From an uncultured virus (IMG/VR IMGVR_UViG_3300026408_000032) (taxonomy: Duplodnaviria; Heunggongvirae; Uroviricota; Caudoviricetes): a DNA stretch of 64,000 bases. Position 1 is the stretch's first letter. Each line of letters starts with the position of its first letter. Positions 1-64,000 of the stretch are shown here, piece after piece. The notes under the pieces were generated by a model. It ran no database searches and was not told the origin of the DNA. It worked only from the letters and a program-made list of their open reading frames with translations. A program made the position numbers and the translations under genes. The stretch lies in the IMG/VR virus record IMGVR_UViG_3300026408_000032. One strand, given 5' to 3'.

Positions 1-10
1 CTATTTGCTA

Positions 11-690
<680 letters not shown>

Positions 691-738
691 TCTAACCCAG
701 GTACAGGAGCACACCACTAGAGGGAGAGCAGGAAAACG

Positions 739-924
739 ATGACGGCCAAAATCGACATTGAAGTTGAGAAGGTGAAACTGGCAACTGCGGATCGGAAAGA
801 CCTTGAGCAGTTGGAACGCTCAAACCGACCGAAAGCCACGCCCAACATGCGTCAACGTCATGCGCTGGTAATTGCGGAACTGCATCGACGTGACCTTGTT
901 GAGCTTCAAAACTTCCATAAGTGA
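739..924 (+). CDS. Small hypothetical protein
   Basis: SD-like upstream sequence; overlaps the start of the next ORF. Confidence 0.55.
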   Translation: MTAKIDIEVEKVKLATADRKDLEQLERSNRPKATPNMRQRHALVIAELHRRDLVELQNFHK

Positions 925-1169
925 TGACCACCTTCGAGTTCGAGAGTTTCAGTAAGCTCGCCCACTACATCATAGCTGATAGGTGGATCACTGTTGTCTG
1001 CCGGGCGAACTGTAGAAACCGGAGGGTATTGGATTTGAGGATCTTCGACCCTGAGTTAACGGTCGCGGATTTGAGAAAGAAAACCTACCGCTGCACCATG
1101 TGCGGATCGACAAAGACAGAGTTGGTTGTTGAGGATGAGCGGGAGTGGCGGAAAAGGATTAAGCGATGA
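921..1169 (+). CDS. Small Zn-ribbon-like protein
   Basis: CxxxC..CxxC; overlapping start/stop with neighbours. Confidence 0.6.
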   Translation: MMTTFEFESFSKLAHYIIADRWITVVCRANCRNRRVLDLRIFDPELTVADLRKKTYRCTMCGSTKTELVVEDEREWRKRIKR

Positions 1170-1372
1170 ACTCTCTGGGCGAATACATAAAACGTGAAAT
1201 CGCGCAATCAGAATGGGATTCTGCAATGAGAGAGTTGCGCTCCATGTCGATCGAACAGCTTCGCGCCCTATGGGACAGCTTCGGTGAGGACAGTTTTTGC
1301 GGGGATTATGATTGCGTTCATGTTCACGCTGCCTTGAACGAGAAAGGCGATGGCGCGTACTGCGCTGTCTAA
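1166..1372 (+). CDS. Small hypothetical protein
   Basis: AAGGA SD; overlaps the upstream ORF end. Confidence 0.6.
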   Translation: MNSLGEYIKREIAQSEWDSAMRELRSMSIEQLRALWDSFGEDSFCGDYDCVHVHAALNEKGDGAYCAV

Positions 1373-1376
1373 TGAA

Positions 1377-1404
1377 AGGTTTTTACCGATCCCGGTAAAA
1401 ACCT
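1377..1404. other. Perfect 12-bp inverted repeat (terminator or operator)
   Basis: AGGTTTTTACCG-ATCC-CGGTAAAAACCT directly upstream of the tRNA-cluster promoter. Confidence 0.6.
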
Positions 1405-1408
1405 AAAA

Positions 1409-1437
1409 TTGACGAGTTGCGCAAATCACTTTAGAAA
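1409..1437 (+). promoter_or_regulatory. Putative sigma70 promoter of uORF/tRNA cluster
   Basis: TTGACG-N17-TAGAAA; predicted +1 at about 1444-1445, i.e. at the uORF ATG. Confidence 0.6.
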
Positions 1438-1444
1438 AGACCGC

Positions 1445-1498
1445 ATGAACCACAGACCTACACGACCGACGATGAGGCCGACACGCTTACCAGCGTGA
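1445..1498 (+). CDS. 17-aa leader peptide MNHRPTRPTMRPTRLPA
   Basis: ATG AAC CAC AGA CCT ACA CGA CCG ACG ATG AGG CCG ACA CGC TTA CCA GCG TGA; 12 of 16 elongator codons are Arg/Pro/Thr/Leu. Confidence 0.7.
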   Translation: MNHRPTRPTMRPTRLPA

Positions 1499-1515
1499 TC
1501 GGCTTATTGCGTTTT
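1475..1515 (+). terminator. Attenuator-like hairpin overlapping the uORF
   Basis: AGGCCGA-CACGCT/TACC/AGCGTG-A-TCGGCTT followed by ATTGCGTTTT. Confidence 0.6.
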
Positions 1516-1592
1516 CGGAGTGTAGCTCAGTCTGGCAGAGCGCGCGGTTTGGGACCGCGAAGCCGTTGGTTCAAATCCAGCCACTCCGACCA
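1516..1592 (+). tRNA. tRNA-Pro(TGG)
   Basis: CGGAGTG/CACTCCG acceptor, CGCGG-TTTGGGA-CCGCG anticodon arm, ACCA end. Confidence 0.95.
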
Positions 1593-1593
1593 T

Positions 1594-1670
1594 GCTTCCG
1601 TAGCTCCAACGGTAGAGCAGCCCTTTTGTAATGGGAAGGATGCGGGTTCGAATCCATGCCGGAAGCACCA
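1594..1670 (+). tRNA. tRNA-Thr(TGT), imperfect anticodon and T stems
   Basis: GCTTCCG/CGGAAGC acceptor, loop TTTGTAA, ACCA end. Confidence 0.85.
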
Positions 1671-1716
1671 CTCTTTAATTTTTCGAGCGATTTGTACAGC
1701 AAAGGCAAATCGATGT

Positions 1717-1793
1717 GGCCACGTAGCTCAATGGACAGAGCGCCGAGCTTCTACCTCGGGACCGTGTGGGTTCAAGTCCTACCGTGGTCGCCA
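1717..1793 (+). tRNA. tRNA-Arg(TCT)
   Basis: GGCCACG/CGTGGTC acceptor, CCGAG-CTTCTAC-CTCGG arm, A20, GCCA end. Confidence 0.93.
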
Positions 1794-1835
1794 ATGTTTC
1801 ACTCAAACCCTGCCGTTCAACGAGCGTTGAAAACT

Positions 1836-1913
1836 GCCCGTCTGGTGAAACTGGTAGACACGCCGAATTTAAACCTCGGAGATTTGCAGGTTCGACCCCT
1901 GCGACGGGCACCA
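1836..1913 (+). tRNA. tRNA-Leu(TAA) with short variable region
   Basis: GCCCGTC/GACGGGC acceptor, class II-type D-arm, loop TTTAAAC, ACCA end. Confidence 0.88.
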
Positions 1914-2105
1914 CAAACGCAAAAATTCCCCCCGCCACCGGCCCAGCGGAGGGGGACCGATGACGGGGGCTACCCAGCTAAGAGCGGAGCGGGGGTGCTG
2001 CTCTAGCGGGAATCTTGAGGTCACATTTTGTGACTTCAACTCATAGCTTTGGCACCACGAACAATAGCAGCACAAGACAGCCGGCGCCGATCATCGAATA
2101 CCGGA

Positions 2106-2471
2106 TCATTCGGTCTGCGAGTGCTTCATAAATTCTTGCACCCTGTCCGGGACGTGAACCCCGAGAGAGCTTGCGATTGCCAGCGCTATTGAGGTTAGCA
2201 GGAACAGGGCAGGCCAGAGGCGCTGCGCTCGTTCGAACCATTCCAGGACCGTCGAGAATGAGCTTTCTTCGTCCCGCTTCTGTTCGAGGACGATCAGCCG
2301 GTTGCCGTGGTCTTCCAGCTTCTCCCTCACCTGATCGAACGAGTCGTTCCCGTCCTCTAGCCTCTGTTCGATCCGTCCCGCTGTCCGGTTGAGGCCGTGC
2401 AGCATTCTCCCCTGCTCGCGCATTTGATCGAGCAAGATGCTCAAGGGGTCGATCTGGTATCCGTTCTGCAT
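2106..2471 (-). CDS. Coiled-coil protein with C-terminal TM (holin-like, lysis module)
   Basis: Hydrophobic C-terminal helix; last gene of the lysis cluster. Confidence 0.55.
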   Translation of the reverse strand: MQNGYQIDPLSILLDQMREQGRMLHGLNRTAGRIEQRLEDGNDSFDQVREKLEDHGNRLIVLEQKRDEESSFSTVLEWFERAQRLWPALFLLTSIALAIASSLGVHVPDRVQEFMKHSQTE

Positions 2472-2537
2472 CGCCCCTCAGCTCCAAAATTCCAGCGGTG
2501 ATGTCCGCAAATGAAGCCATGATCCCGTTTCCTCCCC

Positions 2538-2984
2538 TTACGGTAGCGAAAACCAGTTGGAAGATGACGCGGGTTTACGGGCAGGCTTTCGAGCAACCGT
2601 TTTCTTCGGAATAGCCCCCGTGGTGATCTTTGCGGGCTCTGGTTTGGCTTCGACCGCTTTCAATCGGCTATCGAGATTATGCTGTGCGGCGTCTAGCGTC
2701 TCGATATGCTGCGACATGGTTTTCATGTCGGAGCGGATCAGGCTTTCGCGTTCACTCAGCATACGGTTCGCTTCCGACTGTGTGACGTAGTTCGGAGCAT
2801 GTGACGCGCTAATCAGCGTGAACATCAGCCCCGAGGCGATCGCAACTCCAACAACAATAGTCGCCTTGGTTTTGAACGAGAGAGATTTCAGCCAAGCCCA
2901 TGCGGATTTGAGCCAACGCTTTACGACCGATTCCGCCTTCTCGACTTCGGCCTCTGCCGCTGCAATGATTTCGTCTTTGTTCAT
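2538..2984 (-). CDS. Membrane-anchored coiled-coil protein (lysis module)
   Basis: One TM, coiled coil, basic tail. Confidence 0.65.
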   Translation of the reverse strand: MNKDEIIAAAEAEVEKAESVVKRWLKSAWAWLKSLSFKTKATIVVGVAIASGLMFTLISASHAPNYVTQSEANRMLSERESLIRSDMKTMSQHIETLDAAQHNLDSRLKAVEAKPEPAKITTGAIPKKTVARKPARKPASSSNWFSLP

Positions 2985-2987
2985 CTC

Positions 2988-3299
2988 TTATCCCTTTTGT
3001 GCCGCTTTGAGCCCCGCTCTGCAGATGGCTCGATTGGAACGCATCGACTTGAACGCTTCTTTGTTGGTCTGGAGGTTCCGCGCCGCTTCGGATCGGCGCA
3101 CGTCGGAATCCGGAAGCTGTTGCCACACTGGGTCAGCAGACGTGCATTCACCCGGAACGCCCGCGAGTCCGGTTACAACGACCGGCGGATCACCACTGCA
3201 TCCGGCCAAAAGCAGGGCGAGCGGCGCGCAAAAAACCGTACCGGCGCGCAGAAACCGGCGGCGCGGCGCTTGGCGGCCGGGTTGGATGTGCCATTTCAT
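2988..3299 (-). CDS. o-spanin (Rz1-like lipoprotein)
   Basis: Lipobox LLLAGC; overlaps the end of the i-spanin candidate. Confidence 0.65.
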   Translation of the reverse strand: MKWHIQPGRQAPRRRFLRAGTVFCAPLALLLAGCSGDPPVVVTGLAGVPGECTSADPVWQQLPDSDVRRSEAARNLQTNKEAFKSMRSNRAICRAGLKAAQKG

Positions 3300-3631
3300 T
3301 GGTTGAGGCTCCGCGTCAGGGCGCGAGGATAGACAACGGGATCGTCCTTTAGCGCCTGCAATTGCGTTTCGAGATCGCGCACACGTTCGAGGGCGGCAAC
3401 CTTGTCGGCCTCGGCCTTTTCGCGCTCCACTTGAGCAGCCTTAGACGACCGCGCCGTGGCTTCGGTAGTCGCCTGATTGATCGCCTTCAGCCAAGAGGCG
3501 TCGTTGCTGGATTTGATCCACGAGACGACAAGTGTCGCGGTGCCGGTAACGAGCGCCATGACGACGCCGATTCCAATGGCGCTAGCCGCTATTTGACCGA
3601 CGCGGCCGACCAGCCAAGTCCAGATGATCAT
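3296..3631 (-). CDS. i-spanin (Rz-like)
   Basis: N-terminal TM plus coiled coil, directly after the endolysin. Confidence 0.65.
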   Translation of the reverse strand: MIIWTWLVGRVGQIAASAIGIGVVMALVTGTATLVVSWIKSSNDASWLKAINQATTEATARSSKAAQVEREKAEADKVAALERVRDLETQLQALKDDPVVYPRALTRSLNQ

Positions 3632-4506
3632 CAGACAGCCTCGCGTTCGATCAGGCCCTTGCGCTCGGCCCATGCGACGCAGGCTGCAACGACAACGACG
3701 GTTCCGGCCCAGAACATCGGATCAGCAGCGAGCCCGATGAGGAACATCCAAATGTCCAAGCCACGATCTGCCGAATAGGCGTGCTGTGCGGCTTGCGCCA
3801 CCTGAACTCCGATGATGGTATTGCCAGCAGCACCAGCGGTCCCGGCCGCTTGCCCCGTCGAAGTGCCCGCCGTCTTTGTTGGCGGCGGCACATCGGCCTT
3901 ACCCTGCGTTGCGCTCTGCTCGTCGGCATCCGGTAGAGGAGGCGCAAAGGCGACCGGAACGGCCGGTATATCACCAGCCATTTTGAGAGCTGCGGACTGC
4001 GTGCCCGATACCCGGGACAGCCAGCCCTTGCCGAAGCGCCAGAAGGTCTTCAGAGACTTGTAATAGGCCGTGCGGTACTGGCCCATTTTAACGACCACCT
4101 GAGCCGGGTCGCAGTTGACTAGGGCTCTCTCGGTAATCTCGCCCATGTGCCCGTCAGCGGCCACGCCAAGGGCAGACTGAAGGCATTTGATGCCCCGCTG
4201 TGGCCCGGCGTTGACGCCGAAGTCGAAGGTGATCAGATCCACGCCCGGAGGCAGGCGGTCGGCGTTGACCTCATCCCAATACTTGGTGCGGTAAATGTCG
4301 TCGCGCTCGGTCTTCAGGATGTTGCGGACGGACTGTTTCGGTAGTCCCTTTCGAAGCCGGTAGGCATCGTATTCTTTCTGGATGATGCCGTTCATCGTCG
4401 CGCCGCCGGGATCGTACGGATCGTTTGAGAATCCCCCTTCCCATTTGAGTGTTTCGGCAAGGCACGCCTGAAAGCGCGCCTCGGCATCTGCCGGTGCGTT
4501 GGTCAT
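3631..4506 (-). CDS. Endolysin, glycoside hydrolase family 108, with PG-binding domain and hydrophobic C-terminus
   Basis: WEGGFSNDPYDPGGAT, FDFGVNAG and FGKGWLSRV motifs. Confidence 0.92.
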   Translation of the reverse strand: MTNAPADAEARFQACLAETLKWEGGFSNDPYDPGGATMNGIIQKEYDAYRLRKGLPKQSVRNILKTERDDIYRTKYWDEVNADRLPPGVDLITFDFGVNAGPQRGIKCLQSALGVAADGHMGEITERALVNCDPAQVVVKMGQYRTAYYKSLKTFWRFGKGWLSRVSGTQSAALKMAGDIPAVPVAFAPPLPDADEQSATQGKADVPPPTKTAGTSTGQAAGTAGAAGNTIIGVQVAQAAQHAYSADRGLDIWMFLIGLAADPMFWAGTVVVVAACVAWAERKGLIEREAV

Positions 4507-4624
4507 CTATTCCCCCGATGGATGTGGAATCTGTTGCGCCCTATCTCTCAAAACATGGCGCGGAAAATTGAGTTGAGCGACATATGAGTGGAATACGTCG
4601 CAAGACGTCTGAAACGACGACAGA

Positions 4625-4822
4625 TCAGAGCTTCGCGAACGTGCCCGGTATCTGGCAGCGGTACTTTGCTATGCGCCAGTTTGGATGCGACCGCTTCCAT
4701 TCCTCGATCTGCATTTGTGCCCCAACGCCTATTTGGCACTGGAGCAATGACACCTCAGCAAAGGTCAGTGAGAAGTCCCGGCAGTTCACGCCCATACAGG
4801 CTACGAATGCGATCTCAATCAT
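4625..4822 (-). CDS. Small Cys-containing hypothetical protein
   Basis: MIEIAFVAC..C..C..WRIAKYRC; GGAGA SD. Confidence 0.55.
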   Translation of the reverse strand: MIEIAFVACMGVNCRDFSLTFAEVSLLQCQIGVGAQMQIEEWKRSHPNWRIAKYRCQIPGTFAKL

Positions 4823-4948
4823 CTGCGGAATCTCCCCGCGTCTGGAACGCGCACGCCAGTTGAAACGGTGCATTACTGCGCCGCAATGCGTAATCTCGTT
4901 GAAATGAACAACCCCGAGCGTTAGCGTCCTTTCACGGGGGATCATTCA

Positions 4949-5749
4949 ATGACAAAAAGCATTCTGCTTATCGGCAACGGGCCGTCCACGCGACTGCTTG
5001 CCAGCGTCGGCTTCAATCGACTACCCAAAGACCTCGATACGTTCGGCATGGGCGCTGCCTACAGATTTTATCGAGAGGTTCGCTGGTGGCCCAACTTCTA
5101 CGCCTGGTGCGATAAGAAGGTTTGCTTCTCCCACTTCGTAGGCCTTGGGCAAATCGTTGAAGATGCGTCAACGGACTCCACCAAATTCTTTTTCTCCCTG
5201 CCCGTTTCGCAAAGCCCGAAGTTGACCGTCGTGCCGCATTCGTCGACCGGCGATTTCTGCTTTCGAGAAGCCGTCCGGCGCGGCTACAAACGGATTTATA
5301 TGATCGGCATCGAGGCCGATTACGTCGCCGCTATTCCTGAATCCCGTGGCCTTACTGAAGATGAATGGCGCGCATATGGTTCCGGTATGCTGGACGACTT
5401 GCCAGAGGCCTATCGAACCACGATCCGGGTCATCACAGAAACGCCAAAACGGAATCCTAATTACTTCTTCGAAGGCTACCAGCGCGCAGGCGACCACTAC
5501 ACTCTTGCGGCGGCGGCCGGGCACCTGCGGTCGTGGGACTCGTGCGCTCGGCTCGCCAAAAGCCACGGCACTGAGGTCATAAACCTCAGCCCTATCTCAG
5601 CGATCCCCCACTTCCGAAAGCAGCCGCTTCGGACACTCTGGAAGAAGACGGACATTCTTCGCCAGATGCGCTTGCAAGTCGCATCCTTAAAAGAACGCCT
5701 CGGCGGCTCTCTGGCTCCGATAACCCCGCCAGGCTTAGAAATCGGATAG
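4949..5749 (+). CDS. Putative nonulosonate/sialyltransferase-like glycosyltransferase (GT42/Maf-like) moron
   Basis: ILLIGNGPS and STG..AVRRGYKRIYMIGIE motifs resemble Cst-II/Maf; antisense to the late genes. Confidence 0.7.
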   Translation: MTKSILLIGNGPSTRLLASVGFNRLPKDLDTFGMGAAYRFYREVRWWPNFYAWCDKKVCFSHFVGLGQIVEDASTDSTKFFFSLPVSQSPKLTVVPHSSTGDFCFREAVRRGYKRIYMIGIEADYVAAIPESRGLTEDEWRAYGSGMLDDLPEAYRTTIRVITETPKRNPNYFFEGYQRAGDHYTLAAAAGHLRSWDSCARLAKSHGTEVINLSPISAIPHFRKQPLRTLWKKTDILRQMRLQVASLKERLGGSLAPITPPGLEIG

Positions 5750-6880
5750 ATCGAAGGTCAGCAGCTTGGCTCCGTACAGACCGGACACGGTTCCCTTGTC
5801 GGAGGCTGCGATCAAGACGTTTGTTCCGTCAATGACCAATGACGGGTAAGCGATGCCATTTTGCGTGGCCGTGAACGTCAGCATATGATGCACGCCCCAC
5901 AGGATGCGGTTGCCGCTTCGAACTCCTATTCGATACCAGACGGGATCACGGTCAGCACCGGAGAACGTCGTGCCGTACTTGTTGTAGGTCCATAAAAAGA
6001 ACCGCCCGTCCGGAAGCTCGCAGACAAATGGCGACGCTCTCGGGTGCGGAACATAGGACGTACCATCGGACAGCCGCGCCCAATCTGCCGTGAACGTCGC
6101 CCCGCCGTCCGTTGACCAGAACTCGGTAAGCCTGCCCTTGTCCGTGCGCGCAAAGGCGCTGATCAAACCGTCCGAGTGGAAGATTGCAGAGGTTTCCTCG
6201 GTGATCGTTGTCGAGCCAAAAGTGTCATCCGCTCTCAGACCATCACCGCCGCTCGGAAGCAAATTGACCGTCGTCGGTGGAATATCGATTTCAGCGAAAA
6301 ATCCTTCGGTGTCGGTCAAGCCAGCATCCGCCGCTTTATTGATGCTAAGATAAACCTTCCCGTTCGCGGCCTTTACGTCCTGCATCCAAAAGAACTGTTT
6401 CGCGCCGCTGTAGGCGTTGCGACTGTCGATATTCGAGGATGGCAGGCTCAGATCCGTGCGAGCGCTCCAAGTTAATCCCTTGTCGTCAGAGGTTCGGTAA
6501 GAGAGCGTCCCGACAACATCGACGCGAACCGTCGTGCCGCCGCCCACCTTATCCGTGGAGGTTAGGCCATCGATGTTGTAGGTATAGAAAACATAGAGCT
6601 TATCGTTATCGGCGTCGTAATAGGGCATCCCCCATGAGGCCGTGTTGCTTGACGAAGGTTCGACGTCAATCTCCGAACCCCATGTCGCGCCGCCGTCTGT
6701 CGAGCGCTTAATTGCAATATGCTGATCGCCGCCCGCGCTGGAGGACCCCTCTTGATATGCGCTCGTCGTATAGACGCAGGCGAGAACACCCGGCATCTGC
6801 ACCAGCCCCGGACTATCGATGTAACCCGCCGTCGCGATGTTCTGAGCCGAAGCCCAGTCAATCGCGTCCGGCGACGTTAT
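5735..6880 (-). CDS. Sialidase-like BNR/Asp-box beta-propeller, probably the -1 frameshift extension of the tail fibre (first in-frame start is GTG 6802)
   Basis: Asp-boxes RSTDGGATW, TSDDKGLTW, STDGGATF; frame stays open past the tail-fibre stop. Confidence 0.85.
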   Translation of the reverse strand: MTSPDAIDWASAQNIATAGYIDSPGLVQMPGVLACVYTTSAYQEGSSSAGGDQHIAIKRSTDGGATWGSEIDVEPSSSNTASWGMPYYDADNDKLYVFYTYNIDGLTSTDKVGGGTTVRVDVVGTLSYRTSDDKGLTWSARTDLSLPSSNIDSRNAYSGAKQFFWMQDVKAANGKVYLSINKAADAGLTDTEGFFAEIDIPPTTVNLLPSGGDGLRADDTFGSTTITEETSAIFHSDGLISAFARTDKGRLTEFWSTDGGATFTADWARLSDGTSYVPHPRASPFVCELPDGRFFLWTYNKYGTTFSGADRDPVWYRIGVRSGNRILWGVHHMLTFTATQNGIAYPSLVIDGTNVLIAASDKGTVSGLYGAKLLTFDLSDF

Positions 6881-6886
6881 AAAGGG
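6827..6886 (-). promoter_or_regulatory. Programmed -1 frameshift signal
   Basis: C CCT TTA heptamer before TAA, 6-nt spacer, long hairpin with UUCG loop. Confidence 0.75.
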
Positions 6887-8472
6887 ACGGGTAACTGCAC
6901 CCCATAGAAGCCGGTTGTTGTTCCGCCGATCACCGTCCCTACTGTTTGGATCAGAACGTACAGTTCGTAATAGTCGGTCCCATTCGCAACGTCGTCAGCG
7001 AGTAGCGCTAGACCCTGGGCACTTGTTCCGTTGGCGCGAATAGATGGTCCTCGAATGAAGATGGAACCATTTTTCCAAATCTCCAGCCGAGCGAGCGATC
7101 CCGTGGAAAATCCGCTCTCAATGCTTGATCGAGCCTTCATCTGAACAAGGCCGGCTGGTGGAGTCCACGCGCCGGAGGCAAAATAGCCCCCGTAATCATA
7201 CACCTCTGAGTCAAGGGGAAGTTTTTGGTTTGTGGCAGTCGTGGTGAAGTTCGCAGACAGACCAACAGAAACGGCGGCATAGCTGGCGCGTGCGTCTGCT
7301 AGACCCTTTGGCGTTACGGCGCGTTCGGTATCGGTTCCGGCTATAGCTTCGGCGCTGGTCGCGAGTTCAACGATGCCTTTGTCTGTCTCGCTCGCATCAT
7401 CGACTGTCGGCGTGATGTTATCGACGTAGGTCTTGACGGCCTTTTGCGTTGCGACTTTGGTGTCGCTGTTCCCGGCGAGCGTTCCGTCAGTGTCGAGCGT
7501 GAACGTATCACTCGTCCAGATTTTCTTCCAACCGCCCCATGATGGGGTTGTGGAAAAGCTAGTACCTGAACGGACATATAATAAATTGCTATCTCCCGAT
7601 TCCCTGACGATCTGGATTCCAAAGCTGATGTCAGAGAAAACAAGCATCGTTCCCGTTGCGCCGCCGCCGGGCATATTCGCAGACATCGAGCGCAATTGGT
7701 AGATGCCCGAAGCGGTCAGAGTATTCAGATCACCTCCGGAAACCGAAGTAATTTTCGCGACCTTCGTGTCGGCATACGTTTTCGTTGCTTTTTGTGATGG
7801 GACCTTTGAGTCGCTGTTGGACGAGAGCGTTCCGCTGGTATCGATCGCGACTGGAACGCCGCTAGATCGCTGGTACTTCGTGCATTTCCAGTTCCCCGAT
7901 CCATCCGAAGCAAATTCTGCTTCGTCTCCTGCTGCTGTGGTGATGTTCGCTGCACCGGGGAGGATTAGAGACGTTGCATTGTGCGTGAGGATCAACGCGG
8001 TTGCGAACCGCACGCGCCGGAGCTTGTCGGTGCTCGTGCCGAAGGACGTAATCGTCGTCGTGCCGGTGATGTTGACGAGAGGCGTTGTCGCCGCGCCAAT
8101 ATCGCATGTGGACGCGCTTGCAACATCCGTCGAGGTCCAAACCGAGGCCGCGAGATCGCCGGTAAAGTCGAAATCTTCGCCAAGCGGTGTGATGTAAACC
8201 TCAGCAACGCCGCTGGTGATGTTGATCTCGGAGTCGCCATTTGTGCTTTTCAGTGCCCCGCGTGTCAGGGTAGCGCCGGATGCGCCATACGTTCCCCGAC
8301 CGACTTCAGTATTCGATCCGTCCTTGATGCCATAGCTGACCTCATCACCGTCTTGCACACCCGCATCAGCAAACGACAGATAGCCAGTGATCGCTGATCC
8401 CAGCGTCAGTGTTCCCGTTCCCAGCGTCGCTGTGTTAACGCGGGCAAGGTTGTAGAGCTTAACGGTTGTCAT
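6877..8472 (-). CDS. Tail fibre / receptor-binding protein
   Basis: Duplicated NSD.KV..QKA.KTY motif, knob-like GDLN..GIY..WGGWK segment, DASET.KGIVELAT repeat, C1q-like C-terminus. Confidence 0.85.
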   Translation of the reverse strand: MTTVKLYNLARVNTATLGTGTLTLGSAITGYLSFADAGVQDGDEVSYGIKDGSNTEVGRGTYGASGATLTRGALKSTNGDSEINITSGVAEVYITPLGEDFDFTGDLAASVWTSTDVASASTCDIGAATTPLVNITGTTTITSFGTSTDKLRRVRFATALILTHNATSLILPGAANITTAAGDEAEFASDGSGNWKCTKYQRSSGVPVAIDTSGTLSSNSDSKVPSQKATKTYADTKVAKITSVSGGDLNTLTASGIYQLRSMSANMPGGGATGTMLVFSDISFGIQIVRESGDSNLLYVRSGTSFSTTPSWGGWKKIWTSDTFTLDTDGTLAGNSDTKVATQKAVKTYVDNITPTVDDASETDKGIVELATSAEAIAGTDTERAVTPKGLADARASYAAVSVGLSANFTTTATNQKLPLDSEVYDYGGYFASGAWTPPAGLVQMKARSSIESGFSTGSLARLEIWKNGSIFIRGPSIRANGTSAQGLALLADDVANGTDYYELYVLIQTVGTVIGGTTTGFYGVQLPVPL

Positions 8473-8549
8473 CTATGATCCCCGCGCGCATGGCTTCGAT
8501 TGCGAAGTGTCGCCACTCGCATTCCCATTCCTCAGTTTTTGTCGTGGTG

Positions 8550-9962
8550 TTAGCGTCCGGCGATCAGCGCCAGATGGGCCAGGCTCAACGGTTGATCGTC
8601 ATCCGAAGCTGATGGCACAACCGGTGGAGCGCCGCTGTAGAGAACTTGTCCGGTCTTGGCGTGTTTGACGTTGCCCGTGCCGAGCGCCATGTAGGATGGC
8701 TTGCCGCCGCCCTCGAACTTGTTCGGGTATTTCACTGCGTCGTAACCGTTGGAGACAAGCCAGTCGCGAACCGCTGCATTCTGTTCGGCCTGCGGTTTTC
8801 CTGAGATGTCGTCGATCAGGCTTGGCGGTGCAATCCCGTCTTTGACGAGCTGCCTAGCGAGGGGCAGGCCGGAATAGTTCGGCGTCACGTCGCGGCTGAT
8901 CGCGGCCGGGTTCTGAATATCCATCTCAACCGGGATATTGCGATACTTCATGTAGGAAATCGGATTGCCGTTGGCACGGATGTAGGCGCGGTTATTGGCG
9001 GTTCCCTTGTCTCCGAAGTGAAATCCGACTTCATTGGTGAAAGCGGGATCGAATTTATCGAAACTGGCGTTTGTTGCGTGGAAGGCTTGGACCGGAGGCG
9101 CTTCGGCTCCGGCAACGGCGGCGCCTGCTATGGAAGGCTTGCCGGTGTCGGAGAATAGGGTTTCGCCCGTCGTGGCGCTTCTCACTGATCCCGGCTTAAA
9201 AACGCTTGTGACGTTCTGGCTTGGCCTTTCCCCGCTCGTAATGATGCCGGTGTAGCCTTGGTCTTCGAGCATCTTGAGCGTCTTCGCTTGATTGCGGCCG
9301 TTAGCGTGCAGTAACGAAAAATAATCCTCCATCGACGCCAGCGGGCCTTGTACATCGACTGGAAAGACCCGCGATCCGTTTTGCTCGAAAGCAAACTGAG
9401 AGGCGTATTCCGGGCTGGACGAAAAATACACACCAGGGCCAAACGAACCGGACTCGCTCGGCTTGAATGTCGAGAAGTCCGCCGTCGTGCCGTGATACAT
9501 GCGCTGCGGGGCGGATTCTGCTGCCTCTCGAAGCGCACCAGCAGCCAAGCCGCCCTTCGGAATCGCAGCGGCCGGGTTCAGTGCATTGCCGCCGTACAAA
9601 GACAACAGCCCCGTCAACACGTCCTGCTGATTCTGCGGGTTCTCCGGGTTTGGAATCGCGATATTGCCTTGATCATCGACTGAGTTTTCTGCCAGCCGTT
9701 GCAGAGCGCTAATAGGCTCTGTTACCGCGCCGACCAGCATCTTTGCCGGGCTTTCCGCGATGTTCAGGAGAGATTCGCCCAAGCTCGGCTGAGGTTGCGG
9801 CGCGTGCATTTCATAAATGCGCCGGCCGTTGGCATCGTAGGGGTTGCCCTGCTCATCGCGATAGACAACAGATCCGACGTTGGCGAGATCGGGCGCCGCT
9901 GGCGCTTCCCCCCATCCCTTCGGGTTTTCAGCCGCAAGATCGAGAAGGGTCTTAGCGGCCAT
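8550..9962 (-). CDS. Protein with two ART-PolyVal-like (ADP-ribosyltransferase-fold) domains
   Basis: YHGT..F..F..G.GVYFS..YA..GYTG and FHAT..FDKF..GFHFG..GYDA; follows the ejection genes. Confidence 0.7.
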   Translation of the reverse strand: MAAKTLLDLAAENPKGWGEAPAAPDLANVGSVVYRDEQGNPYDANGRRIYEMHAPQPQPSLGESLLNIAESPAKMLVGAVTEPISALQRLAENSVDDQGNIAIPNPENPQNQQDVLTGLLSLYGGNALNPAAAIPKGGLAAGALREAAESAPQRMYHGTTADFSTFKPSESGSFGPGVYFSSSPEYASQFAFEQNGSRVFPVDVQGPLASMEDYFSLLHANGRNQAKTLKMLEDQGYTGIITSGERPSQNVTSVFKPGSVRSATTGETLFSDTGKPSIAGAAVAGAEAPPVQAFHATNASFDKFDPAFTNEVGFHFGDKGTANNRAYIRANGNPISYMKYRNIPVEMDIQNPAAISRDVTPNYSGLPLARQLVKDGIAPPSLIDDISGKPQAEQNAAVRDWLVSNGYDAVKYPNKFEGGGKPSYMALGTGNVKHAKTGQVLYSGAPPVVPSASDDDQPLSLAHLALIAGR

Positions 9963-10131
9963 TACCGACCTCATAAAGCGGGTTGAGTTGCTGCTGCGAG
10001 TCCGTTTGTCGGCTCATACCAACGTCATAGAGAGAGCCATCGTCTTTCTTGGGTGTTTCAGCGCCTTTCCATTTGCCGGTTGCGTGCCGGGGCTGGTAAA
10101 AGGAGTGATGCTGTTTCGTCGAAGACGACAT
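9952..10131 (-). CDS. Small hypothetical protein (59 aa)
   Basis: ATG 10131 with AGGA SD; stop overlaps the start of the next gene. Confidence 0.4.
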   Translation of the reverse strand: MSSSTKQHHSFYQPRHATGKWKGAETPKKDDGSLYDVGMSRQTDSQQQLNPLYEVGNGR

Positions 10132-10143
10132 TTCCTATCCCCG

Positions 10144-10344
10144 ATGGATCGCTTCCGCTTGTGGCTCGGCCGCTCGCCAAGAATCCTGGCGGTGCTGATA
10201 TTCCTAACGACGACCTTGGTAATGACCGCCCTTGGCTGGTGGATGATGTGGGCGCGTGAGCATCACCGATGGGATCACATCGGGTTATTTTTGGTCGGTG
10301 TCGTGGTGTTGGTCTGGTCGCAGCGTTACTGGGACCGGGACTGA
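10144..10344 (+). CDS. Small two-TM protein antisense to the ejection genes (superinfection-exclusion candidate)
   Basis: Two hydrophobic helices, Trp-rich; start uncertain (10108 possible). Confidence 0.55.
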   Translation: MDRFRLWLGRSPRILAVLIFLTTTLVMTALGWWMMWAREHHRWDHIGLFLVGVVVLVWSQRYWDRD

Positions 10345-12866
10345 GCGTCAGCCTGTCCGATAGCGCCGGCAAGGGGCGCGAGGTTTGGACGTGGCGGCCG
10401 AACAACGGCACGAATAGCCTGCTCTGCTGCCGCCTTGTTCCAACGACTCGGTAGGCCAGAAAATTCGAGAGCCGTTCTCACCGGCTTGCCGACGCCGAAC
10501 GAGTCCAGAAGCCGGAACAAACTCTCTTTCGCAAACTGTGCCGCCGCATAGCCGGAGCCGGAGGCATTCGGTGGGGTAAAGGAAACAGCCTCAAGCGCCT
10601 TGGCAAACTCCCGCATCTGCCGCAGCTCGGTGGGAGCATAGAGCGTCTGCATCAGGCTGTTTTGGCCTTGAATGGCCGACTTCAGGTTATTCAGAATAGC
10701 GGTTGGTCCAAGCATCTCGCCATTTCGGCCTGTCACAATCCGCGACCAGTGCGCGAGACGAATATCGTTCCATGCCTGGTTGGCTTCGTCTGGAGACGCG
10801 AACCGTTTAAGAGCGGCCTTGATATTGCTGAGGGTGCTGATCGTGCCGGGGCTAACGCCTTTCTGGCCCGCAGAGCCGAGCAGCGTGTTGATGACGGCCT
10901 CGCCGCTATCGGTCTTTGACGTATCGAGCAGCTTCGCGATGCGCTGGCCAGCCGGAGAAACGGTTCCGTCGGCATTCTTCGGCTGGAATATGTTGCGCAC
11001 ATCCTTGGAGAAGCCCCGCGCCTTCGCCAATTGGATCGCAGTTGCAGGATCACCGTTCAGAAGTCCCTGCTCTGCCGCATCACCGAGCCAATCCGTGTAG
11101 GATTGATAGATCGATCGAGCCGCCGCGCGATCCGTGTTCGTCGTCGCATCATCCAGCATCATTCCAAGAGCTTTGCGAACGCCGTCAACATCGCGTGCAC
11201 CTTCAAGGCCAAGCGAGTTATGAAGTGCCGAGTTTGGTTTCCGGCCGGCCATGAAGTCATTCAGATAGTTCCACATCTTGTAGGATGCCGGCGTGTTCTC
11301 GGGACTTATGGCGTGCGCGAACGGTTCGAGGTTCTTTTTCAGCGCATCTTTGAGAAGCGGCGCCGCCTCCATTTGCAAAGTCGTTTGCTTGACCCCTGTC
11401 AAGGGCGTCATGGAATCCGGCGCTTCGGTTGCAACCGCTTTCGGCGTCAGGGCCTCGTCAGGCCAGAGAGCCGATTCCTGCTTGCGAGCCGCTTCCCGCG
11501 CCTGTTGCAGCGTGCTCTGCACGTTGTTGCCGAGTGCTGAGGGCAAGCGATCTGCAGGGTTGCCGCCGGGCTGACGGCCAGGATTGAGCGTTTCTCCTAT
11601 ACCCTGCTTGGGCGCGGTTGTTCCGAGATTGGGCGTGGCGCTGTTCGCATCCTGACCAAACGCAGCATAGCGGATCGCATCCGACTGTGTTCGGCGGAAA
11701 TCCTGCATCGTTTTTTCAGCGGCCGGCCCGTAGTTACCGCGCGCCATGCCTTCTTCCTGCGTCAAAAGACGAGGCAGTTTGGTAATTTGCCCTTCCGTCG
11801 CGGGAATGCCGAACCGTTCGAGTCCGGCCTGTGTCGCGGCGTTGGCCGGGTCGCCGGATGTCGCCAGCGATTTCGCGAACGATTGCGCAAAGTCCGGCGT
11901 AATGTCCGCCGGATCAAGTCCGGCCTGCCTCGCGGCTTCGATGCCCTTCGTCGTCAACTGCCCGGTCGTTTTGTCGATCAATCCCGGAACGGTGACGAAC
12001 TTGCGCCAAAGCGCCGCCCCTGTGCTCGCCAGCGGCTCTGCTGCCGCTCCAAAGCCTCCTACAATCGCGGCCTTGGTCGGATCGATACCCTGTTCCGATC
12101 CCTGCGCCGTCGCCGCGACATCGCCCGCAATGCTCGTTCCGGCATTACCGGCGAATTGGCCAAGCATCCGCAGACCGACGCCCGCTCCTTTCAGCGCGGT
12201 GCCCGTTACGCCTCCCACCGCGAGATAAGGCAATGATCCATATCCGGCGCGGGCTACATCCTGAAGGTCAAGACCGGGCTTGTTCACATAGCCCATCTGC
12301 TCCTGACCGTCCGGGCCTCGGGTTACAAAGATGTCGTAGCCGTTGGCGTCTTTCTCCCGGCGAATGAACTTGTCGCCAAGGTTTTTCTGAATGATGTCGC
12401 CCATCGCCGCGTCATCGGCGCCGAACGTCGCGGCTGCGGCGGTAGGAGATTCCAACTCACCGGGGAACTGATCGAAAACGGTCCCCACATCCTTGAACCG
12501 ATGATCCTGCTTGCCTTCTATGTCCTGCATACGGCGTCCGAGCCATGTTGAGGCATCAGGCGTCGCATTGGGATCGGGCGCGTTCGTTGGCTCCGCAGTA
12601 CTGTCGCCGCCAACACCGGCTGCGGCCTTGAAGTAATCGACGACCGGAACAATGCTGGCTTCCTGCGGCGCGGACCGTTCCGGCGAAGCAACGGCGGACG
12701 GCTGAGGCTGCGCCGCCTGTTGTGGCGTTCTCAGATTGGCGAAGTCATCATAGCGCGGACCAATGCCGCCCTTGAGCCCGCCTTGTGGCGCGGGTGCGTC
12801 AGGCTGACGGCGCTGTTCCTGATCGGGCTGGCCGATGCCGGTTGCGAGCGCGAAGTAATCGGTCAA
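10326..12866 (-). CDS. Large DNA ejection protein (P22 gp16-like position)
   Basis: 846 aa, Ala/Gly-rich; synteny. Confidence 0.7.
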   Translation of the reverse strand: MTDYFALATGIGQPDQEQRRQPDAPAPQGGLKGGIGPRYDDFANLRTPQQAAQPQPSAVASPERSAPQEASIVPVVDYFKAAAGVGGDSTAEPTNAPDPNATPDASTWLGRRMQDIEGKQDHRFKDVGTVFDQFPGELESPTAAAATFGADDAAMGDIIQKNLGDKFIRREKDANGYDIFVTRGPDGQEQMGYVNKPGLDLQDVARAGYGSLPYLAVGGVTGTALKGAGVGLRMLGQFAGNAGTSIAGDVAATAQGSEQGIDPTKAAIVGGFGAAAEPLASTGAALWRKFVTVPGLIDKTTGQLTTKGIEAARQAGLDPADITPDFAQSFAKSLATSGDPANAATQAGLERFGIPATEGQITKLPRLLTQEEGMARGNYGPAAEKTMQDFRRTQSDAIRYAAFGQDANSATPNLGTTAPKQGIGETLNPGRQPGGNPADRLPSALGNNVQSTLQQAREAARKQESALWPDEALTPKAVATEAPDSMTPLTGVKQTTLQMEAAPLLKDALKKNLEPFAHAISPENTPASYKMWNYLNDFMAGRKPNSALHNSLGLEGARDVDGVRKALGMMLDDATTNTDRAAARSIYQSYTDWLGDAAEQGLLNGDPATAIQLAKARGFSKDVRNIFQPKNADGTVSPAGQRIAKLLDTSKTDSGEAVINTLLGSAGQKGVSPGTISTLSNIKAALKRFASPDEANQAWNDIRLAHWSRIVTGRNGEMLGPTAILNNLKSAIQGQNSLMQTLYAPTELRQMREFAKALEAVSFTPPNASGSGYAAAQFAKESLFRLLDSFGVGKPVRTALEFSGLPSRWNKAAAEQAIRAVVRPPRPNLAPLAGAIGQADAQSRSQ

Positions 12867-14491
12867 ATTCCGAACTCCTGCTTGATCTTCTTTGTTACCG
12901 TCTGATCGAGCTGCATCGGGGATGCTTTCGGGAACTGCTGCTGAAGCTGCTGCCGAAGCTGCTGGCCGCGTTGGTTGATGATCTGCGGCATATCATTGAC
13001 GGCAATACCCGCTTCCCACGGCTTGCCCTGGAAGCCCTGAGATCGGAGATAGTTTTGCCGTGCAAACGCGGCTTTCTGCCAGGCAATGGAATTATCCAGC
13101 TTGGCTTCGAACTCAGGCGGGGAGTCGCCGTCTCCGATTCCCTGTCCGGGGTTCGGCAAGACTTGAAGCTGGCGCTCCATTTCCTGCGGCGTGACAGCGA
13201 CGCCCGACATGGCTTTCAGGGTATCGTTCACGACCTTGAACGACGACTGCCGGAAAGTCGTATAGTTCTTCAGATCCTGCGCATCTTCCGGCTTGATATT
13301 GCCGAGTTTTGAGACGAGGCCGTTCCAGGCATAGCCAAGCCGGTTCTGGATATTGAGGAACTTCGGATCGTAAGACTTCTTGATGTTGTCGAGCGCGGCG
13401 ATCTGGTTGACGGTCGCCACACTATCTTTGTCGTTCTGATTGGCGCCGGTCTGGCCGAGCTTCTGCTGGCCGCCAGAGGCCGCATCGATCATCATCTTGC
13501 CAAATTCGCCACGGCCTCGTGCCGCCGACAAAGCGCCGATCGTGCGGGCTTGGTCGCGGCTCATGGGACCGAGCGGGGTTTGCACGATCTCATTGCCGGG
13601 GAGCGAATAGACGGCTCCCGGTGACTGCGGCTGAGGCGTTGGGGCCGGAGTCTCTGGCGTTGATGTCTCATTGCCCGTTAGAACGACGCCAGGGGCAGGC
13701 TGCGGCGGCTGGCCCGGTGTGATGGTGACATTGCTGGCCGGTTGCAGCATCGGCTGCTGCGGTGCTCCCTCGTATGATTGCGGCTGGAATGTCGCCGGCG
13801 GCTGCGATCGTGTGGGAGCGGCTGTCTGTCCCGGTTGCGGATTGAGTTTGCTGGCGAGGAACGTCGCGAGCGGATCGTCGGCTTTCTGCCGCGCAGCCTC
13901 GGCCTGCGCCCGCGCCAGATCGATCGAGGCTCGGTCCTTCTCAAGACCCAGCTTCTGCGCTTCCAGATCGTTGGGGTCTTGATACCCCTTGTAACCTTGC
14001 GCTTCTGAAATCCCGTGCGAGAACACCGCATCCGGGTTTGAGGTATCAATCCCGTCCGCCTCAAACGCCGACTTCATTTTTGGATCAAGCGCGAACATGC
14101 GATTGAGAATGGCGCCCTTGCGGTTCGGGTCAGTTTCGCTCAAGCCGATCTGTGACAGGCCACCGACGCGATTGACCAACACCGCCTGATCCTGTGCCGC
14201 ATTCCGTTTCTGCGTTGCGGCGGTGTTTTGTAGGTTGATGCCTTGATCGAGATAGCCGGCGTTGAACAGCTCGTTCTCCGCTCCTGACGTGTCCCCCGCC
14301 GCGATCTTGGCGCCGGCCGCTTGCCGGATGGCGAGGTCCTTCGCTTCCTTGTTGGACTTGGCGAGTGCATCCAGTCCTTCATTGATCGGAGAAAGGTCCA
14401 AGCGTTGTCGCTCGGGCATTTGCAGCGCGGGCAATCTTGCCGGGGTCCAGTGAAAATCAGCCATTAGTTGCCTCTTTGCCTTAAAGCGCAA
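12863..14491 (-). CDS. DNA ejection protein (gp20-like position)
   Basis: Q/P-rich linker, synteny; true start may be slightly downstream. Confidence 0.65.
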   Translation of the reverse strand: MRFKAKRQLMADFHWTPARLPALQMPERQRLDLSPINEGLDALAKSNKEAKDLAIRQAAGAKIAAGDTSGAENELFNAGYLDQGINLQNTAATQKRNAAQDQAVLVNRVGGLSQIGLSETDPNRKGAILNRMFALDPKMKSAFEADGIDTSNPDAVFSHGISEAQGYKGYQDPNDLEAQKLGLEKDRASIDLARAQAEAARQKADDPLATFLASKLNPQPGQTAAPTRSQPPATFQPQSYEGAPQQPMLQPASNVTITPGQPPQPAPGVVLTGNETSTPETPAPTPQPQSPGAVYSLPGNEIVQTPLGPMSRDQARTIGALSAARGRGEFGKMMIDAASGGQQKLGQTGANQNDKDSVATVNQIAALDNIKKSYDPKFLNIQNRLGYAWNGLVSKLGNIKPEDAQDLKNYTTFRQSSFKVVNDTLKAMSGVAVTPQEMERQLQVLPNPGQGIGDGDSPPEFEAKLDNSIAWQKAAFARQNYLRSQGFQGKPWEAGIAVNDMPQIINQRGQQLRQQLQQQFPKASPMQLDQTVTKKIKQEFGI

Positions 14492-15563
14492 ACGCTTTCA
14501 TCGCCGTTCCGGCAGCCTGAGCGAGATCGTTGAAAATGCCGCTGTTCGCCCTGCTCTGTGCCATCGCGTTTCCGAGGTTCAGCCTGTTCGCAGCGTCCTG
14601 ATCCCCGGAGTTCAGCGCGATATTCGCCAGGGCATTGCCTTGTCCAAGTTGAAGGTTTGAAATCCCCGTTCCCTTGTTCACTTCCAAGCCCGAAACCTGA
14701 TTGGCGTGATTGGTTGAAAGGTTGGCTGAATCCTTACCGAAGCCCGTTTGCAATCCCGCGACGTTGTTGCCGGTGTTCGTCGCAATATCGGCAAGAGAAT
14801 TGCCGGTGTTGGTTTCCAGATTGGCGATGTTGCCAAAGACCCCCGCCGTCTGCGCCCCGGCGTTCTGTTCGCGTCCCGCAAGGCTGTCCGACGCCTGCAA
14901 GCCGCGCGTCGCGACGTTGTTCAGGCGTTCGAGGTAATTGTTCAGATCGGTCGAACCGCGTTCCAGATTGGCGCGGGACAAGGCCAGATCGGTTCGACCT
15001 GAGTTCTTCATGCCCGCGGCGTTCTGCGCCTGGATGATCGCTTTATTGGCGAGTTCGGCGTTGTATTCGCGAAAGGGATCGTTGGCGGCATAGTTGTCAA
15101 AGAACGCCGCCGCGTCTTCGGGCGATCCGGTCAAGCCAAGGGCGGTGTTGTAAAGGTCGTTAGCCTTCGTGCCGCTGTCGATATAGGGCTGCGCAAGGCT
15201 GCGCCCAGCCGCGGCAGCGCCCTCGATCGCATCGTTGGCGTTGCCATAGGCCGTCCGCGCAGCATCAGCGCCCTGATTGACGTAGTTGGTAGCGCTGGTT
15301 TCCGCATCGCGAAGCGTCTGTGTAGAATCCGTCAGACCTTGGGTCAGCGCATCGAGGCTCGTATCATACCCTTGATTGGCGGTATCGATGGCGGAATCAT
15401 AGCCGGAGCCAAGCGTGCCGATGGCCTGTCCCGTCGATGTGGTGATTTGGCCTTTTGCTTCCGCTCGTGCCGCATCGAGGCGCTTCTGAGCCGCCGCCTG
15501 CGCACGTCGCAATTCGTCACGCGCGCCGGAATCATCGCCAAACAGCGTCGAGAAAAGACCCAT
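14481..15563 (-). CDS. DNA ejection/pilot protein (gp7-like)
   Basis: MGLFS N-terminus, QPY..SG..A motif, A/G/N-rich repeats. Confidence 0.75.
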   Translation of the reverse strand: MGLFSTLFGDDSGARDELRRAQAAAQKRLDAARAEAKGQITTSTGQAIGTLGSGYDSAIDTANQGYDTSLDALTQGLTDSTQTLRDAETSATNYVNQGADAARTAYGNANDAIEGAAAAGRSLAQPYIDSGTKANDLYNTALGLTGSPEDAAAFFDNYAANDPFREYNAELANKAIIQAQNAAGMKNSGRTDLALSRANLERGSTDLNNYLERLNNVATRGLQASDSLAGREQNAGAQTAGVFGNIANLETNTGNSLADIATNTGNNVAGLQTGFGKDSANLSTNHANQVSGLEVNKGTGISNLQLGQGNALANIALNSGDQDAANRLNLGNAMAQSRANSGIFNDLAQAAGTAMKAFAL

Positions 15564-15578
15564 GATGCCCTCTGAAGA

Positions 15579-16916
15579 TTAGTAGTCGAATGCGCCGACG
15601 AGTGCGTTGACCTTGATCGTTGTCCCGCGATACGTGCGCGTATTGGTCAAGCGCGGGACTTTACGCTTGGCGGTCAGAACGAGTTTCCCGCCGGATATGG
15701 AGATGTAAAAGAACAGTGTTGCCGCCAACTGGCTGACGTTCCCAGATTGCTCCTGATAGCGTGAGCCACGCATCGGTAAGTTCTGGAAGTAGACGACGTT
15801 CGTTCCGCCCAAGGACCGTGTTTGCCCATCGAACGTCACGAGTCCGAGAACGTCCGTGGCATTTGGGTGAACGCTGCCAAGGTCATAGGTCAACGTCTCA
15901 TTGAGGTACGAGGTTAGGCTGGTGACTGTGCGTGACGGAATCGTCACCGTTTTGTTCAGCAATGCGTTCGAGATCAGAAACATGTTGCGGTCGGTATCGA
16001 GCACATTGCCGAACGTGATCCGCCCCGATCCGGCGTCGAAAGCCGGAGATGCCGCTGGCATGGCGGCGGACATTTTCTGGAGCGAGGCGGCGGAAGAATC
16101 CGTTCCCGGCCAGTTCCATCCGATGTCGTCAGTCGTTGATAGCGTGCGTTTGCTGGTGAGGTTGTAGCCGTTGACATTGAAGACGTAGCCGAGGGCGTGG
16201 GTCGTCGAACTCGATGGGTATCTCCCAATATCGATGCTCAGCGACCGGCCGCGATAGATCGGAACGGCGCCGCTCGTGTCCTTGTAGAAGTACCCGTAAT
16301 TGGTATCGAACCGGCCGCAACGTAGCCGCGAACCTGACGCCTCAAACCCGGAATTGAGCGGCGGCCGGACGAGGTTCCCGCTTCCGTCCAGCCCCATGTT
16401 GCAGACATAGACAGTATAATTGTAGACCGGACCCGATGAGGGGCGAAAGTTGCCGCCATTGATTTCCGTATAGAGGTAAACGTTGGTCGCGTCGGCGTAG
16501 ACGTTGAAAACGTGATAGCCCTGATCTGACCCGCTTGGAATATTGAAGTAAGAATCCCCAGCAAGCGGCAGATTGTGTCCGTCAACAGTCAGATAGCCTA
16601 TAACGATCGGTGTGTAGCTGAGACCGTGCGCAAAGAGCGTTCTTCGATACTTGTAGGGCGCAACATCTGGCGGTGGCGTTTCTTGCAAAACCCATCCGCC
16701 AGCGTTTACATAGAACGGGACGCTTCCGGTTTTGGCTGAGACAATCCCGAGGTAATCAACGTCCGGATGCCCGGCCCATTTCCAGTCACCGAAATTCGCC
16801 AGAGGATCAGCGAACGACGGGTCGGCTATATTGGCCGCTGTATCTCCCGGATCGGCGTTGATCATGATCGCGGCGCGGCTGGTATTGCCATCGACCACAA
16901 GCCTCGGAGATGCCAT
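15579..16916 (-). CDS. Tail-associated structural protein
   Basis: Beta-rich 445-aa ORF in the tail module. Confidence 0.65.
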   Translation of the reverse strand: MASPRLVVDGNTSRAAIMINADPGDTAANIADPSFADPLANFGDWKWAGHPDVDYLGIVSAKTGSVPFYVNAGGWVLQETPPPDVAPYKYRRTLFAHGLSYTPIVIGYLTVDGHNLPLAGDSYFNIPSGSDQGYHVFNVYADATNVYLYTEINGGNFRPSSGPVYNYTVYVCNMGLDGSGNLVRPPLNSGFEASGSRLRCGRFDTNYGYFYKDTSGAVPIYRGRSLSIDIGRYPSSSTTHALGYVFNVNGYNLTSKRTLSTTDDIGWNWPGTDSSAASLQKMSAAMPAASPAFDAGSGRITFGNVLDTDRNMFLISNALLNKTVTIPSRTVTSLTSYLNETLTYDLGSVHPNATDVLGLVTFDGQTRSLGGTNVVYFQNLPMRGSRYQEQSGNVSQLAATLFFYISISGGKLVLTAKRKVPRLTNTRTYRGTTIKVNALVGAFDY

Positions 16917-17975
16917 CTAGGGCTTCATCACGAAGGTATTGGCGCTGGCGTTGAGATCGAACTTACCGTCTGTCCGGTAAAGCCGCATATTCGGCAGATC
17001 GAACTTCAACGTGCCCGCTGGATTCTGGATCAGCCCCGCCGTCACCGTTCCGAGGTTTGCGGTGATGGCCGACAGGGTGTTGGCGACGATCTTGTCGGCG
17101 GTAATCGTATCATCAACGATTAGGTTGCCATTGATGCCGACCGAGGCGACGCCGTTGACCAGTCCGGCAATGAACGCTTGGATCGTCGTGCCGTTGAGCG
17201 TCGGATGCACAATAACGAAGTGATCGGCGAGAATGGCAAATGTCGTCAGGTTGTCGAGGCCGGAATTGAGTTCAAGGCCAGTTACCCGGCCGTTGCTGTT
17301 GATCTTGACGCCCCACTTCGCCTGCACGCCGTTGATCGAGGTCGTCTGTTCTGTGACCGTTGTCGTCAGATCGTCGACCTGGCTTGTTACCGTCGAGATG
17401 TTCGTCGCATTGACGCCATCCCCGGCAACACGGGCGCTTGCTTCACTTGTGATCGCGGCATTGAGTGTGCTGTCGGCGGTCTGGTAATTCGTCTCAACCG
17501 TATCGATGCGATCCGACAAGCCACCATCGGCACTGGCCCTGGCCGTTGCTTCGCTCGATATGTTCGATTGCAGCGTGAAGTCGGCGGCCTGATAGTCGGA
17601 CTCGATATTATCAATCCGGGTCGTTAGCGCCCCGTCCGCACTGGCCCTGGCCGTTTGCTCGCTCTGGATTTGTGAAGTAAACGAGGCTTCAAGCAGATCA
17701 TCGGCCGACTGGTAGTTGGCCGAGATGGTATCGATCTGACTGGCAAGCGCCGCGTCTTCATCGGCCCTGACTGTCTGTTCCTGCTCGATCGCCGCGTTGA
17801 TCGTGTCGATGTTCGTCGCTTGCGCCGCCAGCTTCTTTGAATTGTCGTTGGTGATTTCGAGAAGCGGCTTGATCCACTTCCACCAGTTTGGAGTCCACCG
17901 CCTGTAGCGGTCGATAATCGGCTCAGATTGGCTCGGCAGCGCGATTTGAGGGACCGTGGTTGATCCGTCTGCCAT
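16917..17975 (-). CDS. Tail needle/tip-like coiled-coil protein with J-like (DUF1983-like) C-terminus
   Basis: Repeats of E..ARASADGAL..RID; W.VKI..NG.V.G..F.I.AD.F motif. Confidence 0.7.
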   Translation of the reverse strand: MADGSTTVPQIALPSQSEPIIDRYRRWTPNWWKWIKPLLEITNDNSKKLAAQATNIDTINAAIEQEQTVRADEDAALASQIDTISANYQSADDLLEASFTSQIQSEQTARASADGALTTRIDNIESDYQAADFTLQSNISSEATARASADGGLSDRIDTVETNYQTADSTLNAAITSEASARVAGDGVNATNISTVTSQVDDLTTTVTEQTTSINGVQAKWGVKINSNGRVTGLELNSGLDNLTTFAILADHFVIVHPTLNGTTIQAFIAGLVNGVASVGINGNLIVDDTITADKIVANTLSAITANLGTVTAGLIQNPAGTLKFDLPNMRLYRTDGKFDLNASANTFVMKP

Positions 17976-19435
17976 CAGCCTTGCACGCTCCTGGCGTCAA
18001 TTGTGAGCTGCATCAGACCCTTCGGCTCCGACGTTTTTGAAACCCCGGTAATGGCATCGACGTAAAGCGCGTCGAATTTCATCGGATTCGGGTAGGAATG
18101 AACGGCGGGCGTCGTGACGATCATCGACACGTCGTCCGTTCCTTCTCTGAGTGCCTTAGTAACGGTCAATTCCAGAACCTTGCCGCCCTGCTTCGACATG
18201 CCGAGCCGGTTGAACTTGATCCGCTGTGCCGGGTTGGACGAATCCGAGATCGTCTTTGTCCGCGTCGCGTTCCACGTCTCGCCGTTGTCGTTGGAATGAC
18301 GGAGTTGGATCGTGCAAGCCTCAGATGCGTTGTAAAGATCGCCGCGCGATTCATAGAGCGCCCCGGCGTTGTAATCGCCAAGGATGACCTTGCCGGCGAA
18401 AGCCGTTGATGTGATGGCCCGCCAGCGATCAAGCCCCGAGCTTTTGCGTTCGTGCCAGAAACCTGTCGTCGTGTCATAGGCGCGCGTGAACGTCGATCCG
18501 GTGACGATCAGGAACACATGGCCGTTCTCGGTGTGCGGGAACAGCCGGATCGTATCGGGGTCGGTTTCGTTCTTGATTACGCGCTCGACTTCGGCGGTGG
18601 AAATCTTCGCGGCGCCATAGCCGTCAAGCAGCATGACCCCGAGAAAGGCCCCCTCGGAGTTGGTCCCGAGAAAGGCCAGCGTATCGGTCATGCCGCCGTC
18701 CTTGACGGTGACAAGGCTGCACACGCAGGATTTGAGCCACGCGCCGATATTGATCGAAGCGGCACGCTGGACCGGAAAATCCGCATCGACCGCAACCGAC
18801 CAAAATTCGACAGACTTTGGTCCGAATAAAACAAGATCCTGCCCGCGCGTGGCACATGCCGATCCGCCGTCCGGGTTGGCTTCCGCCGCGGCGAAGTTCA
18901 GATCGTCAATCCCCGTCCCGTCATCCAAATCGGTGACATAAAATTCGCCGTTGGCGGTAAAGAGCACGAAGTAGCCAATGAAGACGCATAGGGCGACGAC
19001 CGCTGCGGAATCGACCGGCATGACGATTTCCGTCAGCGTATCGTCAGATGTGTCGAGGATGTAGTAATGCCCGTCCGACGTGACGATGCCGATTTGCGCA
19101 TCCGGCGCCTTGCGGTTGCGGGCCATCGTAACGACGCCGCCTGTCGAGATCGTTCCCGAAACCAGCGTTGAGGTTCCGGCGTTTGTTACCTTCCAGATTT
19201 TATCGCCAGCCGCGACGTAGAGGCGGGTTTCGTCAAAATCCATCGCCGCGCGCACGGCGCTACCGCCGGAAAGCGTGGAAAAACTCGTGTAGCCGTTGGC
19301 GGCATAGATCGGAAACCGCACCTTGCCTTCGTTGCCGGCATCTTCGGCGTAGCAATTGATGAGACGCGCCACGCCCGCAGCGGGAACGCGACCGGGGTTC
19401 GATTGAACCCCGAGGGAAACCGGCGTCTTGGTCAT
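17975..19435 (-). CDS. Tail hub / DNA stabilization protein (P22 gp10-like)
   Basis: RLIN.Y.E, AE.NPD, YD..T..WHER and S.D.G.TW..RLG motifs. Confidence 0.85.
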   Translation of the reverse strand: MTKTPVSLGVQSNPGRVPAAGVARLINCYAEDAGNEGKVRFPIYAANGYTSFSTLSGGSAVRAAMDFDETRLYVAAGDKIWKVTNAGTSTLVSGTISTGGVVTMARNRKAPDAQIGIVTSDGHYYILDTSDDTLTEIVMPVDSAAVVALCVFIGYFVLFTANGEFYVTDLDDGTGIDDLNFAAAEANPDGGSACATRGQDLVLFGPKSVEFWSVAVDADFPVQRAASINIGAWLKSCVCSLVTVKDGGMTDTLAFLGTNSEGAFLGVMLLDGYGAAKISTAEVERVIKNETDPDTIRLFPHTENGHVFLIVTGSTFTRAYDTTTGFWHERKSSGLDRWRAITSTAFAGKVILGDYNAGALYESRGDLYNASEACTIQLRHSNDNGETWNATRTKTISDSSNPAQRIKFNRLGMSKQGGKVLELTVTKALREGTDDVSMIVTTPAVHSYPNPMKFDALYVDAITGVSKTSEPKGLMQLTIDARSVQG

Positions 19436-19442
19436 TGCCTGA

Positions 19443-19646
19443 TTACCTCAATGCCTCGAACGCGGCCTGCAGTTCGTCATGGTCGCAATCAGCGTGGATG
19501 CGAACATGCTTGGTCGCGCCATAAGGCCCGGCATAGAGATCGTAAGTTTTGGAGCTGTCCCGCTTCAGAAACGGAATGACTTTGGGCAGCACGAGGCCCG
19601 CCGCTTCCATCGCGGCTCGAATTTTTTCTTTGCTCATGGCAATCAC
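19443..19646 (-). CDS. Small hypothetical protein
   Basis: Coupled ORF within the late operon. Confidence 0.45.
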   Translation of the reverse strand: MIAMSKEKIRAAMEAAGLVLPKVIPFLKRDSSKTYDLYAGPYGATKHVRIHADCDHDELQAAFEALR

Positions 19647-19885
19647 TCCGCGTAGTTCGCAACGCGATGCGACAGACGGGTTATACCGCCAAGCAACAGG
19701 GTCGGGTTTTCGCCGGGAATAGCAACGCTTTGAATACTGCGACCTTTGTCATAACCGACAATGGCAATGCCAACGATCTCCCCGGCCTTGGCCGCTTCGA
19801 GAAATTCTTCGAGATATTCAACCACGCTCAGATTGGCGTGCGTATCGGCAAGACGCGGAACGAGGGAAAGCTGGGTTTCTGCCAT
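19643..19885 (-). CDS. Small hypothetical protein
   Basis: GAGGG SD; within the late operon. Confidence 0.6.
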   Translation of the reverse strand: MAETQLSLVPRLADTHANLSVVEYLEEFLEAAKAGEIVGIAIVGYDKGRSIQSVAIPGENPTLLLGGITRLSHRVANYAE

Positions 19886-19893
19886 GTGGCCCC

Positions 19894-20247
19894 TCAGAAG
19901 TATTGCGCGCGGTTCGGATTGCCTGTTGCCGGACGGCTGACGTGACGGCGCAGGCGCTTGAGAATGATGGTTTCCCGCGCATCCTTTGTTTCAGGCGGTG
20001 TCGGCTCGCCAAAGGCCCCCGAGCACTCGTTGATAACGAGGTCACGGATGGTCAGAAAAATAGCCTCAGGAATTTCGTCCTGCTTCCAGTAGACGAGTTC
20101 CAATCCCGGCGCTTGCAACTCGGCATATTTCTGGTCGTAAACGTCAATGACGAAATCGGAGTCAACGCTGTCCGGGCTTTCCGTCGCGTCGATGACCGCC
20201 ATCTGCCGCAGAACGGCTTCCGCGAGATCGGTTAGATCGTAAGCCAT
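19894..20247 (-). CDS. Head-tail adaptor (P22 gp4-like)
   Basis: DL...VL..M.V..ATE.P N-terminus, YF C-terminus; upstream of the gp10-like gene. Confidence 0.7.
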   Translation of the reverse strand: MAYDLTDLAEAVLRQMAVIDATESPDSVDSDFVIDVYDQKYAELQAPGLELVYWKQDEIPEAIFLTIRDLVINECSGAFGEPTPPETKDARETIILKRLRRHVSRPATGNPNRAQYF

Positions 20248-20250
20248 TGG

Positions 20251-20583
20251 CTAGCACCCATAGAGACGCGGCACGTCGTCGAAGAACGCGGAATGCTGGA
20301 CGAGGAAATCGCCCTCAAGGGCGGACGTGGTGCCGTCGCCCGTTGATACCCAGCGAAAGCGGTAGCGGCCTGATTTCTCAGGGATCACGTAGTCGCAATA
20401 ATAATCTCCGGTATCGGTATAGCCGATCTCGGCATCGGTGCCGTAGATGTAGCTGACGACGACGCCATCCGGGTGCATGACCGACAGCGTTACGCCATCC
20501 GGGTCAACATCGGTCCCGGCGGTCGAATAGTTGACCGCCAGCCGGATCACATCTCCGATGTAATGCTTGCCTGGCGCCAGCAT
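20251..20583 (-). CDS. Small Ig-like virion protein
   Basis: DP..VTL..PDG..G.Y..SG.Y..RW pattern. Confidence 0.6.
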   Translation of the reverse strand: MLAPGKHYIGDVIRLAVNYSTAGTDVDPDGVTLSVMHPDGVVVSYIYGTDAEIGYTDTGDYYCDYVIPEKSGRYRFRWVSTGDGTTSALEGDFLVQHSAFFDDVPRLYGC

Positions 20584-20586
20584 GGA

Positions 20587-21315
20587 TCAGTCTCCACTTA
20601 CCGCACGAGCGCGAAACGGTCCGGTTGCCTGTCCACGGGCGCGGAACGGACCGCTCGACAGGGCCGTTGCCGCCATTGGCGTAACGCCATAGCCGGTCGG
20701 GCGCGCATGACGCTTGAACCGCTTGAGATTGGTGCCGCTTCCCGCGTCTCCGGTGATCTCGAACACGCCAGCTTCTGGCTTCAGGATATGAACCCAATCG
20801 AAGGCTGCCGATTGGCCAGCGAGTGTGAATGTACCTTTGTTGGCGTGCAGAGGATATTGGCGCAGCGTCTCAGCGGTCTCTCCGGTAACGACGAATACCC
20901 CGTACGCTGCCTTGAGAACGTGGCCTTGTTCGAGATTGGCAGGCTTGCCGGTGTAGATGAATGACCCGGCGGCGGCAGGAAAGATATAAGTTCGGATCTT
21001 CTGCGCGGCTTGGCCGGTGAGACTGAACGATCCGGCCCCGGCTTTGACCGCGTAGTTCCGATGGAACGAGGCGTCCTGCCCGGTGAGGCTGAATGTGCCG
21101 CGCGCCGCCGTAACAAGATGACCGTAATAGAGACCGACATTCTTGCCAGTAAGCGCAAAGAGTCCGGATTCCGCGACGAGATCGGGATGCGTCCTGGTGA
21201 TTTCAGCATCAAACCCGATGATACCGAACGCCCCGACTTGCGCCTCAAGCGCATAGGTTTGCGCGGTATCATAACGCCCTAAAGCCGTGGCGCCGAGCGG
21301 TGCAAATCCTAGCAC
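20587..21315 (-). CDS. Virion protein with about 25-aa repeats
   Basis: Repeated A..G.F.LTG..A. Confidence 0.65.
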   Translation of the reverse strand: MLGFAPLGATALGRYDTAQTYALEAQVGAFGIIGFDAEITRTHPDLVAESGLFALTGKNVGLYYGHLVTAARGTFSLTGQDASFHRNYAVKAGAGSFSLTGQAAQKIRTYIFPAAAGSFIYTGKPANLEQGHVLKAAYGVFVVTGETAETLRQYPLHANKGTFTLAGQSAAFDWVHILKPEAGVFEITGDAGSGTNLKRFKRHARPTGYGVTPMAATALSSGPFRARGQATGPFRARAVSGD

Positions 21316-21343
21316 TTTGCTATATCCCTAGCGGTTCGCTGGC

Positions 21344-21592
21344 TCAGTTCGGATTTCCGGTCTTGCCACCAAGGGCCTTCACCAAAAGCCCCAGTTCCTT
21401 TTTCTTTTCAAACAGCGGTTCTTCGATGGCCTTGAACTTGGTTGCGAGTTCCTTGCACTTGGCTTCCATCGTCTGCGCTACGCGATCGTATTCCTGGCGC
21501 AGCGGTGCCGATTTCGTTTCGATATCCTTGATCTCGGCACGAAGCTGGTGAAAGCGGGCGCGCATGGCGTCCGGCGTGAACATGGCGGTCAT
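21344..21592 (-). CDS. Small coiled-coil protein
   Basis: AGGGG SD before ATG 21592. Confidence 0.6.
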   Translation of the reverse strand: MTAMFTPDAMRARFHQLRAEIKDIETKSAPLRQEYDRVAQTMEAKCKELATKFKAIEEPLFEKKKELGLLVKALGGKTGNPN

Positions 21593-21678
21593 GCGATTTC
21601 CCCTGTAAATACGGGCTTTTTCGAGATTTTTGGCGTGCTTTGTGATATGATTTCCGCTCAAATTTCAGGAGCGGAATC

Positions 21679-22470
21679 GTGACGAAACTCTTCGATATGA
21701 CGGACATGAAATTCGAGCGTCTAACAGTTCTTTCGCGCGCGGAAACCTCTAAGGCCGGTCAAACGCGATGGAACTGCCGTTGTGACTGCGGCAGTGAACT
21801 CGTTGTGCAAGCCGCTGCTTTGAAGTGTGGGCACACACGGTCTTGCGGCTGTCTCAAGATCGAGCAAACCATCGCGATGAGCACCAAACACGGTCATGCG
21901 ACAAAGGGAATTTCACGAACCTACAGAACATGGGCCGCAATGATCTCTCGCTGTTCAGACCAAAACGCTAATGGCTTCAGGCATTATGGCGGAAGAGGCA
22001 TTTCGGTTTGCCAGGAATGGCGAGAGTTTAGCAACTTCGTTCGCGACATGGGCGAGAAGCCGCATGGAATGTCACTCGACCGCATCGATGTGAACGGGAA
22101 CTATGAGCCGGGCAATTGCAGATGGGCGACACTCAATCAGCAGGCTCGCAACCGCCGAGACAGCCGGTGTCTGACATACCGCGGCGAAACAAAGAGCGTG
22201 CACGACTGGGCTGAAGAGAACGGTCTTCCTGTAAGAGCCCTTGTCCATCGTCTAAATGCGGGATGGAGCACGGAAGACGCGCTTTCAAAACCATCTGACG
22301 GGGCAGCGAACAAGCCGAACCTGCGCTTTATTGAACACAACGGCGAGTGTCTTTCTATTTCCGAATGGTCACGACGCTCTGGAGTTAAGCTGACAACGCT
22401 TTTTTACCGATTGAACGCAGGATGGCCGATGGAGCGCATCCTGTCAGAAGGTGTGTCAAGCCGCCTGTAG
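21679..22470 (+). CDS. Free-standing HNH-type homing endonuclease
   Basis: WNCRCDCG, YGGRGI.VC..W, SLDRIDVNGNYEPGNCRWA; duplicated C-terminal DNA-binding module. Confidence 0.88.
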   Translation: MTKLFDMTDMKFERLTVLSRAETSKAGQTRWNCRCDCGSELVVQAAALKCGHTRSCGCLKIEQTIAMSTKHGHATKGISRTYRTWAAMISRCSDQNANGFRHYGGRGISVCQEWREFSNFVRDMGEKPHGMSLDRIDVNGNYEPGNCRWATLNQQARNRRDSRCLTYRGETKSVHDWAEENGLPVRALVHRLNAGWSTEDALSKPSDGAANKPNLRFIEHNGECLSISEWSRRSGVKLTTLFYRLNAGWPMERILSEGVSSRL

Positions 22471-22875
22471 AACCCCTGTGTCGCTTGGAAAATCCACGGT
22501 GAACGATTCGCCGTCAGCCAGCGATATGCTAGACCCGTAGTCCCAATATCCGATCAGCACATCGGACGTGCTGGTGTCGTCATAGAGCACGGCATAACGA
22601 AACGGCCCGATGCTTCCACCGGATGCAGTGAACACCACATCGGCAACCACGAGCTTGTAGGTTCCTGACGTTTGCGCCGACGACGAGATCGTTGCTGCCG
22701 TGCCGCCTGACGTGTAGCCGTTCCCCGACGAAATCTCCGTCAAGTCGGCTTTGAGGCCGTTGCTTGATGTCGGGGCCGTGTTCGTCAGCATCACCTTCAG
22801 CGTATCGGAGCCGAGGTTGACGGCCTTTTCGAAGGCATATTCAACGAAAGGATTGAACTTCGCGAACGCCGCCAT
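22456..22875 (-). CDS. Phage structural protein
   Basis: LKVML..EIS.GNGY.SGG..FRYAVLY..LIGY.D.G pattern. Confidence 0.75.
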   Translation of the reverse strand: MAAFAKFNPFVEYAFEKAVNLGSDTLKVMLTNTAPTSSNGLKADLTEISSGNGYTSGGTAATISSSAQTSGTYKLVVADVVFTASGGSIGPFRYAVLYDDTSTSDVLIGYWDYGSSISLADGESFTVDFPSDTGVLQAA

Positions 22876-22878
22876 ATG

Positions 22879-23181
22879 TTAACCCTCCGCTTTTGCCCGG
22901 CGGGGCTTTGCACGCGCAATGGTGCTGACAGCAGCAGCCGAGACATTCTCAGCCGACGCATCGGTGCCGATGCTGCCGTTTGAGGTTGGCTTCACCTCCG
23001 CTTCCGCTTCGTAGCCATCGAGGACGAAATGATTGTTGCCGGCGAGTTTCTTCACCTGTGCCGGTGTCAGTGTTTCCGGCAATTCAACCGGGACATTGAG
23101 AGGGAATAGAACATCGAACATCCTGATCGACGTTGCTGCGTCCTTCTCATCTGCCGGATTGCCGATGAAGGTGGCTTCCAT
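22879..23181 (-). CDS. Hypothetical head-region protein
   Basis: GAGGAG SD; KL..N.HF motif. Confidence 0.65.
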   Translation of the reverse strand: MEATFIGNPADEKDAATSIRMFDVLFPLNVPVELPETLTPAQVKKLAGNNHFVLDGYEAEAEVKPTSNGSIGTDASAENVSAAAVSTIARAKPRRAKAEG

Positions 23182-23260
23182 TGATTGGGCTCCTCGCCAA
23201 AAAAGAAGACGGGCGCAGCCTTGAGAGCCACGCCCATCCTTCCCTCTGTGCTTGTGATGA

Positions 23261-23773
23261 TCAGATCATGATGTAGTGAGCGACGACGTAGACCGTGCCG
23301 GTGCCGCCAGCATTGGCCGCAGCGGTGATCTTGGCTTGCACCTGAGTTTCCTCGGTGAAGAACTTCGGTCCCGTCTTCAACTGGAAGGGGCGGAAGTTCT
23401 GGCCGGCAGGGGTAAGGTCGGTGATCGCATCACCAGAGAGGACGCCGGAGTCCACGAATCCGGCAGAGACAGCCTGATAGCCGTCATTGGTCCAACTCGT
23501 GCCGTCGTTGGTGCGCACACCGTCCGTCTGGGCGCCGCCGTTAGCGGTCCAGCCGACATCGATTTCCAGCGTCTCGGTGCCGGAGTCGATGTCGTCGGTC
23601 ATCAAATATCCGCCGACGACGAGTGCGTTCTTCGGCAGCTTGAACAGGTTTGCGAGGTCGTTGGCGCTCGGTGCTGCACCGTAGGTATACTTGCCATAGG
23701 CGACCTTGAGGTTGCCGTGGAACCCCCCAGTCGGGGGCTGCAAGGCATTCTGATTTGCTGTGACTGTTGCCAT
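23261..23773 (-). CDS. Capsid decoration/cement-like protein
   Basis: Directly after the capsid gene; KLP.NA.V..G beta-sandwich pattern. Confidence 0.65.
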   Translation of the reverse strand: MATVTANQNALQPPTGGFHGNLKVAYGKYTYGAAPSANDLANLFKLPKNALVVGGYLMTDDIDSGTETLEIDVGWTANGGAQTDGVRTNDGTSWTNDGYQAVSAGFVDSGVLSGDAITDLTPAGQNFRPFQLKTGPKFFTEETQVQAKITAAANAGGTGTVYVVAHYIMI

Positions 23774-23802
23774 AGCGATGAGGTCCTTCGATGAATGGAA
23801 AA

Positions 23803-23836
23803 GAGAAAAGGAAAAGGCGGGATTGCTCCCGCCCTC
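23803..23836 (-). terminator. Intrinsic terminator after the major capsid gene
   Basis: GGCGGGA/TCCCGCC stem followed by a U-rich tract on the minus strand. Confidence 0.6.
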
Positions 23837-23839
23837 TCA

Positions 23840-24934
23840 TCACGAGTCGAGCGCGGCGCTGAAATATCCTGTAACGAGGCCGTTCTGTTTCGAGTTCGCC
23901 GTATCGGTCGAACCCGAACCAAAGCGCAGCTTCTCGATCTTCGACCATTGCTTGATGGCGAGACCGTTCTTGCGCTCATAGTCGATGTCGTTGCGGGCGA
24001 CCGTCGTCGGACGCATGGCCCAGGCTTCTCCGAGGCACTGAGCGCCGCAGAAGAACACCGGAGCCACGATGGCACTGCCATTGCCAACGGCGCCGAGCGT
24101 CGGGATGTCTTCGATCTCGTAGATGAAGACGTTATCCCAGAGATAGTCGGCGCTATCGAACAACGGGTTCGAGTTGCCACGTTCCCGAGCTTCGCGGTTG
24201 GCCTGAACGAACGTCGAGTCATTCGCCAGATCGCGCATCGCATAGCTGTTTGCGAACAGGACATAAGCGTCCGAGTCCGAAACGGCGCTGCGGGGCACGA
24301 ACGGCGTGATCTTCGGCGTTGCCTGCTTTGCCATGCGCTTCATCAGCGAAATGGCACCCGGCGTCAGCTTGTCGTCTGTCGCGTCGATGTTGCCCAACGC
24401 CGCAGAGTGATCGTTGCTGGCGTTGTTACTCTTGGTCTTGCCGAACAACACCCGGTCAGAGTTGTTCGCCAGCCAGGCATCCTTCGCGGCTTCCGAGGCA
24501 TCAGCATAAGCAACGCCATCGATCGACATCAGGGCCGCGATGATCTGATCCCGCTCAAGTCGGCGGTTCCAGCTCATCAAGGCGTCTTTGTGTGCCGAAC
24601 GAAGATCGATCGCGGTCTTCTGCGCTTCGAAGTTCGACCACTTCACGGCATGGCTGAATTCGGCCACCGTGACCTTGTGCGAACGAAGCATCAGGTCTTC
24701 TTCCTGACCTTCCAGATCCTCGGTCGCGCCCTTTGCGGAGCCCGTGAGGTTGTTGATCAACTGGAAGGTGATCGAGTCACCAGGCTTCTTGGTCAGGTCT
24801 TCACGGACCTGGATCATCGAAGACGATCCGGTGCCCATGAACTTCTTGAACCAGTTCTTATTGTAGTATTCCTGGAAGTACTGATCGTCCCACTGCTGGA
24901 CGGTCATACCTGAGGGAACAGCTGTCTCGGCCAT
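23840..24934 (-). CDS. Major capsid protein (N4-gp56/DUF4043-type)
   Basis: DL.K.PGD.ITF.L, LEG.EE.L, NPLF, CGAQ, DY...G motifs. Confidence 0.9.
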   Translation of the reverse strand: MAETAVPSGMTVQQWDDQYFQEYYNKNWFKKFMGTGSSSMIQVREDLTKKPGDSITFQLINNLTGSAKGATEDLEGQEEDLMLRSHKVTVAEFSHAVKWSNFEAQKTAIDLRSAHKDALMSWNRRLERDQIIAALMSIDGVAYADASEAAKDAWLANNSDRVLFGKTKSNNASNDHSAALGNIDATDDKLTPGAISLMKRMAKQATPKITPFVPRSAVSDSDAYVLFANSYAMRDLANDSTFVQANREARERGNSNPLFDSADYLWDNVFIYEIEDIPTLGAVGNGSAIVAPVFFCGAQCLGEAWAMRPTTVARNDIDYERKNGLAIKQWSKIEKLRFGSGSTDTANSKQNGLVTGYFSAALDS

Positions 24935-24946
24935 GATGGCCCTCCA

Positions 24947-25810
24947 TTATTTTAAGATTGCATCCAGAGGCGTCGGCCCTTCGAACTTGGCCGTGGCTTT
25001 TCGCGGCGCACTCGAAGTGACTCCCGCCAACGACGGCGGTGGGGGCGGCGGTTGTGGCGTTGGAGGTGCCGATGCGGCGGGTGCCGGGCTCGGCTGAGCA
25101 GAGGGAGGCGGCGCAGATTTCTCGGCTTCGATCTTGGCTTTGATGTCGGCCTCGATCTTGGCTCTGAAGGCTGCGGGATCGTCCCCGATCTCGCGCAAGG
25201 CCATCAGTCTCTTGCCCTGCTCATAGGCAAACTGCGCCGGAAAGGCGGAGTCCCTAAGCTGCTTGGCGAGATACGGATTGGACTTGCACTCGTCGCGGAA
25301 GATCTTTTCAACGTCGTCATAATCGTCGTGCTTCGAGCGCATGACGCCCTGGCTGACGGTGACGAGCGTTGCGAAGGTCCGTTTCTCCGTTTCGGCCTGA
25401 ATGTGTCGGGCATAGCCCTCAGGATCGAGCCAGGGATCGGGAACCTCTGCCGGCTTGGCGGCCGGTGTCGGCTGTTGAGATTGCGGTTGCCCGCGTCCCT
25501 CAACGTCTTCCAACCTCTTTTTGAGTTCAGCGAATTCCTTGTCGCGTTCGCTGAGCTTCTGCTCTGTCTCTTGGCGCTTTTTCCGTTCGCCTATCAGGGC
25601 CTTCAATCGGCCTTCGGCATCGGCGGGTTCATCCTCATGAGATGGCGGCGTCCCATCCTTTACGCCCGTCCCTTCCGGTTCTGGTGCAGCTTGCGGGGCC
25701 GGGGCGCTTGGCTCTGGCTCGTGCGCTGGTTCTGCGGATGGGGAAGCTTGCTCCGCCCTTAGGTTTTGGACGGCGCCTTCGAGAAGACTCTCCAATGTCG
25801 TTGCTGTCAT
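24947..25810 (-). CDS. Scaffolding protein
   Basis: Between portal and capsid; ER.KRQ coiled coil, PDP..DPEGY, Pro-rich tail; AGGA SD before ATG 25810. Confidence 0.8.
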   Translation of the reverse strand: MTATTLESLLEGAVQNLRAEQASPSAEPAHEPEPSAPAPQAAPEPEGTGVKDGTPPSHEDEPADAEGRLKALIGERKKRQETEQKLSERDKEFAELKKRLEDVEGRGQPQSQQPTPAAKPAEVPDPWLDPEGYARHIQAETEKRTFATLVTVSQGVMRSKHDDYDDVEKIFRDECKSNPYLAKQLRDSAFPAQFAYEQGKRLMALREIGDDPAAFRAKIEADIKAKIEAEKSAPPPSAQPSPAPAASAPPTPQPPPPPPSLAGVTSSAPRKATAKFEGPTPLDAILK

Positions 25811-25880
25811 GAGTGGTCCTTCAAAACGCCTGTGTCGCTGGCGTGTGCGAGACGCCCGTTCCCCGGCGGCGGGACGCACC

Positions 25881-25912
25881 AAAACAAAAAGCCCGCCGGG
25901 TTAGGGCGGGCT
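25881..25912 (-). terminator. Terminator-like hairpin between portal and scaffold
   Basis: AGCCCGCC/GGCGGGCT plus TTTTGTTTT on the minus strand. Confidence 0.6.
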
Positions 25913-25936
25913 CTGAAACGCGGAATGATATGTTAG

Positions 25937-28033
25937 TTAGAACCCCGAGGCTTGCTGCGGCGGCGGATAAACCTGCCGGATGTTCGGCTGCTGCTGTGGG
26001 GCCTGTTGCGGTTGCACCGGCTGAGCCTGTGGCTGCGGCTGGCTTTGCGGAATGGACTGCGGCGGAAGCAACGTCGGCGTTTGAATGACGGTCGATGCTG
26101 CGGTCTGATCCGCCTTCGCATAGTTCAATGCCGCTTGCGCTTTGAGATTGTCGATCTCGGCGTTCGTCTTTTCGAGATCCTTGAGAACCTTTTCGAGCTG
26201 CGCCTGTGTGGCGGCCTGCTTCGCAGGATCGGGCTTCTGATCGCCCATCTTCTTGAGGATGCCCGCCTTGTTGTGCAGGCCGGACATCTCGATCCACTGT
26301 TCCGGCGTGAACTGGACCGCGCCTGTTTTGGCGAGATCAACCATCATACTGAACTGTTCCTGCTGGATATTTGCAGTGTCAGGAACGTCGTCAAGGATGA
26401 TGTCCATGCTCATATCAGCCGGGACATGCTCGGTGCGGACGGGTTGCCCAAGCTGCTGAGCGAACATCGGGTCCTGCTGCGCCCGAAGCCTCATTTGCTG
26501 CTGCGCTTGTTCCGGGTCGATGCCCTTGTCCGTGGCTTGGCTCAACAGGTCTTCCGCCAACGTCACAGGACGGTTGAGACCGACGAAACGCAGGTTGTTC
26601 TCGTCGTCCGTGACCCTGATCCACGTCTCGGCCGTCCAATACTGGCGGATCATGGCCCAGATCAGCTTATAAACACGGTGTTTGAAGTGCCGCTGGCGGT
26701 CCATCAGGATCGCGAGTTCGATCTGCCCGCCCTGTTGCGAGGCGAGAACGGCACGGCCGGAAGCGGATTGGTCCTGCTTGCCTGCGAGTGCCGCGTTCGG
26801 CCCCATCAGGTCGATTTCCGACTTCGCTTCGTTGGCAAGTTCGACGTTGCCAGCAAGCTGCGCCGTCGTATCAATCACCCCGAACGCATCCGGGACATTG
26901 CCCAGGTTGTTGATTTCGACATGGCCGTCGGCTTTGGATAGCTCGGCCTTCATATGATCGACGTCATCGATCGCGCCTTTGACGCTCCGGGTCTGCCGGT
27001 TCATCAACAGGTGCAAGGCTTTCGATCGGCGCTTGTTGATCTCGTCCTGAGGTCCGATCAACTGCCGGACAAAGCCATAGCGGTTGTTTTCGCGGTCAAC
27101 GAACCCCGACTGCAGGATCAACGGGCAAAGAGAAACCCCGTCATCATCCCGATAGGGGACTGCGCCTTCCTGAATCACGCCGCCCTTGGTGAAAATCGAC
27201 CAGTGCCAGTCCTTCTGGGCGCCAAAGCTGTAGTACATCTGCACAATGCGAACGCGCTTGCGCTTTCCACCTGAGGCCCATGCTTTCCATGCAGGGCGGT
27301 CGGAATAGGTCTTATAGGCGTCCTCGGAGATCGTGTGCGCGATGATCTCCTGCGCATCGGGGTACATTGCCAAGGCTTCGTCTTCGTCCATCCAGACGAC
27401 GAGGCCCTTGTAGCGTGCATCCTCAAAATCATGTTCGCGGGAATGGGGATCGTAGAACGTGCGGTCCCAGTGCGCCTGGCCGACGCTGATATCCCACTTG
27501 TTCGGGTCTTTTGAGTTGCGCTCGACCTTGGGCTCAACGCCGCCGTAGCCCTCGACCAGCATGTTGTCCCAGACCTGGGAGAACCGTTGCGTGATGTCGG
27601 CCTTGTCACCGACGAAGCGGAGAGCATCCGAGCAGGCATCAGCGGCGGCTTCATCGTTGGGCGTGCGGGGAAAGCCTCGCGGCTGCGTTCTCTGTGTCGC
27701 CTCATACCCCATCAAGTATTGGTGCTTGGACTTGATGCGGTTGATGATGATGGCTGGCTGGCCGCGCTTCTCCAGGGCTTTGAGTTCGGCGGCGGTGAAC
27801 TGCTTGTTGTCGACGTAATCCCGGTCCCGTTCCGATAGGGAACGGCTATCGATCGTCGCTTCCTCGGAGTCTTCAAACCACTGGACGAGCGTGGAGTGCG
27901 CAATCGGGGCCTGGTAGGCTGGTTCTTCCGGCTCGATGGTCTGACCGCCAGCGTAATCTCCCGCTGCCATCTGGGCAAGCGTACCCGGCTGCTGCCCCTG
28001 TGCGGGCAGCATCGCATTCGGATCAATGGCCAT
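25937..28033 (-). CDS. Portal protein (P22-type)
   Basis: RGQP..INRI, YG.VR.L.GPQ.E.NKR.S, SG.A...Q..G motifs; follows terL. Confidence 0.92.
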   Translation of the reverse strand: MAIDPNAMLPAQGQQPGTLAQMAAGDYAGGQTIEPEEPAYQAPIAHSTLVQWFEDSEEATIDSRSLSERDRDYVDNKQFTAAELKALEKRGQPAIIINRIKSKHQYLMGYEATQRTQPRGFPRTPNDEAAADACSDALRFVGDKADITQRFSQVWDNMLVEGYGGVEPKVERNSKDPNKWDISVGQAHWDRTFYDPHSREHDFEDARYKGLVVWMDEDEALAMYPDAQEIIAHTISEDAYKTYSDRPAWKAWASGGKRKRVRIVQMYYSFGAQKDWHWSIFTKGGVIQEGAVPYRDDDGVSLCPLILQSGFVDRENNRYGFVRQLIGPQDEINKRRSKALHLLMNRQTRSVKGAIDDVDHMKAELSKADGHVEINNLGNVPDAFGVIDTTAQLAGNVELANEAKSEIDLMGPNAALAGKQDQSASGRAVLASQQGGQIELAILMDRQRHFKHRVYKLIWAMIRQYWTAETWIRVTDDENNLRFVGLNRPVTLAEDLLSQATDKGIDPEQAQQQMRLRAQQDPMFAQQLGQPVRTEHVPADMSMDIILDDVPDTANIQQEQFSMMVDLAKTGAVQFTPEQWIEMSGLHNKAGILKKMGDQKPDPAKQAATQAQLEKVLKDLEKTNAEIDNLKAQAALNYAKADQTAASTVIQTPTLLPPQSIPQSQPQPQAQPVQPQQAPQQQPNIRQVYPPPQQASGF

Positions 28034-28040
28034 TGAGGGG

Positions 28041-29471
28041 TTACCCGACTTTCCAGTTGGAAGTTGGTCCGTCACGATCGGCAAAGGCTTTGGCCCAGCC
28101 GTCCGTCTTTACCTTCGTGACTTGCTTGGGTGGACTGTAATGGATGATCGATGGGAACAGATTAGTCAGCGCCCACACAAGCGCATCCACACGGTCGCCG
28201 GTCGTGGTCTTGCCTCGATCGCCGGGGTTGATACCAAACGGAGTGAAAACCACCATTTGATCCTCAAGCGCCGGGAATGAGCCGACGTGAGAAACCCTGC
28301 CTTGCGCATAGAGCGCCGCAATCGGTTCGGCGCGTGTCACCTTACCACGCGAGGCATGAACTGTTAGAACCGGCGCATTCGGGCGAACGGACCGAATGAC
28401 GGCCTCCACCATGTCGCCGCCCTGGTTGCGTTCGGCCACGATCGCGTCGCCGTCAAATTCGTCATAGGCTGCGATTGCGCGCGTTGCCCAGCCATGCGGG
28501 TCCATCGCACACGTAACATCAGCCAGAACATATCCGCGCCCGTCAACGCCAATGCCGGCAACCACGATGCCTGTTTCGGCGCCGCCGTCACTGTCGCCTG
28601 ATCCGCCCCACGACGCCGCTGGGTCAATGGCGATGATGACCCGTTGCATATCGGGCAGGTGCCCGCCCTTGGCGATGCGCCTGGCGTCAATGTCGGCCCG
28701 CTTCCAGAGCGCGTCTGGCGCGTCATCCAGAATTTCCGCATCGATCTCTTGCCGACCCAGCCTTGTGCCGGCATAGCGGGCCTCGATCTTGCTGATGAAT
28801 GAGGGTGCGAGATTGGCCCTGTTCTCGTTCATCGACCCGCGTGTCACGACCGTCCGCGGATCGGCCACTATGTCCTTTAATGCCTTTATTGGCCGCGGCG
28901 TGGTCGTCACGATCTGCCGGGGATCATCCCCTAAGCGAAGACCGAACTGAAGATTGTCCCACGTCTCCTGAGCATAGGCCCATTTTGCGAGCTCATCGGA
29001 CCACGCCGCGTCGTGTTGCGGGCCTCGGAGCTGATCCGGCTCAACCGCATTGTAAAGCGTTGCAACGGCCCCGTTGGGCCATGTCACACGCCGCTTGGAC
29101 GGCTCATAATGCGGGCGAAAGTCTTTTGGGTGGACCGATAACAGGCCGCTGTCGCCTTCCACCATAACATCACGACAGTCAGCCGCCGTCTCGCCAACGA
29201 GGGCAATGCGCTTTATGGTTCCGGGCGCCATTGGCGTTGCCCCGCAGACCAGTGACCTGATCCACTCAGCACCACACCGGGTCTTGCCGAAACCACGGCC
29301 GGCAAGGATCAGCCACGTCGCCCAATCACCCGCCGGAGCAAACTGTTTCGGACGCCCCCAGAATGACCAGTTGAATAGGAGTTCTTCTCTTTCGTCGGCT
29401 GGCATCGCTTCGATGATCGCTCTGCGTTCCATCTCCGGAAGCAAAGCGAACCGCTCAGCCCGCGACAGCAA
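28041..29471 (-). CDS. terL: Terminase large subunit
   Basis: AGRGFGKT Walker A, LRGPQ..WSDE Walker B, IAIDPA, DRVDA. Confidence 0.96.
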   Translation of the reverse strand: MLSRAERFALLPEMERRAIIEAMPADEREELLFNWSFWGRPKQFAPAGDWATWLILAGRGFGKTRCGAEWIRSLVCGATPMAPGTIKRIALVGETAADCRDVMVEGDSGLLSVHPKDFRPHYEPSKRRVTWPNGAVATLYNAVEPDQLRGPQHDAAWSDELAKWAYAQETWDNLQFGLRLGDDPRQIVTTTPRPIKALKDIVADPRTVVTRGSMNENRANLAPSFISKIEARYAGTRLGRQEIDAEILDDAPDALWKRADIDARRIAKGGHLPDMQRVIIAIDPAASWGGSGDSDGGAETGIVVAGIGVDGRGYVLADVTCAMDPHGWATRAIAAYDEFDGDAIVAERNQGGDMVEAVIRSVRPNAPVLTVHASRGKVTRAEPIAALYAQGRVSHVGSFPALEDQMVVFTPFGINPGDRGKTTTGDRVDALVWALTNLFPSIIHYSPPKQVTKVKTDGWAKAFADRDGPTSNWKVG

Positions 29472-29480
29472 TTGGCGCTC

Positions 29481-30104
29481 CTAGTCCTTGCGTGCCGCAA
29501 GACGGTCAAGGCGGTTAAACAATTCTTCGGTTGCGGTCGCCACACGTTGCGCGGCGTCATCCGGTCCATCGTCCGGCTTATCGAGGCTGAACGCCTGGCG
29601 CTCTAGCGGAATGAGAGTTCTCAACGCCTGAGCCAACGTCGATGCGGTCTGTGCCCTACTAGGAAGCGCAACAGCCGCCAGCATCCGTGCCCGCCGCTTG
29701 CCGCCCTTGTCGTCCGCCGTTTCGGCTTCAATATCTTCTTCGATCTCGCCACGGTGCTCAATGACCGAATGAAGCTCGTCGATCAGCTTCGTAACGGCCT
29801 TGCGGTTCGTGCCAATATCTTGGCGATGTTCGCGAACCAGCGCGACGCCACGAGCAGCGGCCATCTCAATGGTTGCAGACCCCCGCGCTTCCTGCAACCC
29901 TTCTGCAACCAGCCGAGCTGCTACCTCAGTCCGAACCTTTTCGGACAGGTCACGATTCCAGCCGTTCTTCTTGGCTTTCTTCTGAATGGCGGCGCGGCTG
30001 ATGTTGTATTGGCGCGCAATCTGCGCCTCGGACAATTGGCCGGCGCGATATTCCTTCTCGATCGCCTCCCAATCGGTCGGAGGCTTTGCGGGCTTGTCCG
30101 TCAC
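29481..30104 (-). CDS. terS: Terminase small subunit
   Basis: DWEAIE.EYRAG.LS..IA HTH, W.RDL; upstream of terL. Confidence 0.85.
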   Translation of the reverse strand: MTDKPAKPPTDWEAIEKEYRAGQLSEAQIARQYNISRAAIQKKAKKNGWNRDLSEKVRTEVAARLVAEGLQEARGSATIEMAAARGVALVREHRQDIGTNRKAVTKLIDELHSVIEHRGEIEEDIEAETADDKGGKRRARMLAAVALPSRAQTASTLAQALRTLIPLERQAFSLDKPDDGPDDAAQRVATATEELFNRLDRLAARKD

Positions 30105-30195
30105 GTCCTCACATCCACGGCCAGTAGATCAGCGCCCAACACGTTGCCCCTAGTAGAAAACCAGCCCAGAACCATAGGTCGGTGAGTTCCACAGA

Positions 30196-30885
30196 CTACC
30201 CTATGAGCGATAGCTGTTCAGCCTTTGGTGCAGGAGCTTGAACGAACATATCGGGCTGTGCGTAGGCTTGCTCGATGCGTCGGCACGCTATGTCGAAATA
30301 GCGAGGGTCAAGCTCGATCCCGATGAACTTCCTGCCAAGTTTCACGCAGGCAACGCCAGTTGTGCCAGAGCCCATGAAGGGGTCGAGAATGGTATGAGCT
30401 GTCAATGGAAGTTGCTCTATGCACCACTGCATCACTTCAATGGGCTTTTGCGTGGGGTGCACCCGTCTGTCGTCTCGCTCAGACGCCTTCAACATGCCGT
30501 TCCAAAGATGCCGCTTGAGACGCGCCGAGCCGCCTCGCTTACACCAAGCCAATTCACAGTCGCTATTATTATTTGAACTCACTCCGTCGCGCTTATCCCA
30601 TATAAGCCATGCGGCCGATGGCGGGAGGCTGCTAGCGTAGTGGTTTGCGCCCCAAAGAATGACATCGGTGGCGCCTAGAAATGGCGTTGGGTCGAAGGGC
30701 TCGCAGTCACCTTCGATGACGGGATAGTCACCCCGCTCATACATTCCTCGACCCGATGGTGATTTATATCCAATGCCGTAGGGCGGATCCGCGACAATGG
30801 CGTCCACTTTCGGCAAAGAAGCCAGAACCTCGCGACAGTCTCCCTGGTAGAGTTGGCAATCGCCTATCTCTACCTTCGTGACCAT
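30196..30885 (-). CDS. Orphan N6-A/N4-C DNA methyltransferase (beta class)
   Basis: DPPY, HPTQKP, DPFMGSGTTG. Confidence 0.93.
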   Translation of the reverse strand: MVTKVEIGDCQLYQGDCREVLASLPKVDAIVADPPYGIGYKSPSGRGMYERGDYPVIEGDCEPFDPTPFLGATDVILWGANHYASSLPPSAAWLIWDKRDGVSSNNNSDCELAWCKRGGSARLKRHLWNGMLKASERDDRRVHPTQKPIEVMQWCIEQLPLTAHTILDPFMGSGTTGVACVKLGRKFIGIELDPRYFDIACRRIEQAYAQPDMFVQAPAPKAEQLSLIG

Positions 30886-31031
30886 TGCTTTTCGGATTGT
30901 CCCTAGTTGCCTATGCTCATGTCGTGCTCCATCCTCCGCTGATCTGGCCTCGGTCCAGTTCCATGCCGTTCTGATGTGGTTGGCGTGCAGGTCTGACGGG
31001 CCGTCTTGCGAGCGGGGACGGATTGCCCAAC

Positions 31032-31064
31032 AAAAAACCCGCTCGGAGGTATCTCCAGCGGGTT
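31032..31064 (-). terminator. Terminator at the head of the late operon (tR'-like)
   Basis: CCCGCT-GGAG/CTCC-G-AGCGGG plus TTTTTT on the minus strand. Confidence 0.6.
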
Positions 31065-31291
31065 CGGGCAATTCGTGCAGTGTGACTTGTGTCTAACCGA
31101 TTTAAGCCGGGAGCGCTAGTGCAAAAGCGCAACAATCGGAATGTTTCAGCAAGATTTTTTGAAATAATCGGAAAGTCGGTGATTTCCTCTGACCTCAGAA
31201 TCCTCTGATTTGCACCTTATGTCAAAGGCTTAAGGGTGAGTTCCTGATGATTGCTGGGGATTGCGGAATCTTGAGGTCGCTTGATATTGCG

Positions 31292-31636
31292 TTAGCCCAT
31301 GGCGAGCCGAATAAGCGCTACCATGGCTTCGCCCTCATCCTTCGCACTTTCCGTCCGCGCGATTACTCCGAATTGCGTTCGTCTCTGAAGCACCAAAACG
31401 CCGATGTCATGGGCGATCAGCCGAATAAATTCAGGAGGCATATCCCGGATCTGTAACGTTACTTCCAGCGATTCCTCCGTTTCATCGAATGGGCCGACAA
31501 CACGAAGCCCAGATCCCTCCAAATTATCGAGGATGTGCTGCAAAAGATTGCGGGCGGTCTGACGCTGTTCGCGCTTCAGTTTGTTTCGCTCTTTGTCTTC
31601 GACCTCGATGGCTTTCTGCGCCTGCACCAAATTCAT
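31292..31636 (-). CDS. Hypothetical protein
   Basis: GGGGAG SD; 114 aa. Confidence 0.6.
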   Translation of the reverse strand: MNLVQAQKAIEVEDKERNKLKREQRQTARNLLQHILDNLEGSGLRVVGPFDETEESLEVTLQIRDMPPEFIRLIAHDIGVLVLQRRTQFGVIARTESAKDEGEAMVALIRLAMG

Positions 31637-31726
31637 TTCCGCTTTCTCCCCTTCTCGCCCATTGAATTTATTTAGGTTGTAACCCTCATGCCCATTTCCG
31701 TATGGCGAGTTACAACGCCAATGACT

Positions 31727-31900
31727 TCAACCACCTGTATTGAAATCAGCGCATCGTTCCCGTCTTACCCACGCGCGGACGGCTTCAATGCGCTCAGGGG
31801 TTATGCCGGAGCCATCGCCTAAGCATTTATGGACGCTCTCCAACATATCGAGGATTTCGCTCACGGCCTCATGTGCGGACGGTATCTGTTTGCCCTTCAT
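31727..31900 (-). CDS. Small hypothetical protein (57 aa)
   Basis: ATGA overlap with the RHH gene; GGAGG SD. Confidence 0.5.
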   Translation of the reverse strand: MKGKQIPSAHEAVSEILDMLESVHKCLGDGSGITPERIEAVRAWVRRERCADFNTGG

Positions 31901-32055
31901 TTGCGCTTGGCCTCCGCTTTGTCGTGTGCGCGCTCGATGAGCCGCCTAACCATCTCAGACCGGGACGGGATGTCTTTCTCCAGCCGCCGCAAATCGTCGA
32001 GCTGAGCCACGATCTCGTCGGCAATCCGCATCTGCAAAAGCGTGTTCTGGGTCAT
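31897..32055 (-). CDS. Ribbon-helix-helix (CopG/Arc-like) regulator, 52 aa
   Basis: MTQNTLLQMRIADEIVAQLDDLRR..PSRSEMVRRLIE; not in the supplied ORF track. Confidence 0.8.
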   Translation of the reverse strand: MTQNTLLQMRIADEIVAQLDDLRRLEKDIPSRSEMVRRLIERAHDKAEAKRK

Positions 32056-32125
32056 GTTGTAGGCATAACCCTGATGTTACTCAGTGTCAACACATCAAAT
32101 CTTTGTGATTGACGTAGTGATTGTA

Positions 32126-32154
32126 TTGACAAACAACACATGCGGGTTTATATT
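32126..32154 (+). promoter_or_regulatory. sigma70 promoter of the moron, divergent from the RHH gene
   Basis: TTGACA-N17-TATATT; CAACACAT repeated at 32088 and 32134. Confidence 0.75.
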
Positions 32155-32289
32155 GGGAATAGTTGAGCAGGCCCCAAGCCAATACGCAGCGACCCGAAAC
32201 AAGCCCACAGCGCCACAGGGATGGCCAGAAGGCAAGGCGGGAAACCGGAGTGGCTCGACAGAGCGAACAAGATGCGCGGCTGGAACTAA

Positions 32290-32344
32290 GGTCGAAACCG
32301 GCGCGAATGCCGGTCCTACCGTCAAGCGGTAGCTGATGATGACC
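32290..32344 (+). ncRNA. Type II hammerhead ribozyme
   Basis: GGTC-GAAA-CCGGC(gcgaat)GCCGG-TC^-CTACCG(tcaag)CGGTAG-CTGATGA-t-GACC. Confidence 0.85.
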
Positions 32345-32427
32345 CGTCAGAAACAAGCGAGGCCCGCAACTGTGCAACCAGCGGCGAGCCTCTTGTCTCA
32401 ACCCTGACTGAACCAGGAGATGAAACC

Positions 32428-33453
32428 ATGACAGAACCTACCACACTTGAACGACGCACCGCAATCGGGGTGGGAATACTTATCCTCGCCGCTGCGACTG
32501 ATGTCGCAGTTCGTAAAGCAGGCGGATATGGCAGCGATTATTCCCGCCTGCTTGTCGCTATGTCCTGCGGTGTCGTGACCGGCGCGTACCTTCTTGGACG
32601 TGCTTGGTCTATGTCACGTCCTATCGCAATCGTAATCCTGTGTACGCTGTGCTGCGGAGAAGGCTTCAATCTCTGGCAAACAGTTGAACGTGTGATGACC
32701 GCTCGCGAAGCAGGACGCGCACCTGCCCGTGCCGCCCTGAAACAGCACGAGGAAGCCGAAACTGCTCTCAAGGCGGCAGAGGGTTCCGAAGTCACGTCTG
32801 CCCGCCTCTCGCTCGCTCTGCAAGCCGCAGCGAAGGCTAAGGCGGCATACGAACTTGAACTCCGGACTGGCGGTCGCTGCCGGACCATCTGCAACGGTTT
32901 GAAAGCCGATGCAGAGAAAGCCGGAAAGGAAGTCACCACTGCGCTCTCCGAGGCCGAAGGCATGAAGCTCACAGCGATCAAGACGGCGAAAGCTGATCTT
33001 GCGGCGCATCCGCTTCCGGCATCGGGAACGGCATCGTCGGATGAAACAGGCATTCCGGTTTGGGTGCTCGATCTCATTTCGGCGGTGTTGCTGTCACTCG
33101 GAGCAAACGGCTTGGCGGCCTCGTTAATTGCTTTCGGAGCGCATTCAACTATATCAAAATCTGATATAGTTGCTCAGTACAACGACAACGAACAGACCGA
33201 CTTTGCCGCTTCTGAGTTTGATGCGGTCAAAATCCGCTCGATGGTCGGGGGTGGATTTCCGGGAAAGCCTACTCCGCCTAACAAACCTCGGAAACGTGGT
33301 CGGAAAGCGGATTCCCGGATTGTCGATTTCTCGGAAAAATTCCGGGAAAGGCACGGCAGAGCCCCATCTGGCGGGGAGATAAAGTCGGAATTCCCAGAAT
33401 TGCCAGTGTCTACGGCTTACGACTATTCGAACCGCGCACGCATTACGGGATAA
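32428..33453 (+). CDS. Multi-TM coiled-coil protein with basic, HTH-like C-terminus (moron)
   Basis: Three N-terminal TMs, CxxxC in the coiled coil, a further TM; AGGAG SD. Confidence 0.8.
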   Translation: MTEPTTLERRTAIGVGILILAAATDVAVRKAGGYGSDYSRLLVAMSCGVVTGAYLLGRAWSMSRPIAIVILCTLCCGEGFNLWQTVERVMTAREAGRAPARAALKQHEEAETALKAAEGSEVTSARLSLALQAAAKAKAAYELELRTGGRCRTICNGLKADAEKAGKEVTTALSEAEGMKLTAIKTAKADLAAHPLPASGTASSDETGIPVWVLDLISAVLLSLGANGLAASLIAFGAHSTISKSDIVAQYNDNEQTDFAASEFDAVKIRSMVGGGFPGKPTPPNKPRKRGRKADSRIVDFSEKFRERHGRAPSGGEIKSEFPELPVSTAYDYSNRARITG

Positions 33454-33470
33454 CGATTGTCGGAAACTTT

Positions 33471-33499
33471 AGAGCCCGGTCAGCAATGGCCGGGCTTTT
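33471..33499 (+). terminator. Intrinsic terminator
   Basis: AGCCCGGTCA-GCAA-TGGCCGGGCT-TTT. Confidence 0.8.
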
Positions 33500-33503
33500 C
33501 CGT

Positions 33504-34145
33504 TTATGGCCTCGCGCGGCCGCCTTCACGCGCCTTAGTGACCTCGATTGAGCGCTCTAGCGTCCATCCCTGTGTAACATAACGCTGGTAGACCGCTTTC
33601 CGACTTACACCCTCATCCGCCACAACGTCACAAAACAGTCGGTCCTCTCCTTTGTATCTCACCAAGAGGACATTTCTCTTGTTTCGAGACTGCGTGGCTC
33701 TCGTTTCCCACCGGCAATTCTCGGGATAATATCCTTTATCGTTATCGAGACGCTCCAGCGTCATGCCCTTTGGGCAATCGCCCATGTCCTCGAAAAAATT
33801 TGCGAAATTTTCCCATCGCGTGCACACGGAGATGCCGCGAGCGCCATAATTCTTGTAACTTTTATTATTGGGATTCTCGCATCTTTGGCGCATCGTTTTC
33901 CAGACGAAATATTCTTTGCGACGACTCATGCCGTGAGTTGTGCTTCTCTCTACAATTTTCTCCCGGTTATAACAGCCGCATGAGATTGTTCCTCCGTAGA
34001 GAAGTTCTCTATGGCTGACGCGAACCTCTGCCCCGCAAGAACACCTACAATTCCAATAAGGATTCCGACGTGGTCCGACATGATGAATATCAATTGCTGT
34101 AAGGCGTCCGAATACGCCTCCAGACAAGTCCCTTCTCTTCCTCAT
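33504..34145 (-). CDS. HNH-type homing endonuclease
   Basis: WNCRCSCG, YGARGISVC, TLERLDNDKGYYPENCRW. Confidence 0.88.
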   Translation of the reverse strand: MRKRRDLSGGVFGRLTAIDIHHVGPRRNPYWNCRCSCGAEVRVSHRELLYGGTISCGCYNREKIVERSTTHGMSRRKEYFVWKTMRQRCENPNNKSYKNYGARGISVCTRWENFANFFEDMGDCPKGMTLERLDNDKGYYPENCRWETRATQSRNKRNVLLVRYKGEDRLFCDVVADEGVSRKAVYQRYVTQGWTLERSIEVTKAREGGRARP

Positions 34146-34660
34146 GGGCGGCTCAATCCTCGCGTTTTAGCTTTCGTTATTATAGTCTTTTTCTTGGATT
34201 TTTTCCACCTAATACGTTGGCTTGCATTGTGTGATTTTCGATATCGCACGATCTTCCCATCCGCTCCGATACGCGCGCCACCCCATGCCTTGCCCGAGAT
34301 GAAGGTGCTCATAGCCGACCTTCTCGGACTTCGCGGATAACTTCACGAACAGCATCGACTCCGGCGCCAAGCATGATGAACCCAACCCAAAACCCGGCGC
34401 ACCAGTAGACAAGCTGCCAAGATGGCTCGAATTCGTTCAGCAAAAATAGGGCTGAAACAAATGCGATATCGAAAAAGAAGTCGCCTACAGCGATAATCCA
34501 ATCTCCGGGTGTTTTTAGCTTTCTTCTCATCGTGCCCTCTCTATCGCAACGCGCGCCGGAACGTGTTCGGAAACATACGTTCCAATTTCAAGCACAGCCC
34601 ATAGGAACCAAAACCCTACAACGAACATGAAAGACCAGAAGGCGAGTTCACGTTTCCATG

Positions 34661-34996
34661 TCATGATGTGAATCCCATTGGCTTGCCGTCGTACATAGGA
34701 TGCGCTCCGTAAACGGCGCGAAAGTTCTCAATATCGCGCTCGATAGTTTCGCGATCTTCAACCTGCGACGTTGCATAGAAGTCGAGTTCGTATTGGCTAA
34801 TTTGGTGAAACTTCCGCAACCTCTGGAACATCGGAAGCAGCGTCTCGTGCCATCTCCAAGCGGCCAGTTTGCAAGCGATCATTCCTTCCGTTACCTCGCG
34901 CAGCTTGACGCGAAGTTCCGATGCTTCCATTTCCGCGAAACCGGCAGCAGCCAAGGCATCGTCAAAAAACGCCTCCGGCACAAATTGTTCACTCAT
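34661..34996 (-). CDS. Hypothetical protein
   Basis: Coupled ORF in the leftward operon. Confidence 0.6.
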   Translation of the reverse strand: MSEQFVPEAFFDDALAAAGFAEMEASELRVKLREVTEGMIACKLAAWRWHETLLPMFQRLRKFHQISQYELDFYATSQVEDRETIERDIENFRAVYGAHPMYDGKPMGFTS

Positions 34997-35192
34997 GCCG
35001 ATCTCCGATGCGCAGATGCTTCGATGACATGGAACCCTGCTTCTCTCGCGACTTCCATTTCCTCAGCGTCGTCAATACGTGGTGTAATTCTCCCTGCTCT
35101 AATTCCTTCAAGCCTTAGTGTTCGAATGGCTAGCTTGTAACACCCGTAAGCATTGTCAGCGGCGTCATAGCCGTCGTTCTCGTTCGTAATCA

Positions 35193-35663
35193 TTAGACCC
35201 CCGTTATCCGTGCAAAGACTTCCTGAAATTTCACTTGCTCCAATTCGACAGCATCGGCTTCCGTCAAAAGCGGAATGCGTTCTGATGCTGCGAGCGAAAC
35301 AACTTCGAGCGCTGCGGCTTGTCCGGATTTTTCCCACCAAGATCCTCTGCGCCACGATGGACGCCATACCGTTTCCAGTTCCGACCTCAACCTGAGCAGC
35401 GGCCCTTCCCCTCGGATGATGTGCTGAAAGTGGACGGTGAGCTTTTCGCTCCGCCAGCGTTGGGCCGTTTCGATTGCGCCCGCGAAGGATTTCCGGGACG
35501 AAACACCAAGCGAGATTTCACCTGCCAACGGTCCCGTCTCATCCCCGATGCAGTAAAGGACTTTCAAATCCAACTCACGTTCGACCAGCTTGAACAGCGC
35601 GGTATCTTGCGCCGTCTCTTTCCGGTCGAAGTAGACCGTCTGCATTTTGGAGGCGAGACTCAA
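35193..35663 (-). CDS. Hypothetical protein
   Basis: Coupled to the upstream gene. Confidence 0.6.
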   Translation of the reverse strand: MSLASKMQTVYFDRKETAQDTALFKLVERELDLKVLYCIGDETGPLAGEISLGVSSRKSFAGAIETAQRWRSEKLTVHFQHIIRGEGPLLRLRSELETVWRPSWRRGSWWEKSGQAAALEVVSLAASERIPLLTEADAVELEQVKFQEVFARITGV

Positions 35664-36337
35664 ACCGTTACCCCTTCCCGGCTGAGTTTTTGAATGCGGT
35701 ACAGGTCCGCGTATCGCGCGGTTCCGTTAGCGATGCGGAATAATTCGCGCGAAATTTGATAAATACGCTTTTCGATCTGGTCTGAGTTCAGGCCAAATTT
35801 CATTCCGATGAGCCTCGGCCCCCACCCTTGCGCGTGAAGCGTTAGGATGCGCTGATCGGCAACCTGCGGCGACTTACTGCTGCCAGTCCTGTATTGCTCA
35901 ACGCATCGCTCGAACTCATCGATGTTTTCAGGGAGCAGCGCCAGCTTAGCAAACCAAGCTCCGGCGATCAGAGAGTCGCTTATCTCTTTGCGTGTGGGGT
36001 CGTCTCTCTCTCGCCTATCATCGTCATCGCGCGGCGGGATTTCGCCCTTAGCATCCACGATGTCCATGAACGGCTCGATGGGAATATCCCGCCGGTAGAT
36101 ACGAACTCCCGGCTTGAAATCCTTCTTGGGGTCGTTGCCTTCGCGCGCGAGCAGGTCCGACCATTCAACCAGAGTTGCCGGCCAAGCGGCTTTCGTTCCT
36201 GAAGCGAGAAACCGTCTCTCCCGATCCGGCATCGCTTTGAGCGTTCGGATTGCGGTCAAGGTCCGTTCGAAGACTTCCGCTTCCGAGATGTAGGGTGCTC
36301 TAGGTGGAAGGGTTGGGACGTAGGTGCGGAGTTTCAC
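35660..36337 (-). CDS. Putative late regulator/antiterminator (Q-like position)
   Basis: A..TL.AMP..WP motif, C-terminal HTH-like segment; position. Confidence 0.5.
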   Translation of the reverse strand: MKLRTYVPTLPPRAPYISEAEVFERTLTAIRTLKAMPDRERRFLASGTKAAWPATLVEWSDLLAREGNDPKKDFKPGVRIYRRDIPIEPFMDIVDAKGEIPPRDDDDRRERDDPTRKEISDSLIAGAWFAKLALLPENIDEFERCVEQYRTGSSKSPQVADQRILTLHAQGWGPRLIGMKFGLNSDQIEKRIYQISRELFRIANGTARYADLYRIQKLSREGVTV

Positions 36338-36876
36338 TCTGCGGCCTCTCTGACAGGGACGCGCACAAGATGGGGAAATTCGCGCCTAGCGATTGCGAGA
36401 AACTTGTGTTCGCTTTCCTTGCAGGTCACGCGGCGGCGGTGCTCATAAGCATCCTCATCCGGCTTGCGTTCTTCCGTGAGGCGTATGGGCGGCACGTAGA
36501 GCGTCGCTGGCGCGGGTTCGGGCTCTGCCGGTAGGGGTGCCGCTACCGGCTCGAAATAGACGAACTGTGCCTCACCTGGCTGCCATTCCAGCGCCATCTG
36601 GCGGGCAGCGTCCAGCTTCTCGACAAATTCAGGGTCGGTCGCCATCAGCATACCGACGCGGCGCAATCCACTCATCACGGTCGTATGATCGCGATCGCCA
36701 AGGATGCGGCCGAGTTCCGGGTAGCTCGTATCTGGTCGCAACTCACGGACAAGATGCCAAGCCGCAAATCGGGCGTGGCAATATTTGTTGTGCTGGCGTT
36801 TTGATTCCATGTCGCGATACGAAACGTCGAACGCTTTGGCGACACAGTTGATGATCGTGCGGCGCGGAATTTTCAT
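36334..36876 (-). CDS. DnaA domain IV-like HTH protein
   Basis: AR..A.HL.R..SYPELGR..RDHTTV. Confidence 0.88.
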   Translation of the reverse strand: MKIPRRTIINCVAKAFDVSYRDMESKRQHNKYCHARFAAWHLVRELRPDTSYPELGRILGDRDHTTVMSGLRRVGMLMATDPEFVEKLDAARQMALEWQPGEAQFVYFEPVAAPLPAEPEPAPATLYVPPIRLTEERKPDEDAYEHRRRVTCKESEHKFLAIARREFPHLVRVPVREAAE

Positions 36877-36886
36877 GTTGTCCCCC

Positions 36887-37360
36887 TCAGAACGGAATCT
36901 CGTCGTCTAATGCTTTGTCGAAGTTGCCTTTCCCACGCGCCGGTGCAGGCTTGCTGTTTCCCGCTCCAAATCCGCCGTCAGTGTTGAGATCGTCTTCGCG
37001 GTCCTTTGAGGGACCATCCAACATCGTCAGCGTGCCGTTGAAGGCTTGCAGGACAACTTCCGTAGAATACTTCTCGGCGCCGGATTGATCGGTCCACTTC
37101 CGCGTTTGAAGCGAACCTTCAATGTAGAGCTTGGCGCCCTTCTTGACGTACTGCTCGATGACCTTGACCAATCCTTCCTGGAACACGACGACGCGATGCC
37201 ATTCCGTCTTTTCCTTGCGTTCACCTGTTTGCTTGTCGCGCCATGTGTCGCTGGTAGCGATCGATAGGTTTGCGATTTTGCGACCGTCATTCGTTGTGCG
37301 GATTTCCGGGTCTTTCCCGCAATTTCCAACCAAAATGACCTTATTGACTGAGCCTGCCAT
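36887..37360 (-). CDS. ssb: Single-stranded DNA-binding protein
   Basis: [27 protein letters not shown] tail. Confidence 0.97.
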
Positions 37361-37369
37361 TGACGTTCC

Positions 37370-38827
37370 CTATTGTTTGACGACCGAGAAACCCGCGCGC
37401 TCCGGCGCGAATTTCATCTTCACGGTGCCGGGCTTGCCCATCACCTTCCAACGCTTCGACTTGCAGATTTTCACGAAGGTCAACTGATCGTCGTCGGGAT
37501 CGCGGTGAATGATGATCCCGTGATCGGCCTTGTTGTTCCAAGCGTTCGAGCCGGACACGTCGTAAAGGTCCAGTTCCTCGATCGTCTTGCCTTTGACCGC
37601 CTTCGACGGATGCGTGACGATGATGATCGCGATCTGAAACCGCCGCGCCATGCGCTTCAATTGCTTCAGGGCATCGTTCGTATATTTCGTCTCGTTCTCG
37701 TTGACTTTCCAAAGATGCTCGACTTCGTTCCACGGGTCGATGAGCACCCATTTGCAGCCATGCCGAAGCGCTGCTTCCTCGATTGCGTTCTTGAGCCAAT
37801 TAAGATCGAAACTCACTTCGTCGTCGGCGTCTTCGTTCGGGGATATCGAGTAGAACATCTTCTCGGCCCATTCTTCCGGGCCCATCGGATAAATGTTTGC
37901 GCGCTCGTCTTTGGCCCATGCCTCCGCGTAGGCGAGCACATCGGTCTGGTTACGGTCTGGGTCGTCTTCGAATTGCAGGATCGCGCCTTTCAGCCGGTGC
38001 AACCGCGCAAGGTTCATCAGCCACGACAGAACCCATTGCGACTTGCCAGCGTTCGGCGTGCCGGTGACGACAACCAATTCCGGCGGAACGAGAATGAGAT
38101 GGTCGTTCAAGGCTTCCCATCCACTGTCATAGCGGCGAAGCGCGCCACGATTGGGGATGTCCATCAGAGGAACTAGCCGGTTCGGAACCATCGGCTTCGC
38201 GTTGTCGATCATGTGCATGAGCACGTCCGGGCCATCCGGCCCGCACTTCTGCAAAACGTCGTTGGCGTCTTTGCAGTCGGTCGGATATTCGACGACGTAG
38301 CAGCGATTGCGACCAAGTCGGATCGCCAGCTCATCGCGCAGAACGCCGCCAGCGACATCGCCATCGACGGCTAGAATGATCTTGCTGAATTTCTTTATCG
38401 TCGGCTTGAGGTCCGTACCCTCCCAGATATACGCAAACTGTTTGTCATTGGTCGGATCGATGTCGCCTTCGCCGCCCTTTCCGGCTGATCCATTAGGGAC
38501 GGACACGACGCGGGTCGCTCCGGCTGCTAACCAGGACGCGGCGTCGATCTCCCCTTCGCAGATGATCAGCGGAACGTCCGGCGAGCACGGCTCGCTCAGA
38601 CAATCCTCGTTGAACAAGAACAGATCGGCTCCCGCTGGCTCGATCCAAAACCTTTTGTCCATCGTGCGCATCTTGCGGAACATGCACACATCGTTCCGGC
38701 GGAACTCGAACGCCAGTTCCTTGCCCTTCGATACGAACCCGATCTCCGCTGCGAGTTCGCTCGGAATTTTTCTCACGTCCTCCAGCCATTCCGCGTGCTC
38801 GTGGCTGAGTTCTAGTCTTTGCAACAT
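37370..38827 (-). CDS. TOPRIM primase-SF4 helicase (T7 gp4/Twinkle-like) without Zn-binding domain
   Basis: IICEGEIDA, VSVPNG, D.D..G, KDAND, TGTPNAGKS, LIDPWN, HPSK; GAGGGG SD before ATG 38827. Confidence 0.9.
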   Translation of the reverse strand: MLQRLELSHEHAEWLEDVRKIPSELAAEIGFVSKGKELAFEFRRNDVCMFRKMRTMDKRFWIEPAGADLFLFNEDCLSEPCSPDVPLIICEGEIDAASWLAAGATRVVSVPNGSAGKGGEGDIDPTNDKQFAYIWEGTDLKPTIKKFSKIILAVDGDVAGGVLRDELAIRLGRNRCYVVEYPTDCKDANDVLQKCGPDGPDVLMHMIDNAKPMVPNRLVPLMDIPNRGALRRYDSGWEALNDHLILVPPELVVVTGTPNAGKSQWVLSWLMNLARLHRLKGAILQFEDDPDRNQTDVLAYAEAWAKDERANIYPMGPEEWAEKMFYSISPNEDADDEVSFDLNWLKNAIEEAALRHGCKWVLIDPWNEVEHLWKVNENETKYTNDALKQLKRMARRFQIAIIIVTHPSKAVKGKTIEELDLYDVSGSNAWNNKADHGIIIHRDPDDDQLTFVKICKSKRWKVMGKPGTVKMKFAPERAGFSVVKQ

Positions 38828-39053
38828 CGGTCTTCCCCTCGTCGTAAAATCTGGCGTGTGTCCAGCCGCAATGGATGCAATGGAACCGAACCCCTCGGTC
38901 ATCGTCCCAAATTGCCAAGCAGCGGATTTTCTGGTGGGCAGACTTGCGCCGGTGCGAACACTGGGGGCACGGCGACAGGGCCTTGTCCTGGCGCTTCACC
39001 ACGTCGGCGGACTTGATGCCTTCTTCGGCAATGATGTCGTCGTAAGTTTTCAT
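38493..39053 (-). CDS. Primase Zn-binding domain in a separate frame (about the first 75 aa)
   Basis: CPQCS..R..CL.I..FHC.HCGW. Confidence 0.7.
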   Translation of the reverse strand: MKTYDDIIAEEGIKSADVVKRQDKALSPCPQCSHRRKSAHQKIRCLAIWDDDRGVRFHCIHCGWTHARFYDEGKTDVAKTRTQPRARGMAGGREKNSERTRSGDRVRIEGQGTGVRVPPERCVHVPQDAHDGQKVLDRASGSRSVLVQRGLSERAVLAGRSADHLRRGDRRRVLVSSRSDPRRVRP

Positions 39054-40078
39054 TCTCGGGTCACCCCTTGGTTCGGGATCACCCAGCCTTGGGCCGCTAT
39101 TCGCGCCTCATCTGCCTCGCGCTCGGCCCGATCAATCGGTTTCGCCGCGAGAGCGACATGAGCGCCATTGCCATAGCCCCCAGAAATCAAGCGATCGAAT
39201 TTATCCGGGGTGCAAAGAAATTTCAGATCGGCGTAAAATTTTATATCGGTCATCCCTCGGCACATTCGGGACCGTTCGACCATCGAAAGAGCCAAGCGCC
39301 AAACTTCCAGCATCTCATCGATGCCCTTCGGAGCGTCGGCGTGCTGGTACATTCTCGCGGCCATCTTTTGGCCGAATGTCTCGAACGAGGAATCTCGCGG
39401 AACGCGCAACCCGATGCGCTTTGCGAACGATTTCCACTCGACAAATGCTTGCTGCGCAGCTTCGCGGTTTAAGGCTCTCCGACGGGCCTTTGCATCTTCC
39501 GCCTCAGACTTGGCGAAGCCGCCACCCAACTCCCCCTGCAAGGGGGTAAGGGGGTCTTGTTCTTTTGTTCCCTTGTTCCCTTGTTTATCCTTAGTACTGT
39601 TGCCCTTTGCTTGCCCTTTGCTTGCCGCTTGCGTGCCGTTTGCTTGCCCTTGTTGATCTTGCACCAATTGATATTCTGAATAATTACAGACGGTTATGAT
39701 TGCCGCTTGCTTGCCCTGATTGGCATCAACTGATCTTTCAATCATCCCATCCTCTTGCAGCTTGTCGAGCCACGTTCGGACGGTCTTCGGTGTCCAGTTC
39801 CAACGCGCCGCAAGCCATGAAATTGCGCCAACCATCTGCCCCGGTTGAAGCTGCATTTTCCGTCCGCCATTGCTGACGGTGCCGGCCTCGTACCGACATT
39901 CCATCAGCAGATCGATGAAGGCTTCCGAACGTGAGTGTGCGCCGCGAGTCCCGTCCATCGGAGTGACGGGCTGACCAAATCCCACAAGCCAATGCGTGCG
40001 GATGGCGCGCGAAATCGCAATCCAGCCATCGTTGCCTCGGATTATCGGCGGGCCGCCATTGTCACCGATGCCAGCCAT
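39050..40078 (-). CDS. Replication initiator (lambda O-like position)
   Basis: GWI.I.R, LA.RW.W..V..L..DGMI HTH, ITVCNY..YQ; internal iterons. Confidence 0.8.
   Translation of the reverse strand: MAGIGDNGGPPIIRGNDGWIAISRAIRTHWLVGFGQPVTPMDGTRGAHSRSEAFIDLLMECRYEAGTVSNGGRKMQLQPGQMVGAISWLAARWNWTPKTVRTWLDKLQEDGMIERSVDANQGKQAAIITVCNYSEYQLVQDQQGQANGTQAASKGQAKGNSTKDKQGNKGTKEQDPLTPLQGELGGGFAKSEAEDAKARRRALNREAAQQAFVEWKSFAKRIGLRVPRDSSFETFGQKMAARMYQHADAPKGIDEMLEVWRLALSMVERSRMCRGMTDIKFYADLKFLCTPDKFDRLISGGYGNGAHVALAAKPIDRAEREADEARIAAQGWVIPNQGVTRE
39601..39652. repeat. 11-bp iterons, putative phage origin
   Basis: TGCCCTTTGCT x2, TGCCGCTTGCG, TGCCGTTTGCT, TGCCCTTG; further copies near 39701-39717. Confidence 0.75.
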
Positions 40079-40341
40079 CACGCCTCCCAGCACTTTGAGA
40101 GGTCAACGAGACGCTGCGCAAAACGGACTGAGATCAGGTGGCGCATGCGAGCGGCGACGATGGCAGACTTGAGCAACCACAAGTCGGGAACGCGCGGTGA
40201 CTTGCGCCACGGCCGAAAGCCGGTCCAGACGCGATACGAGTTAAACTCCGCTTGGTTAGGGTGCCCGCACTCATCCCCAAGATATTCACACGTTATCCCA
40301 GGCGGGCCATTGCGCGAAGGCGGCTTTTCATGTAGAGACAT
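40078..40341 (-). CDS. Hypothetical protein
   Basis: Coupled to the initiator start. Confidence 0.45.
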   Translation of the reverse strand: MSLHEKPPSRNGPPGITCEYLGDECGHPNQAEFNSYRVWTGFRPWRKSPRVPDLWLLKSAIVAARMRHLISVRFAQRLVDLSKCWEA

Positions 40342-40939
40342 CGTTACGAACTTTCGTTCTTGATCGACCCGTCCGGTCCTTCACCAAATCTCTGGTTCAT
40401 GCTCGCCAAAGCCGAACCGCTCAATTCGAAAAGCCTCCGTCGCCAAACGGGGGCTTTTCCTTTTTTCACCCATCCCGCACGCGGCGTTTGACCATCAGAA
40501 ACGGATGCAATTCCCACCGCGCACAGCCGTGCTCTGCCGGCGCTTCGATCTTGCGGGAATAGTTCGGGCTCTTGACCCTCTGGCAGCGGAAGCCGGCGCT
40601 GAGGTAGAGGCATGTTTCGCAGATCATCTGCATGACGACCTCACGATCAGCTTGCGCTGCTCAAGACCCGCCAACAGCCGCGTAAACACGGGCGAAAATG
40701 TTGTGAAACAACCGTAATGATGAGCCGCGATCTGGGCTCTGGCGACGGCATGAGACTCCTGAAAATCCCGTGAAACAGTTTTCATTGCTCGGCCCTCACT
40801 TGCTCTTGCAGCGCGAGGGCGTTGGCATAAATCCACACCGCCGTTCCGAAGGCGCCAACCCATCCTGCAGGGTCAAAATTGTAGCTGGCCCAGAGCGTCA
40901 GAAACGCCGTGGCGAGCATGATGAGAATGCGGAGGTAGG

Positions 40940-41152
40940 TCATTCATCGCTCCCTTCGAGGAATTTCAGACGGGGGAGCGTTGGCTTGCGAACCCAATAG
41001 CGTTCCGCTTTCGCGTTGGCAGCTTGGGCCGCTTTGAGTTGCAGCCTTCCGAGCTTGCGGCCGGCTGCGATCTTCTTTGGGCTGACGCCCGAACGCTCTG
41101 CTGGCTCGGCGTCGAGGCTAATGGTGTCCGCGAGGTCTTCGATGTCGCTCAT
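40940..41152 (-). CDS. Hypothetical protein
   Basis: C-terminal PTLPRLKFLE; coupled ORF. Confidence 0.55.
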   Translation of the reverse strand: MSDIEDLADTISLDAEPAERSGVSPKKIAAGRKLGRLQLKAAQAANAKAERYWVRKPTLPRLKFLEGSDE

Positions 41153-41679
41153 GGCCCCAACCCCGGAAATGTTATGGTGATCGGACGGCCCTTGCCTTCT
41201 TTGCGGAGGTCAAGCTGGCCGCGAATAGCGCCGGCATCCTTCAAGGCTTTAGCGAGGATGCGATCCGCGATTTCCAGTCGCCATCCGTGCTGTTGGGCGT
41301 AACGGCGGTACTGGACTTGGATCTTTGCCCACGTGAACGTTTCCCCGCAGGCCATTTCGCAGGCTGCCATGTCTTCGGCAAAAATTGCCGCCATGTCTGC
41401 CGGGCTTAATTCGATCGTTGCCGGTCCTCGGAAATCGTTGCCATCCTTTGGCAATGGTCCCGAAGCGGCCGTAATTGCTGGATATTCTTCTTCTCTAAGC
41501 GGATTGACGGAAACGGCGATTGGAAACGATTGCCCGACCGGCTGCGACTGTTGCCAGCCTGCAAAACCGAGCATTGCCACGGTGAATGTGATCGTTGCCA
41601 TCGTTGTCAAAGCATTGCCGCGTTTAGAAAAGCGGCGGGACGCGAACAGACCCGCCAAGTCCATGGAGGAATCGCCCAA
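41149..41679 (-). CDS. Hypothetical protein (start uncertain)
   Basis: ORF downstream of cro. Confidence 0.5.
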   Translation of the reverse strand: MGDSSMDLAGLFASRRFSKRGNALTTMATITFTVAMLGFAGWQQSQPVGQSFPIAVSVNPLREEEYPAITAASGPLPKDGNDFRGPATIELSPADMAAIFAEDMAACEMACGETFTWAKIQVQYRRYAQQHGWRLEIADRILAKALKDAGAIRGQLDLRKEGKGRPITITFPGLGP

Positions 41680-42091
41680 GGAGGGCTGCGACGGATGTCG
41701 CGGACTGAGGGCAGATACTCCGAGAGCGCCTAGGCCGAAGCCGTGGTCTCAGATTAATCACCTTGGCTGCTTGGCTACCCGACCTAACCCCCGGTGATAG
41801 GGATGCGGACCCGCGCAGCACTCCATCTTGCCCCCAGACCGAGAGACCCGGCCGCTACTCACGCAACAAACGCCGATCGCTTCAGCTCAATTACCGGCAT
41901 GAAAGTCTCCCGGTTTCCCGAGATAGGCCCCACCAGCTTGACGCCGCTCCCCAGCGACGCATTGAACGTGTCCCGGCCTGCAATCGACTAAGGCCGTGCG
42001 CAGTGGGGCCGCATGAAATGGAAGACCCCTTCGAAAAACCGAACGCGCCTCCACGTAAACTTTGTTTACAAATACTCGCCCCGGTGATTGC

Positions 42092-42340
42092 TTAGGCGGC
42101 ATGCACACTTTGTACCCGCCGCTGCATCCTCGACCGTTTTCTCAACGCGGCCAAAAGGTCAGTTGTAACGCCTTCTATTTTTCTTTGCCGCGCACCGTTA
42201 ACAACAGACGGCCAATAGTCGGATGGAATAGAATTGCGTTGCCGCATACCTTTGGCCGTGTTCTCGGGCACGCCGATATCAACCGCGAAATCGGAAAGCC
42301 GAGGCCAAGCCATGATGATTTGACGATGGGTTTCGAACAT
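42092..42340 (-). CDS. Cro-like HTH protein, probably leaderless
   Basis: II.AWP....FA.DIGV....A..M..RNSIP..YW; divergent from cI. Confidence 0.85.
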   Translation of the reverse strand: MFETHRQIIMAWPRLSDFAVDIGVPENTAKGMRQRNSIPSDYWPSVVNGARQRKIEGVTTDLLAALRKRSRMQRRVQSVHAA

Positions 42341-42347
42341 GTTGCTA

Positions 42348-42393
42348 ACGGTACAAAAAGTACCTCTTGCTGTCAAGGGGCACATATCGTACC
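42348..42393. promoter_or_regulatory. pR-like promoter with two operators
   Basis: Minus strand TTGACA (42376-42371) N17 TACCGT; operators GGTACAAAAAGTACC 42350-42364 and GGCACATATCGTACC 42379-42393. Confidence 0.8.
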
Positions 42394-42406
42394 CTGGAAG
42401 GGTGCA

Positions 42407-43195
42407 ATGAAGATGGCAACCAAACGATCTGTTGCCGAGCGGAAGAAACAGAATGATGACGCACGGCGGAAGGAAGTCGGCCGTCGCCTGCGCATATTGA
42501 GAAAGGCAAAGTTTCCCAACCCCGAGTTGGCGTTTGAAGTGCTACAACAAGCCGGATTTCAGCGGGGGTTGGATTCCTACAAAGCCTACGAGAAGGGCGC
42601 GCGAAAAATACCGTCGGACGAGGCCAGACTCGCCCTGCAGGTATTCGAATCGCCAGACGGCTCTTTCGATTGGCTGTTCTTGGGCGATGAGGAACCAGAG
42701 TGGGGAAGTCAGACGCAACGTTTAGCAGCGCGCCCGAGTTTACTTATGCTGCCGCGGCTGACTGCCGGAGAGGCTGTCATGATACCATCAGCGTTCGAAG
42801 CGGTGAAAGAGAAAGCCAAAAAAGAAAACAGACTGCACCCGGTTGTATCGCGTCCGGGTCATGAGATAGGCCCCAAAGCCTACCTCATGCCTATTGATGA
42901 CGACAGCATGATTCCAAACACGCCTTTCGAGGAGCGGCGTTTCTTACCAGGTGATGACGTGCTCATTGACCCCGACGTAAAGCCGAGGCCTGGAGACTTC
43001 GTTGCGGCGCATCTCAAATCGGAAGATACCGCTGTTTTTCGGAGGTGGCAGGAATCGGACGGCAGATTAGATGCGGAAAAACACTTCGTTTTGAAGCCGC
43101 TAAACGCAAGCTATCGTACGGAAGTCGTCAATCCAAAGACTAACCCTGCCCGGGTTATCGGCTGTATGATCCAGCACATAAGCTATCGCCGTTAG
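42407..43195 (+). CDS. cI: CI-like repressor (HTH plus S24 peptidase domain)
   Basis: RLR.LR..YKAYEKG.R HTH; TAG, DSM.P, GD.VLIDP, PGDFV.A, L.PLN.SY. Confidence 0.9.
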   Translation: MKMATKRSVAERKKQNDDARRKEVGRRLRILRKAKFPNPELAFEVLQQAGFQRGLDSYKAYEKGARKIPSDEARLALQVFESPDGSFDWLFLGDEEPEWGSQTQRLAARPSLLMLPRLTAGEAVMIPSAFEAVKEKAKKENRLHPVVSRPGHEIGPKAYLMPIDDDSMIPNTPFEERRFLPGDDVLIDPDVKPRPGDFVAAHLKSEDTAVFRRWQESDGRLDAEKHFVLKPLNASYRTEVVNPKTNPARVIGCMIQHISYRR

Positions 43196-43241
43196 GAGAT
43201 TGCCGGCGCCGCACCGATCAGCATGTGCGACGCCTTCTTCC

Positions 43242-43673
43242 TCAAATATAGATCTTGGCCGCGTCGCAAAATTTACGCGCGGTACTATCTCCCGGCCCGT
43301 CTATGAACGCGGGGACGAACACGTCATCAGTCAGCAATCCATAGAATATCTGATAGCCCGTTAGGCCGCCAAACCCATTTCTGGCGTTGACCGTACCGCA
43401 AACGATGACTTTTCCACCGTCAGTTATTCCAGCGCGGAATTTCCCGTAATCGGCTGACGACTGGTCGCGCAGGATTGAACCAACGCCCTGCCGCACATGG
43501 CGCTCATCTGCACCTGACAGCTCGATGAATGTCGAGTTGACCTTCATGGCTTTCTCGACGCGCGCTGATAGCGTTTCGCCTGAGCCGCCAATGGCGATTA
43601 TTGCGGCAAAGCCAACCAGAACGACGAGCGCCACAGATGCGAACGCGCTTCCTGCGTGTGATTTCTGAGCCAT
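43242..43673 (-). CDS. Membrane-anchored protein in the immunity region
   Basis: N-terminal TM, VCG.VNARN.FGG.TG motif. Confidence 0.75.
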   Translation of the reverse strand: MAQKSHAGSAFASVALVVLVGFAAIIAIGGSGETLSARVEKAMKVNSTFIELSGADERHVRQGVGSILRDQSSADYGKFRAGITDGGKVIVCGTVNARNGFGGLTGYQIFYGLLTDDVFVPAFIDGPGDSTARKFCDAAKIYI

Positions 43674-43771
43674 TGCTAATCCCCCTAGCTAATTCGCCCA
43701 TTCTACATCGCTCTGCGATTGCCGCTTCGCGACGTGCCATTTCTCCCACAAAAATCACCTATTTGTAAAAA

Positions 43772-43824
43772 GGTACGTTTTGTATCATTTTGTGCTTGAC
43801 GCCTAGGGGTACGTTTTGTACCTT
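43772..43824 (+). promoter_or_regulatory. pL-like promoter with two operators
   Basis: TTGACG (43796) N17 TACCTT; operators GGTACGTTTTGTATC 43772-43786 and GGTACGTTTTGTACC 43808-43822. Confidence 0.8.
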
Positions 43825-43830
43825 CCAAAT

Positions 43831-43998
43831 CACCGAAGCGGAACGGCCATCACCCTAGACGGGACCCGGAACGCCAAGGTCGAGAGCGAAAAGACCTCCC
43901 GTCTGCCGCTATCGCGTTCTGAACCGAGCCGGGGACCGCCAGCGCCAAGGGGTTCCATCGGGCAGCAGCCTTCACCGGCTCGGTCTTTTTCTTCGGTG
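43831..43998 (+). ncRNA. Structured early leader RNA with a duplicated motif
   Basis: CACCGAAG/CTTCGGTG closing stem; two hairpins each carrying GGGACC-N5-CGCCAAGG. Confidence 0.55.
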
Positions 43999-44794
43999 TG
44001 AGCGTCAGAACCGGATTTTAGGACATGGGCAATGGATCAACCAGTTTGGACGTGGGAGCCGCACCGGCAGCAGTTTCACTCGGACGGGTATCTCGCAGCG
44101 ATGAACGGGGAGTTGTTCAATCCGTTTCAAACGGACGAGTGGCAAGCCGGGTTCATTTGCTACCTGGAAGCCAACGTCTCAGCACCCGTACGCAAGCTGA
44201 TACCGGCTTGCTGATCTGCGGGGAGTGTTTCGGCAATCCCAATCTCTACGAACTCGATTTCGAGGAAGCGTGCCCAAGCTGCCAAGGCGCCGGCACCGTT
44301 CCTGATCCTGATTTCATCGACGGCGATGCGGAAGATTTCGATCCTAAAAGAGAATACGGAACCTACCGTGTTGTTCGCGGGAGGGTTGGATGATCCCCGA
44401 CGAACTTCTCTACGTCGCAGGAACGCTGATCGGGATCATTCTCCCGGCTGCTCTTGGCCTGCTGATCGCTCTCAAATTTGAACAGGAGACATGGTGATGG
44501 CCTGTAGCGCCCTCTCATTCATAGCTGAGCACTACATCATCGCGCTCAGCTTTTTCACCGTCACGTTTTTCATGATCGTCATCGCTGTCGTCGCCTGCGT
44601 GTCGGAATACGCCGACAGAAAATACGGGAGGGGCTGATGAAAACGCGCATTGAGGACTGCCCATACTGCGAAGACGGGAAGTTCTGGACAAGCAAGTATG
44701 GCGGCAATGATCCCGACGTGTGGGCCGTTCCCTGCGAGCATTGCGATGCCACCGGCCAGGTTGAAGTCGAGATCGAAGACGAAGCGGAGGATGA

Positions 44795-45007
44795 GTGATG
44801 CTCCTATTCGCTGACCTCCTAGAGCGCATCCGCAATCCAAATCGCGTCAAACACATCGATCCGGCGATTGAAGCCGTAGCGAAATCATTCGCGGATGACT
44901 TTGGATTTCCAGACCGGGCTCCATCACTCGCGGAAGCAATGCAGGACGCATTCAACGACTGGCTTGATGAGCAAGAGCAAGCGGATCGGAAAGAGAGCGC
45001 AGTATGA
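44795..45007 (+). CDS. Small early protein
   Basis: GGAGG SD; coupled ORF. Confidence 0.5.
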   Translation: MMLLFADLLERIRNPNRVKHIDPAIEAVAKSFADDFGFPDRAPSLAEAMQDAFNDWLDEQEQADRKESAV

Positions 45008-45600
45008 CGATCTCTGACGGCCACTTAGATAGGGCAGCCGAAAGCGCCTTCCCAAATTCGTACGCATACCGCGAGGACGGCAGCGAAATCCAAATCATAA
45101 ATCACGGCATGACGCTCCGCGATTATTTCGCGGCGAAGGCGCTTGTTGGCCTTCTGGCGCAGTCGAACGGAACGGCGATGACCAGCACGCCAGTCGTTGG
45201 CGCATCATTCGCATACGAGATGGCCGACGCCATGCTCAAAGCTCGGGAGCGCGAAGGTGCCCGCATGAAACCATCAGAGATACTTACCAGAGAAGAACCG
45301 GACTACTCGGACATACCGGCGAAATCTACGCCTGGACCGTGGAACGCCGTGCCTGAAGCGGATGATCAGGAAATTTATATCGAAACCAACGACCAGACGA
45401 TCATCGCCGTCGTGCAAGGCTACGTCGATCATCCAAACAATCGAGGCAACGCTCGCCTCATCGCAGCAGCACCAGAACTCTATGAGGCTCTGCGACTAAT
45501 GTTGAACGCTTATTCCGAACTGCAGATCACAACCGAGGAACAGGAAGCGCGCGATGCCGCCTTCGCTGCTCTCGCCAAAGCGGAGAGCACCAATGAGTGA
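45004..45600 (+). CDS. Fusion of two common small phage domains
   Basis: GMTLRDYFAAKAL and TPGPW..NARLIAAAPELYEAL. Confidence 0.7.
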   Translation: MTISDGHLDRAAESAFPNSYAYREDGSEIQIINHGMTLRDYFAAKALVGLLAQSNGTAMTSTPVVGASFAYEMADAMLKAREREGARMKPSEILTREEPDYSDIPAKSTPGPWNAVPEADDQEIYIETNDQTIIAVVQGYVDHPNNRGNARLIAAAPELYEALRLMLNAYSELQITTEEQEARDAAFAALAKAESTNE

Positions 45601-45784
45601 TCGGCACAAATGTCCGCACTGCGGCAACCGCGTCAACGGCCACCCGAATAAGAAGTTTTGCAGCCAGAAGTGTAAGGACCGCTTCTACAACAAGATGAAC
45701 CCGCGCGGCTACGGCGCTCGCAGTGATTGGGATCGCTACGCCGACACCGTGCATCCATTTTCATCGGAGGCGTTTGAGCAATGA
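45593..45784 (+). CDS. Small Zn-finger protein
   Basis: CPHC..KFCSQKC. Confidence 0.65.
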   Translation: MSDRHKCPHCGNRVNGHPNKKFCSQKCKDRFYNKMNPRGYGARSDWDRYADTVHPFSSEAFEQ

Positions 45785-46056
45785 CCATCCACCCGCTCTC
45801 ACAAGCAGAAGCCGACCGCGTGTTCTCACAAGAGGACCGCTCGGAAGCCATCAAGAGAATGGCTCCTAGGCTCCGCAACGCACGCCAGCGGCTCGACCGG
45901 AACATGAAGCGGTGTGATCAACTGTTGGCCGACTACGACAAGCGCACCGGCACGCTGCACGATTTAGCAGAGCGCGAGATTTACGCGGAACGCGCTCAGC
46001 TTTGTGCCGGGGAAGTTCATGCGGTCGAAGCCCTGATGCGGAGTCTGTCGAAATGA
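45781..46056 (+). CDS. Hypothetical protein
   Basis: GGAGG SD; coupled ORF. Confidence 0.55.
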   Translation: MTIHPLSQAEADRVFSQEDRSEAIKRMAPRLRNARQRLDRNMKRCDQLLADYDKRTGTLHDLAEREIYAERAQLCAGEVHAVEALMRSLSK

Positions 46057-46260
46057 GCAACGTCGTGAAGTTCCCCGGCTCTGCACGGTCAATCCCAGAA
46101 GGTACGGACCCGATCACGAGTCTTCGCAGGGCGATCCGGGATTGCATCAACGCTCGCGGCGAGAAGACGACAGCACTTGTTATCTCTCAAGCCTTCGAGA
46201 TTGCGAACACGTTCAATTGGCGTCAGCGGACGCGGGAATTGCTTGATGGAGGGAAATCGA

Positions 46261-46773
46261 ATGTCTGACGTATCGCGAGAACTCCACATTCAGGGCGAAG
46301 CCGCCAGGGCGTTGCTGCTCAATATCCGTGGCGTCATTGGCGAAGACGAGGAAATGGCGGTCACGGCCATTGAAGGCGAGACAGGACTTATCGAGGCCAT
46401 CACCGAAGCTCTCGATCGCGTCCTAGAAGTCGAAGCCCTCGCTGAGGCCATCGCCATTCAGCAGAAGGCGCTCTCGGCTCGTAAGGATCGGCTCGGCAAT
46501 CAGGCTGAACGCATCCGCGCTGCAATCCTCAATGCGATGGGCGCCGCCGACCTGAAAAAGCTGGAACTTCCGAAGGCGACCCTATCCCGCAAGTCGGCGC
46601 CGGCAAAGGTCATCATCACGTCGGAAGCTGATCTCCCATCGCAGTATTTGATCGAAAAGACGGAACTGCGGCCCGACCGCAAGAGGCTGCTCGAACAATT
46701 GAAGGCCGGTTTCTTTGTGACCGGAGCCGAACTGAGCAACGGCGGCGAACAACTCTCTATTCGTGGAGGCTGA
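46261..46773 (+). CDS. Siphovirus Gp157-family protein
   Basis: IEGET, coiled coil, LP.ATLS, GAELSNG..L.IR. Confidence 0.85.
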   Translation: MSDVSRELHIQGEAARALLLNIRGVIGEDEEMAVTAIEGETGLIEAITEALDRVLEVEALAEAIAIQQKALSARKDRLGNQAERIRAAILNAMGAADLKKLELPKATLSRKSAPAKVIITSEADLPSQYLIEKTELRPDRKRLLEQLKAGFFVTGAELSNGGEQLSIRGG

Positions 46774-46776
46774 GCT

Positions 46777-47523
46777 TTGGAACAGATGCCCAAGGAAATC
46801 GCTGGCGCAATCGTGCTCGTCATGCGCGCGATCGGTCGGCTCGTTAAGGACGGCAAGAACAACCACGGCGGCTATTCCTACGCCTCCACAGATGCGTTCC
46901 TAGAGGCGATTAATCCGGCGTGCGCCGAAGCTGGCCTCATCGTCAAACCCCGCTGCGTCGAAAGCTCTGTCGTTTCTGTCGAGGTTCTCGATAAGACATC
47001 GAAGCAGGTTGTGCAGAAGCGCATGGTGCAGGCCACCTATAGCTTCATCCTGATCCACGAAAGCGGCGCTACTTGGTCGGACGATTCCGAGCGACGGACG
47101 ATCATGCTGGACCATACCGGGCCGCAGTCGTTTGGTGCCGCCGAAAGCTATGCGGTCAAAACGTTCATGCGTTCGCTGTTCCTGGTCGCCACCGGCGATA
47201 AGGACGCCGACGCACAAGAGCAGCATCAGGCCGAAGTCATCCGCGCCACCGTCAAAGCCGTCAAGGCAAAGAAGGAAACCGGCGAAGGCCAAATCCTGAT
47301 CGACTTCGGCAACGGCATGGAGCCGATCGCAGCCTCCGACGTGCAGACCCGCGTCTTGACCTACATGGCCGAAATCGGCAGCGCCAAAGGCTGCTCAGAT
47401 TGGTGGGCAGAACAGAAGCACGGTCGCGAGCAGTTCCACAACGAATTTCCGAAACTCGCGCTCGAACTCAAGCGCAAGGTCGAAGCCTACATCGGCTCTC
47501 TCACGCAAGAAGCCGCCGAATAA
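46777..47523 (+). CDS. ERF-family ssDNA-annealing protein
   Basis: K.GKN..Y.YAS, HESG, Q.FGAA.SYA.K..F.V.TGD.DAD. Confidence 0.85.
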   Translation: MEQMPKEIAGAIVLVMRAIGRLVKDGKNNHGGYSYASTDAFLEAINPACAEAGLIVKPRCVESSVVSVEVLDKTSKQVVQKRMVQATYSFILIHESGATWSDDSERRTIMLDHTGPQSFGAAESYAVKTFMRSLFLVATGDKDADAQEQHQAEVIRATVKAVKAKKETGEGQILIDFGNGMEPIAASDVQTRVLTYMAEIGSAKGCSDWWAEQKHGREQFHNEFPKLALELKRKVEAYIGSLTQEAAE

Positions 47524-47548
47524 CATTTCCAACCTCATGGGGGACACT

Positions 47549-48247
47549 ATGAAAGCACTCACACTCGTAATTTCTGCCGCTGCACTCGCAATGACAACGC
47601 CTGCAAAAGCTGATCCGTCATGGACTGGCCCTTACATCGGTGCGCATGTCGGCGGTGCATGGGGCAACGCTTCAACTACCGATGACGCTGCTGACTGGGG
47701 CAATGACAAGAAATTCATCGGCCCGTTTGACTATAATCCTTCGGGCGCATTCGGCGGCGCGACTGCCGGTTACAATTTGCAGATCGATCGCGTCGTCGTC
47801 GGCGTCGAGGGAGACCTTGGCTATCTGGGGCTCTCAGGATCGATGGACACGCCGTCTTCTCAGTCGGGCAATCATCAGACCTTGAACGTTGACGGTGGCC
47901 TCTACGGCGTTGCTGCGGCCCGCGCTGGCATCCTCGTGACTCCGGCGACCCTTCTGTACGGGAAAGGCGGCTTCGCATTCTTCGACGGTGAGGCAACGCA
48001 GACGACAACCGCCAAGGGTTACGAGACGCACGGCACGTCCACCTTTACCGGATGGGCGGTCGGTGGCGGCATCGAGCATCGTCTGACCGATAACCTCTCG
48101 GTCCGTGTCGAATACCTCCACCTGGAATTTGGCACCGAAGACGGCGACCAGACCTCGCTGACGGATGCTCCCGTAGGGCATGTTTATGAGAGCCACACAT
48201 CGCTCAAGGCGGACAGTGTGCGCGTCGGTCTGAACTATCAGTTCTAA
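47549..48247 (+). CDS. Outer-membrane beta-barrel (Omp25/RopB-like)
   Basis: Signal peptide AKA/D, WTG.YIG..GG, GYN.Q...V.GVE.D, GW.VGGG.E, C-terminal GLNYQF. Confidence 0.92.
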   Translation: MKALTLVISAAALAMTTPAKADPSWTGPYIGAHVGGAWGNASTTDDAADWGNDKKFIGPFDYNPSGAFGGATAGYNLQIDRVVVGVEGDLGYLGLSGSMDTPSSQSGNHQTLNVDGGLYGVAAARAGILVTPATLLYGKGGFAFFDGEATQTTTAKGYETHGTSTFTGWAVGGGIEHRLTDNLSVRVEYLHLEFGTEDGDQTSLTDAPVGHVYESHTSLKADSVRVGLNYQF

Positions 48248-48279
48248 TCCGAGAATGAACACAAACGCGAGAGGCCATC

Positions 48280-49512
48280 ATGCTCGCTAGCAATTTGACG
48301 AAGCCGACGTCGGCAAAGCCACTAGCCAGTAACGGCAAGAAGCACGATTCAATTCTAAACTGGGACACCGCTGAATGTCTCGGAGAGTTTCACGAGTTGG
48401 TGCAACATCCTCCCATGCACTCTGTCGTGGTCCATATTGAACCCGAGGCGGCTGAGCAGTTGCTGATTGTCACAAATTCCAAAAACCGACCAATGAGCCG
48501 GAGCTTTGCCAAACGCTTGGGCAACCTGATCGAAGCCGAAGAATACGCCATCACTGGGGACACGATTAAGTTCTCCAAGAGTGGCACCCTATTGGACGGT
48601 CAGCATCGTCTCCAGGGGTGTGTCAACTCCAAGCGGGCCATAATCAGCCACATGGTTTTCGGACTTGATGACGATATTTTTGATGTACTTGACCAAGGCC
48701 ACAAACGGACGGCTGGCGACATTCTCGCGCTTTGCGGGGTTGAAGAATATACGCTGACGGCGGCTTCAATTGCATGGGTACACACGCTGCGCAACGGGCG
48801 TACCTCTAATGCTAGCGGCCTGACACCGCGCGCAATTCGCGTCCTTGCGACTGGCGAAATGAGTGACATCGCACGCTATCTCCGCGATGCACGCCTCATC
48901 AGTTCGGCATTCAAGCACCCGCCGTCGTTGCTTGCCGCGATCCTCTACATCATCGGACAAAAGAGCGAAGCTCTGGCGAAATCGTTCGCCCACGAATGGG
49001 TTCACGGTCCGCGCATCGGACGAAACGAGAACTTTGACGTTCTCTCTGGTCGATTTCTTGCCGTGCAGCGGCAGGGCGGCGGCCACATCAACCGTTGGGT
49101 CCGGGCGGCCCTCATCGTGCAAACGTTCAATCACTGGAATGCTGATGAGGTCGCGTCGCCTCGCAGTTTGACTTGGCGCAAAGAGTGGAAATTCCCTGAG
49201 TTCGAATTTAACGCCGCCTCGTTTCGAAAGCGCCGTGGCGAGGCTGAGCAAGAAGATACGCGGCTGACGGCGTCACAGGTCCGTCTACTAGCCGTCATGA
49301 CGAACAGCATTGGCGACGATGGCCTTGTCCGACTGTCTCATGCGGACCTCGCGACATCTGCAAACGTACCGCGTGGCAGCCTCAGCTATCTCATCGGCAC
49401 ACTTTTAAACGAGGGCGCAATTGAGATTGCTGAGGAACGCATTGGCACATCGCCAGCAGCCTATCGGATCGACGGGAAGTCACTCGATAGGCTTAAAGCA
49501 AAGGCGGCTTGA
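48280..49512 (+). CDS. ParB-like (DGQHR motif) protein with C-terminal winged HTH
   Basis: NR.., I.F...G.LLDGQHRL, D.G..RT..D. Confidence 0.75.
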   Translation: MLASNLTKPTSAKPLASNGKKHDSILNWDTAECLGEFHELVQHPPMHSVVVHIEPEAAEQLLIVTNSKNRPMSRSFAKRLGNLIEAEEYAITGDTIKFSKSGTLLDGQHRLQGCVNSKRAIISHMVFGLDDDIFDVLDQGHKRTAGDILALCGVEEYTLTAASIAWVHTLRNGRTSNASGLTPRAIRVLATGEMSDIARYLRDARLISSAFKHPPSLLAAILYIIGQKSEALAKSFAHEWVHGPRIGRNENFDVLSGRFLAVQRQGGGHINRWVRAALIVQTFNHWNADEVASPRSLTWRKEWKFPEFEFNAASFRKRRGEAEQEDTRLTASQVRLLAVMTNSIGDDGLVRLSHADLATSANVPRGSLSYLIGTLLNEGAIEIAEERIGTSPAAYRIDGKSLDRLKAKAA

Positions 49513-49589
49513 GGGATCAGCGACCCGCTCCACGGGACATAGAGGGGCACGTTATTTCATGTGCCGTGGGGCGGGTAAGGGGGAATGAG

Positions 49590-49955
49590 ATGAACGCGCA
49601 CGCAAAAATCTCCGAGCTTCCGCAGCAAGAGCGGCCGATCAGCGAGGAATACCGTCTCGTTGCAAAGCGCTGGATCGACGCCGACGCTGCCGCCCGCTTG
49701 CGCGAAGAAATGAAAACAACTTCGTTGGAACAGATGAAGCAAGACCTCATCAATCGCGAAGGCGACATGCCGGACTCTCATGCCGAACGTCGCGTCAAGG
49801 CCGGGAAGGATTGGGAAGAATACATCAGAGCAATGGTCGAAGCGCGAACGGACGCGAACCGGCTGAAAGCTCAACTCGAATACGTGCGCATGAAGTTTTC
49901 CGAGCATCAGGATTTTAACGCGTCGGCTCGCGCTGAAATGAGGCTCAGCCGATGA
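49590..49955 (+). CDS. Hypothetical coiled-coil protein
   Basis: Purine-rich SD before ATG 49590. Confidence 0.65.
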   Translation: MNAHAKISELPQQERPISEEYRLVAKRWIDADAAARLREEMKTTSLEQMKQDLINREGDMPDSHAERRVKAGKDWEEYIRAMVEARTDANRLKAQLEYVRMKFSEHQDFNASARAEMRLSR

Positions 49956-50718
49956 ACATCCCCTCCGAGATCAAAGCAGAAGCAGAACGCCTGATGTGGA
50001 AATACCTAGACGCTCTCAAGGCAAAGGACCAGCCGGAACAGAAGCGCCTCTATCGAGACATCATGGCCCTTTGCGGCGTTCTTGAAGCTGCTGGGGAAGA
50101 CGTGGAGTACATTCGATGACCGACGCTCAGCTCCAGTGCTTCCTAGAGCGCCTGCGCTCCTACCACGGCGCATGTCGTGTGAAGCTCGAAATGTTCTTCG
50201 AGGACGGTCAGAGCATCTATCAGGAGGCCGTGAGCGAATGAACCAGCCCGATGATCTTTTGCAGGCGGTTGCACGAGCCATCGCTGGCGAGGATGGCTGC
50301 TGCTGTCTCTGGAATTCTGACGGCCGGTGTTGCCAGACAAAGGTTGCGCGGGCGGCATTTCAGATCATCGCATGGCGAACCGGCTTGACGCTTGAATGGC
50401 TCGAAGGCGCGGAGAAAATTTACGAGGCGAAGAAGTTGCAGAAGGCACCTGCGAAATGAACCCTCGCGATCTATCAGCCCAGACAGCCTCTCTACGGCAC
50501 GTCCTTCACTTCGCAGACAGCGACGAAATCCGCGCCTGCGTCGAGCAAGCCATAAAGACTCTCGAATGGATGCAGAAAGGCGAACTTGTTTTGAAAGAGC
50601 TGATGCGCCTCCGAAAGGAAGACCCGGAATTGTTTGAGACGCTACGCCGGTTATTCGGCATGGGTGCCAAGCTCTCAGACATTCGAAAGACCGAGGAAAT
50701 GGCAGAGGAAATGGGGCT

Positions 50719-51057
50719 GTGAGGCGAGAGTTCTCAAAGAAGGTCAAACTTGCGGCTTGGCAGCGCTGCGGCGGCATCTGCGAGTGCGGCTGTGGGGTGA
50801 AGATCATCACGGGCGATGGTCCCGAGTACGATCATCGCATCGAGGATGCGATCGGCGGCGATCCGACATTGGAAAACTGCGTCGTGATGCGGAAGCGCTG
50901 TCACGATGCCAAGACCAAGCGCCGGCGCCCTGAACTCGACAAGACGCGCCGTCTTTTCGAAAAGCAGATCAACGCTCGAAAATCATCGAAGCCGATGCCA
51001 TGCGGTCGGAACTCGCCACTCAAGAAAAAGATGAACGGGGAAGTCGTTCCTCGGTGA
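50719..51057 (+). CDS. HNH endonuclease
   Basis: RC.G.CEC, EYDH..GGD...ENC...CH..KT. Confidence 0.85.
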   Translation: MRREFSKKVKLAAWQRCGGICECGCGVKIITGDGPEYDHRIEDAIGGDPTLENCVVMRKRCHDAKTKRRRPELDKTRRLFEKQINARKSSKPMPCGRNSPLKKKMNGEVVPR

Positions 51058-51095
51058 ACCCATCACTCCCAGATTCAGAAGGCTGATAGATAAAT

Positions 51096-51749
51096 ATGGA
51101 ACAAGAAAAAATAGGAAGTGATTTGGTTCAAGCGGACAGCGTGCCTGCGGATTCTTCCGAGAAATTCAACTCGGCAGATGAGAAAACAGCCAAAGGCAAA
51201 ACATCAACGTTTGTGATCCATCACGATAGATGTGATCCGTCGAAATGGACGATCGCGCAATGGAAGCTACTGGCCGATTTCATAAAGCATGGCTCTCTCC
51301 AATACGCTGCGGGCTTAGCGCGACATGGAATGCAGTTGAAGCTTGACGACCGCCTACAGGTCAGCGGCGGTGAGATTGAGCATGTTGGGTGGGCGTTCGG
51401 TCGCAAGGGAGATTTTGAGATCGACACCTTTGGCGAGAGCCTTAACGACATAGTCCAGGATGATCTCGATGTTTCCGAAGTTGTCCCGATTTATCGCGGT
51501 CAAACTCAATGGGCCGTGTCATTTGCGATTGGCGACGAGGAAGGTTTCGTCGAGGGCCATGAGGTAGAGACATTCGATAATGCGGCTGACGCCGAGAAGT
51601 TTGTAGCCAGTATAATTGATGAGGCCGAGAGTCAGGCTGCGCAGTCCGATGCCGAGGTGAATTTCTCGAACGAAGCCGAGCGTGCAGACGTCAGCTTGAA
51701 CCAAATACTTCCTACCGGCGCATCCAATAAGGAGGGCGGGAAGTCGTGA
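51096..51749 (+). CDS. Acidic hypothetical protein
   Basis: 217-aa ORF in the early operon. Confidence 0.6.
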   Translation: MEQEKIGSDLVQADSVPADSSEKFNSADEKTAKGKTSTFVIHHDRCDPSKWTIAQWKLLADFIKHGSLQYAAGLARHGMQLKLDDRLQVSGGEIEHVGWAFGRKGDFEIDTFGESLNDIVQDDLDVSEVVPIYRGQTQWAVSFAIGDEEGFVEGHEVETFDNAADAEKFVASIIDEAESQAAQSDAEVNFSNEAERADVSLNQILPTGASNKEGGKS

Positions 51750-51973
51750 CGCTCGAACAACTCCGCTCCCTTCAAGAGAACAGATAGGAACTGGAAAATG
51801 AATTACGGATGGCCAATAGCTTTCGCGTTCGTAGGCATGTGCATGGCGATTGCGTGGGCGAACGCCAACCAACCACCGTCCAGGAACGAAAACGACGTCG
51901 CAATCGAGTGCATTAAGGCCAAAGGTCAGATGAACATTTGGGGCCGGTGCATCATGTCGAACGAGGCAAAGCC

Positions 51974-52444
51974 ATGAACCTCTCTACTCTCAAATCTCTA
52001 CAAGCAAGAATAAGAGAAGCGACCGGGGCGGATCGGGAATTGGACTGCGCAATTGCCAATCTTCACGGCTGGCGCTGCGATGCCGACTATAACTACACGC
52101 CATCAGGCGCGATGACGCTCGAAGAACCGCCTCCCTACACATCCGATCCAGAGGGCCTTGGTGCTTGCGTCGCTCTGTGTCGTGAAGTTCTCCCCGGCTA
52201 TGCGTGGAAGGTCGGGACATGTTGTGTCTCTGACGACGCATGGGTTGTTCCAGACTTCAATTGTCCCGTTCATGGCGAACGGCTTCGCGAGAAGTTTGGC
52301 GAGATCGAGTGGGGCAGCATCTGGGATACCGGCATCGACATTGACCGGCGCCCATCAGGCAACGTCTGTTTAGCGTTTCTCGACGGAATTGTGAGTGCTC
52401 TTATTGCAGAGGAAGAAGCGAAGCTAACGGAGAAAGCGGGATGA
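51974..52444 (+). CDS. Hypothetical phage protein
   Basis: TG.DRELD..I, PPYT, LPG..W motifs; GAGG SD. Confidence 0.7.
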   Translation: MNLSTLKSLQARIREATGADRELDCAIANLHGWRCDADYNYTPSGAMTLEEPPPYTSDPEGLGACVALCREVLPGYAWKVGTCCVSDDAWVVPDFNCPVHGERLREKFGEIEWGSIWDTGIDIDRRPSGNVCLAFLDGIVSALIAEEEAKLTEKAG

Positions 52445-52680
52445 GGCCGCAAACATTAAACGGAGTTCCAGTCGTCGTGACGGAGAGCGCCACTGCTGCG
52501 CTCCCGGTCGAGCGTTGGGACTGGTCTGCGTATCGCTCGCCATCTCGCGCAAAGCGTCGTCGTGACCGCCGTAAGGTTATCACGCGCGAACCAGCCTGTT
52601 ATCAGATGGAAGGCAAGATCGTCATTCACCCGCGTCTTTGGGCAGAAGTCCGCACCTTATCTAAAGATCAGGGGGAATAG
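52441..52680 (+). CDS. Small hypothetical protein
   Basis: RSPSRA.RR..IVIHP; coupled ORF. Confidence 0.6.
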   Translation: MRPQTLNGVPVVVTESATAALPVERWDWSAYRSPSRAKRRRDRRKVITREPACYQMEGKIVIHPRLWAEVRTLSKDQGE

Positions 52681-52888
52681 AGATGCTGCAGCGGCTTATC
52701 GAGCACTTTGATTGCTGGCGCGCATGCCGACGCCTACGTCAAACGCTTCGTCGCAACGACATGAAAACAATTGCCGACGTGAAGCGAGAACTCGGATTTA
52801 CACAGCATACAGACACTCAGGGGAAGTAACTTGGACGAGAAAACAAAACCGACAGAGCAATTTCAATTCGGGACTTGGTAGAAATGAC

Positions 52889-53299
52889 ATGAGGAAAAAA
52901 CGCAAACGACCGTCAGCGATAGTTGGAAAGTCGCCGTTGGCGACGGTCGAGAATATCAAGACACTCGGGTTACTTCTGGCCGAATCTAAGAAAGCAAAGC
53001 CGGAAGATAAGTTCGCAATCTGGGACAAATACCTAACTGAAATCATCGAAAGGATAGCACCCGAAATGGCACCGAAGAAACAGCCAAAGCTCACGACCAC
53101 CATCGCAATAGACATGGTGAAGCGCATCGAGGCGCTGCAGGATCAGATCGACGACATCTACGCGGAAGCCCGTTCTTATGACGGCACGAACAACGACTCC
53201 GTTATTCACGATGCGGTTTCTGCGCGCCGCGAGAAGCGGGATGCGCAAGAGAGCGAGGATGCTCTCCTTGGCAGCTTCGATGCTGAGGACGTTTTTTGA
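52889..53299 (+). CDS. Protein with GapR/DUF2312-like C-terminal segment
   Basis: RIEAL.D.I.DIYAEAR..D..V..R..E..ALL. Confidence 0.5.
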   Translation: MRKKRKRPSAIVGKSPLATVENIKTLGLLLAESKKAKPEDKFAIWDKYLTEIIERIAPEMAPKKQPKLTTTIAIDMVKRIEALQDQIDDIYAEARSYDGTNNDSVIHDAVSARREKRDAQESEDALLGSFDAEDVF

Positions 53300-53367
53300 A
53301 AGGCGATGACATACGGGGGTGGGTTCTCTCCCTTCCCCCACCCCCAGCATCAGAGGAGAGATGAGGG

Positions 53368-53745
53368 ATGACGACGCTGACAGATAGCATATCGGCAGAC
53401 GATCTGCGCTCCGAAGCGGTGGAGGCCCTTCGACTGTTGGGGCTCTCTCGTGATGATTATGACCGAGAGGAATACCTGCTTTCGTTGCTCAAGGTTGTTT
53501 TTCAACGAGGGGCGATTGCGGCAGGCGATAGGGATATTTCGAAGAACGATCGAACGCTGGCTCTTATCGGGACACTTACCGCACAGCGGGAGGCGATCCG
53601 TTCCGCAACGATTGAGGAATGCGCCAAGGTGGCGGACTCTTACGAACAGAACGCACGCGAGCACGGAGCGACCCCTCAAGCCAATGCGTTTGAGATGCTT
53701 GCGAAATCCATCCGTTCACTAACGAAGGCGGGGAAGGGGGAGTAA
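53368..53745 (+). CDS. Hypothetical protein
   Basis: IEECAKVAD motif; AGGAG SD. Confidence 0.6.
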   Translation: MTTLTDSISADDLRSEAVEALRLLGLSRDDYDREEYLLSLLKVVFQRGAIAAGDRDISKNDRTLALIGTLTAQREAIRSATIEECAKVADSYEQNAREHGATPQANAFEMLAKSIRSLTKAGKGE

Positions 53746-53750
53746 AGGTT

Positions 53751-54152
53751 ATGGCCTTGTTTCGTACATTCGAGGAAGCGGTGGAGGCGATCTATCCGCC
53801 TGACCGCAGACCGCGTGTGCGTACCCTGCGTGAAAGAATGGCGGCCGTGCAATGCGTCGTCTACGACGGCCGTGAGTGCTATACCACCGACGCTCTGATC
53901 GAAAAATTCAAGGCTCAGCTATGCAAGGCTACCGCTCCAAGCTCAAACCAGTTAAGCGGCGCAAGAAAACGAAGGAAGGGGCCGAAACGTATTGGGTCGC
54001 GCGTGGCTTCATTCCAGTTCGAAGACGAGACGGCACTTTCGCCCGAAGACGAATTGAACGCAGCCTTGGAGGCCACACGGCTAAGGAAAGGCAAGCCGAA
54101 GTCGATAAGCTCAACCAAGCCTTTGAAGATGCTGCCCAGAACATCAGTCTGA
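53751..54152 (+). CDS. Putative excisionase, overlapping the integrase 5' end
   Basis: Short HTH-like N-terminus directly upstream of int. Confidence 0.5.
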   Translation: MALFRTFEEAVEAIYPPDRRPRVRTLRERMAAVQCVVYDGRECYTTDALIEKFKAQLCKATAPSSNQLSGARKRRKGPKRIGSRVASFQFEDETALSPEDELNAALEATRLRKGKPKSISSTKPLKMLPRTSV

Positions 54153-55096
54153 CGTTTGCGAAGGCGTACAACAATTATATCGGCGTCGGTAAAGAAGTGC
54201 CGATGCTAGGCGAACAGATCCTTCACGAACTCGGCGTCCGCCAGTGCATTGAGATTGACGATAGCGTAATGCTTGCGGCGAAGGCTGTTATTTTCAAAGC
54301 CGACGCTAAGCCTTCCTATATCAACCGCCACCTCTACACGCCTGTTCATGCCATCCTGAAGATGGCGCTCAAGGAAGCGACGCCTCAGTTGACGCGGCCG
54401 GAGGGTCACAAGGACTCGCCAGAAATTCAAATCCCGGATCAGAACTGGTTCCGCGTTGTCGGGCAGCAAATGGGGATCGACACCCGCGCCCTGGTTTACT
54501 TCCTGACGATCCACGGCCGCCGTCTCGGGGATGCCCTCGGACGCATCCCAGACAACTTCGACCCGACGGCCGGGACGCTAATGATCGGCAAGACCAAGAC
54601 GGGCAAGCCGCTATTCATCGATCTGCATCCGACCGTGGTCGAGGCGTTCAAGCTGATGCCGGACTGGCAGAAGCGCCGCTGGCTGTTCAGAGACGGACCC
54701 AACTCCGGCAACAACGTCCGGAAGGACATTCTCGTCGCGGTGCTAAAGGCCAACGGCTTCGACCCAAAAGACTTCCAGCGCAAGGTGAAGGGGCGGCCGC
54801 CGCAGATCGATGAGGCGAAGGCCCGCGACTACATCCGCGAGCACGGCTCGGTGCCCTACTTCGGAACACATGCCATCGGGCGGCATTCAGCGGCGACGCG
54901 AGCTTTGCTCGCCGGGTACAGCCTGCTCCACGTGCAGAAGATGTACGGCTGGGACACCATCGAAATGCTCTCGCGCCGCTATGGTCACTTGGCGAAGGCT
55001 GAGACGAATGCGGCAGTGCACAAGGTTGCAGATGCGTTCATTGAACAAATTGAAAACAAATCAAAGAAGGAAAGCGGCGAACGCGATGGATATTAG
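53921..55096 (+). CDS. int: Tyrosine integrase
   Basis: G.R.GD (R), KTKTG (K), HAIGRH, GW, RRY.H; near attR. Confidence 0.92.
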   Translation: MQGYRSKLKPVKRRKKTKEGAETYWVARGFIPVRRRDGTFARRRIERSLGGHTAKERQAEVDKLNQAFEDAAQNISLTFAKAYNNYIGVGKEVPMLGEQILHELGVRQCIEIDDSVMLAAKAVIFKADAKPSYINRHLYTPVHAILKMALKEATPQLTRPEGHKDSPEIQIPDQNWFRVVGQQMGIDTRALVYFLTIHGRRLGDALGRIPDNFDPTAGTLMIGKTKTGKPLFIDLHPTVVEAFKLMPDWQKRRWLFRDGPNSGNNVRKDILVAVLKANGFDPKDFQRKVKGRPPQIDEAKARDYIREHGSVPYFGTHAIGRHSAATRALLAGYSLLHVQKMYGWDTIEMLSRRYGHLAKAETNAAVHKVADAFIEQIENKSKKESGERDGY

Positions 55097-55595
55097 AAAA
55101 GTGAATGATGACGAGATTGATGCGTTGCTACGCCGGTTTGCTCCGATACCTAGTCTTCATGACATTTGCCAGGTCTATGGCGTGTACTGCGAAGGCTATG
55201 TGAAGATTGGGTACGCTGCTAACTTAGCTAGCCGCGTCGGAGTATTTCGAACGTCGTGCCCCTTTCCTGTTGAGGCCATTTTCAGTCAGTCGGCAATGCG
55301 GGCGTCGGCTGTCGTGACGGAACAGCTACTTCATCTCCACTTCGGAGAACACCGCCATCGCGGCGAATGGTTCAAGATCGAAAAGACTGCGCTGCAAGAA
55401 ATTGCCAAGGGCATAGATAGGGCCATCAGGTGGACGCAGGCCGCACATTCTAGGTTGATCACACAAGACGCCGATTACATCCAAACCTACCAAGACTTCG
55501 AGCGGGCGAATTGGCGGCCAGAGGGGGCAAAAGTGGGGCTGCGCGGGTGGGGCCTGAAATCAAAATCTATAGATTTACCCAACAAAACATGCTAA
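55086..55595 (+). CDS. GIY-YIG/T5orf172-like protein
   Basis: VY..YVKIGY..R..E..LH..F...R.RGEWF. Confidence 0.8.
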   Translation: MDIRKVNDDEIDALLRRFAPIPSLHDICQVYGVYCEGYVKIGYAANLASRVGVFRTSCPFPVEAIFSQSAMRASAVVTEQLLHLHFGEHRHRGEWFKIEKTALQEIAKGIDRAIRWTQAAHSRLITQDADYIQTYQDFERANWRPEGAKVGLRGWGLKSKSIDLPNKTC

Positions 55596-55626
55596 AAACC
55601 GTTTGCCATATAATCAATGAGACGCT

Positions 55627-55674
55627 GCCCTCCGAAGGCGAAGGTCACAGGTTCGAATCCTGTCGGGTGCGCCA
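55627..55674 (+). repeat. attR core (3' part of tRNA-Arg)
   Basis: Identical to 76-123. Confidence 0.96.
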
Positions 55675-55999
55675 CCTAGCTAACAAGCAGCATTTCCTAA
55701 GAAAAACGAACGTTTTTAGCCCGACGGTACCTTGTGGAGGTTCCTTCGGTACCTAGATTTCATTTTTTTGGACCGCGTGAAGTTTCCTGTCAATCGCAAG
55801 CTCTGTCGAGGCTCGAAATGTGCTCGGCCATCGGGACGAAGATGACGAGTTGCACCGATAGTCCCTTAGAGAACGGAGGGCACTCTCAGTTTGACGTTAC
55901 GCCTCCTCAGGCGAACGACAGAACGCACGTCGCGAGCCAACAGTAACGAAAAGCGACCTCGATAACATGGAGGGGCTCTATGGGAGCCCTTCTCGCGTT

Positions 56000-56326
56000 T
56001 TAGAAGTGCCAAGCTCGATACAAGATCGTGATAGCAGCAGCGAACACAACGAGACGGTACGCAAATTTAAGGAGGGTGGCGAGCAGCTCTACGTTTGCGG
56101 ACTTCGGCACATCCCGAAGCTTCTCAAAATGCTCGTTGAGTGCTTGGTGCTCCAAGTAACGCTCTCGAAGGGTAGTTAGCTCTTCTGGTGTCGGTTCCCG
56201 CGCTCCCGGCGTTTGATCACGTACAGCACTGAACTTCTGCGCGATGACATCAGCAATTCTTGAGAACCGCATATGGGCGACGTAATTACCGCCACCGACC
56301 GTCCACAACTGCTTGCTCTCGCTCAT
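56000..56326 (-). CDS. Hypothetical protein with C-terminal TM
   Basis: ORF and hydrophobic tail. Confidence 0.5.
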   Translation of the reverse strand: MSESKQLWTVGGGNYVAHMRFSRIADVIAQKFSAVRDQTPGAREPTPEELTTLRERYLEHQALNEHFEKLRDVPKSANVELLATLLKFAYRLVVFAAAITILYRAWHF

Positions 56327-56339
56327 CTGTATCCACCGA

Positions 56340-56753
56340 TTACCTTGGTCTACACTTTCCCATAAATGTAGCCTTCGGGGAAATCTTGAGAGTCAGTTCA
56401 CTATTGGCGACCCTATATCCACCGACCATCTCGGTCTTACCGAAATCCCAAAAGACGAACATCGCCAACGTGCCATCTCCAACTCGCTCAAGTCTGGACA
56501 CATAATCTGCCAGTCCGGCGTTATCCAACTGAATCCTCAGGTCTCCGTCACTCTCTGACCAGAGATGAACCCACCAGCGGTATTCGGAAAGTTCTACATG
56601 AGCAATATCGGCTCGTGAGGGAGCAGTGCCGTGGAAGTTCAAATTGCCGTCGCACGTAAGCGCGGTAGTCGTCGTGGAAAAATTGAACACAGCGAGCAAG
56701 GCTATTCCGGCCAAAACTAATAGGCACAGCACTAGCTTCGCAGCTGACTTCAC
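56340..56753 (-). CDS. Exported/membrane-anchored hypothetical protein
   Basis: N-terminal hydrophobic helix; GAGG SD. Confidence 0.6.
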   Translation of the reverse strand: MKSAAKLVLCLLVLAGIALLAVFNFSTTTTALTCDGNLNFHGTAPSRADIAHVELSEYRWWVHLWSESDGDLRIQLDNAGLADYVSRLERVGDGTLAMFVFWDFGKTEMVGGYRVANSELTLKISPKATFMGKCRPR

Positions 56754-56819
56754 GGTCGCACCTCATTCTTTAGGTCATGCAAAGGCGCTGATCTAGTAAC
56801 CGGCGAATCTTGTACAAAA

Positions 56820-57758
56820 CTAGTATGAGGGTTCGCTAGGCTTATCCTTCTTGCGGGTTCCTCGCCCAGAGCGGACTGCCTGCTCAACTACGCCTTCGCC
56901 GGGAGAGATAATGGTCTGGACGTTCGCATTACCTAGATTCTTGTGAATCAAGCTGGTGGCTGTCACGCCGGTGCGCTTTGCTTCGTTGAAAAGCTCTTGA
57001 AGCTTTTCTCCAGAAATGGTCTCGCCATCAGGAGCCATGATCATTGTACTAAGAGAAAGCGTCCCTCGCTCTGCATCGGTGATCGAGCGACCATGTTCGA
57101 TTAGCAATTCTGGAGCGACCTCATGCAACAAATCACGCATTCCTTCGCCGCCCGGATTTACTCGCTTGATCAGGTCTGGCGCGGAGCGTTGGGCTTCGAG
57201 ATCAATTAAGTCTTCATCTGTAAATGGTACGTGGAAATCGTTGTACCGAATGAACGGCAGGCGGTTGACCCTCATTTGAAAGTGATAGTGCGGCTTCTGT
57301 GACTCGGGATTATTCGTATCGTGCCCAGCGTAATCATTCTCGCTACATGAGAATGACCACTCGAATTGCTTATATCTGATTGTCTCTTCAATAAGCTTGC
57401 CCGTACCTTCTTCTGGGAGATCGTTTATATTCTGCGCCCTTACATCTTCGTTTGCGACCCACCGAAGATAGCAGGACAGGTGGCGGTACCCGTACGCCGT
57501 AGCGACAGCTAGAAAGTCATTCTTCGTGAAACGGGGCGGCTTTAAGAGCCAATGATAGCACGGCATGATTCTGTAGAATGAGTTCAGCTCAGCTAGACAC
57601 CAGTAACAGCGGCCGTCTTTGAACGCAGTGCTGAACTCAGCGTGCTCTTGCTGCGCCTGCTTTACACCTTCTGCATTTCGCTCGCTAATCTGTTCAGGCG
57701 TCAGACCGCGAATGTCTGAAGCGAGCTTCTTCCCTTCCGACTTTGGGTCTTGGCACAT
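56820..57758 (-). CDS. Hypothetical 312-aa protein with possible metal-binding motifs
   Basis: CYWC..CYHW, PHYHFQM. Confidence 0.75.
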   Translation of the reverse strand: MCQDPKSEGKKLASDIRGLTPEQISERNAEGVKQAQQEHAEFSTAFKDGRCYWCLAELNSFYRIMPCYHWLLKPPRFTKNDFLAVATAYGYRHLSCYLRWVANEDVRAQNINDLPEEGTGKLIEETIRYKQFEWSFSCSENDYAGHDTNNPESQKPHYHFQMRVNRLPFIRYNDFHVPFTDEDLIDLEAQRSAPDLIKRVNPGGEGMRDLLHEVAPELLIEHGRSITDAERGTLSLSTMIMAPDGETISGEKLQELFNEAKRTGVTATSLIHKNLGNANVQTIISPGEGVVEQAVRSGRGTRKKDKPSEPSY

Positions 57759-57818
57759 TGTTCGCTCTGATAGCGGTATGATTATCGGGAGAAATCCAAA
57801 GCCTTGTTTCGTCGTCTA

Positions 57819-58043
57819 TCAGCCGAAGAGAGACCGAATCCAATAGGGCATTCCGAAAAGCAACGAGTACGCCCCAACGGGCGCTGTTATCAGAAAAAAT
57901 GGCCCTGCGAACCCAAGAAAAAACATAATGAAGCTCTTCACGTTGACTGCCATCCAAAGCCAGTAGACTTCCCCGACAGTGAATAGCGCCATTAGAGCGA
58001 ACGCCCCGGCCACGCCAAATGTCTCTTTGAGTTTCGTAAGCAT
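57819..58043 (-). CDS. Small membrane protein
   Basis: Two to three hydrophobic helices. Confidence 0.55.
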   Translation of the reverse strand: MLTKLKETFGVAGAFALMALFTVGEVYWLWMAVNVKSFIMFFLGFAGPFFLITAPVGAYSLLFGMPYWIRSLFG

Positions 58044-58346
58044 GTGTGCCCCCGTGCATCACGAATCGCCCATGCTGTAGAGTACGGGGGATTGGGAGCA
58101 TATGTCGTGAAGCGATAGTCGTGTTATCCACTGGTGCTGGCTATCGCCTTTAAAAATTACCTCATCGTGCCTTTCAGCGTGCAACGTACTCAGAATTAAA
58201 TTGTGCGTTCGACTCGTCCAAAAGCCTGCGCAAGCTCTCATACACTTAATATGTCTGTGAACAGAACGATTCGCCCGACATACTGTCGGCGGTCACCCAT
58301 CCAATCAGCTCTAATTGGCGTGGTACAATTGAGAGAGGCTAGAGCT

Positions 58347-58880
58347 ATGAATTGGTCGCGAGGGCTCTTTCGAATTTGGATCGCTTTTACCGTAGTGTGG
58401 GTTCTATGTGTCGTTGGTGGTGCCTATAATGGTTGGCCCCAAAAGCAAGAGTGGACTCAGACTTCCGGCGCAAGCAATCCACGATCAGAACAAAGACCCG
58501 TTCGGCTTACCTATGTCGGTCCTGATGTCGGATCGGCACGCAAGCACATAGTTCAAGCCGCTGATGGCGCAAAGTACAGCATTGAAGCACCCGAGGGTGC
58601 AACGACAGAGCAAATCATAGCATTCGCACAAAAGAACATTCCAACGACGAACGCGACCCAATCAATATCGAAGCCCGCAAATGTTTTTGACCGATATGAC
58701 ACACCGCAGTCTGGTCCTCGGGAAAACTACAAATCGCCTACTGAGATTGACACTAAGTATCGTGAAGCTGTGTTAATTCACTTAGCGCAGGCTTCAATGG
58801 CAGCTATCTCAGTACCGGGAATCTTGTTCTTATTGGGTTGGACACTGCTATGGATTAGTCGAGGTTTTAAGAAGACATAG
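58347..58880 (+). CDS. Two-TM protein with a large soluble loop
   Basis: MNWSRGLFRIW..TM..WISRGF; GAGG SD. Confidence 0.7.
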   Translation: MNWSRGLFRIWIAFTVVWVLCVVGGAYNGWPQKQEWTQTSGASNPRSEQRPVRLTYVGPDVGSARKHIVQAADGAKYSIEAPEGATTEQIIAFAQKNIPTTNATQSISKPANVFDRYDTPQSGPRENYKSPTEIDTKYREAVLIHLAQASMAAISVPGILFLLGWTLLWISRGFKKT

Positions 58881-58891
58881 CTGGGGTGCTC

Positions 58892-59299
58892 ATGGGAAAT
58901 TGGTTAAATCTCACCGGGCTGTTATACGACATCACCGGCGCATATTTTCTCGTAAGAGCCGTCGTCTTCAATTCGAAAGAAAAAATTGCACAGCAGGTCG
59001 CTACGGCATGGAATTATAACAAGCATCTTATTCCGGCGGTCGTAGAACAAAGACTTGAGGGTGTGTTAGGGCTGATGTTGCTCGTGCTCGGGTTTATCCT
59101 GCAAGGATTAAGCGATTTTTGGGGCGGAGAGCGCGAAGAATTGCTTTTCGGTCTCGGACTCTTGGCAGCAATTTTACTCACTTATCGCCTGTCATCTCGT
59201 CTATTGATTCGTATCGGCACCGAACGAGTGATCGAATTTATCGAAGAGAAAAAACAAAAAGCTCAGGGAGAGGGGAAATCGAAGAACAATCCTGCGTAG
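58892..59299 (+). CDS. Three-TM membrane protein
   Basis: Hydrophobic helices. Confidence 0.65.
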   Translation: MGNWLNLTGLLYDITGAYFLVRAVVFNSKEKIAQQVATAWNYNKHLIPAVVEQRLEGVLGLMLLVLGFILQGLSDFWGGEREELLFGLGLLAAILLTYRLSSRLLIRIGTERVIEFIEEKKQKAQGEGKSKNNPA

Positions 59300-59326
59300 T
59301 GCCTGAGTAATGGATCACGTCGGTGG

Positions 59327-59557
59327 TCAGCTGGCATTTTTTGTCATCATGTAGAAACGACATAGCTCCATCCACAACAGCATCTTGCCTTTGTCCGATG
59401 TTGAGCTGGCGTAGAACATTGATCCGTTACGCTCGACTCCGATCACAAGCACATCAGTGAGTTCGGCCTCTTCGGCGGCTTTCAGAACGTCGAGGGGTGG
59501 TGCTGGTGCGTAAGGATTGTAACCGTCGCCCTTTGGCTGTTCACTGGCATCGCTCAT
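59327..59557 (-). CDS. Small phage-type hypothetical protein
   Basis: AAGGA SD; L.DVLVIG...G..YASS. Confidence 0.55.
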   Translation of the reverse strand: MSDASEQPKGDGYNPYAPAPPLDVLKAAEEAELTDVLVIGVERNGSMFYASSTSDKGKMLLWMELCRFYMMTKNAS

Positions 59558-59707
59558 TTCATTATTTCCTTTTCCAATCACACAATGGGTCTCGCGCTAG
59601 CGTGGCGTTGTCCAAGTAAACCCCAACAAACAATCAACCTCAACTCGCCACCTGCACGAGGGCACGCACGTTCGCGCCCTGTGGTGTTGCGACCAACGAA
59701 GATCAAA

Positions 59708-59998
59708 ATGAAAGAAACACCAAAAGTCTACTACGCAGACGGCAGACCTCTCAACCACTCGGTCGAAGTAACTCGCCAACTATGGCCGGTACTCCAAGAC
59801 GTGAAGAAACTCGAAGCCGAACTCCTAGACCACGAGCGAAAGTATCTGAATGAACTCGCTCGCCAGATCACGGAGCGAGGTTACATAGAAAGTGCCAACG
59901 CTGGGAGATGGGCAGAAAACACTCTGCAAGCAGTAGAGCAACGACGTCTCAAGGCGGCAAAGATTGCTACACAGAAAAAGGCTCTCCCCAATGCGTAA
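59708..59998 (+). CDS. Hypothetical protein
   Basis: ORF; start uncertain. Confidence 0.5.
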   Translation: MKETPKVYYADGRPLNHSVEVTRQLWPVLQDVKKLEAELLDHERKYLNELARQITERGYIESANAGRWAENTLQAVEQRRLKAAKIATQKKALPNA

Positions 59999-60210
59999 CA
60001 CAAGAAGAGGTCGTAGAAGCCGCCAATCTCAAGAGGCTCTGGACTCACTTCACTATCGCAGCGTCTCAGCAAAGTCGCGACCGACGGCAATCACATTCAA
60101 AGGCGATCACCTCAAGCGCCAAAAGTTGTTGGACACCAAATCGGTAATCTATGGCGGCTGTGTCGGTATCCGCGCCGATGTCCACTTGAAGCGACATGGG
60201 AGGTTGAACC

Positions 60211-60984
60211 GTGGCTGATAGACCTTCACCGAAAGCCAAGCGCCTCGACGATACCGGACATAGGGCCGGCTGGGCGAAGTCCCCCTTCGTCAACATGAGA
60301 AATCAGGTCGTGGGGACGTGGCATGTCGTGGAGTATCTTTACGCTCTCGACCAAGCGACCTTGGACAGCGATTGGACCGAGCACTTTTGGCAGTGTCGTT
60401 GCGTTCAATGTGGAACGGAAGCGATCTTAGAACGACGTTACATTCGTGGTCGTTCTCAAAAGAAGTGTCCCGTATGTGTCGCCAGCCAGAAAGCTGAAAG
60501 GGTACGGCACGAGACCTTGAAGAAACTTCGAGTGAAACCCCAGGGTCGAAAACCTAAAGTCGATTGGGCAGAGATCAGGCGACTGACTCACGAGAAGACC
60601 GCCATTACCGAGATTGCTAAGCAGCTCGGATGCGCAACAGGAACGGTCGTAAACGCTCAGCAACGTATGGGCCTCAAGAGACCGCGCGTTTCGGTCAAGC
60701 AATACAAGGAGACGCTGCGAGTTCCCGTCGAAGTTCAGCGAGGGAAGGCAGCTAAGCGTCGCCGCGTAGAGAAGCTCGAAAGGCTGGTCTCAGGTAAGAC
60801 CACGTGGAAGCATCTCAATGCTAACGGTCGTGTCGTGAAGTACGGCACCAACGAAGAGCGCATGGCTGCACGTAGACCTACAGAGGCTCAGAGAAAAGCT
60901 AGGCGTGAAGCCTATCGTCTCTCGAAGGGTCTTTCTGCCGATGCTGTTCTGAAGCGAACTGGGCGACCTCGTAAATATGCGTGA
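60211..60984 (+). CDS. Basic DNA-binding protein (Zn-ribbon plus HTH)
   Basis: WQCRC..CG, CPVC, IAKQLGC..GTV; GGAGG SD. Confidence 0.65.
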   Translation: MADRPSPKAKRLDDTGHRAGWAKSPFVNMRNQVVGTWHVVEYLYALDQATLDSDWTEHFWQCRCVQCGTEAILERRYIRGRSQKKCPVCVASQKAERVRHETLKKLRVKPQGRKPKVDWAEIRRLTHEKTAITEIAKQLGCATGTVVNAQQRMGLKRPRVSVKQYKETLRVPVEVQRGKAAKRRRVEKLERLVSGKTTWKHLNANGRVVKYGTNEERMAARRPTEAQRKARREAYRLSKGLSADAVLKRTGRPRKYA

Positions 60985-61801
60985 ACCTGAGGTGAGCTTC
61001 GGGTTGTGTGCAGAGTGGCTTTAGGTGAAGTCAAAAATTCTACCGGAAAAATTCGCGTGGCAAGTAGACAAGGGCGCGGTACGACTTACCCCGGTAGCCC
61101 GGTCCGTTTCCATCTGAGACCAATCTGAGCACAAACGCACTTCCGATTAGAACTCACAGAACGCAGCTCACCTTCAGAAACTCGCAGCTCACTCGAAGCT
61201 CTCATTCAGCTCGACACCACGACAGCATGGGGGGACTTCAAGCGGCGCACTGCGCTACCGAGCTGCCGTCGGTCGCCTCTAAGTAGGTTGCACATAACAA
61301 CTCTGGAATTGACTCAGGAGGGGCGTTCGCTCTCGACCTCAATCAGCTTCGGAGCAAACGCGCCGACCGCGCCTCGTTGAAATTCAGGGCATCTACGGGT
61401 CTTCTGAGAGCTTTCGATGGAACCTCGGTCGAATGGCCTTGGTGAGACCGCAAGTGGACGCGAGGTGGCTTTGGGTTGCACCGGCGGAATTTCCGGGACG
61501 TCCCGGAAAATGAGCCGTGCGAACACCATTGTCACCGCCCTCTGTCACTGACCTGAAGAAACCCGATGCAACTCAAGGGGCCATACTGGACACAGAGTCT
61601 ATTTGGTCCTTTGCTCCGTATATGCGAAACACGACCAATCAGGGGCTTCTCATGGAATACGCATTCTGTGAGAAGTCTCTCGTTTGGCCCAAAATCATTG
61701 AGTCAAATTGACTCGGGATTCTTGACGGTCGTCCAGACTTCTCACATTTTCGTCGAAGCAATTTCGAAACGTGAGAACTCCAGGGCATCTTCGAGGGCAC
61801 C

Positions 61802-62359
61802 ATGAAACAGGCACGAACACTCACCGACGCACGGCACGCGCAGGCGCTCAAAGCACTAGACCATCCACGAGACCGGCTCATGTACCTACTCAGTGCACGA
61901 GCTGGCCTTCGAGCTGTCGAGATTGCAGGACTCAAGTGGGACCGCATCGACTTCGACGAGAGAGTGCTTCGTTTGAAGACCACGAAGGGCAGGAAGCCAC
62001 GAGCTGTTCCGATTGCCTCGGAGGTCTTCGACGCTCTGAAGCAATACGAAAAGCACTCTGGTCGCCATAGGTCCGGTCTCGTCTTCGTGAACACGCACAG
62101 CCGCCCAGGGCAACCACTGACGCCCAACAGTATCGCTGCATGGTTCCGCGACCTCTACACGCGACGTCTCGGCTGGGACGGCTATTCGAGTCACTCAGGA
62201 CGGCGCACATTCTGCACGAAGGTCGCTCGCAAGATCACTGAAGCTGGAGGGTCGCTCAAAGACGTCCAGGCACTCATGGGCCACGAGAGCCTTCAGACGA
62301 CCTCGCGCTACATCGACACCGATCCCGAAGCACAACGCAGAGTGGTCGATTTGATTTAA
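61802..62359 (+). CDS. Tyrosine recombinase, catalytic domain only
   Basis: AGLRA.E, TKG, HSGRRT, MGH, RY. Confidence 0.93.
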   Translation: MKQARTLTDARHAQALKALDHPRDRLMYLLSARAGLRAVEIAGLKWDRIDFDERVLRLKTTKGRKPRAVPIASEVFDALKQYEKHSGRHRSGLVFVNTHSRPGQPLTPNSIAAWFRDLYTRRLGWDGYSSHSGRRTFCTKVARKITEAGGSLKDVQALMGHESLQTTSRYIDTDPEAQRRVVDLI

Positions 62360-62388
62360 CACAGAGAAACGGCAAGTCAGCTCTAGGT

Positions 62389-62423
62389 GCGGCTCGGGGA
62401 AACTCGGGCCGCTTCGCGTTTTT
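62389..62423 (+). terminator. Terminator after the recombinase
   Basis: GCGGCTCGGG-GAAA-CTCGGGCCGC followed by TTCGCGTTTTT. Confidence 0.65.
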
Positions 62424-62513
62424 GCGCCTCTCTCGGTCCACCTAGATGGGTCCGAGCTAGGACAAAGCGTACATTATAACAAAACAATTCCAAAGCAACT
62501 ACGAGCAAACACA

Positions 62514-63197
62514 ATGAAGCACCCTTTGTTTCCCGAGGGCTGCCCGTTGGAGATCAACGACCATGTGAATCTGTTCCGAAAGAACCACACTTGGACTGGT
62601 CATCTTCTGAGGCGGCTCGGCACCAATCCAACTCAAGAGAAATTTGTAGCAATGGAGCACGATCTAAAAACTGTCGCCCTTCATGCCTTCGAGTACGCAC
62701 TGCCATTCGACAAGAGCGTGAAGTTCACTGCGGTCGGCATCAGGTTGGTCTCGAAGGAAGACGTCGGGTACGACCGAGTAGCAATTATTCCGACTGAAGT
62801 TCTCATTCCCATGTGTCGCGCTGGAATGCCTCTGCGCTGGTATCTGGCTAGAAACGATTATCCCAATTTGTTCCTGTACTGGCAGACCGCAGACGTGAAG
62901 TCGAAAAAGCGGATTTGCACGTCCGTACCCCGTCTATTGTTCAATGGTCCGACAGACAGACACGTTAGGCCAATCTGGTCGCCGCTCCTCTTGCATCCCA
63001 AGGCGTGGGTCGTTCGAAAGAGCAAGCGACAGGGCAAGCCAAACAGAGACGATCTACCGGCGCTTCTGCGTCTTCACAAAATCTATCATGAGCGCGTGAA
63101 GGGCCACTCTTGGTCCCCTCTGCGCGACGCTGAGAAGGTCTTGGTGCGACCGGAGGCGATCAACTTCGAGCACTACTGTACTCCGTCGAAGCGGTGA
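62514..63197 (+). CDS. Hypothetical basic protein
   Basis: 227-aa ORF. Confidence 0.6.
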   Translation: MKHPLFPEGCPLEINDHVNLFRKNHTWTGHLLRRLGTNPTQEKFVAMEHDLKTVALHAFEYALPFDKSVKFTAVGIRLVSKEDVGYDRVAIIPTEVLIPMCRAGMPLRWYLARNDYPNLFLYWQTADVKSKKRICTSVPRLLFNGPTDRHVRPIWSPLLLHPKAWVVRKSKRQGKPNRDDLPALLRLHKIYHERVKGHSWSPLRDAEKVLVRPEAINFEHYCTPSKR

Positions 63198-63250
63198 CAA
63201 AAGTCGAGAGTGTGGTGGCGCGACCTGCCGCCCCTCTCGAAGTGCTCCCC

Positions 63251-63322
63251 AATTGTCACCCACTTAAGGAAATACAATTGTCACTCACTTAAGGAAGAGG
63301 ATTGTCCCCACCTAAAGGAATA
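63251..63322 (+). repeat. Three tandem 23-bp T3/T7-promoter-like repeats
   Basis: AATTGTCACCCACTTAAGGAAAT, AATTGTCACTCACTTAAGGAAGA, GATTGTCCCCACCTAAAGGAATA. Confidence 0.7.
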
Positions 63323-64000
63323 GACCAGCTCTCATTGCCGGTCTCTGCCGATTATTTTTTCTGGCGGACCTATTTTCGTGAGCCAGATTCCGGCCAGACC
63401 CGCCGTCCATTGCTCACAGCATTAGGTCTTTGAGTTTATCGGCGGGACGACCTGAAGCTCTTACTCGCTTCGCTCGCGCTTCTACGACCATCCAAGATCG
63501 CCTTCTCATCAGCACACTCGAAGCCTCGCTGCGAAAACGCTCAGGGGACTTGAAGTTGTGCGCAGAGACGTCGCTTCCTCGATTTCAAAATAAGGGTACG
63601 ATTTCCTAATAGGCACCCTAACCGCGAGCAAACGCTAAAATTGTGCAGTTCTCCATATAAGACCTATAGGCAGATGCACAAATTTCAATTCTCTCCTGTT
63701 GGCCTGATTTGATTGGTCTCCCGGCGCAGCCGCTCAAGGCGAGCTTGGGACCTGTCGCCAGTAGGTTTTAGGCACCTACTTCAAACAATCCCAGACGGCA
63801 CTCGCGAAGTTCGCTTCGTGAGGTGAGCCCGTCGCATCTCATGGAAACAACCAATGGACTTTTTGCAGACGGCTAACGCCGCCTATTCGACCACGCTTGC
63901 CACGCTCTCAGATCGCGGAATGCGTCCGACATCACAGCACAGTCGTGCCCTTCACTCGCTATTGGGCACAATGTCCTACATCTTCCAAGGCAGGAGCCCA

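Follow-up and report, generated by a model that had tools for sequence, protein, structure and literature searches.

In the classical leader-peptide attenuators of bacteria, such as trpL, hisL, thrL, and the pheM leader of pheST, a short reading frame rich in the codons of the sensed amino acid is followed by a hairpin and a run of U's ahead of the regulated genes, which are biosynthetic or synthetase genes. These leaders also contain a pause hairpin and an antiterminator that is mutually exclusive with the terminator. The coupling attenuators of enterobacterial pyrBI and pyrE have a different arrangement, in which the leader ORF is translated up to or into the terminator hairpin, the position of the ribosome relative to the polymerase decides the outcome, no antiterminator is involved, and regulation depends on UTP-sensitive pausing of the polymerase. 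The pheL leader (PMC3082878) is a further attenuator of the classical type. The trpL leader (rnTrpL) of S. meliloti encodes a leaderless 14-aa leader peptide, senses Trp, and controls trpE(G); its 5′ end has been mapped and attenuation demonstrated, providing a precedent for a leaderless leader peptide in Rhizobiales (PMC7298713). For whiB7 (wblC) of Actinobacteria, antitermination is believed to result from ribosome stalling on an upstream ORF (uORF); the system is activated when tRNA or synthetase genes are knocked down, and the uORF coding sequence decides which amino-acid starvation is sensed (PMC10274678). Phage tRNA clusters have been associated with codon compensation and with escape from tRNA-cleaving defenses, and four published accounts address the function of the tRNAs rather than any control of their production by a leader peptide (PMC10264068, PMC11464382, PMC11555353, and PMC10865867). 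An earlier sequence-only reading of the locus described below had stated that no leader-peptide attenuator is known for a phage tRNA cluster, and full-text literature searches likewise found none.

The locus lies in a 64,000-nt stretch of DNA from an uncultured member of the Caudoviricetes (IMG/VR record IMGVR_UViG_3300026408_000032), referred to here as the window. PHROGs matches in the window included endolysin, tail, portal, terminase, repressor, and integrase, and the carrier is a temperate phage, about 55 kb in size, whose host carries an alphaproteobacterial-type tRNA-Arg(CCG). Positions 1166 to 1913 (+ strand) comprise an optional cassette of 748 bp containing an ORF of 68 aa, a leader, and four tRNA genes. 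Alignment with a related prophage (L006) showed that the cassette is missing there, the preceding 82-aa gene (94% identity) being followed directly by sequence corresponding to position 1914 onward of the window. A metagenome contig (L008) carried the cassette on a different backbone, with 100% identity across positions 1373 to 1913 and only 49% likeness downstream of 2011, and a contig of soil run X3 branched at position 1162 into a cassette-less form. The cassette is thus polymorphic in presence and absence among related phages. It is also dispensable, since none of 22 endolysin-related viral loci had a tRNA within 6 kb. Positions 1166 to 1913 are a self-contained accessory tRNA cassette (“moron”) in a soil prophage, with boundaries shown by alignment, and the solid result of this analysis is a 748-bp mobile cassette with four rare-codon tRNAs that is exchanged among related soil prophages together with a promoter-like site of its own.

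The first gene of the cassette, a Cys/His-rich 68-aa ORF (1166 to 1372, + strand), begins within the stop of the 82-aa gene (ATGA overlap). Four homologues (P0001 to P0004) shared 72 to 88% identity with it, and PHROG and Pfam searches of its product returned zero matches. The AF2 model of the protein was helical and confident (pLDDT, 85), and a PDB fold search with this model yielded zero matches at an E value of ≤0.001.

Searches for diverged copies of the cassette covered several collections. Exact-pattern searches of viral contigs for the Pro/Thr junction, the Thr anticodon arm, and the D arm plus anticodon of the UAA tRNA recovered only the window's own record; the 68-aa ORF and its homologue alignment, compared with the same contigs, returned the own record plus one 11-residue match without a tRNA; and the 82-aa gene returned the own record and L006. 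The 82-aa gene and the alignment of the 68-aa ORF found nothing among genome contigs, and the alignment found L008 only among metagenome contigs. When compared by BLAST with phage records and plasmids, the region produced only generic tRNA-level matches. A diverged cassette was found in none of the viral, genome, and metagenome contigs searched, and the leader was identical in every copy compared (the window, L008, and contigs from three of four soil RNA runs).

The cassette was present in libraries recorded as soil metatranscriptomes: 23 of the 24 listed runs were recorded as RNA, and 20 of the 24 held at least a fifth of the sampled words, with the full set of words in runs X1 to X6. The four runs compared (X3, X12, X14, and X17 of the 24 listed) were represented by assembled contigs, which lack starts, ends, and strand, and these contigs had zero leader differences where the leader was covered. 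DNA carry-over in the RNA libraries is possible, because flanking “silent” DNA was also covered. Contig cover broke at 1457 to 1469 and at 1628 to 1650, breaks that are not interpretable.

The sequence-only reading had placed four tRNA genes (Pro, Thr, Arg, and Leu) behind the leader, all on the + strand, and Rfam found all four above its gathering score, with three of them also predicted by ARAGORN. These are tRNA-Pro (UGG) at 1516 to 1592 (Rfam, 65.0 bits), tRNA-Arg (UCU) at 1717 to 1793 (58.4 bits), a tRNA with a UAA (Leu) anticodon at 1836 to 1913 (50.5 bits), which ends the cassette and takes its boundary from the alignment with L006, and tRNA-Thr (UGU) at 1594 to 1670, which was missed by ARAGORN and matched RF00005 over 1594 to 1667 (45.5 bits; gathering score, 29). 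The tRNA-Thr has two non-standard pairs in its anticodon stem and an extra base in its T stem. At only 78 nt, the UAA tRNA has a short variable region and lacks a long variable arm. As in other phage tRNA clusters, the set is small, serves codons that are rare at high GC, and sits on accessory DNA; two of the four tRNAs have unusual anticodon stems. The cognate codons are infrequent in the genes of the phage (AGA, 4.9; ACA, 10.6; TTA, 2.5; and CCA, 9.8 per 1,000; 14,434 codons), and the four tRNAs would read these A-ending codons, which are rare in the phage's own genes. Position −1 is T in all four tRNAs. RNase P prefers a T at −1, and the genes in this respect fit ordinary RNase P substrates.

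Ahead of the tRNAs, the letters of a promoter-like site were confirmed as previously read, with TTGACG at 1409 to 1414, a 17-nt spacer, and TAGAAA at 1432 to 1437 (1409 to 1437, + strand). Seven bases (AGACCGC) separate TAGAAA from an ATG at 1445, which places that ATG near the predicted +1, and the reported lack of a Shine-Dalgarno sequence also held, with no AGGAGG-like motif ahead of the ATG. Sites of equal quality, defined as a first hexamer matching at ≥5 of 6 positions, a second at ≥4 of 6, and a spacer of 16 to 18 nt, occurred seven times in 128 kb (both strands). A stricter consensus promoter scan omitted the 1409-to-1437 site, the last −10 base of which is A, and listed instead TTTACC-16-TAAAAT at 1382 to 1409. 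Transcription of the tRNAs most likely starts from the 1409-to-1437 site, probably supplemented by read-through from a small upstream operon on the + strand.

Between the stop of the 68-aa ORF and the −35-like hexamer, a repeat search identified a perfect 12-bp inverted repeat (AGGTTTTTACCG / CGGTAAAAACCT) at 1377 to 1404, with 4 nt between the arms and no strand assigned. Folding of 1368 to 1412 gave −17.4 kcal/mol (z = −6.05; 0 of 500 shuffles equal). Downstream of the promoter-like site, three related 9-mers, AGACCTACA, CGACCGACG, and AGGCCGACA, start at 1454, 1463, and 1475. These direct repeats and the inverted copy that forms the leader hairpin could be DNA targets of a protein that regulates the tRNA promoter, and the palindrome just upstream of the −35-like hexamer might act with them. 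The core G[AG]CC[GT]AC, however, occurred 43 times in the window (both strands), and no candidate binding protein was identified. Triples of 9-mers equally alike at the same offsets were found at 45 of 127,940 window positions and are therefore not rare enough to need a function, and such protein-binding sites are given only a very slim chance.

The leader itself contains a long imperfect hairpin (1467 to 1511, + strand; core, 1475 to 1505; loop, UACC). The hairpin that had been proposed at 1475 to 1505 was recovered in a fold of 1440 to 1520 (ΔG, −26.6; z = −3.9; 0 of 200 shuffles equal), and a separate fold of 1445 to 1515 (−24.0 kcal/mol; z = −5.2 to −5.4) extended the stem to 1467 to 1511, with about 20 pairs. 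Its sequence was unique in the window at ≤3 mismatches. A hairpin before each tRNA was considered and rejected: those in the other inter-tRNA spacers were not significant (z = −0.7 and −0.3), and the leader hairpin is therefore not just a feature that precedes every tRNA here. The U-rich run that had been described, TTATTGCGTTTT (1504 to 1515, + strand), is partly paired in the extended stem and ends at the base preceding tRNA-Pro. The run is interrupted and below consensus and failed the terminator rule, and the consensus scan listed no + strand terminator here; the 1504-to-1515 tail passed a relaxed scan, which yielded 53 candidates over 128 kb. An Rfam scan of positions 1 to 3000 at an E value of ≤1 returned only tRNA matches and antisense look-alikes, with no T-box or other cis-regulatory RNA, and assigned the leader to no family.

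Within this leader, a putative uORF of 17 codons without a Shine-Dalgarno motif (1445 to 1498, + strand) encodes MNHRPTRPTMRPTRLPA followed by a stop. Its codons are ATG AAC CAC AGA CCT ACA CGA CCG ACG ATG AGG CCG ACA CGC TTA CCA GCG TGA, of which codons 8 to 17 and the TGA lie within 1467 to 1511; the claim that the stop falls inside the hairpin proved correct, the TGA being in the 3′ arm. The further claim that the frame is written in the tRNAs' own codons was borne out by the counts: 12 of the 16 elongator codons specify Arg, Pro, Thr, or Leu, each of the four exact cognates occurs, and the four tRNAs could read 9 of the 16 (cognate plus G-wobble). The three 9-mers form Arg-Pro-Thr units in this frame, differing only at 9-mer positions 1, 3, 6, and 9, and all of these differences are synonymous.

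The abundance of such codon matches was assessed against two backgrounds. Six-frame reading of the window gave 83,023 open 16-codon windows, of which 64 contained all four cognates, 54 had ≥9 decodable codons, and 153 had ≥12 Arg/Pro/Thr/Leu codons, and the match corresponds to a frequency of 0.05 to 0.08% of window frames. Across all six frames of the 64-kb window, only one further site (17057 to 17107, − strand) shared with the uORF the combination of all four cognates and ≥9 decodable codons. Against 20,000 dinucleotide shuffles of 1438 to 1515, with any frame allowed, all four cognates occurred in 4.8%, ≥9 decodable codons in 2.0%, both together in 0.33%, and an ATG-started frame holding all four cognates in 0.66%. 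The composition of the leader thus explains part of the match, since 4.8% of shuffles that keep this composition hold all four cognates, and the match is unusual, not overwhelming, at 0.3 to 0.7% of local shuffles. The statistic was chosen after the sequence had been seen, from a scan of very many windows. Arguments from codon coincidence have their limits, as this match, at the level of 10^-3 to 10^-2 per locus, is about the chance yield of scanning thousands of tRNA clusters.

These features had led to the proposal of a ribosome-mediated attenuator, in which slowing of ribosomes on AGA/AGG, ACA/ACG, CCN, and TTA codons of a leaderless uORF would cover the 5′ arm of the hairpin and allow read-through into the tRNAs only if their isoacceptors were scarce or cleaved. 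The promoter-like site with an ATG at the expected +1, the codon match at 0.3 to 0.7% of local shuffles, the purely synonymous differences between the repeated units, and a hairpin (z, about −5) that holds codons 8 to 17 and the stop and is adjoined by a U-rich run are all consistent with this proposal. So are the leaderless leader peptide documented for S. meliloti trpL (PMC7298713), which the present locus resembles in that the transcript is predicted to begin at the ATG in an alphaproteobacterial setting, and the whiB7 uORF, where stalling is reported to relieve termination and to respond to knock-down of tRNA or synthetase genes (PMC10274678). The likeness to both is partial. The 5′ end is mapped for trpL versus only predicted here, and whiB7 concerns a transcription factor behind a longer leader with alternative structures that is conserved across species, whereas the genes in question here are tRNAs and the copies identical.

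The likeness to the classical attenuators is also incomplete. The order of short codon-rich frame, hairpin, and U's is the same, but the regulated genes would be the tRNAs themselves, the leader is only about 70 nt long, its stop codon falls within the terminator-like hairpin, half of the regulatory codons come too early for a ribosome stalled on them to matter, and there is neither a pause hairpin nor a mutually exclusive antiterminator. In prefix folds, the best structure ahead of the hairpin reached −3.4 kcal/mol and no competing second structure formed, and constrained folds revealed no alternative helix using the 5′ arm of the hairpin. Polymerase would need only 61 to 70 nt to reach the terminator, a distance over which presumably nothing would delay it long enough for a 70S ribosome to start on the 5′ AUG.

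The proposed masking of the 5′ arm was modeled by constrained folds that assume a ribosome footprint, and it held for one part of the uORF: with the A site at about codons 9 to 18 the hairpin was removed, but with the A site at codons 2 to 7 it was left intact. The only AGA (codon 4), the CCT (codon 5), and the first ACA (codon 6) sit where a stalled ribosome spares the hairpin, and only TTA (codon 15) and later codons are in the masking zone. A shortage of tRNA-Arg (UCU), tRNA-Pro (UGG), or tRNA-Thr (UGU) would therefore cause a first stall that favors termination, a sign opposite to that of the proposed sensor. In replete cells, moreover, a ribosome at the TGA would also cover the 3′ arm, making terminator formation questionable. 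In these models, the geometry of hairpin and uORF leans partly against the proposed sensor, as do the interrupted U-tract (TTATTGCGTTTT), which failed the terminator rule, the post hoc statistic drawn from very many windows, and the absence of comparative support, all copies compared being identical. Attenuation in the proposed form is accordingly considered unlikely. The broader function attached to it, by which the cassette would sense the supply of its own isoacceptors, with uORF ribosomes deciding whether the hairpin stops transcription or traps the precursor and with replacement tRNAs made on demand, for example after the action of anticodon nucleases, is held to be similarly improbable. 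If true, it would place a feedback sensor of tRNA supply on the tRNA genes, bring a new class of targets under leader-peptide attenuation, and bear on how phages answer tRNA-cleaving defenses and codon mismatch.

The same geometry can be read with the opposite sign. As in pyrBI and pyrE, the uORF runs into the hairpin (codons 8 to 17 and the TGA, as letters only) and stops in its 3′ arm, and early stalls spare the hairpin while later ribosome positions remove it in the constrained folds. A ribosome keeping pace with the polymerase might then melt the hairpin, and read-through would require efficient decoding of the rare codons, a positive feedback by the tRNAs and the reverse of relief by stalling. 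The identity of all copies compared, the lack of an upstream U-rich pause region (no U-run or hairpin was found in 1445 to 1466 that could serve as one), and the doubtful benefit to the phage make such coupling highly improbable.

The leader could alternatively act as RNA, either as a processing or stability element (a helix cut by a double-strand RNase, or transient pairing with the 5′ half of tRNA-Pro) or by releasing a small RNA. In shape, with an unpaired A/C-rich 5′ end ahead of a hairpin and U's, the leader resembles bacterial small RNAs, and the extended stem (1467 to 1511) of about 20 pairs also favors a role as RNA. Positions 1452 to 1463 are complementary to tRNA-Pro positions 1520 to 1531 at 10 of 12 bases, a match count reached by 0.84% of shuffles, and the minimum free energy of 1445 to 1592 under nearest-neighbor rules favored leader-tRNA pairing (−59.8) over hairpin plus cloverleaf (−55.9). 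The energy test was not significant, however: 5.6% of shuffled 5′ flanks folded equally well and 5.7% gave ≥6 leader-tRNA pairs, and such energy models ignore tRNA tertiary folding. Sequestration of tRNA-Pro by the leader was rejected as unsupported (match count, P of about 0.008; energy, P of about 0.056), as was a small RNA with a phage target, for which the best non-self duplex between the 5′ part of the leader and both strands of the window scored −30.6, against −27.3 to −33.0 in 20 shuffles. The leader also had no Rfam family at an E value of ≤1. A role as RNA is improbable on this evidence, and somewhat more so than attenuation by stalling.

The preferred reading, which falls slightly short of an even chance, is an ordinary tRNA moron with its own promoter, in which the 5′ leader is structured and the uORF fortuitous. 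Transcription from the 1409-to-1437 site would give the precursor about 71 nt of 5′ leader, folded into the long hairpin with U's behind it, and this leader would be removed by RNase P at U(−1)/C(+1). The hairpin would act constitutively, as a leaky intrinsic terminator limiting the yield of tRNA or as a structure for protection or processing of the 5′ end, and the 17-codon frame would be a chance product of an A/C-rich, CGAC-repetitive leader without a role of its own. Counting against a fortuitous uORF are the joint codon coincidence (0.66% and 0.33% of local shuffles), the ATG at the predicted +1, the synonymous differences between the Arg-Pro-Thr units, and the stop inside the hairpin. Translation of the uORF, or control of the tRNAs by it, is possible as judged from the letters and is proposed as a candidate only.

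Downstream of the last tRNA, the consensus scan identified a terminator-like GC-rich hairpin with a T-run (1928 to 1953, − strand) that was kept in L006 and L008. This hairpin, which cassette-less relatives have as well, closes the convergent lysis-side genes, and it probably also ends the tRNA transcript.

Inspection of the sequence and annotation of tRNA genes confirmed the arrangement described in the sequence-only reading, namely a promoter-like site, a short upstream open reading frame (uORF), a hairpin, and four tRNA genes beginning at 1516. On the plus strand, TTGACG (1409 to 1414) and TAGAAA (1432 to 1437) were separated by a 17-nt spacer and followed seven bases later by the ATG at 1445, in exact agreement with the earlier description, as was the 17-codon frame (ATG AAC CAC AGA CCT ACA CGA CCG ACG ATG AGG CCG ACA CGC TTA CCA GCG TGA), which encodes MNHRPTRPTMRPTRLPA before its stop; inspection likewise revealed no Shine-Dalgarno-like motif ahead of this ATG. 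ARAGORN predicted three of the tRNAs, Pro-TGG (from 1516, plus strand), Arg-TCT, and Leu-TAA (1836 to 1913, plus strand), and Rfam added Thr-TGT (1594 to 1667, plus strand; 45.5 bits versus a gathering score of 29), which ARAGORN had missed. The tRNA-Thr(UGU) gene (1594 to 1670) contained two non-standard anticodon-stem pairs and an extra T-stem base. Bacterial tRNA-Leu as a rule carries a long variable arm; the UAA tRNA measured just 78 nt, its anticodon stem was closed by an A-C mismatch, and its variable region was short, which makes its charging identity uncertain.

A consensus scan reported neither the TTGACG-N17-TAGAAA promoter nor a plus-strand terminator at the leader, giving instead TTTACC-16-TAAAAT at 1382 to 1409 and a minus-strand terminator at 1953 to 1928. 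Sites of equal promoter-like quality numbered 7 in 128 kb, both strands counted. Between the stop of a 68-amino-acid ORF and the -35-like hexamer, two 12-bp arms formed a perfect inverted repeat around a 4-nt center (1377 to 1404; z of -6 when folded as RNA), a candidate insulating hairpin or operator. The leader hairpin proved to be real, with folds of -26.6 kcal/mol for 1440 to 1520 (z, -3.9) and -24.0 for 1445 to 1515 (z, -5.2), and its stem could be extended to 1467 to 1511, so that part of the run previously described as U-rich pairs with upstream GAUGAG. Hairpins folded from the inter-tRNA spacers elsewhere in the cassette were not significant, and the leader matched no Rfam family. That the leader serves as a protein operator was considered very improbable.

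The match between uORF codons and the four tRNAs was compared with every open 16-codon window over the six frames of the whole sequence, 83,023 in total. AGA, ACA, TTA, and CCA occurred together in 64 of these, at least 9 codons decodable by the four tRNAs in 54, and at least 12 Arg, Pro, Thr, or Leu codons in 153; only the uORF and 17057 to 17107 (minus strand) combined all four cognates with at least 9 decodable codons. Among 20,000 dinucleotide shuffles of 1438 to 1515, all four cognates fell within one open window in 4.8%, both properties were found in 0.33%, and an ATG-started frame held all four cognates in 0.66%, the match being partly eased because the leader is A/C rich. The three Arg-Pro-Thr units (AGACCTACA, CGACCGACG, and AGGCCGACA; 1454 to 1483) differed only at 9-mer positions 1, 3, 6, and 9, all synonymously in the uORF frame, and 45 equally similar triples with the same offsets were found in 127,940 positions. 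From the shuffle and window counts, the codon coincidence is therefore real at roughly 10^-3 to 10^-2 per locus, as a post hoc statistic drawn from very many scanned windows. The phage's genes themselves used the cognate codons rarely (AGA, 4.9; ACA, 10.6; TTA, 2.5; CCA, 9.8 per 1,000; 14,434 codons).

The interpretation previously placed on this arrangement, a sensor of tRNA supply in which ribosomes stalling on cognate codons mask the hairpin and allow read-through, faces geometric objections and is judged unlikely. In constrained folds, the ribosome was assumed to cover the RNA from 18 nt on the 5' side to 11 nt on the 3' side of the first A-site base; on this assumption the hairpin stayed intact with the ribosome at codons 2 to 7, was progressively lost from codon 8, and was completely lost from about codon 12. 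The model fits the second half of the frame only (AGG, CCG, ACA, TTA, and CCA); the sole AGA (codon 4), CCT (codon 5), and first ACA (codon 6) lie within the intact-hairpin zone, so a stall there would favor termination. A ribosome at TGA would cover the 3' arm of the hairpin too, leaving it unclear when termination would occur in replete cells. Polymerase passes the site after only about 61 to 70 nt, and nothing would seem to restrain it until a ribosome starts; in prefix folds the best structure preceding the hairpin reached -3.4 kcal/mol, and thus neither a pause hairpin nor an antiterminator was found upstream. Two precedents nonetheless favor such a sensor, namely a leaderless leader peptide in the Rhizobiales, trpL of Sinorhizobium meliloti (PMC7298713), and the stalling described for the whiB7 uORF in response to tRNA and synthetase depletion (PMC10274678). 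A full-text literature search returned no published case of leader-peptide control of tRNA genes.

RNA-level processing or sequestration by the leader was rated somewhat less likely than the sensor, and a coupling attenuator of opposite sign was given very little credence. Leader positions 1452 to 1463 (uORF codons 3 to 6) are complementary at 10 of 12 bases to 1520 to 1531 of tRNA-Pro (bases 5 to 16), and by the nearest-neighbor minimum free energy of the precursor, leader-tRNA pairing was preferred to the cloverleaf by 3.9 kcal/mol. In 5.6% of trials, however, flanks that had been shuffled did equally well. As a small RNA, the leader had no outstanding target within the window. The reading favored here, at a little under an even chance, is an ordinary accessory tRNA cassette with its own promoter, in which the hairpin would act as a leaky terminator or protective element in a structured tRNA 5' leader and the uORF would be fortuitous. 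The probability left over from these five readings was assigned to no named one.

Comparison with related contigs indicated that 1166 to 1913 (the 68-amino-acid ORF, leader, and four tRNAs) is a 748-bp presence/absence cassette. A related viral contig without it (L006) kept the neighboring 82-amino-acid gene (94% identity), carried 9 other bases where the cassette would stand (1255 to 1275 of that contig), and then joined the window sequence from 1914 onward. A metagenome contig with the cassette (L008, 3001 to 3750) was identical over 1242 to 1927, including 1373 to 1913 at 100%, with flanks at 95 to 98% identity and only 49% likeness past 2011; an identical cassette on so different a backbone suggests recent exchange between phages. 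In soil sequencing run X3, the contig branched at 1162 into a form without the cassette, and none of 22 endolysin-related viral loci had a tRNA within 6 kb. The leader was identical in every copy compared, leaving no substitution pattern to read. The 68-amino-acid ORF matched no family or fold and had four homologues at 72 to 88% identity, so diverged cassettes probably exist; their DNA was not found in the viral, genome, and metagenome contigs scanned.

Among the 24 runs listed, 23 are recorded as RNA libraries, and 20 of the 24 contained at least one-fifth of the words sampled. Cover was examined as assembled contigs from four of the runs, which carry no starts, ends, or strand and covered adjacent DNA too. 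In X3 (on record as RNA), a contig over the cassette and downstream genes (1133 to 2500) had a mean word depth of 330, versus 93 in the contig immediately upstream. Since contig depths cannot rank genes, this does no more than hint at greater abundance on the cassette side.

PHROGs matches showed a temperate phage of about 55 kb within the window, with an endolysin (3631 to 4506, minus strand) and tail genes, a portal (25937 to 28084) and terminase, a repressor (42062 to 43195), and an integrase (53876 to 55096). A second integrase-like ORF (61802 to 62359) matched its profile only in the C-terminal part. Past 56 kb, GC content fell to 50 to 55%, a possible sign of another mobile element or a remnant adjoining the prophage. 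At the left edge, tRNA-Arg(CCG) (47 to 123) shared 98.8% identity with Paracoccus replicon copies in a plasmid collection, versus 88 to 94% with other alphaproteobacterial copies, which hints at the host lineage. L006 carried a tRNA-Met at the corresponding offset.

Follow-up and report, generated by a model that had tools for sequence, protein, structure and literature searches.

The motif at positions 32290–32344 is a real type II hammerhead ribozyme, carried by a soil phage in front of the gene for a likely membrane protein. By its sequence it is a member of a Bcep176-like phage subgroup without pseudoknot, which in the strict sense lies outside the Rfam model. The window, which is the whole stretch analysed, comprises bases 1–64000 of a 67,045-nt virus record. 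The kind of hammerhead is itself known (Perreault 2011); neither the U-specific insertion nor the covarying tail that pairs with the catalytic core was found in print. The coordinates of all features are collected in Table 1.

The core C3-U4-G5-A6-N7-G8-A9 and G12-A13-A14-A15.1 is complete, with one U added after A9. The three helices are present with the core-adjacent pairs 1.1–2.1, 10.1–11.1 and 15.1–16.1, as seen in the sequence, the fold and the family covariation. Loops close stems I and III and stem II is open, which is the type II topology as defined in PMC3088659. The core, the three helices and the open stem II thus support the type II assignment of the sequence-only reading, and every hammerhead element that it had listed was found at the coordinates it gave. 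When 32290–32344 is folded alone, all three stems form with P 0.83–1.0. A type II descriptor gives one match in the 67-kb genome. When the 64-kb window was simulated 150 times with a first-order Markov model and searched on both strands, a single match arose by chance. An Infernal comparison with a hammerhead model, suggested earlier as a check, gave a divided answer: RF02276 aligns to the motif (24.7 bits, E 0.018), but the gathering score of 37 is not reached. The window-wide Rfam scan at the gathering threshold did not report the motif. The motif without its tail would very probably cleave. Two ORFs of 57 aa and 82 aa that span the ribozyme found no support, and the 57-aa one has no Pfam match.

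Table 1. Features in and around the hammerhead motif (window positions).
Feature	Position	Strand	Remarks
Divergent ribbon-helix-helix gene, 52 aa	31897..32055	-	likely regulator of the promoter pair
Sigma70-like promoter, TTGACA-17-TATATT	32126..32154	+	11/12 consensus
U-poor rod-like leader RNA candidate, 5' part	32162..32252	+	3' closing strand missing in this copy
Gene remnant, last 12 codons and TAA	32251..32289	+	TAA adjoins the ribozyme
A 5' of stem II (L2.4 position)	32289	+	predicted partner of U1.7; A in 224/229 copies
Type II hammerhead ribozyme	32290..32344	+	predicted cut between 32315 and 32316; Rfam, fold, descriptor, family covariation
Stem II, GGTC / GACC	32290..32293 / 32341..32344		end open
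Core GAAA	32294..32297
Stem III, CCGGC / GCCGG	32298..32302 / 32309..32313		loop 6 nt
Cleavage triplet GTC (GUC)	32313..32315		NUH type
Stem I, CTACCG / CGGTAG	32316..32321 / 32327..32332		loop TCAAG
Loop I, UNNNG type, first base U1.7	32322..32326	+	U at 1.7 in 223/229 copies
Core CTGATGA	32333..32339
Inserted U between A9 and G10.1	32340	+	U in 83/84 structured matches
Anti-core tail	32345..32350	+	complementary to core 32333-32338; excludes stem II; fold and family covariation
Conserved hairpin ahead of the RBS	32359..32392	+	z -3.1 for 32352-32432; HMM matches upstream of many homolog genes
Small hairpin over Shine-Dalgarno AGGAG (32415-32419)	32398..32423	+	fold
341-aa predicted membrane protein, Hyphomicrobium-phage family	32428..33453	+	51 homologs
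Terminator-like 12-bp hairpin and short U tract	33471..33498	+	-21.4 kcal/mol; no call by consensus terminator scan

Related copies were collected from IMG/VR with patterns in which stem II (GGUC/GACC), the core and UC were the only fixed parts. Stem II was pre-set by the search pattern, and its presence in the copies is no independent evidence. The exact form occurs in 17 stretches and a form with any inserted base in 115. For the form without insertion, 124 stretches were fetched; a scan of 12 of 64 parts puts their total at an estimated 650 or so. Raw pattern matches without stems (21 of 105 and 5 of 132) were dropped, and L158, a C insertion with no real stems, was removed from a set of 230. 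Structure parsing left 229 unique copies, 87 with and 142 without the insertion; three of them come from homolog loci. Of the 229 copies, 209 have a stem I region of 17 nt, and among these 209 the six pairs of the stem are intact in 208–209. Neither the U at 1.7 nor the A before stem II, both nearly invariant (Table 1), was fixed by the search patterns. Covariation was scored in 43 chosen copies, namely the window, L029, L018 and 40 out of the 56 insertion copies whose stem III is short. All 602 of 602 cells are paired, in copies for which the parser had already required some pairing, and both sides change in 9 of 14 pairs. Slid controls for this set pair at 48% or less.

A pseudoknot of at least 4 bp between loop I and the 3' tail was found in 11 of 209 copies against 11.8 expected, which is no excess, and in this copy loop I has no partner of at least 5 nt outside the core. 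By analogy, the conserved U1.7 and A(L2.4) may dock through a Hoogsteen contact. Such a contact of U1.7 with the last base of loop II is attributed to O'Rourke et al. in PMC11875169, a source that also describes U1.7 as not essential in a trans-acting minimal hammerhead.

The copies tend to lie between genes. In 145 of 226 copies, an ORF of at least 30 aa has its stop codon no more than 6 nt upstream, compared with 5.7% of control positions, and 201 of 226 have a Shine–Dalgarno sequence and a start codon on the downstream side (a count without a control set). At least two copies are present in 38 of 183 loci, mostly spaced by 200–600 nt. Here, the TAA of a gene remnant (32287–32289) adjoins the ribozyme and the downstream gene starts at 32428, a ribozyme-to-start distance of 83 nt versus a subgroup median of about 19 nt. 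The subgroup members likely cut messenger RNAs between genes. Since the tested Bcep176 ribozyme has the exact subgroup layout, the subgroup is already in print. Phage operons with four or five tandem hammerheads, each flanking one small gene, were observed in L011 (359–2560), L071, L074, L192 and L218; the L011 operon carries Rfam-type copies alongside an insertion-type copy. A recurring short motif forms the RBS-to-start context of small ORFs in the L018, L361, L377 and L381 phages, and the same motif is embedded in hammerhead stem III of L024, L036, L364 and L351.

The inserted base is U in 83 of the 84 structured matches (of 105 raw). Among the 21 stemless matches it is U in 8, C in 8 and A in 5. 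A single-base insertion at this site, between A9 and G10.1, is also present in the (+) hammerhead of CChMVd (De la Pena and Flores 2001, cited in PMC3705267 and PMC1636495), which agrees with the earlier statement that active natural hammerheads tolerate an extra base at this site. According to these two sources, U at this position speeds trans cleavage 3–4 fold, A slightly lowers the rate, and C or G is harmful. The natural CChMVd insertion is described there as an A that is mildly slowing and is kept for the viroid fold, whereas the window carries U, the engineered faster variant. Taken with this published rate effect, the U bias in the phage copies looks like selection for activity. The insertion is labile, being absent in the near-identical L029; both forms coexist in 10 loci, and the phage copies with the inserted U fall into about 46 sequence clusters. 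At E≤1, Rfam reported none of 15 insertion copies in 12 loci, while four other L011 hammerheads were found. The natural U-insertion form was not found in the published literature searched; Perreault's type II alignment (Dataset S1) was outside this search and may contain it.

The sequence-only reading overlooked a second feature, the anti-core tail directly 3' of stem II. In the computed ensemble, P(stem II) drops from 0.99 to 0.02 once the tail is present in the transcript. For the window and four intact relatives, adding 15 nt of tail lowers it from 0.84–0.99 to ≤0.03. ViennaRNA gives the core–tail hairpin an advantage of about 2–3 kcal/mol over stem II before cleavage, a value for secondary structure only. 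The sequence UCAG is located 1–3 nt 3' of stem II in 26 of 229 copies, compared with 1.1 expected from downstream positions. The base before UCAG covaries with N7 (C7:G 6, C7:A 0, U7:A 16, U7:G 3, A7:U 1), with a Fisher p of 4.7e-4 over 22 clusters at 75% identity, kinship being only roughly controlled. In all four membrane-gene loci with an intact-core ribozyme (L024, L029, L036 and L364), a tail is present and prevails in the computed ensemble. The two loci with a damaged ribozyme, L018 and L379, have no tail. The L018 ribozyme (2583–2636) has probably decayed, with C3 changed to A. The one in L379 (1327–1373) has probably decayed as well, its stem I being cut to 9 nt; it follows a gene pair that resembles HicA/HicB by eye.

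On the modeled energies, the tail could suppress cutting instead of following it. The ribozyme would then be an attenuated or regulated switch, in which the tail competes with stem II before cleavage and the cut occurs only if the transcript is paused at 32344–32350 or freed of a terminating ribosome in time. Besides the ensemble values for the window and its four intact relatives and the covariation with N7, this gate is favored by the stop codon that adjoins the 5' strand of stem II in most subgroup members, and by the attenuation of some natural hammerheads by alternative structures (a title cited in PMC1636495). However, copies with a tail are not enriched for adjacent stop codons (16 of 26 versus 129 of 200 others), and the folding energies, being secondary-structure only, leave out tertiary contacts. 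The upstream ORF in this copy is moreover a remnant without a conserved ATG or a spaced Shine–Dalgarno sequence, and ribosome coupling is therefore unlikely here. We regard the gate as rather unlikely. A broader version, in which the covarying anti-core helix of the subgroup is selected as an on/off gate and the gated cut in Hyphomicrobium phages releases an uncatalogued U-poor noncoding RNA and sets the fate of the membrane-protein mRNA, appears unlikely to us.

The transcript start near 32161, which had been proposed from the sequence, is a fair inference from the promoter at 32126–32154 and is consistent with its near-consensus boxes. The divergent 52-aa gene matches Pfam RHH_1 (E 3e-4, 20.9 bits, cut-off 20.5) and a PHROG repressor; L018 likewise has a divergent ribbon-helix-helix gene. 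Homologs of the leader that follows the promoter are found in L024 (3424–3548), L036 (815–924) and L353 (1485–1596) as a 110–130-nt element directly after the promoter, and the element is complete in L024 and L036. With 5 U in 91 nt, the leader falls in the lowest 0.13% of 91-nt windows. Its short central helices show compensatory changes in 7 of 23 pairs in four sequences; compared with shuffles, the stretch 32161–32290 has no extra fold stability (z +0.44). In the gene remnant that ends at the ribozyme, 10 of 12 residues are identical to the C-terminus of a 55-aa protein of L042 (tblastn E 6e-7 over the collected loci). This C-terminus is conserved in P0052–P0054, and the 55-aa gene of L042 stands first after its promoter. 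From these matches, the upstream piece is likely a deletion or recombination chimera of about 90 nt of leader and a gene C-terminus, which would explain why the ribozyme adjoins a TAA like its relatives. The 155-nt structured RNA that the sequence-only reading had expected as 5' product is not borne out as such: the stretch folds like its shuffles, and the released 155-nt piece would be a deletion chimera of about 90 nt of leader and 12 codons, and not the intact leader RNA of L024 and L036. A translated 22-aa upstream ORF (32221–32289) was rejected, because the ATG shows no conservation and was created by a compensatory change within the leader hairpin; what is present is only a remnant.

The upstream module varies among relatives. 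It consists of small ORFs in L018 and L029, of the leader RNA in L024 and L036, and of a different U-poor leader in L364. Searches for further leader copies with the 5' 16-mer (54 matches) and with a core pattern (4 matches) returned unrelated sequence only. A leader pattern matched none of 401 genomes, and a covariance model matched one of 141, which is the copy already known. Nothing credible came from Rfam for the leader, and aligning it with other U-poor leaders revealed no shared fold. Those other leaders are in L364, L361, L377 and L381. The U-poor leaders as a whole, with the element of the window, L024, L036 and L353 included, are uncatalogued and purine-rich with 5–11% U and comprise at least two sequence types; they directly follow promoters divergent from small regulator genes in Hyphomicrobium-type prophages and have no Rfam match. 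We take a put-like antiterminator or a protein sponge as possible leads for them. In L353, a structured-looking noncoding stretch at about 1600–1780, also with no Rfam match, occupies the slot of the hammerhead in its relatives.

While the upstream module varies, the hairpin and RBS on the downstream side are found ahead of most close homologs of the 341-aa gene. In L020 and L026, which have no ribozyme, the transcript would begin at the conserved hairpin, right after the promoter. Hairpin-and-RBS modules of the 32359–32423 type were observed in L018–L021, L023–L027, L029, L032, L036 and L044, also before neighbouring small ORFs; an operon may contain two of them, as in L024, and several loci have another small conserved hairpin in front of the module. 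The predicted 3' cleavage product folds better than shuffles (z -4.0). Opening the RBS costs 6.6 kcal/mol in the full-length RNA versus 8.9 kcal/mol in the product, and the cut is thus not predicted to open the RBS. Activation of translation by cleavage was rejected; cutting does not reduce the cost of opening the RBS for the window, L024 or L036, and reduces it slightly in L029 and L018 only.

The 341-aa protein has hydrophobic helices at residues ~10–28, 41–59 and 65–83 near the N-terminus and a central one at 216–234, as judged by hydropathy. It also has a long coiled coil with a CxxxC motif (C151 and C155 are conserved) and a variable small helical domain at the C-terminus. The AF2 model has a pLDDT of 74. 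The protein has no Pfam or PHROG family, Foldseek gave no match in the PDB at E≤1e-3, and its Atlas neighbours are unnamed. The unit has its own promoter and lies on the + strand between minus-strand replication/HNH genes and methylase/terminase genes. The earlier description of the gene as a moron fits this layout, with its own promoter and its insertion among phage genes; the G+C content is unexceptional (57.1% versus 56.4%). The separate sigma70-like promoter is on the strand opposite to that of the phage genes. The further claim, that the cut would leave a 5'-OH mRNA for the 341-aa protein, is also supported.

The window encodes a terminase, a portal, a major head protein, an endolysin, a primase-helicase, an S24 repressor and integrases. 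With the repressor and integrases, this gene set suggests a temperate phage, lysogeny being read from gene content only. The 341-aa gene is on the + strand and is surrounded by minus-strand genes. Its named homologs are from Hyphomicrobium, and its profile is matched in 29 of 64 genomes of one such genus; because of these homologs and matches, the host is likely a Hyphomicrobium relative. A full-length relative was not found by BLASTN against isolate phages. Five tRNA genes are located at the left end of the stretch (47–120 and 1516–1910), and two tyrosine integrase genes at 53876–55096 and 61802–62359. The ORFs at 21679–22470 and 33504–34145 are similar and of endonuclease type, the latter being HNH on a scan.

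All or part of the stretch is present in 16 RNA-labelled runs. Contigs from four soil metatranscriptomes were mapped to 28000–38000. X1 and X4 cover everything, which may also reflect DNA or lytic read-through. The X6/X7 contigs, of low depth, leave a gap at about 32117–32420, and the next contigs start at 32421 and 32431, away from the cut site; contigs cannot show RNA ends.

Among 45 non-redundant membrane-gene loci (54 examined), a ribozyme of this type lies no more than 1.5 kb upstream of the gene in only six, and in two of these it is damaged. The ribozyme is thus dispensable for the 341-aa gene. Its absence from the other 39 loci, the lesions in L018 (C3 to A) and L379 (short stem I) and the chimeric leader are what one would expect if it were an unselected leftover of a longer operon after a deletion, mostly silenced by the tail. 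We nevertheless find this very unlikely; no lesion is present in this copy, which retains the insertion, the tail and the U1.7/A geometry, and the differences from L029 preserve pairing. It is more improbable still that the main job of the ribozyme is to form the 3' end of a small U-poor noncoding RNA from this promoter, with the mRNA 5' end as a by-product, which is close to the idea of the sequence-only reading. In its favor, the leader runs directly into the ribozyme in L024 and L036, and also in L364, where the inner sequence differs, and it has compensatory changes in its central helices. Against it, the leader of the window lacks the closing strand, is fused to a gene remnant and shows no fold stability beyond that of shuffles; in L353 no hammerhead could be recognised next to the leader, the L018 and L029 ribozymes follow a protein gene, and most subgroup copies come after stop codons.

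The model that we prefer, to which we give about even chances as a whole, has the cut after C32315 detach the upstream module, after which the tail caps the core and the mRNA is left with a 5'-OH end and hairpins. Given the promoter consensus, core, helices and family geometry observed, a transcript from this promoter is likely cut after C32315 by the intact ribozyme. Stems I and II would dock through U32322 and A32289 without a pseudoknot, and the extra U would be neutral or mildly activating. Once cleaved, the 3' product would have nothing but the 4-bp stem II to keep it attached, and the tail at 32345–32350 would therefore displace stem II; in doing so it would free the 5' piece and block re-ligation. 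The membrane-protein mRNA would then begin with a 5'-OH and stacked hairpins flush with the end. Hairpins at the 5' terminus and a 5'-OH slow decay that depends on the 5' end. Decay and translation of the mRNA may in this way become independent of the swappable upstream module, as with a natural RiboJ insulator. A 5'-OH can also trigger decay, as the cut of the glmS ribozyme promotes it (PMC6765202), and the effect of the 5'-OH end on the mRNA could thus have either sign.

Among the closest known systems is the tested Bcep176 hammerhead (Perreault 2011, PMC3088659; Naghdi 2020, PMC7151607; NC_007497.1, L391). Like the window copy, it is of type II, with an A before a GGUC stem II, a GUC triplet, a 6-bp stem I and a UNNNG loop, and it too lies just behind a stop codon, its first base being 2 nt from that of the preceding gene. 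Unlike the window copy, it has an A6C core, which is described as Mn-preferring and slow in Mg, and no inserted U (PMC7151607); in the window, the core follows the consensus, the U is added, and the 6-nt anti-core tail is a separate element. A consensus-core revertant of the Bcep176 ribozyme cleaved during transcription, as reported by Naghdi 2020 (PMC7151607). The bacterial and prophage type II hammerheads of RF02276 share with the window the permutation, the core and the intergenic position in phages, often in tandem. Most of the type II hammerheads described in Perreault 2011 (PMC3088659) are pseudoknotted, whereas the window and its subgroup are without the pseudoknot between loop I and tail. 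That study reports cleavage of prophage hammerheads in tandem, both in vitro and in E. coli, and proposes that polycistronic mRNA is cut between phage genes. Type II hammerheads near phage-like genes in D. vulgaris are reported to be active in vivo (PMC8782182). RiboJ (PMC8942793) resembles the window in having a hammerhead and a downstream hairpin before the RBS and in removing variable upstream sequence; RiboJ is synthetic, and the likeness is one of layout only. By analogy with these systems, the window hammerhead belongs with the known gene-punctuating phage hammerheads and would work like them. The purpose of bacterial and phage self-cleaving ribozymes was still called 'largely elusive' in a 2019 review (PMC6765202). 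The earlier remark that their roles are mostly unknown is fair in this sense, but it passes over the role in phage intergenic processing that was proposed and tested in 2011 (PMC3088659).

The subgroup is large, with 115 insertion stretches and an estimated ~650 without the insertion, and it is mostly missed by Rfam. It offers natural comparison pairs in which the extra U is present or absent (window versus L029), or the anti-core tail is present or absent. If the tail neither gates nor caps the cut, the window ribozyme would be an unremarkable member of a kind that has been known since 2011. If the tail does either, phage hammerheads would exceed transcript punctuation and provide a ready natural insulator or switch. 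Were the reading with a gated helix true, this would be a naturally switchable bacterial hammerhead and not a constitutive cutter.
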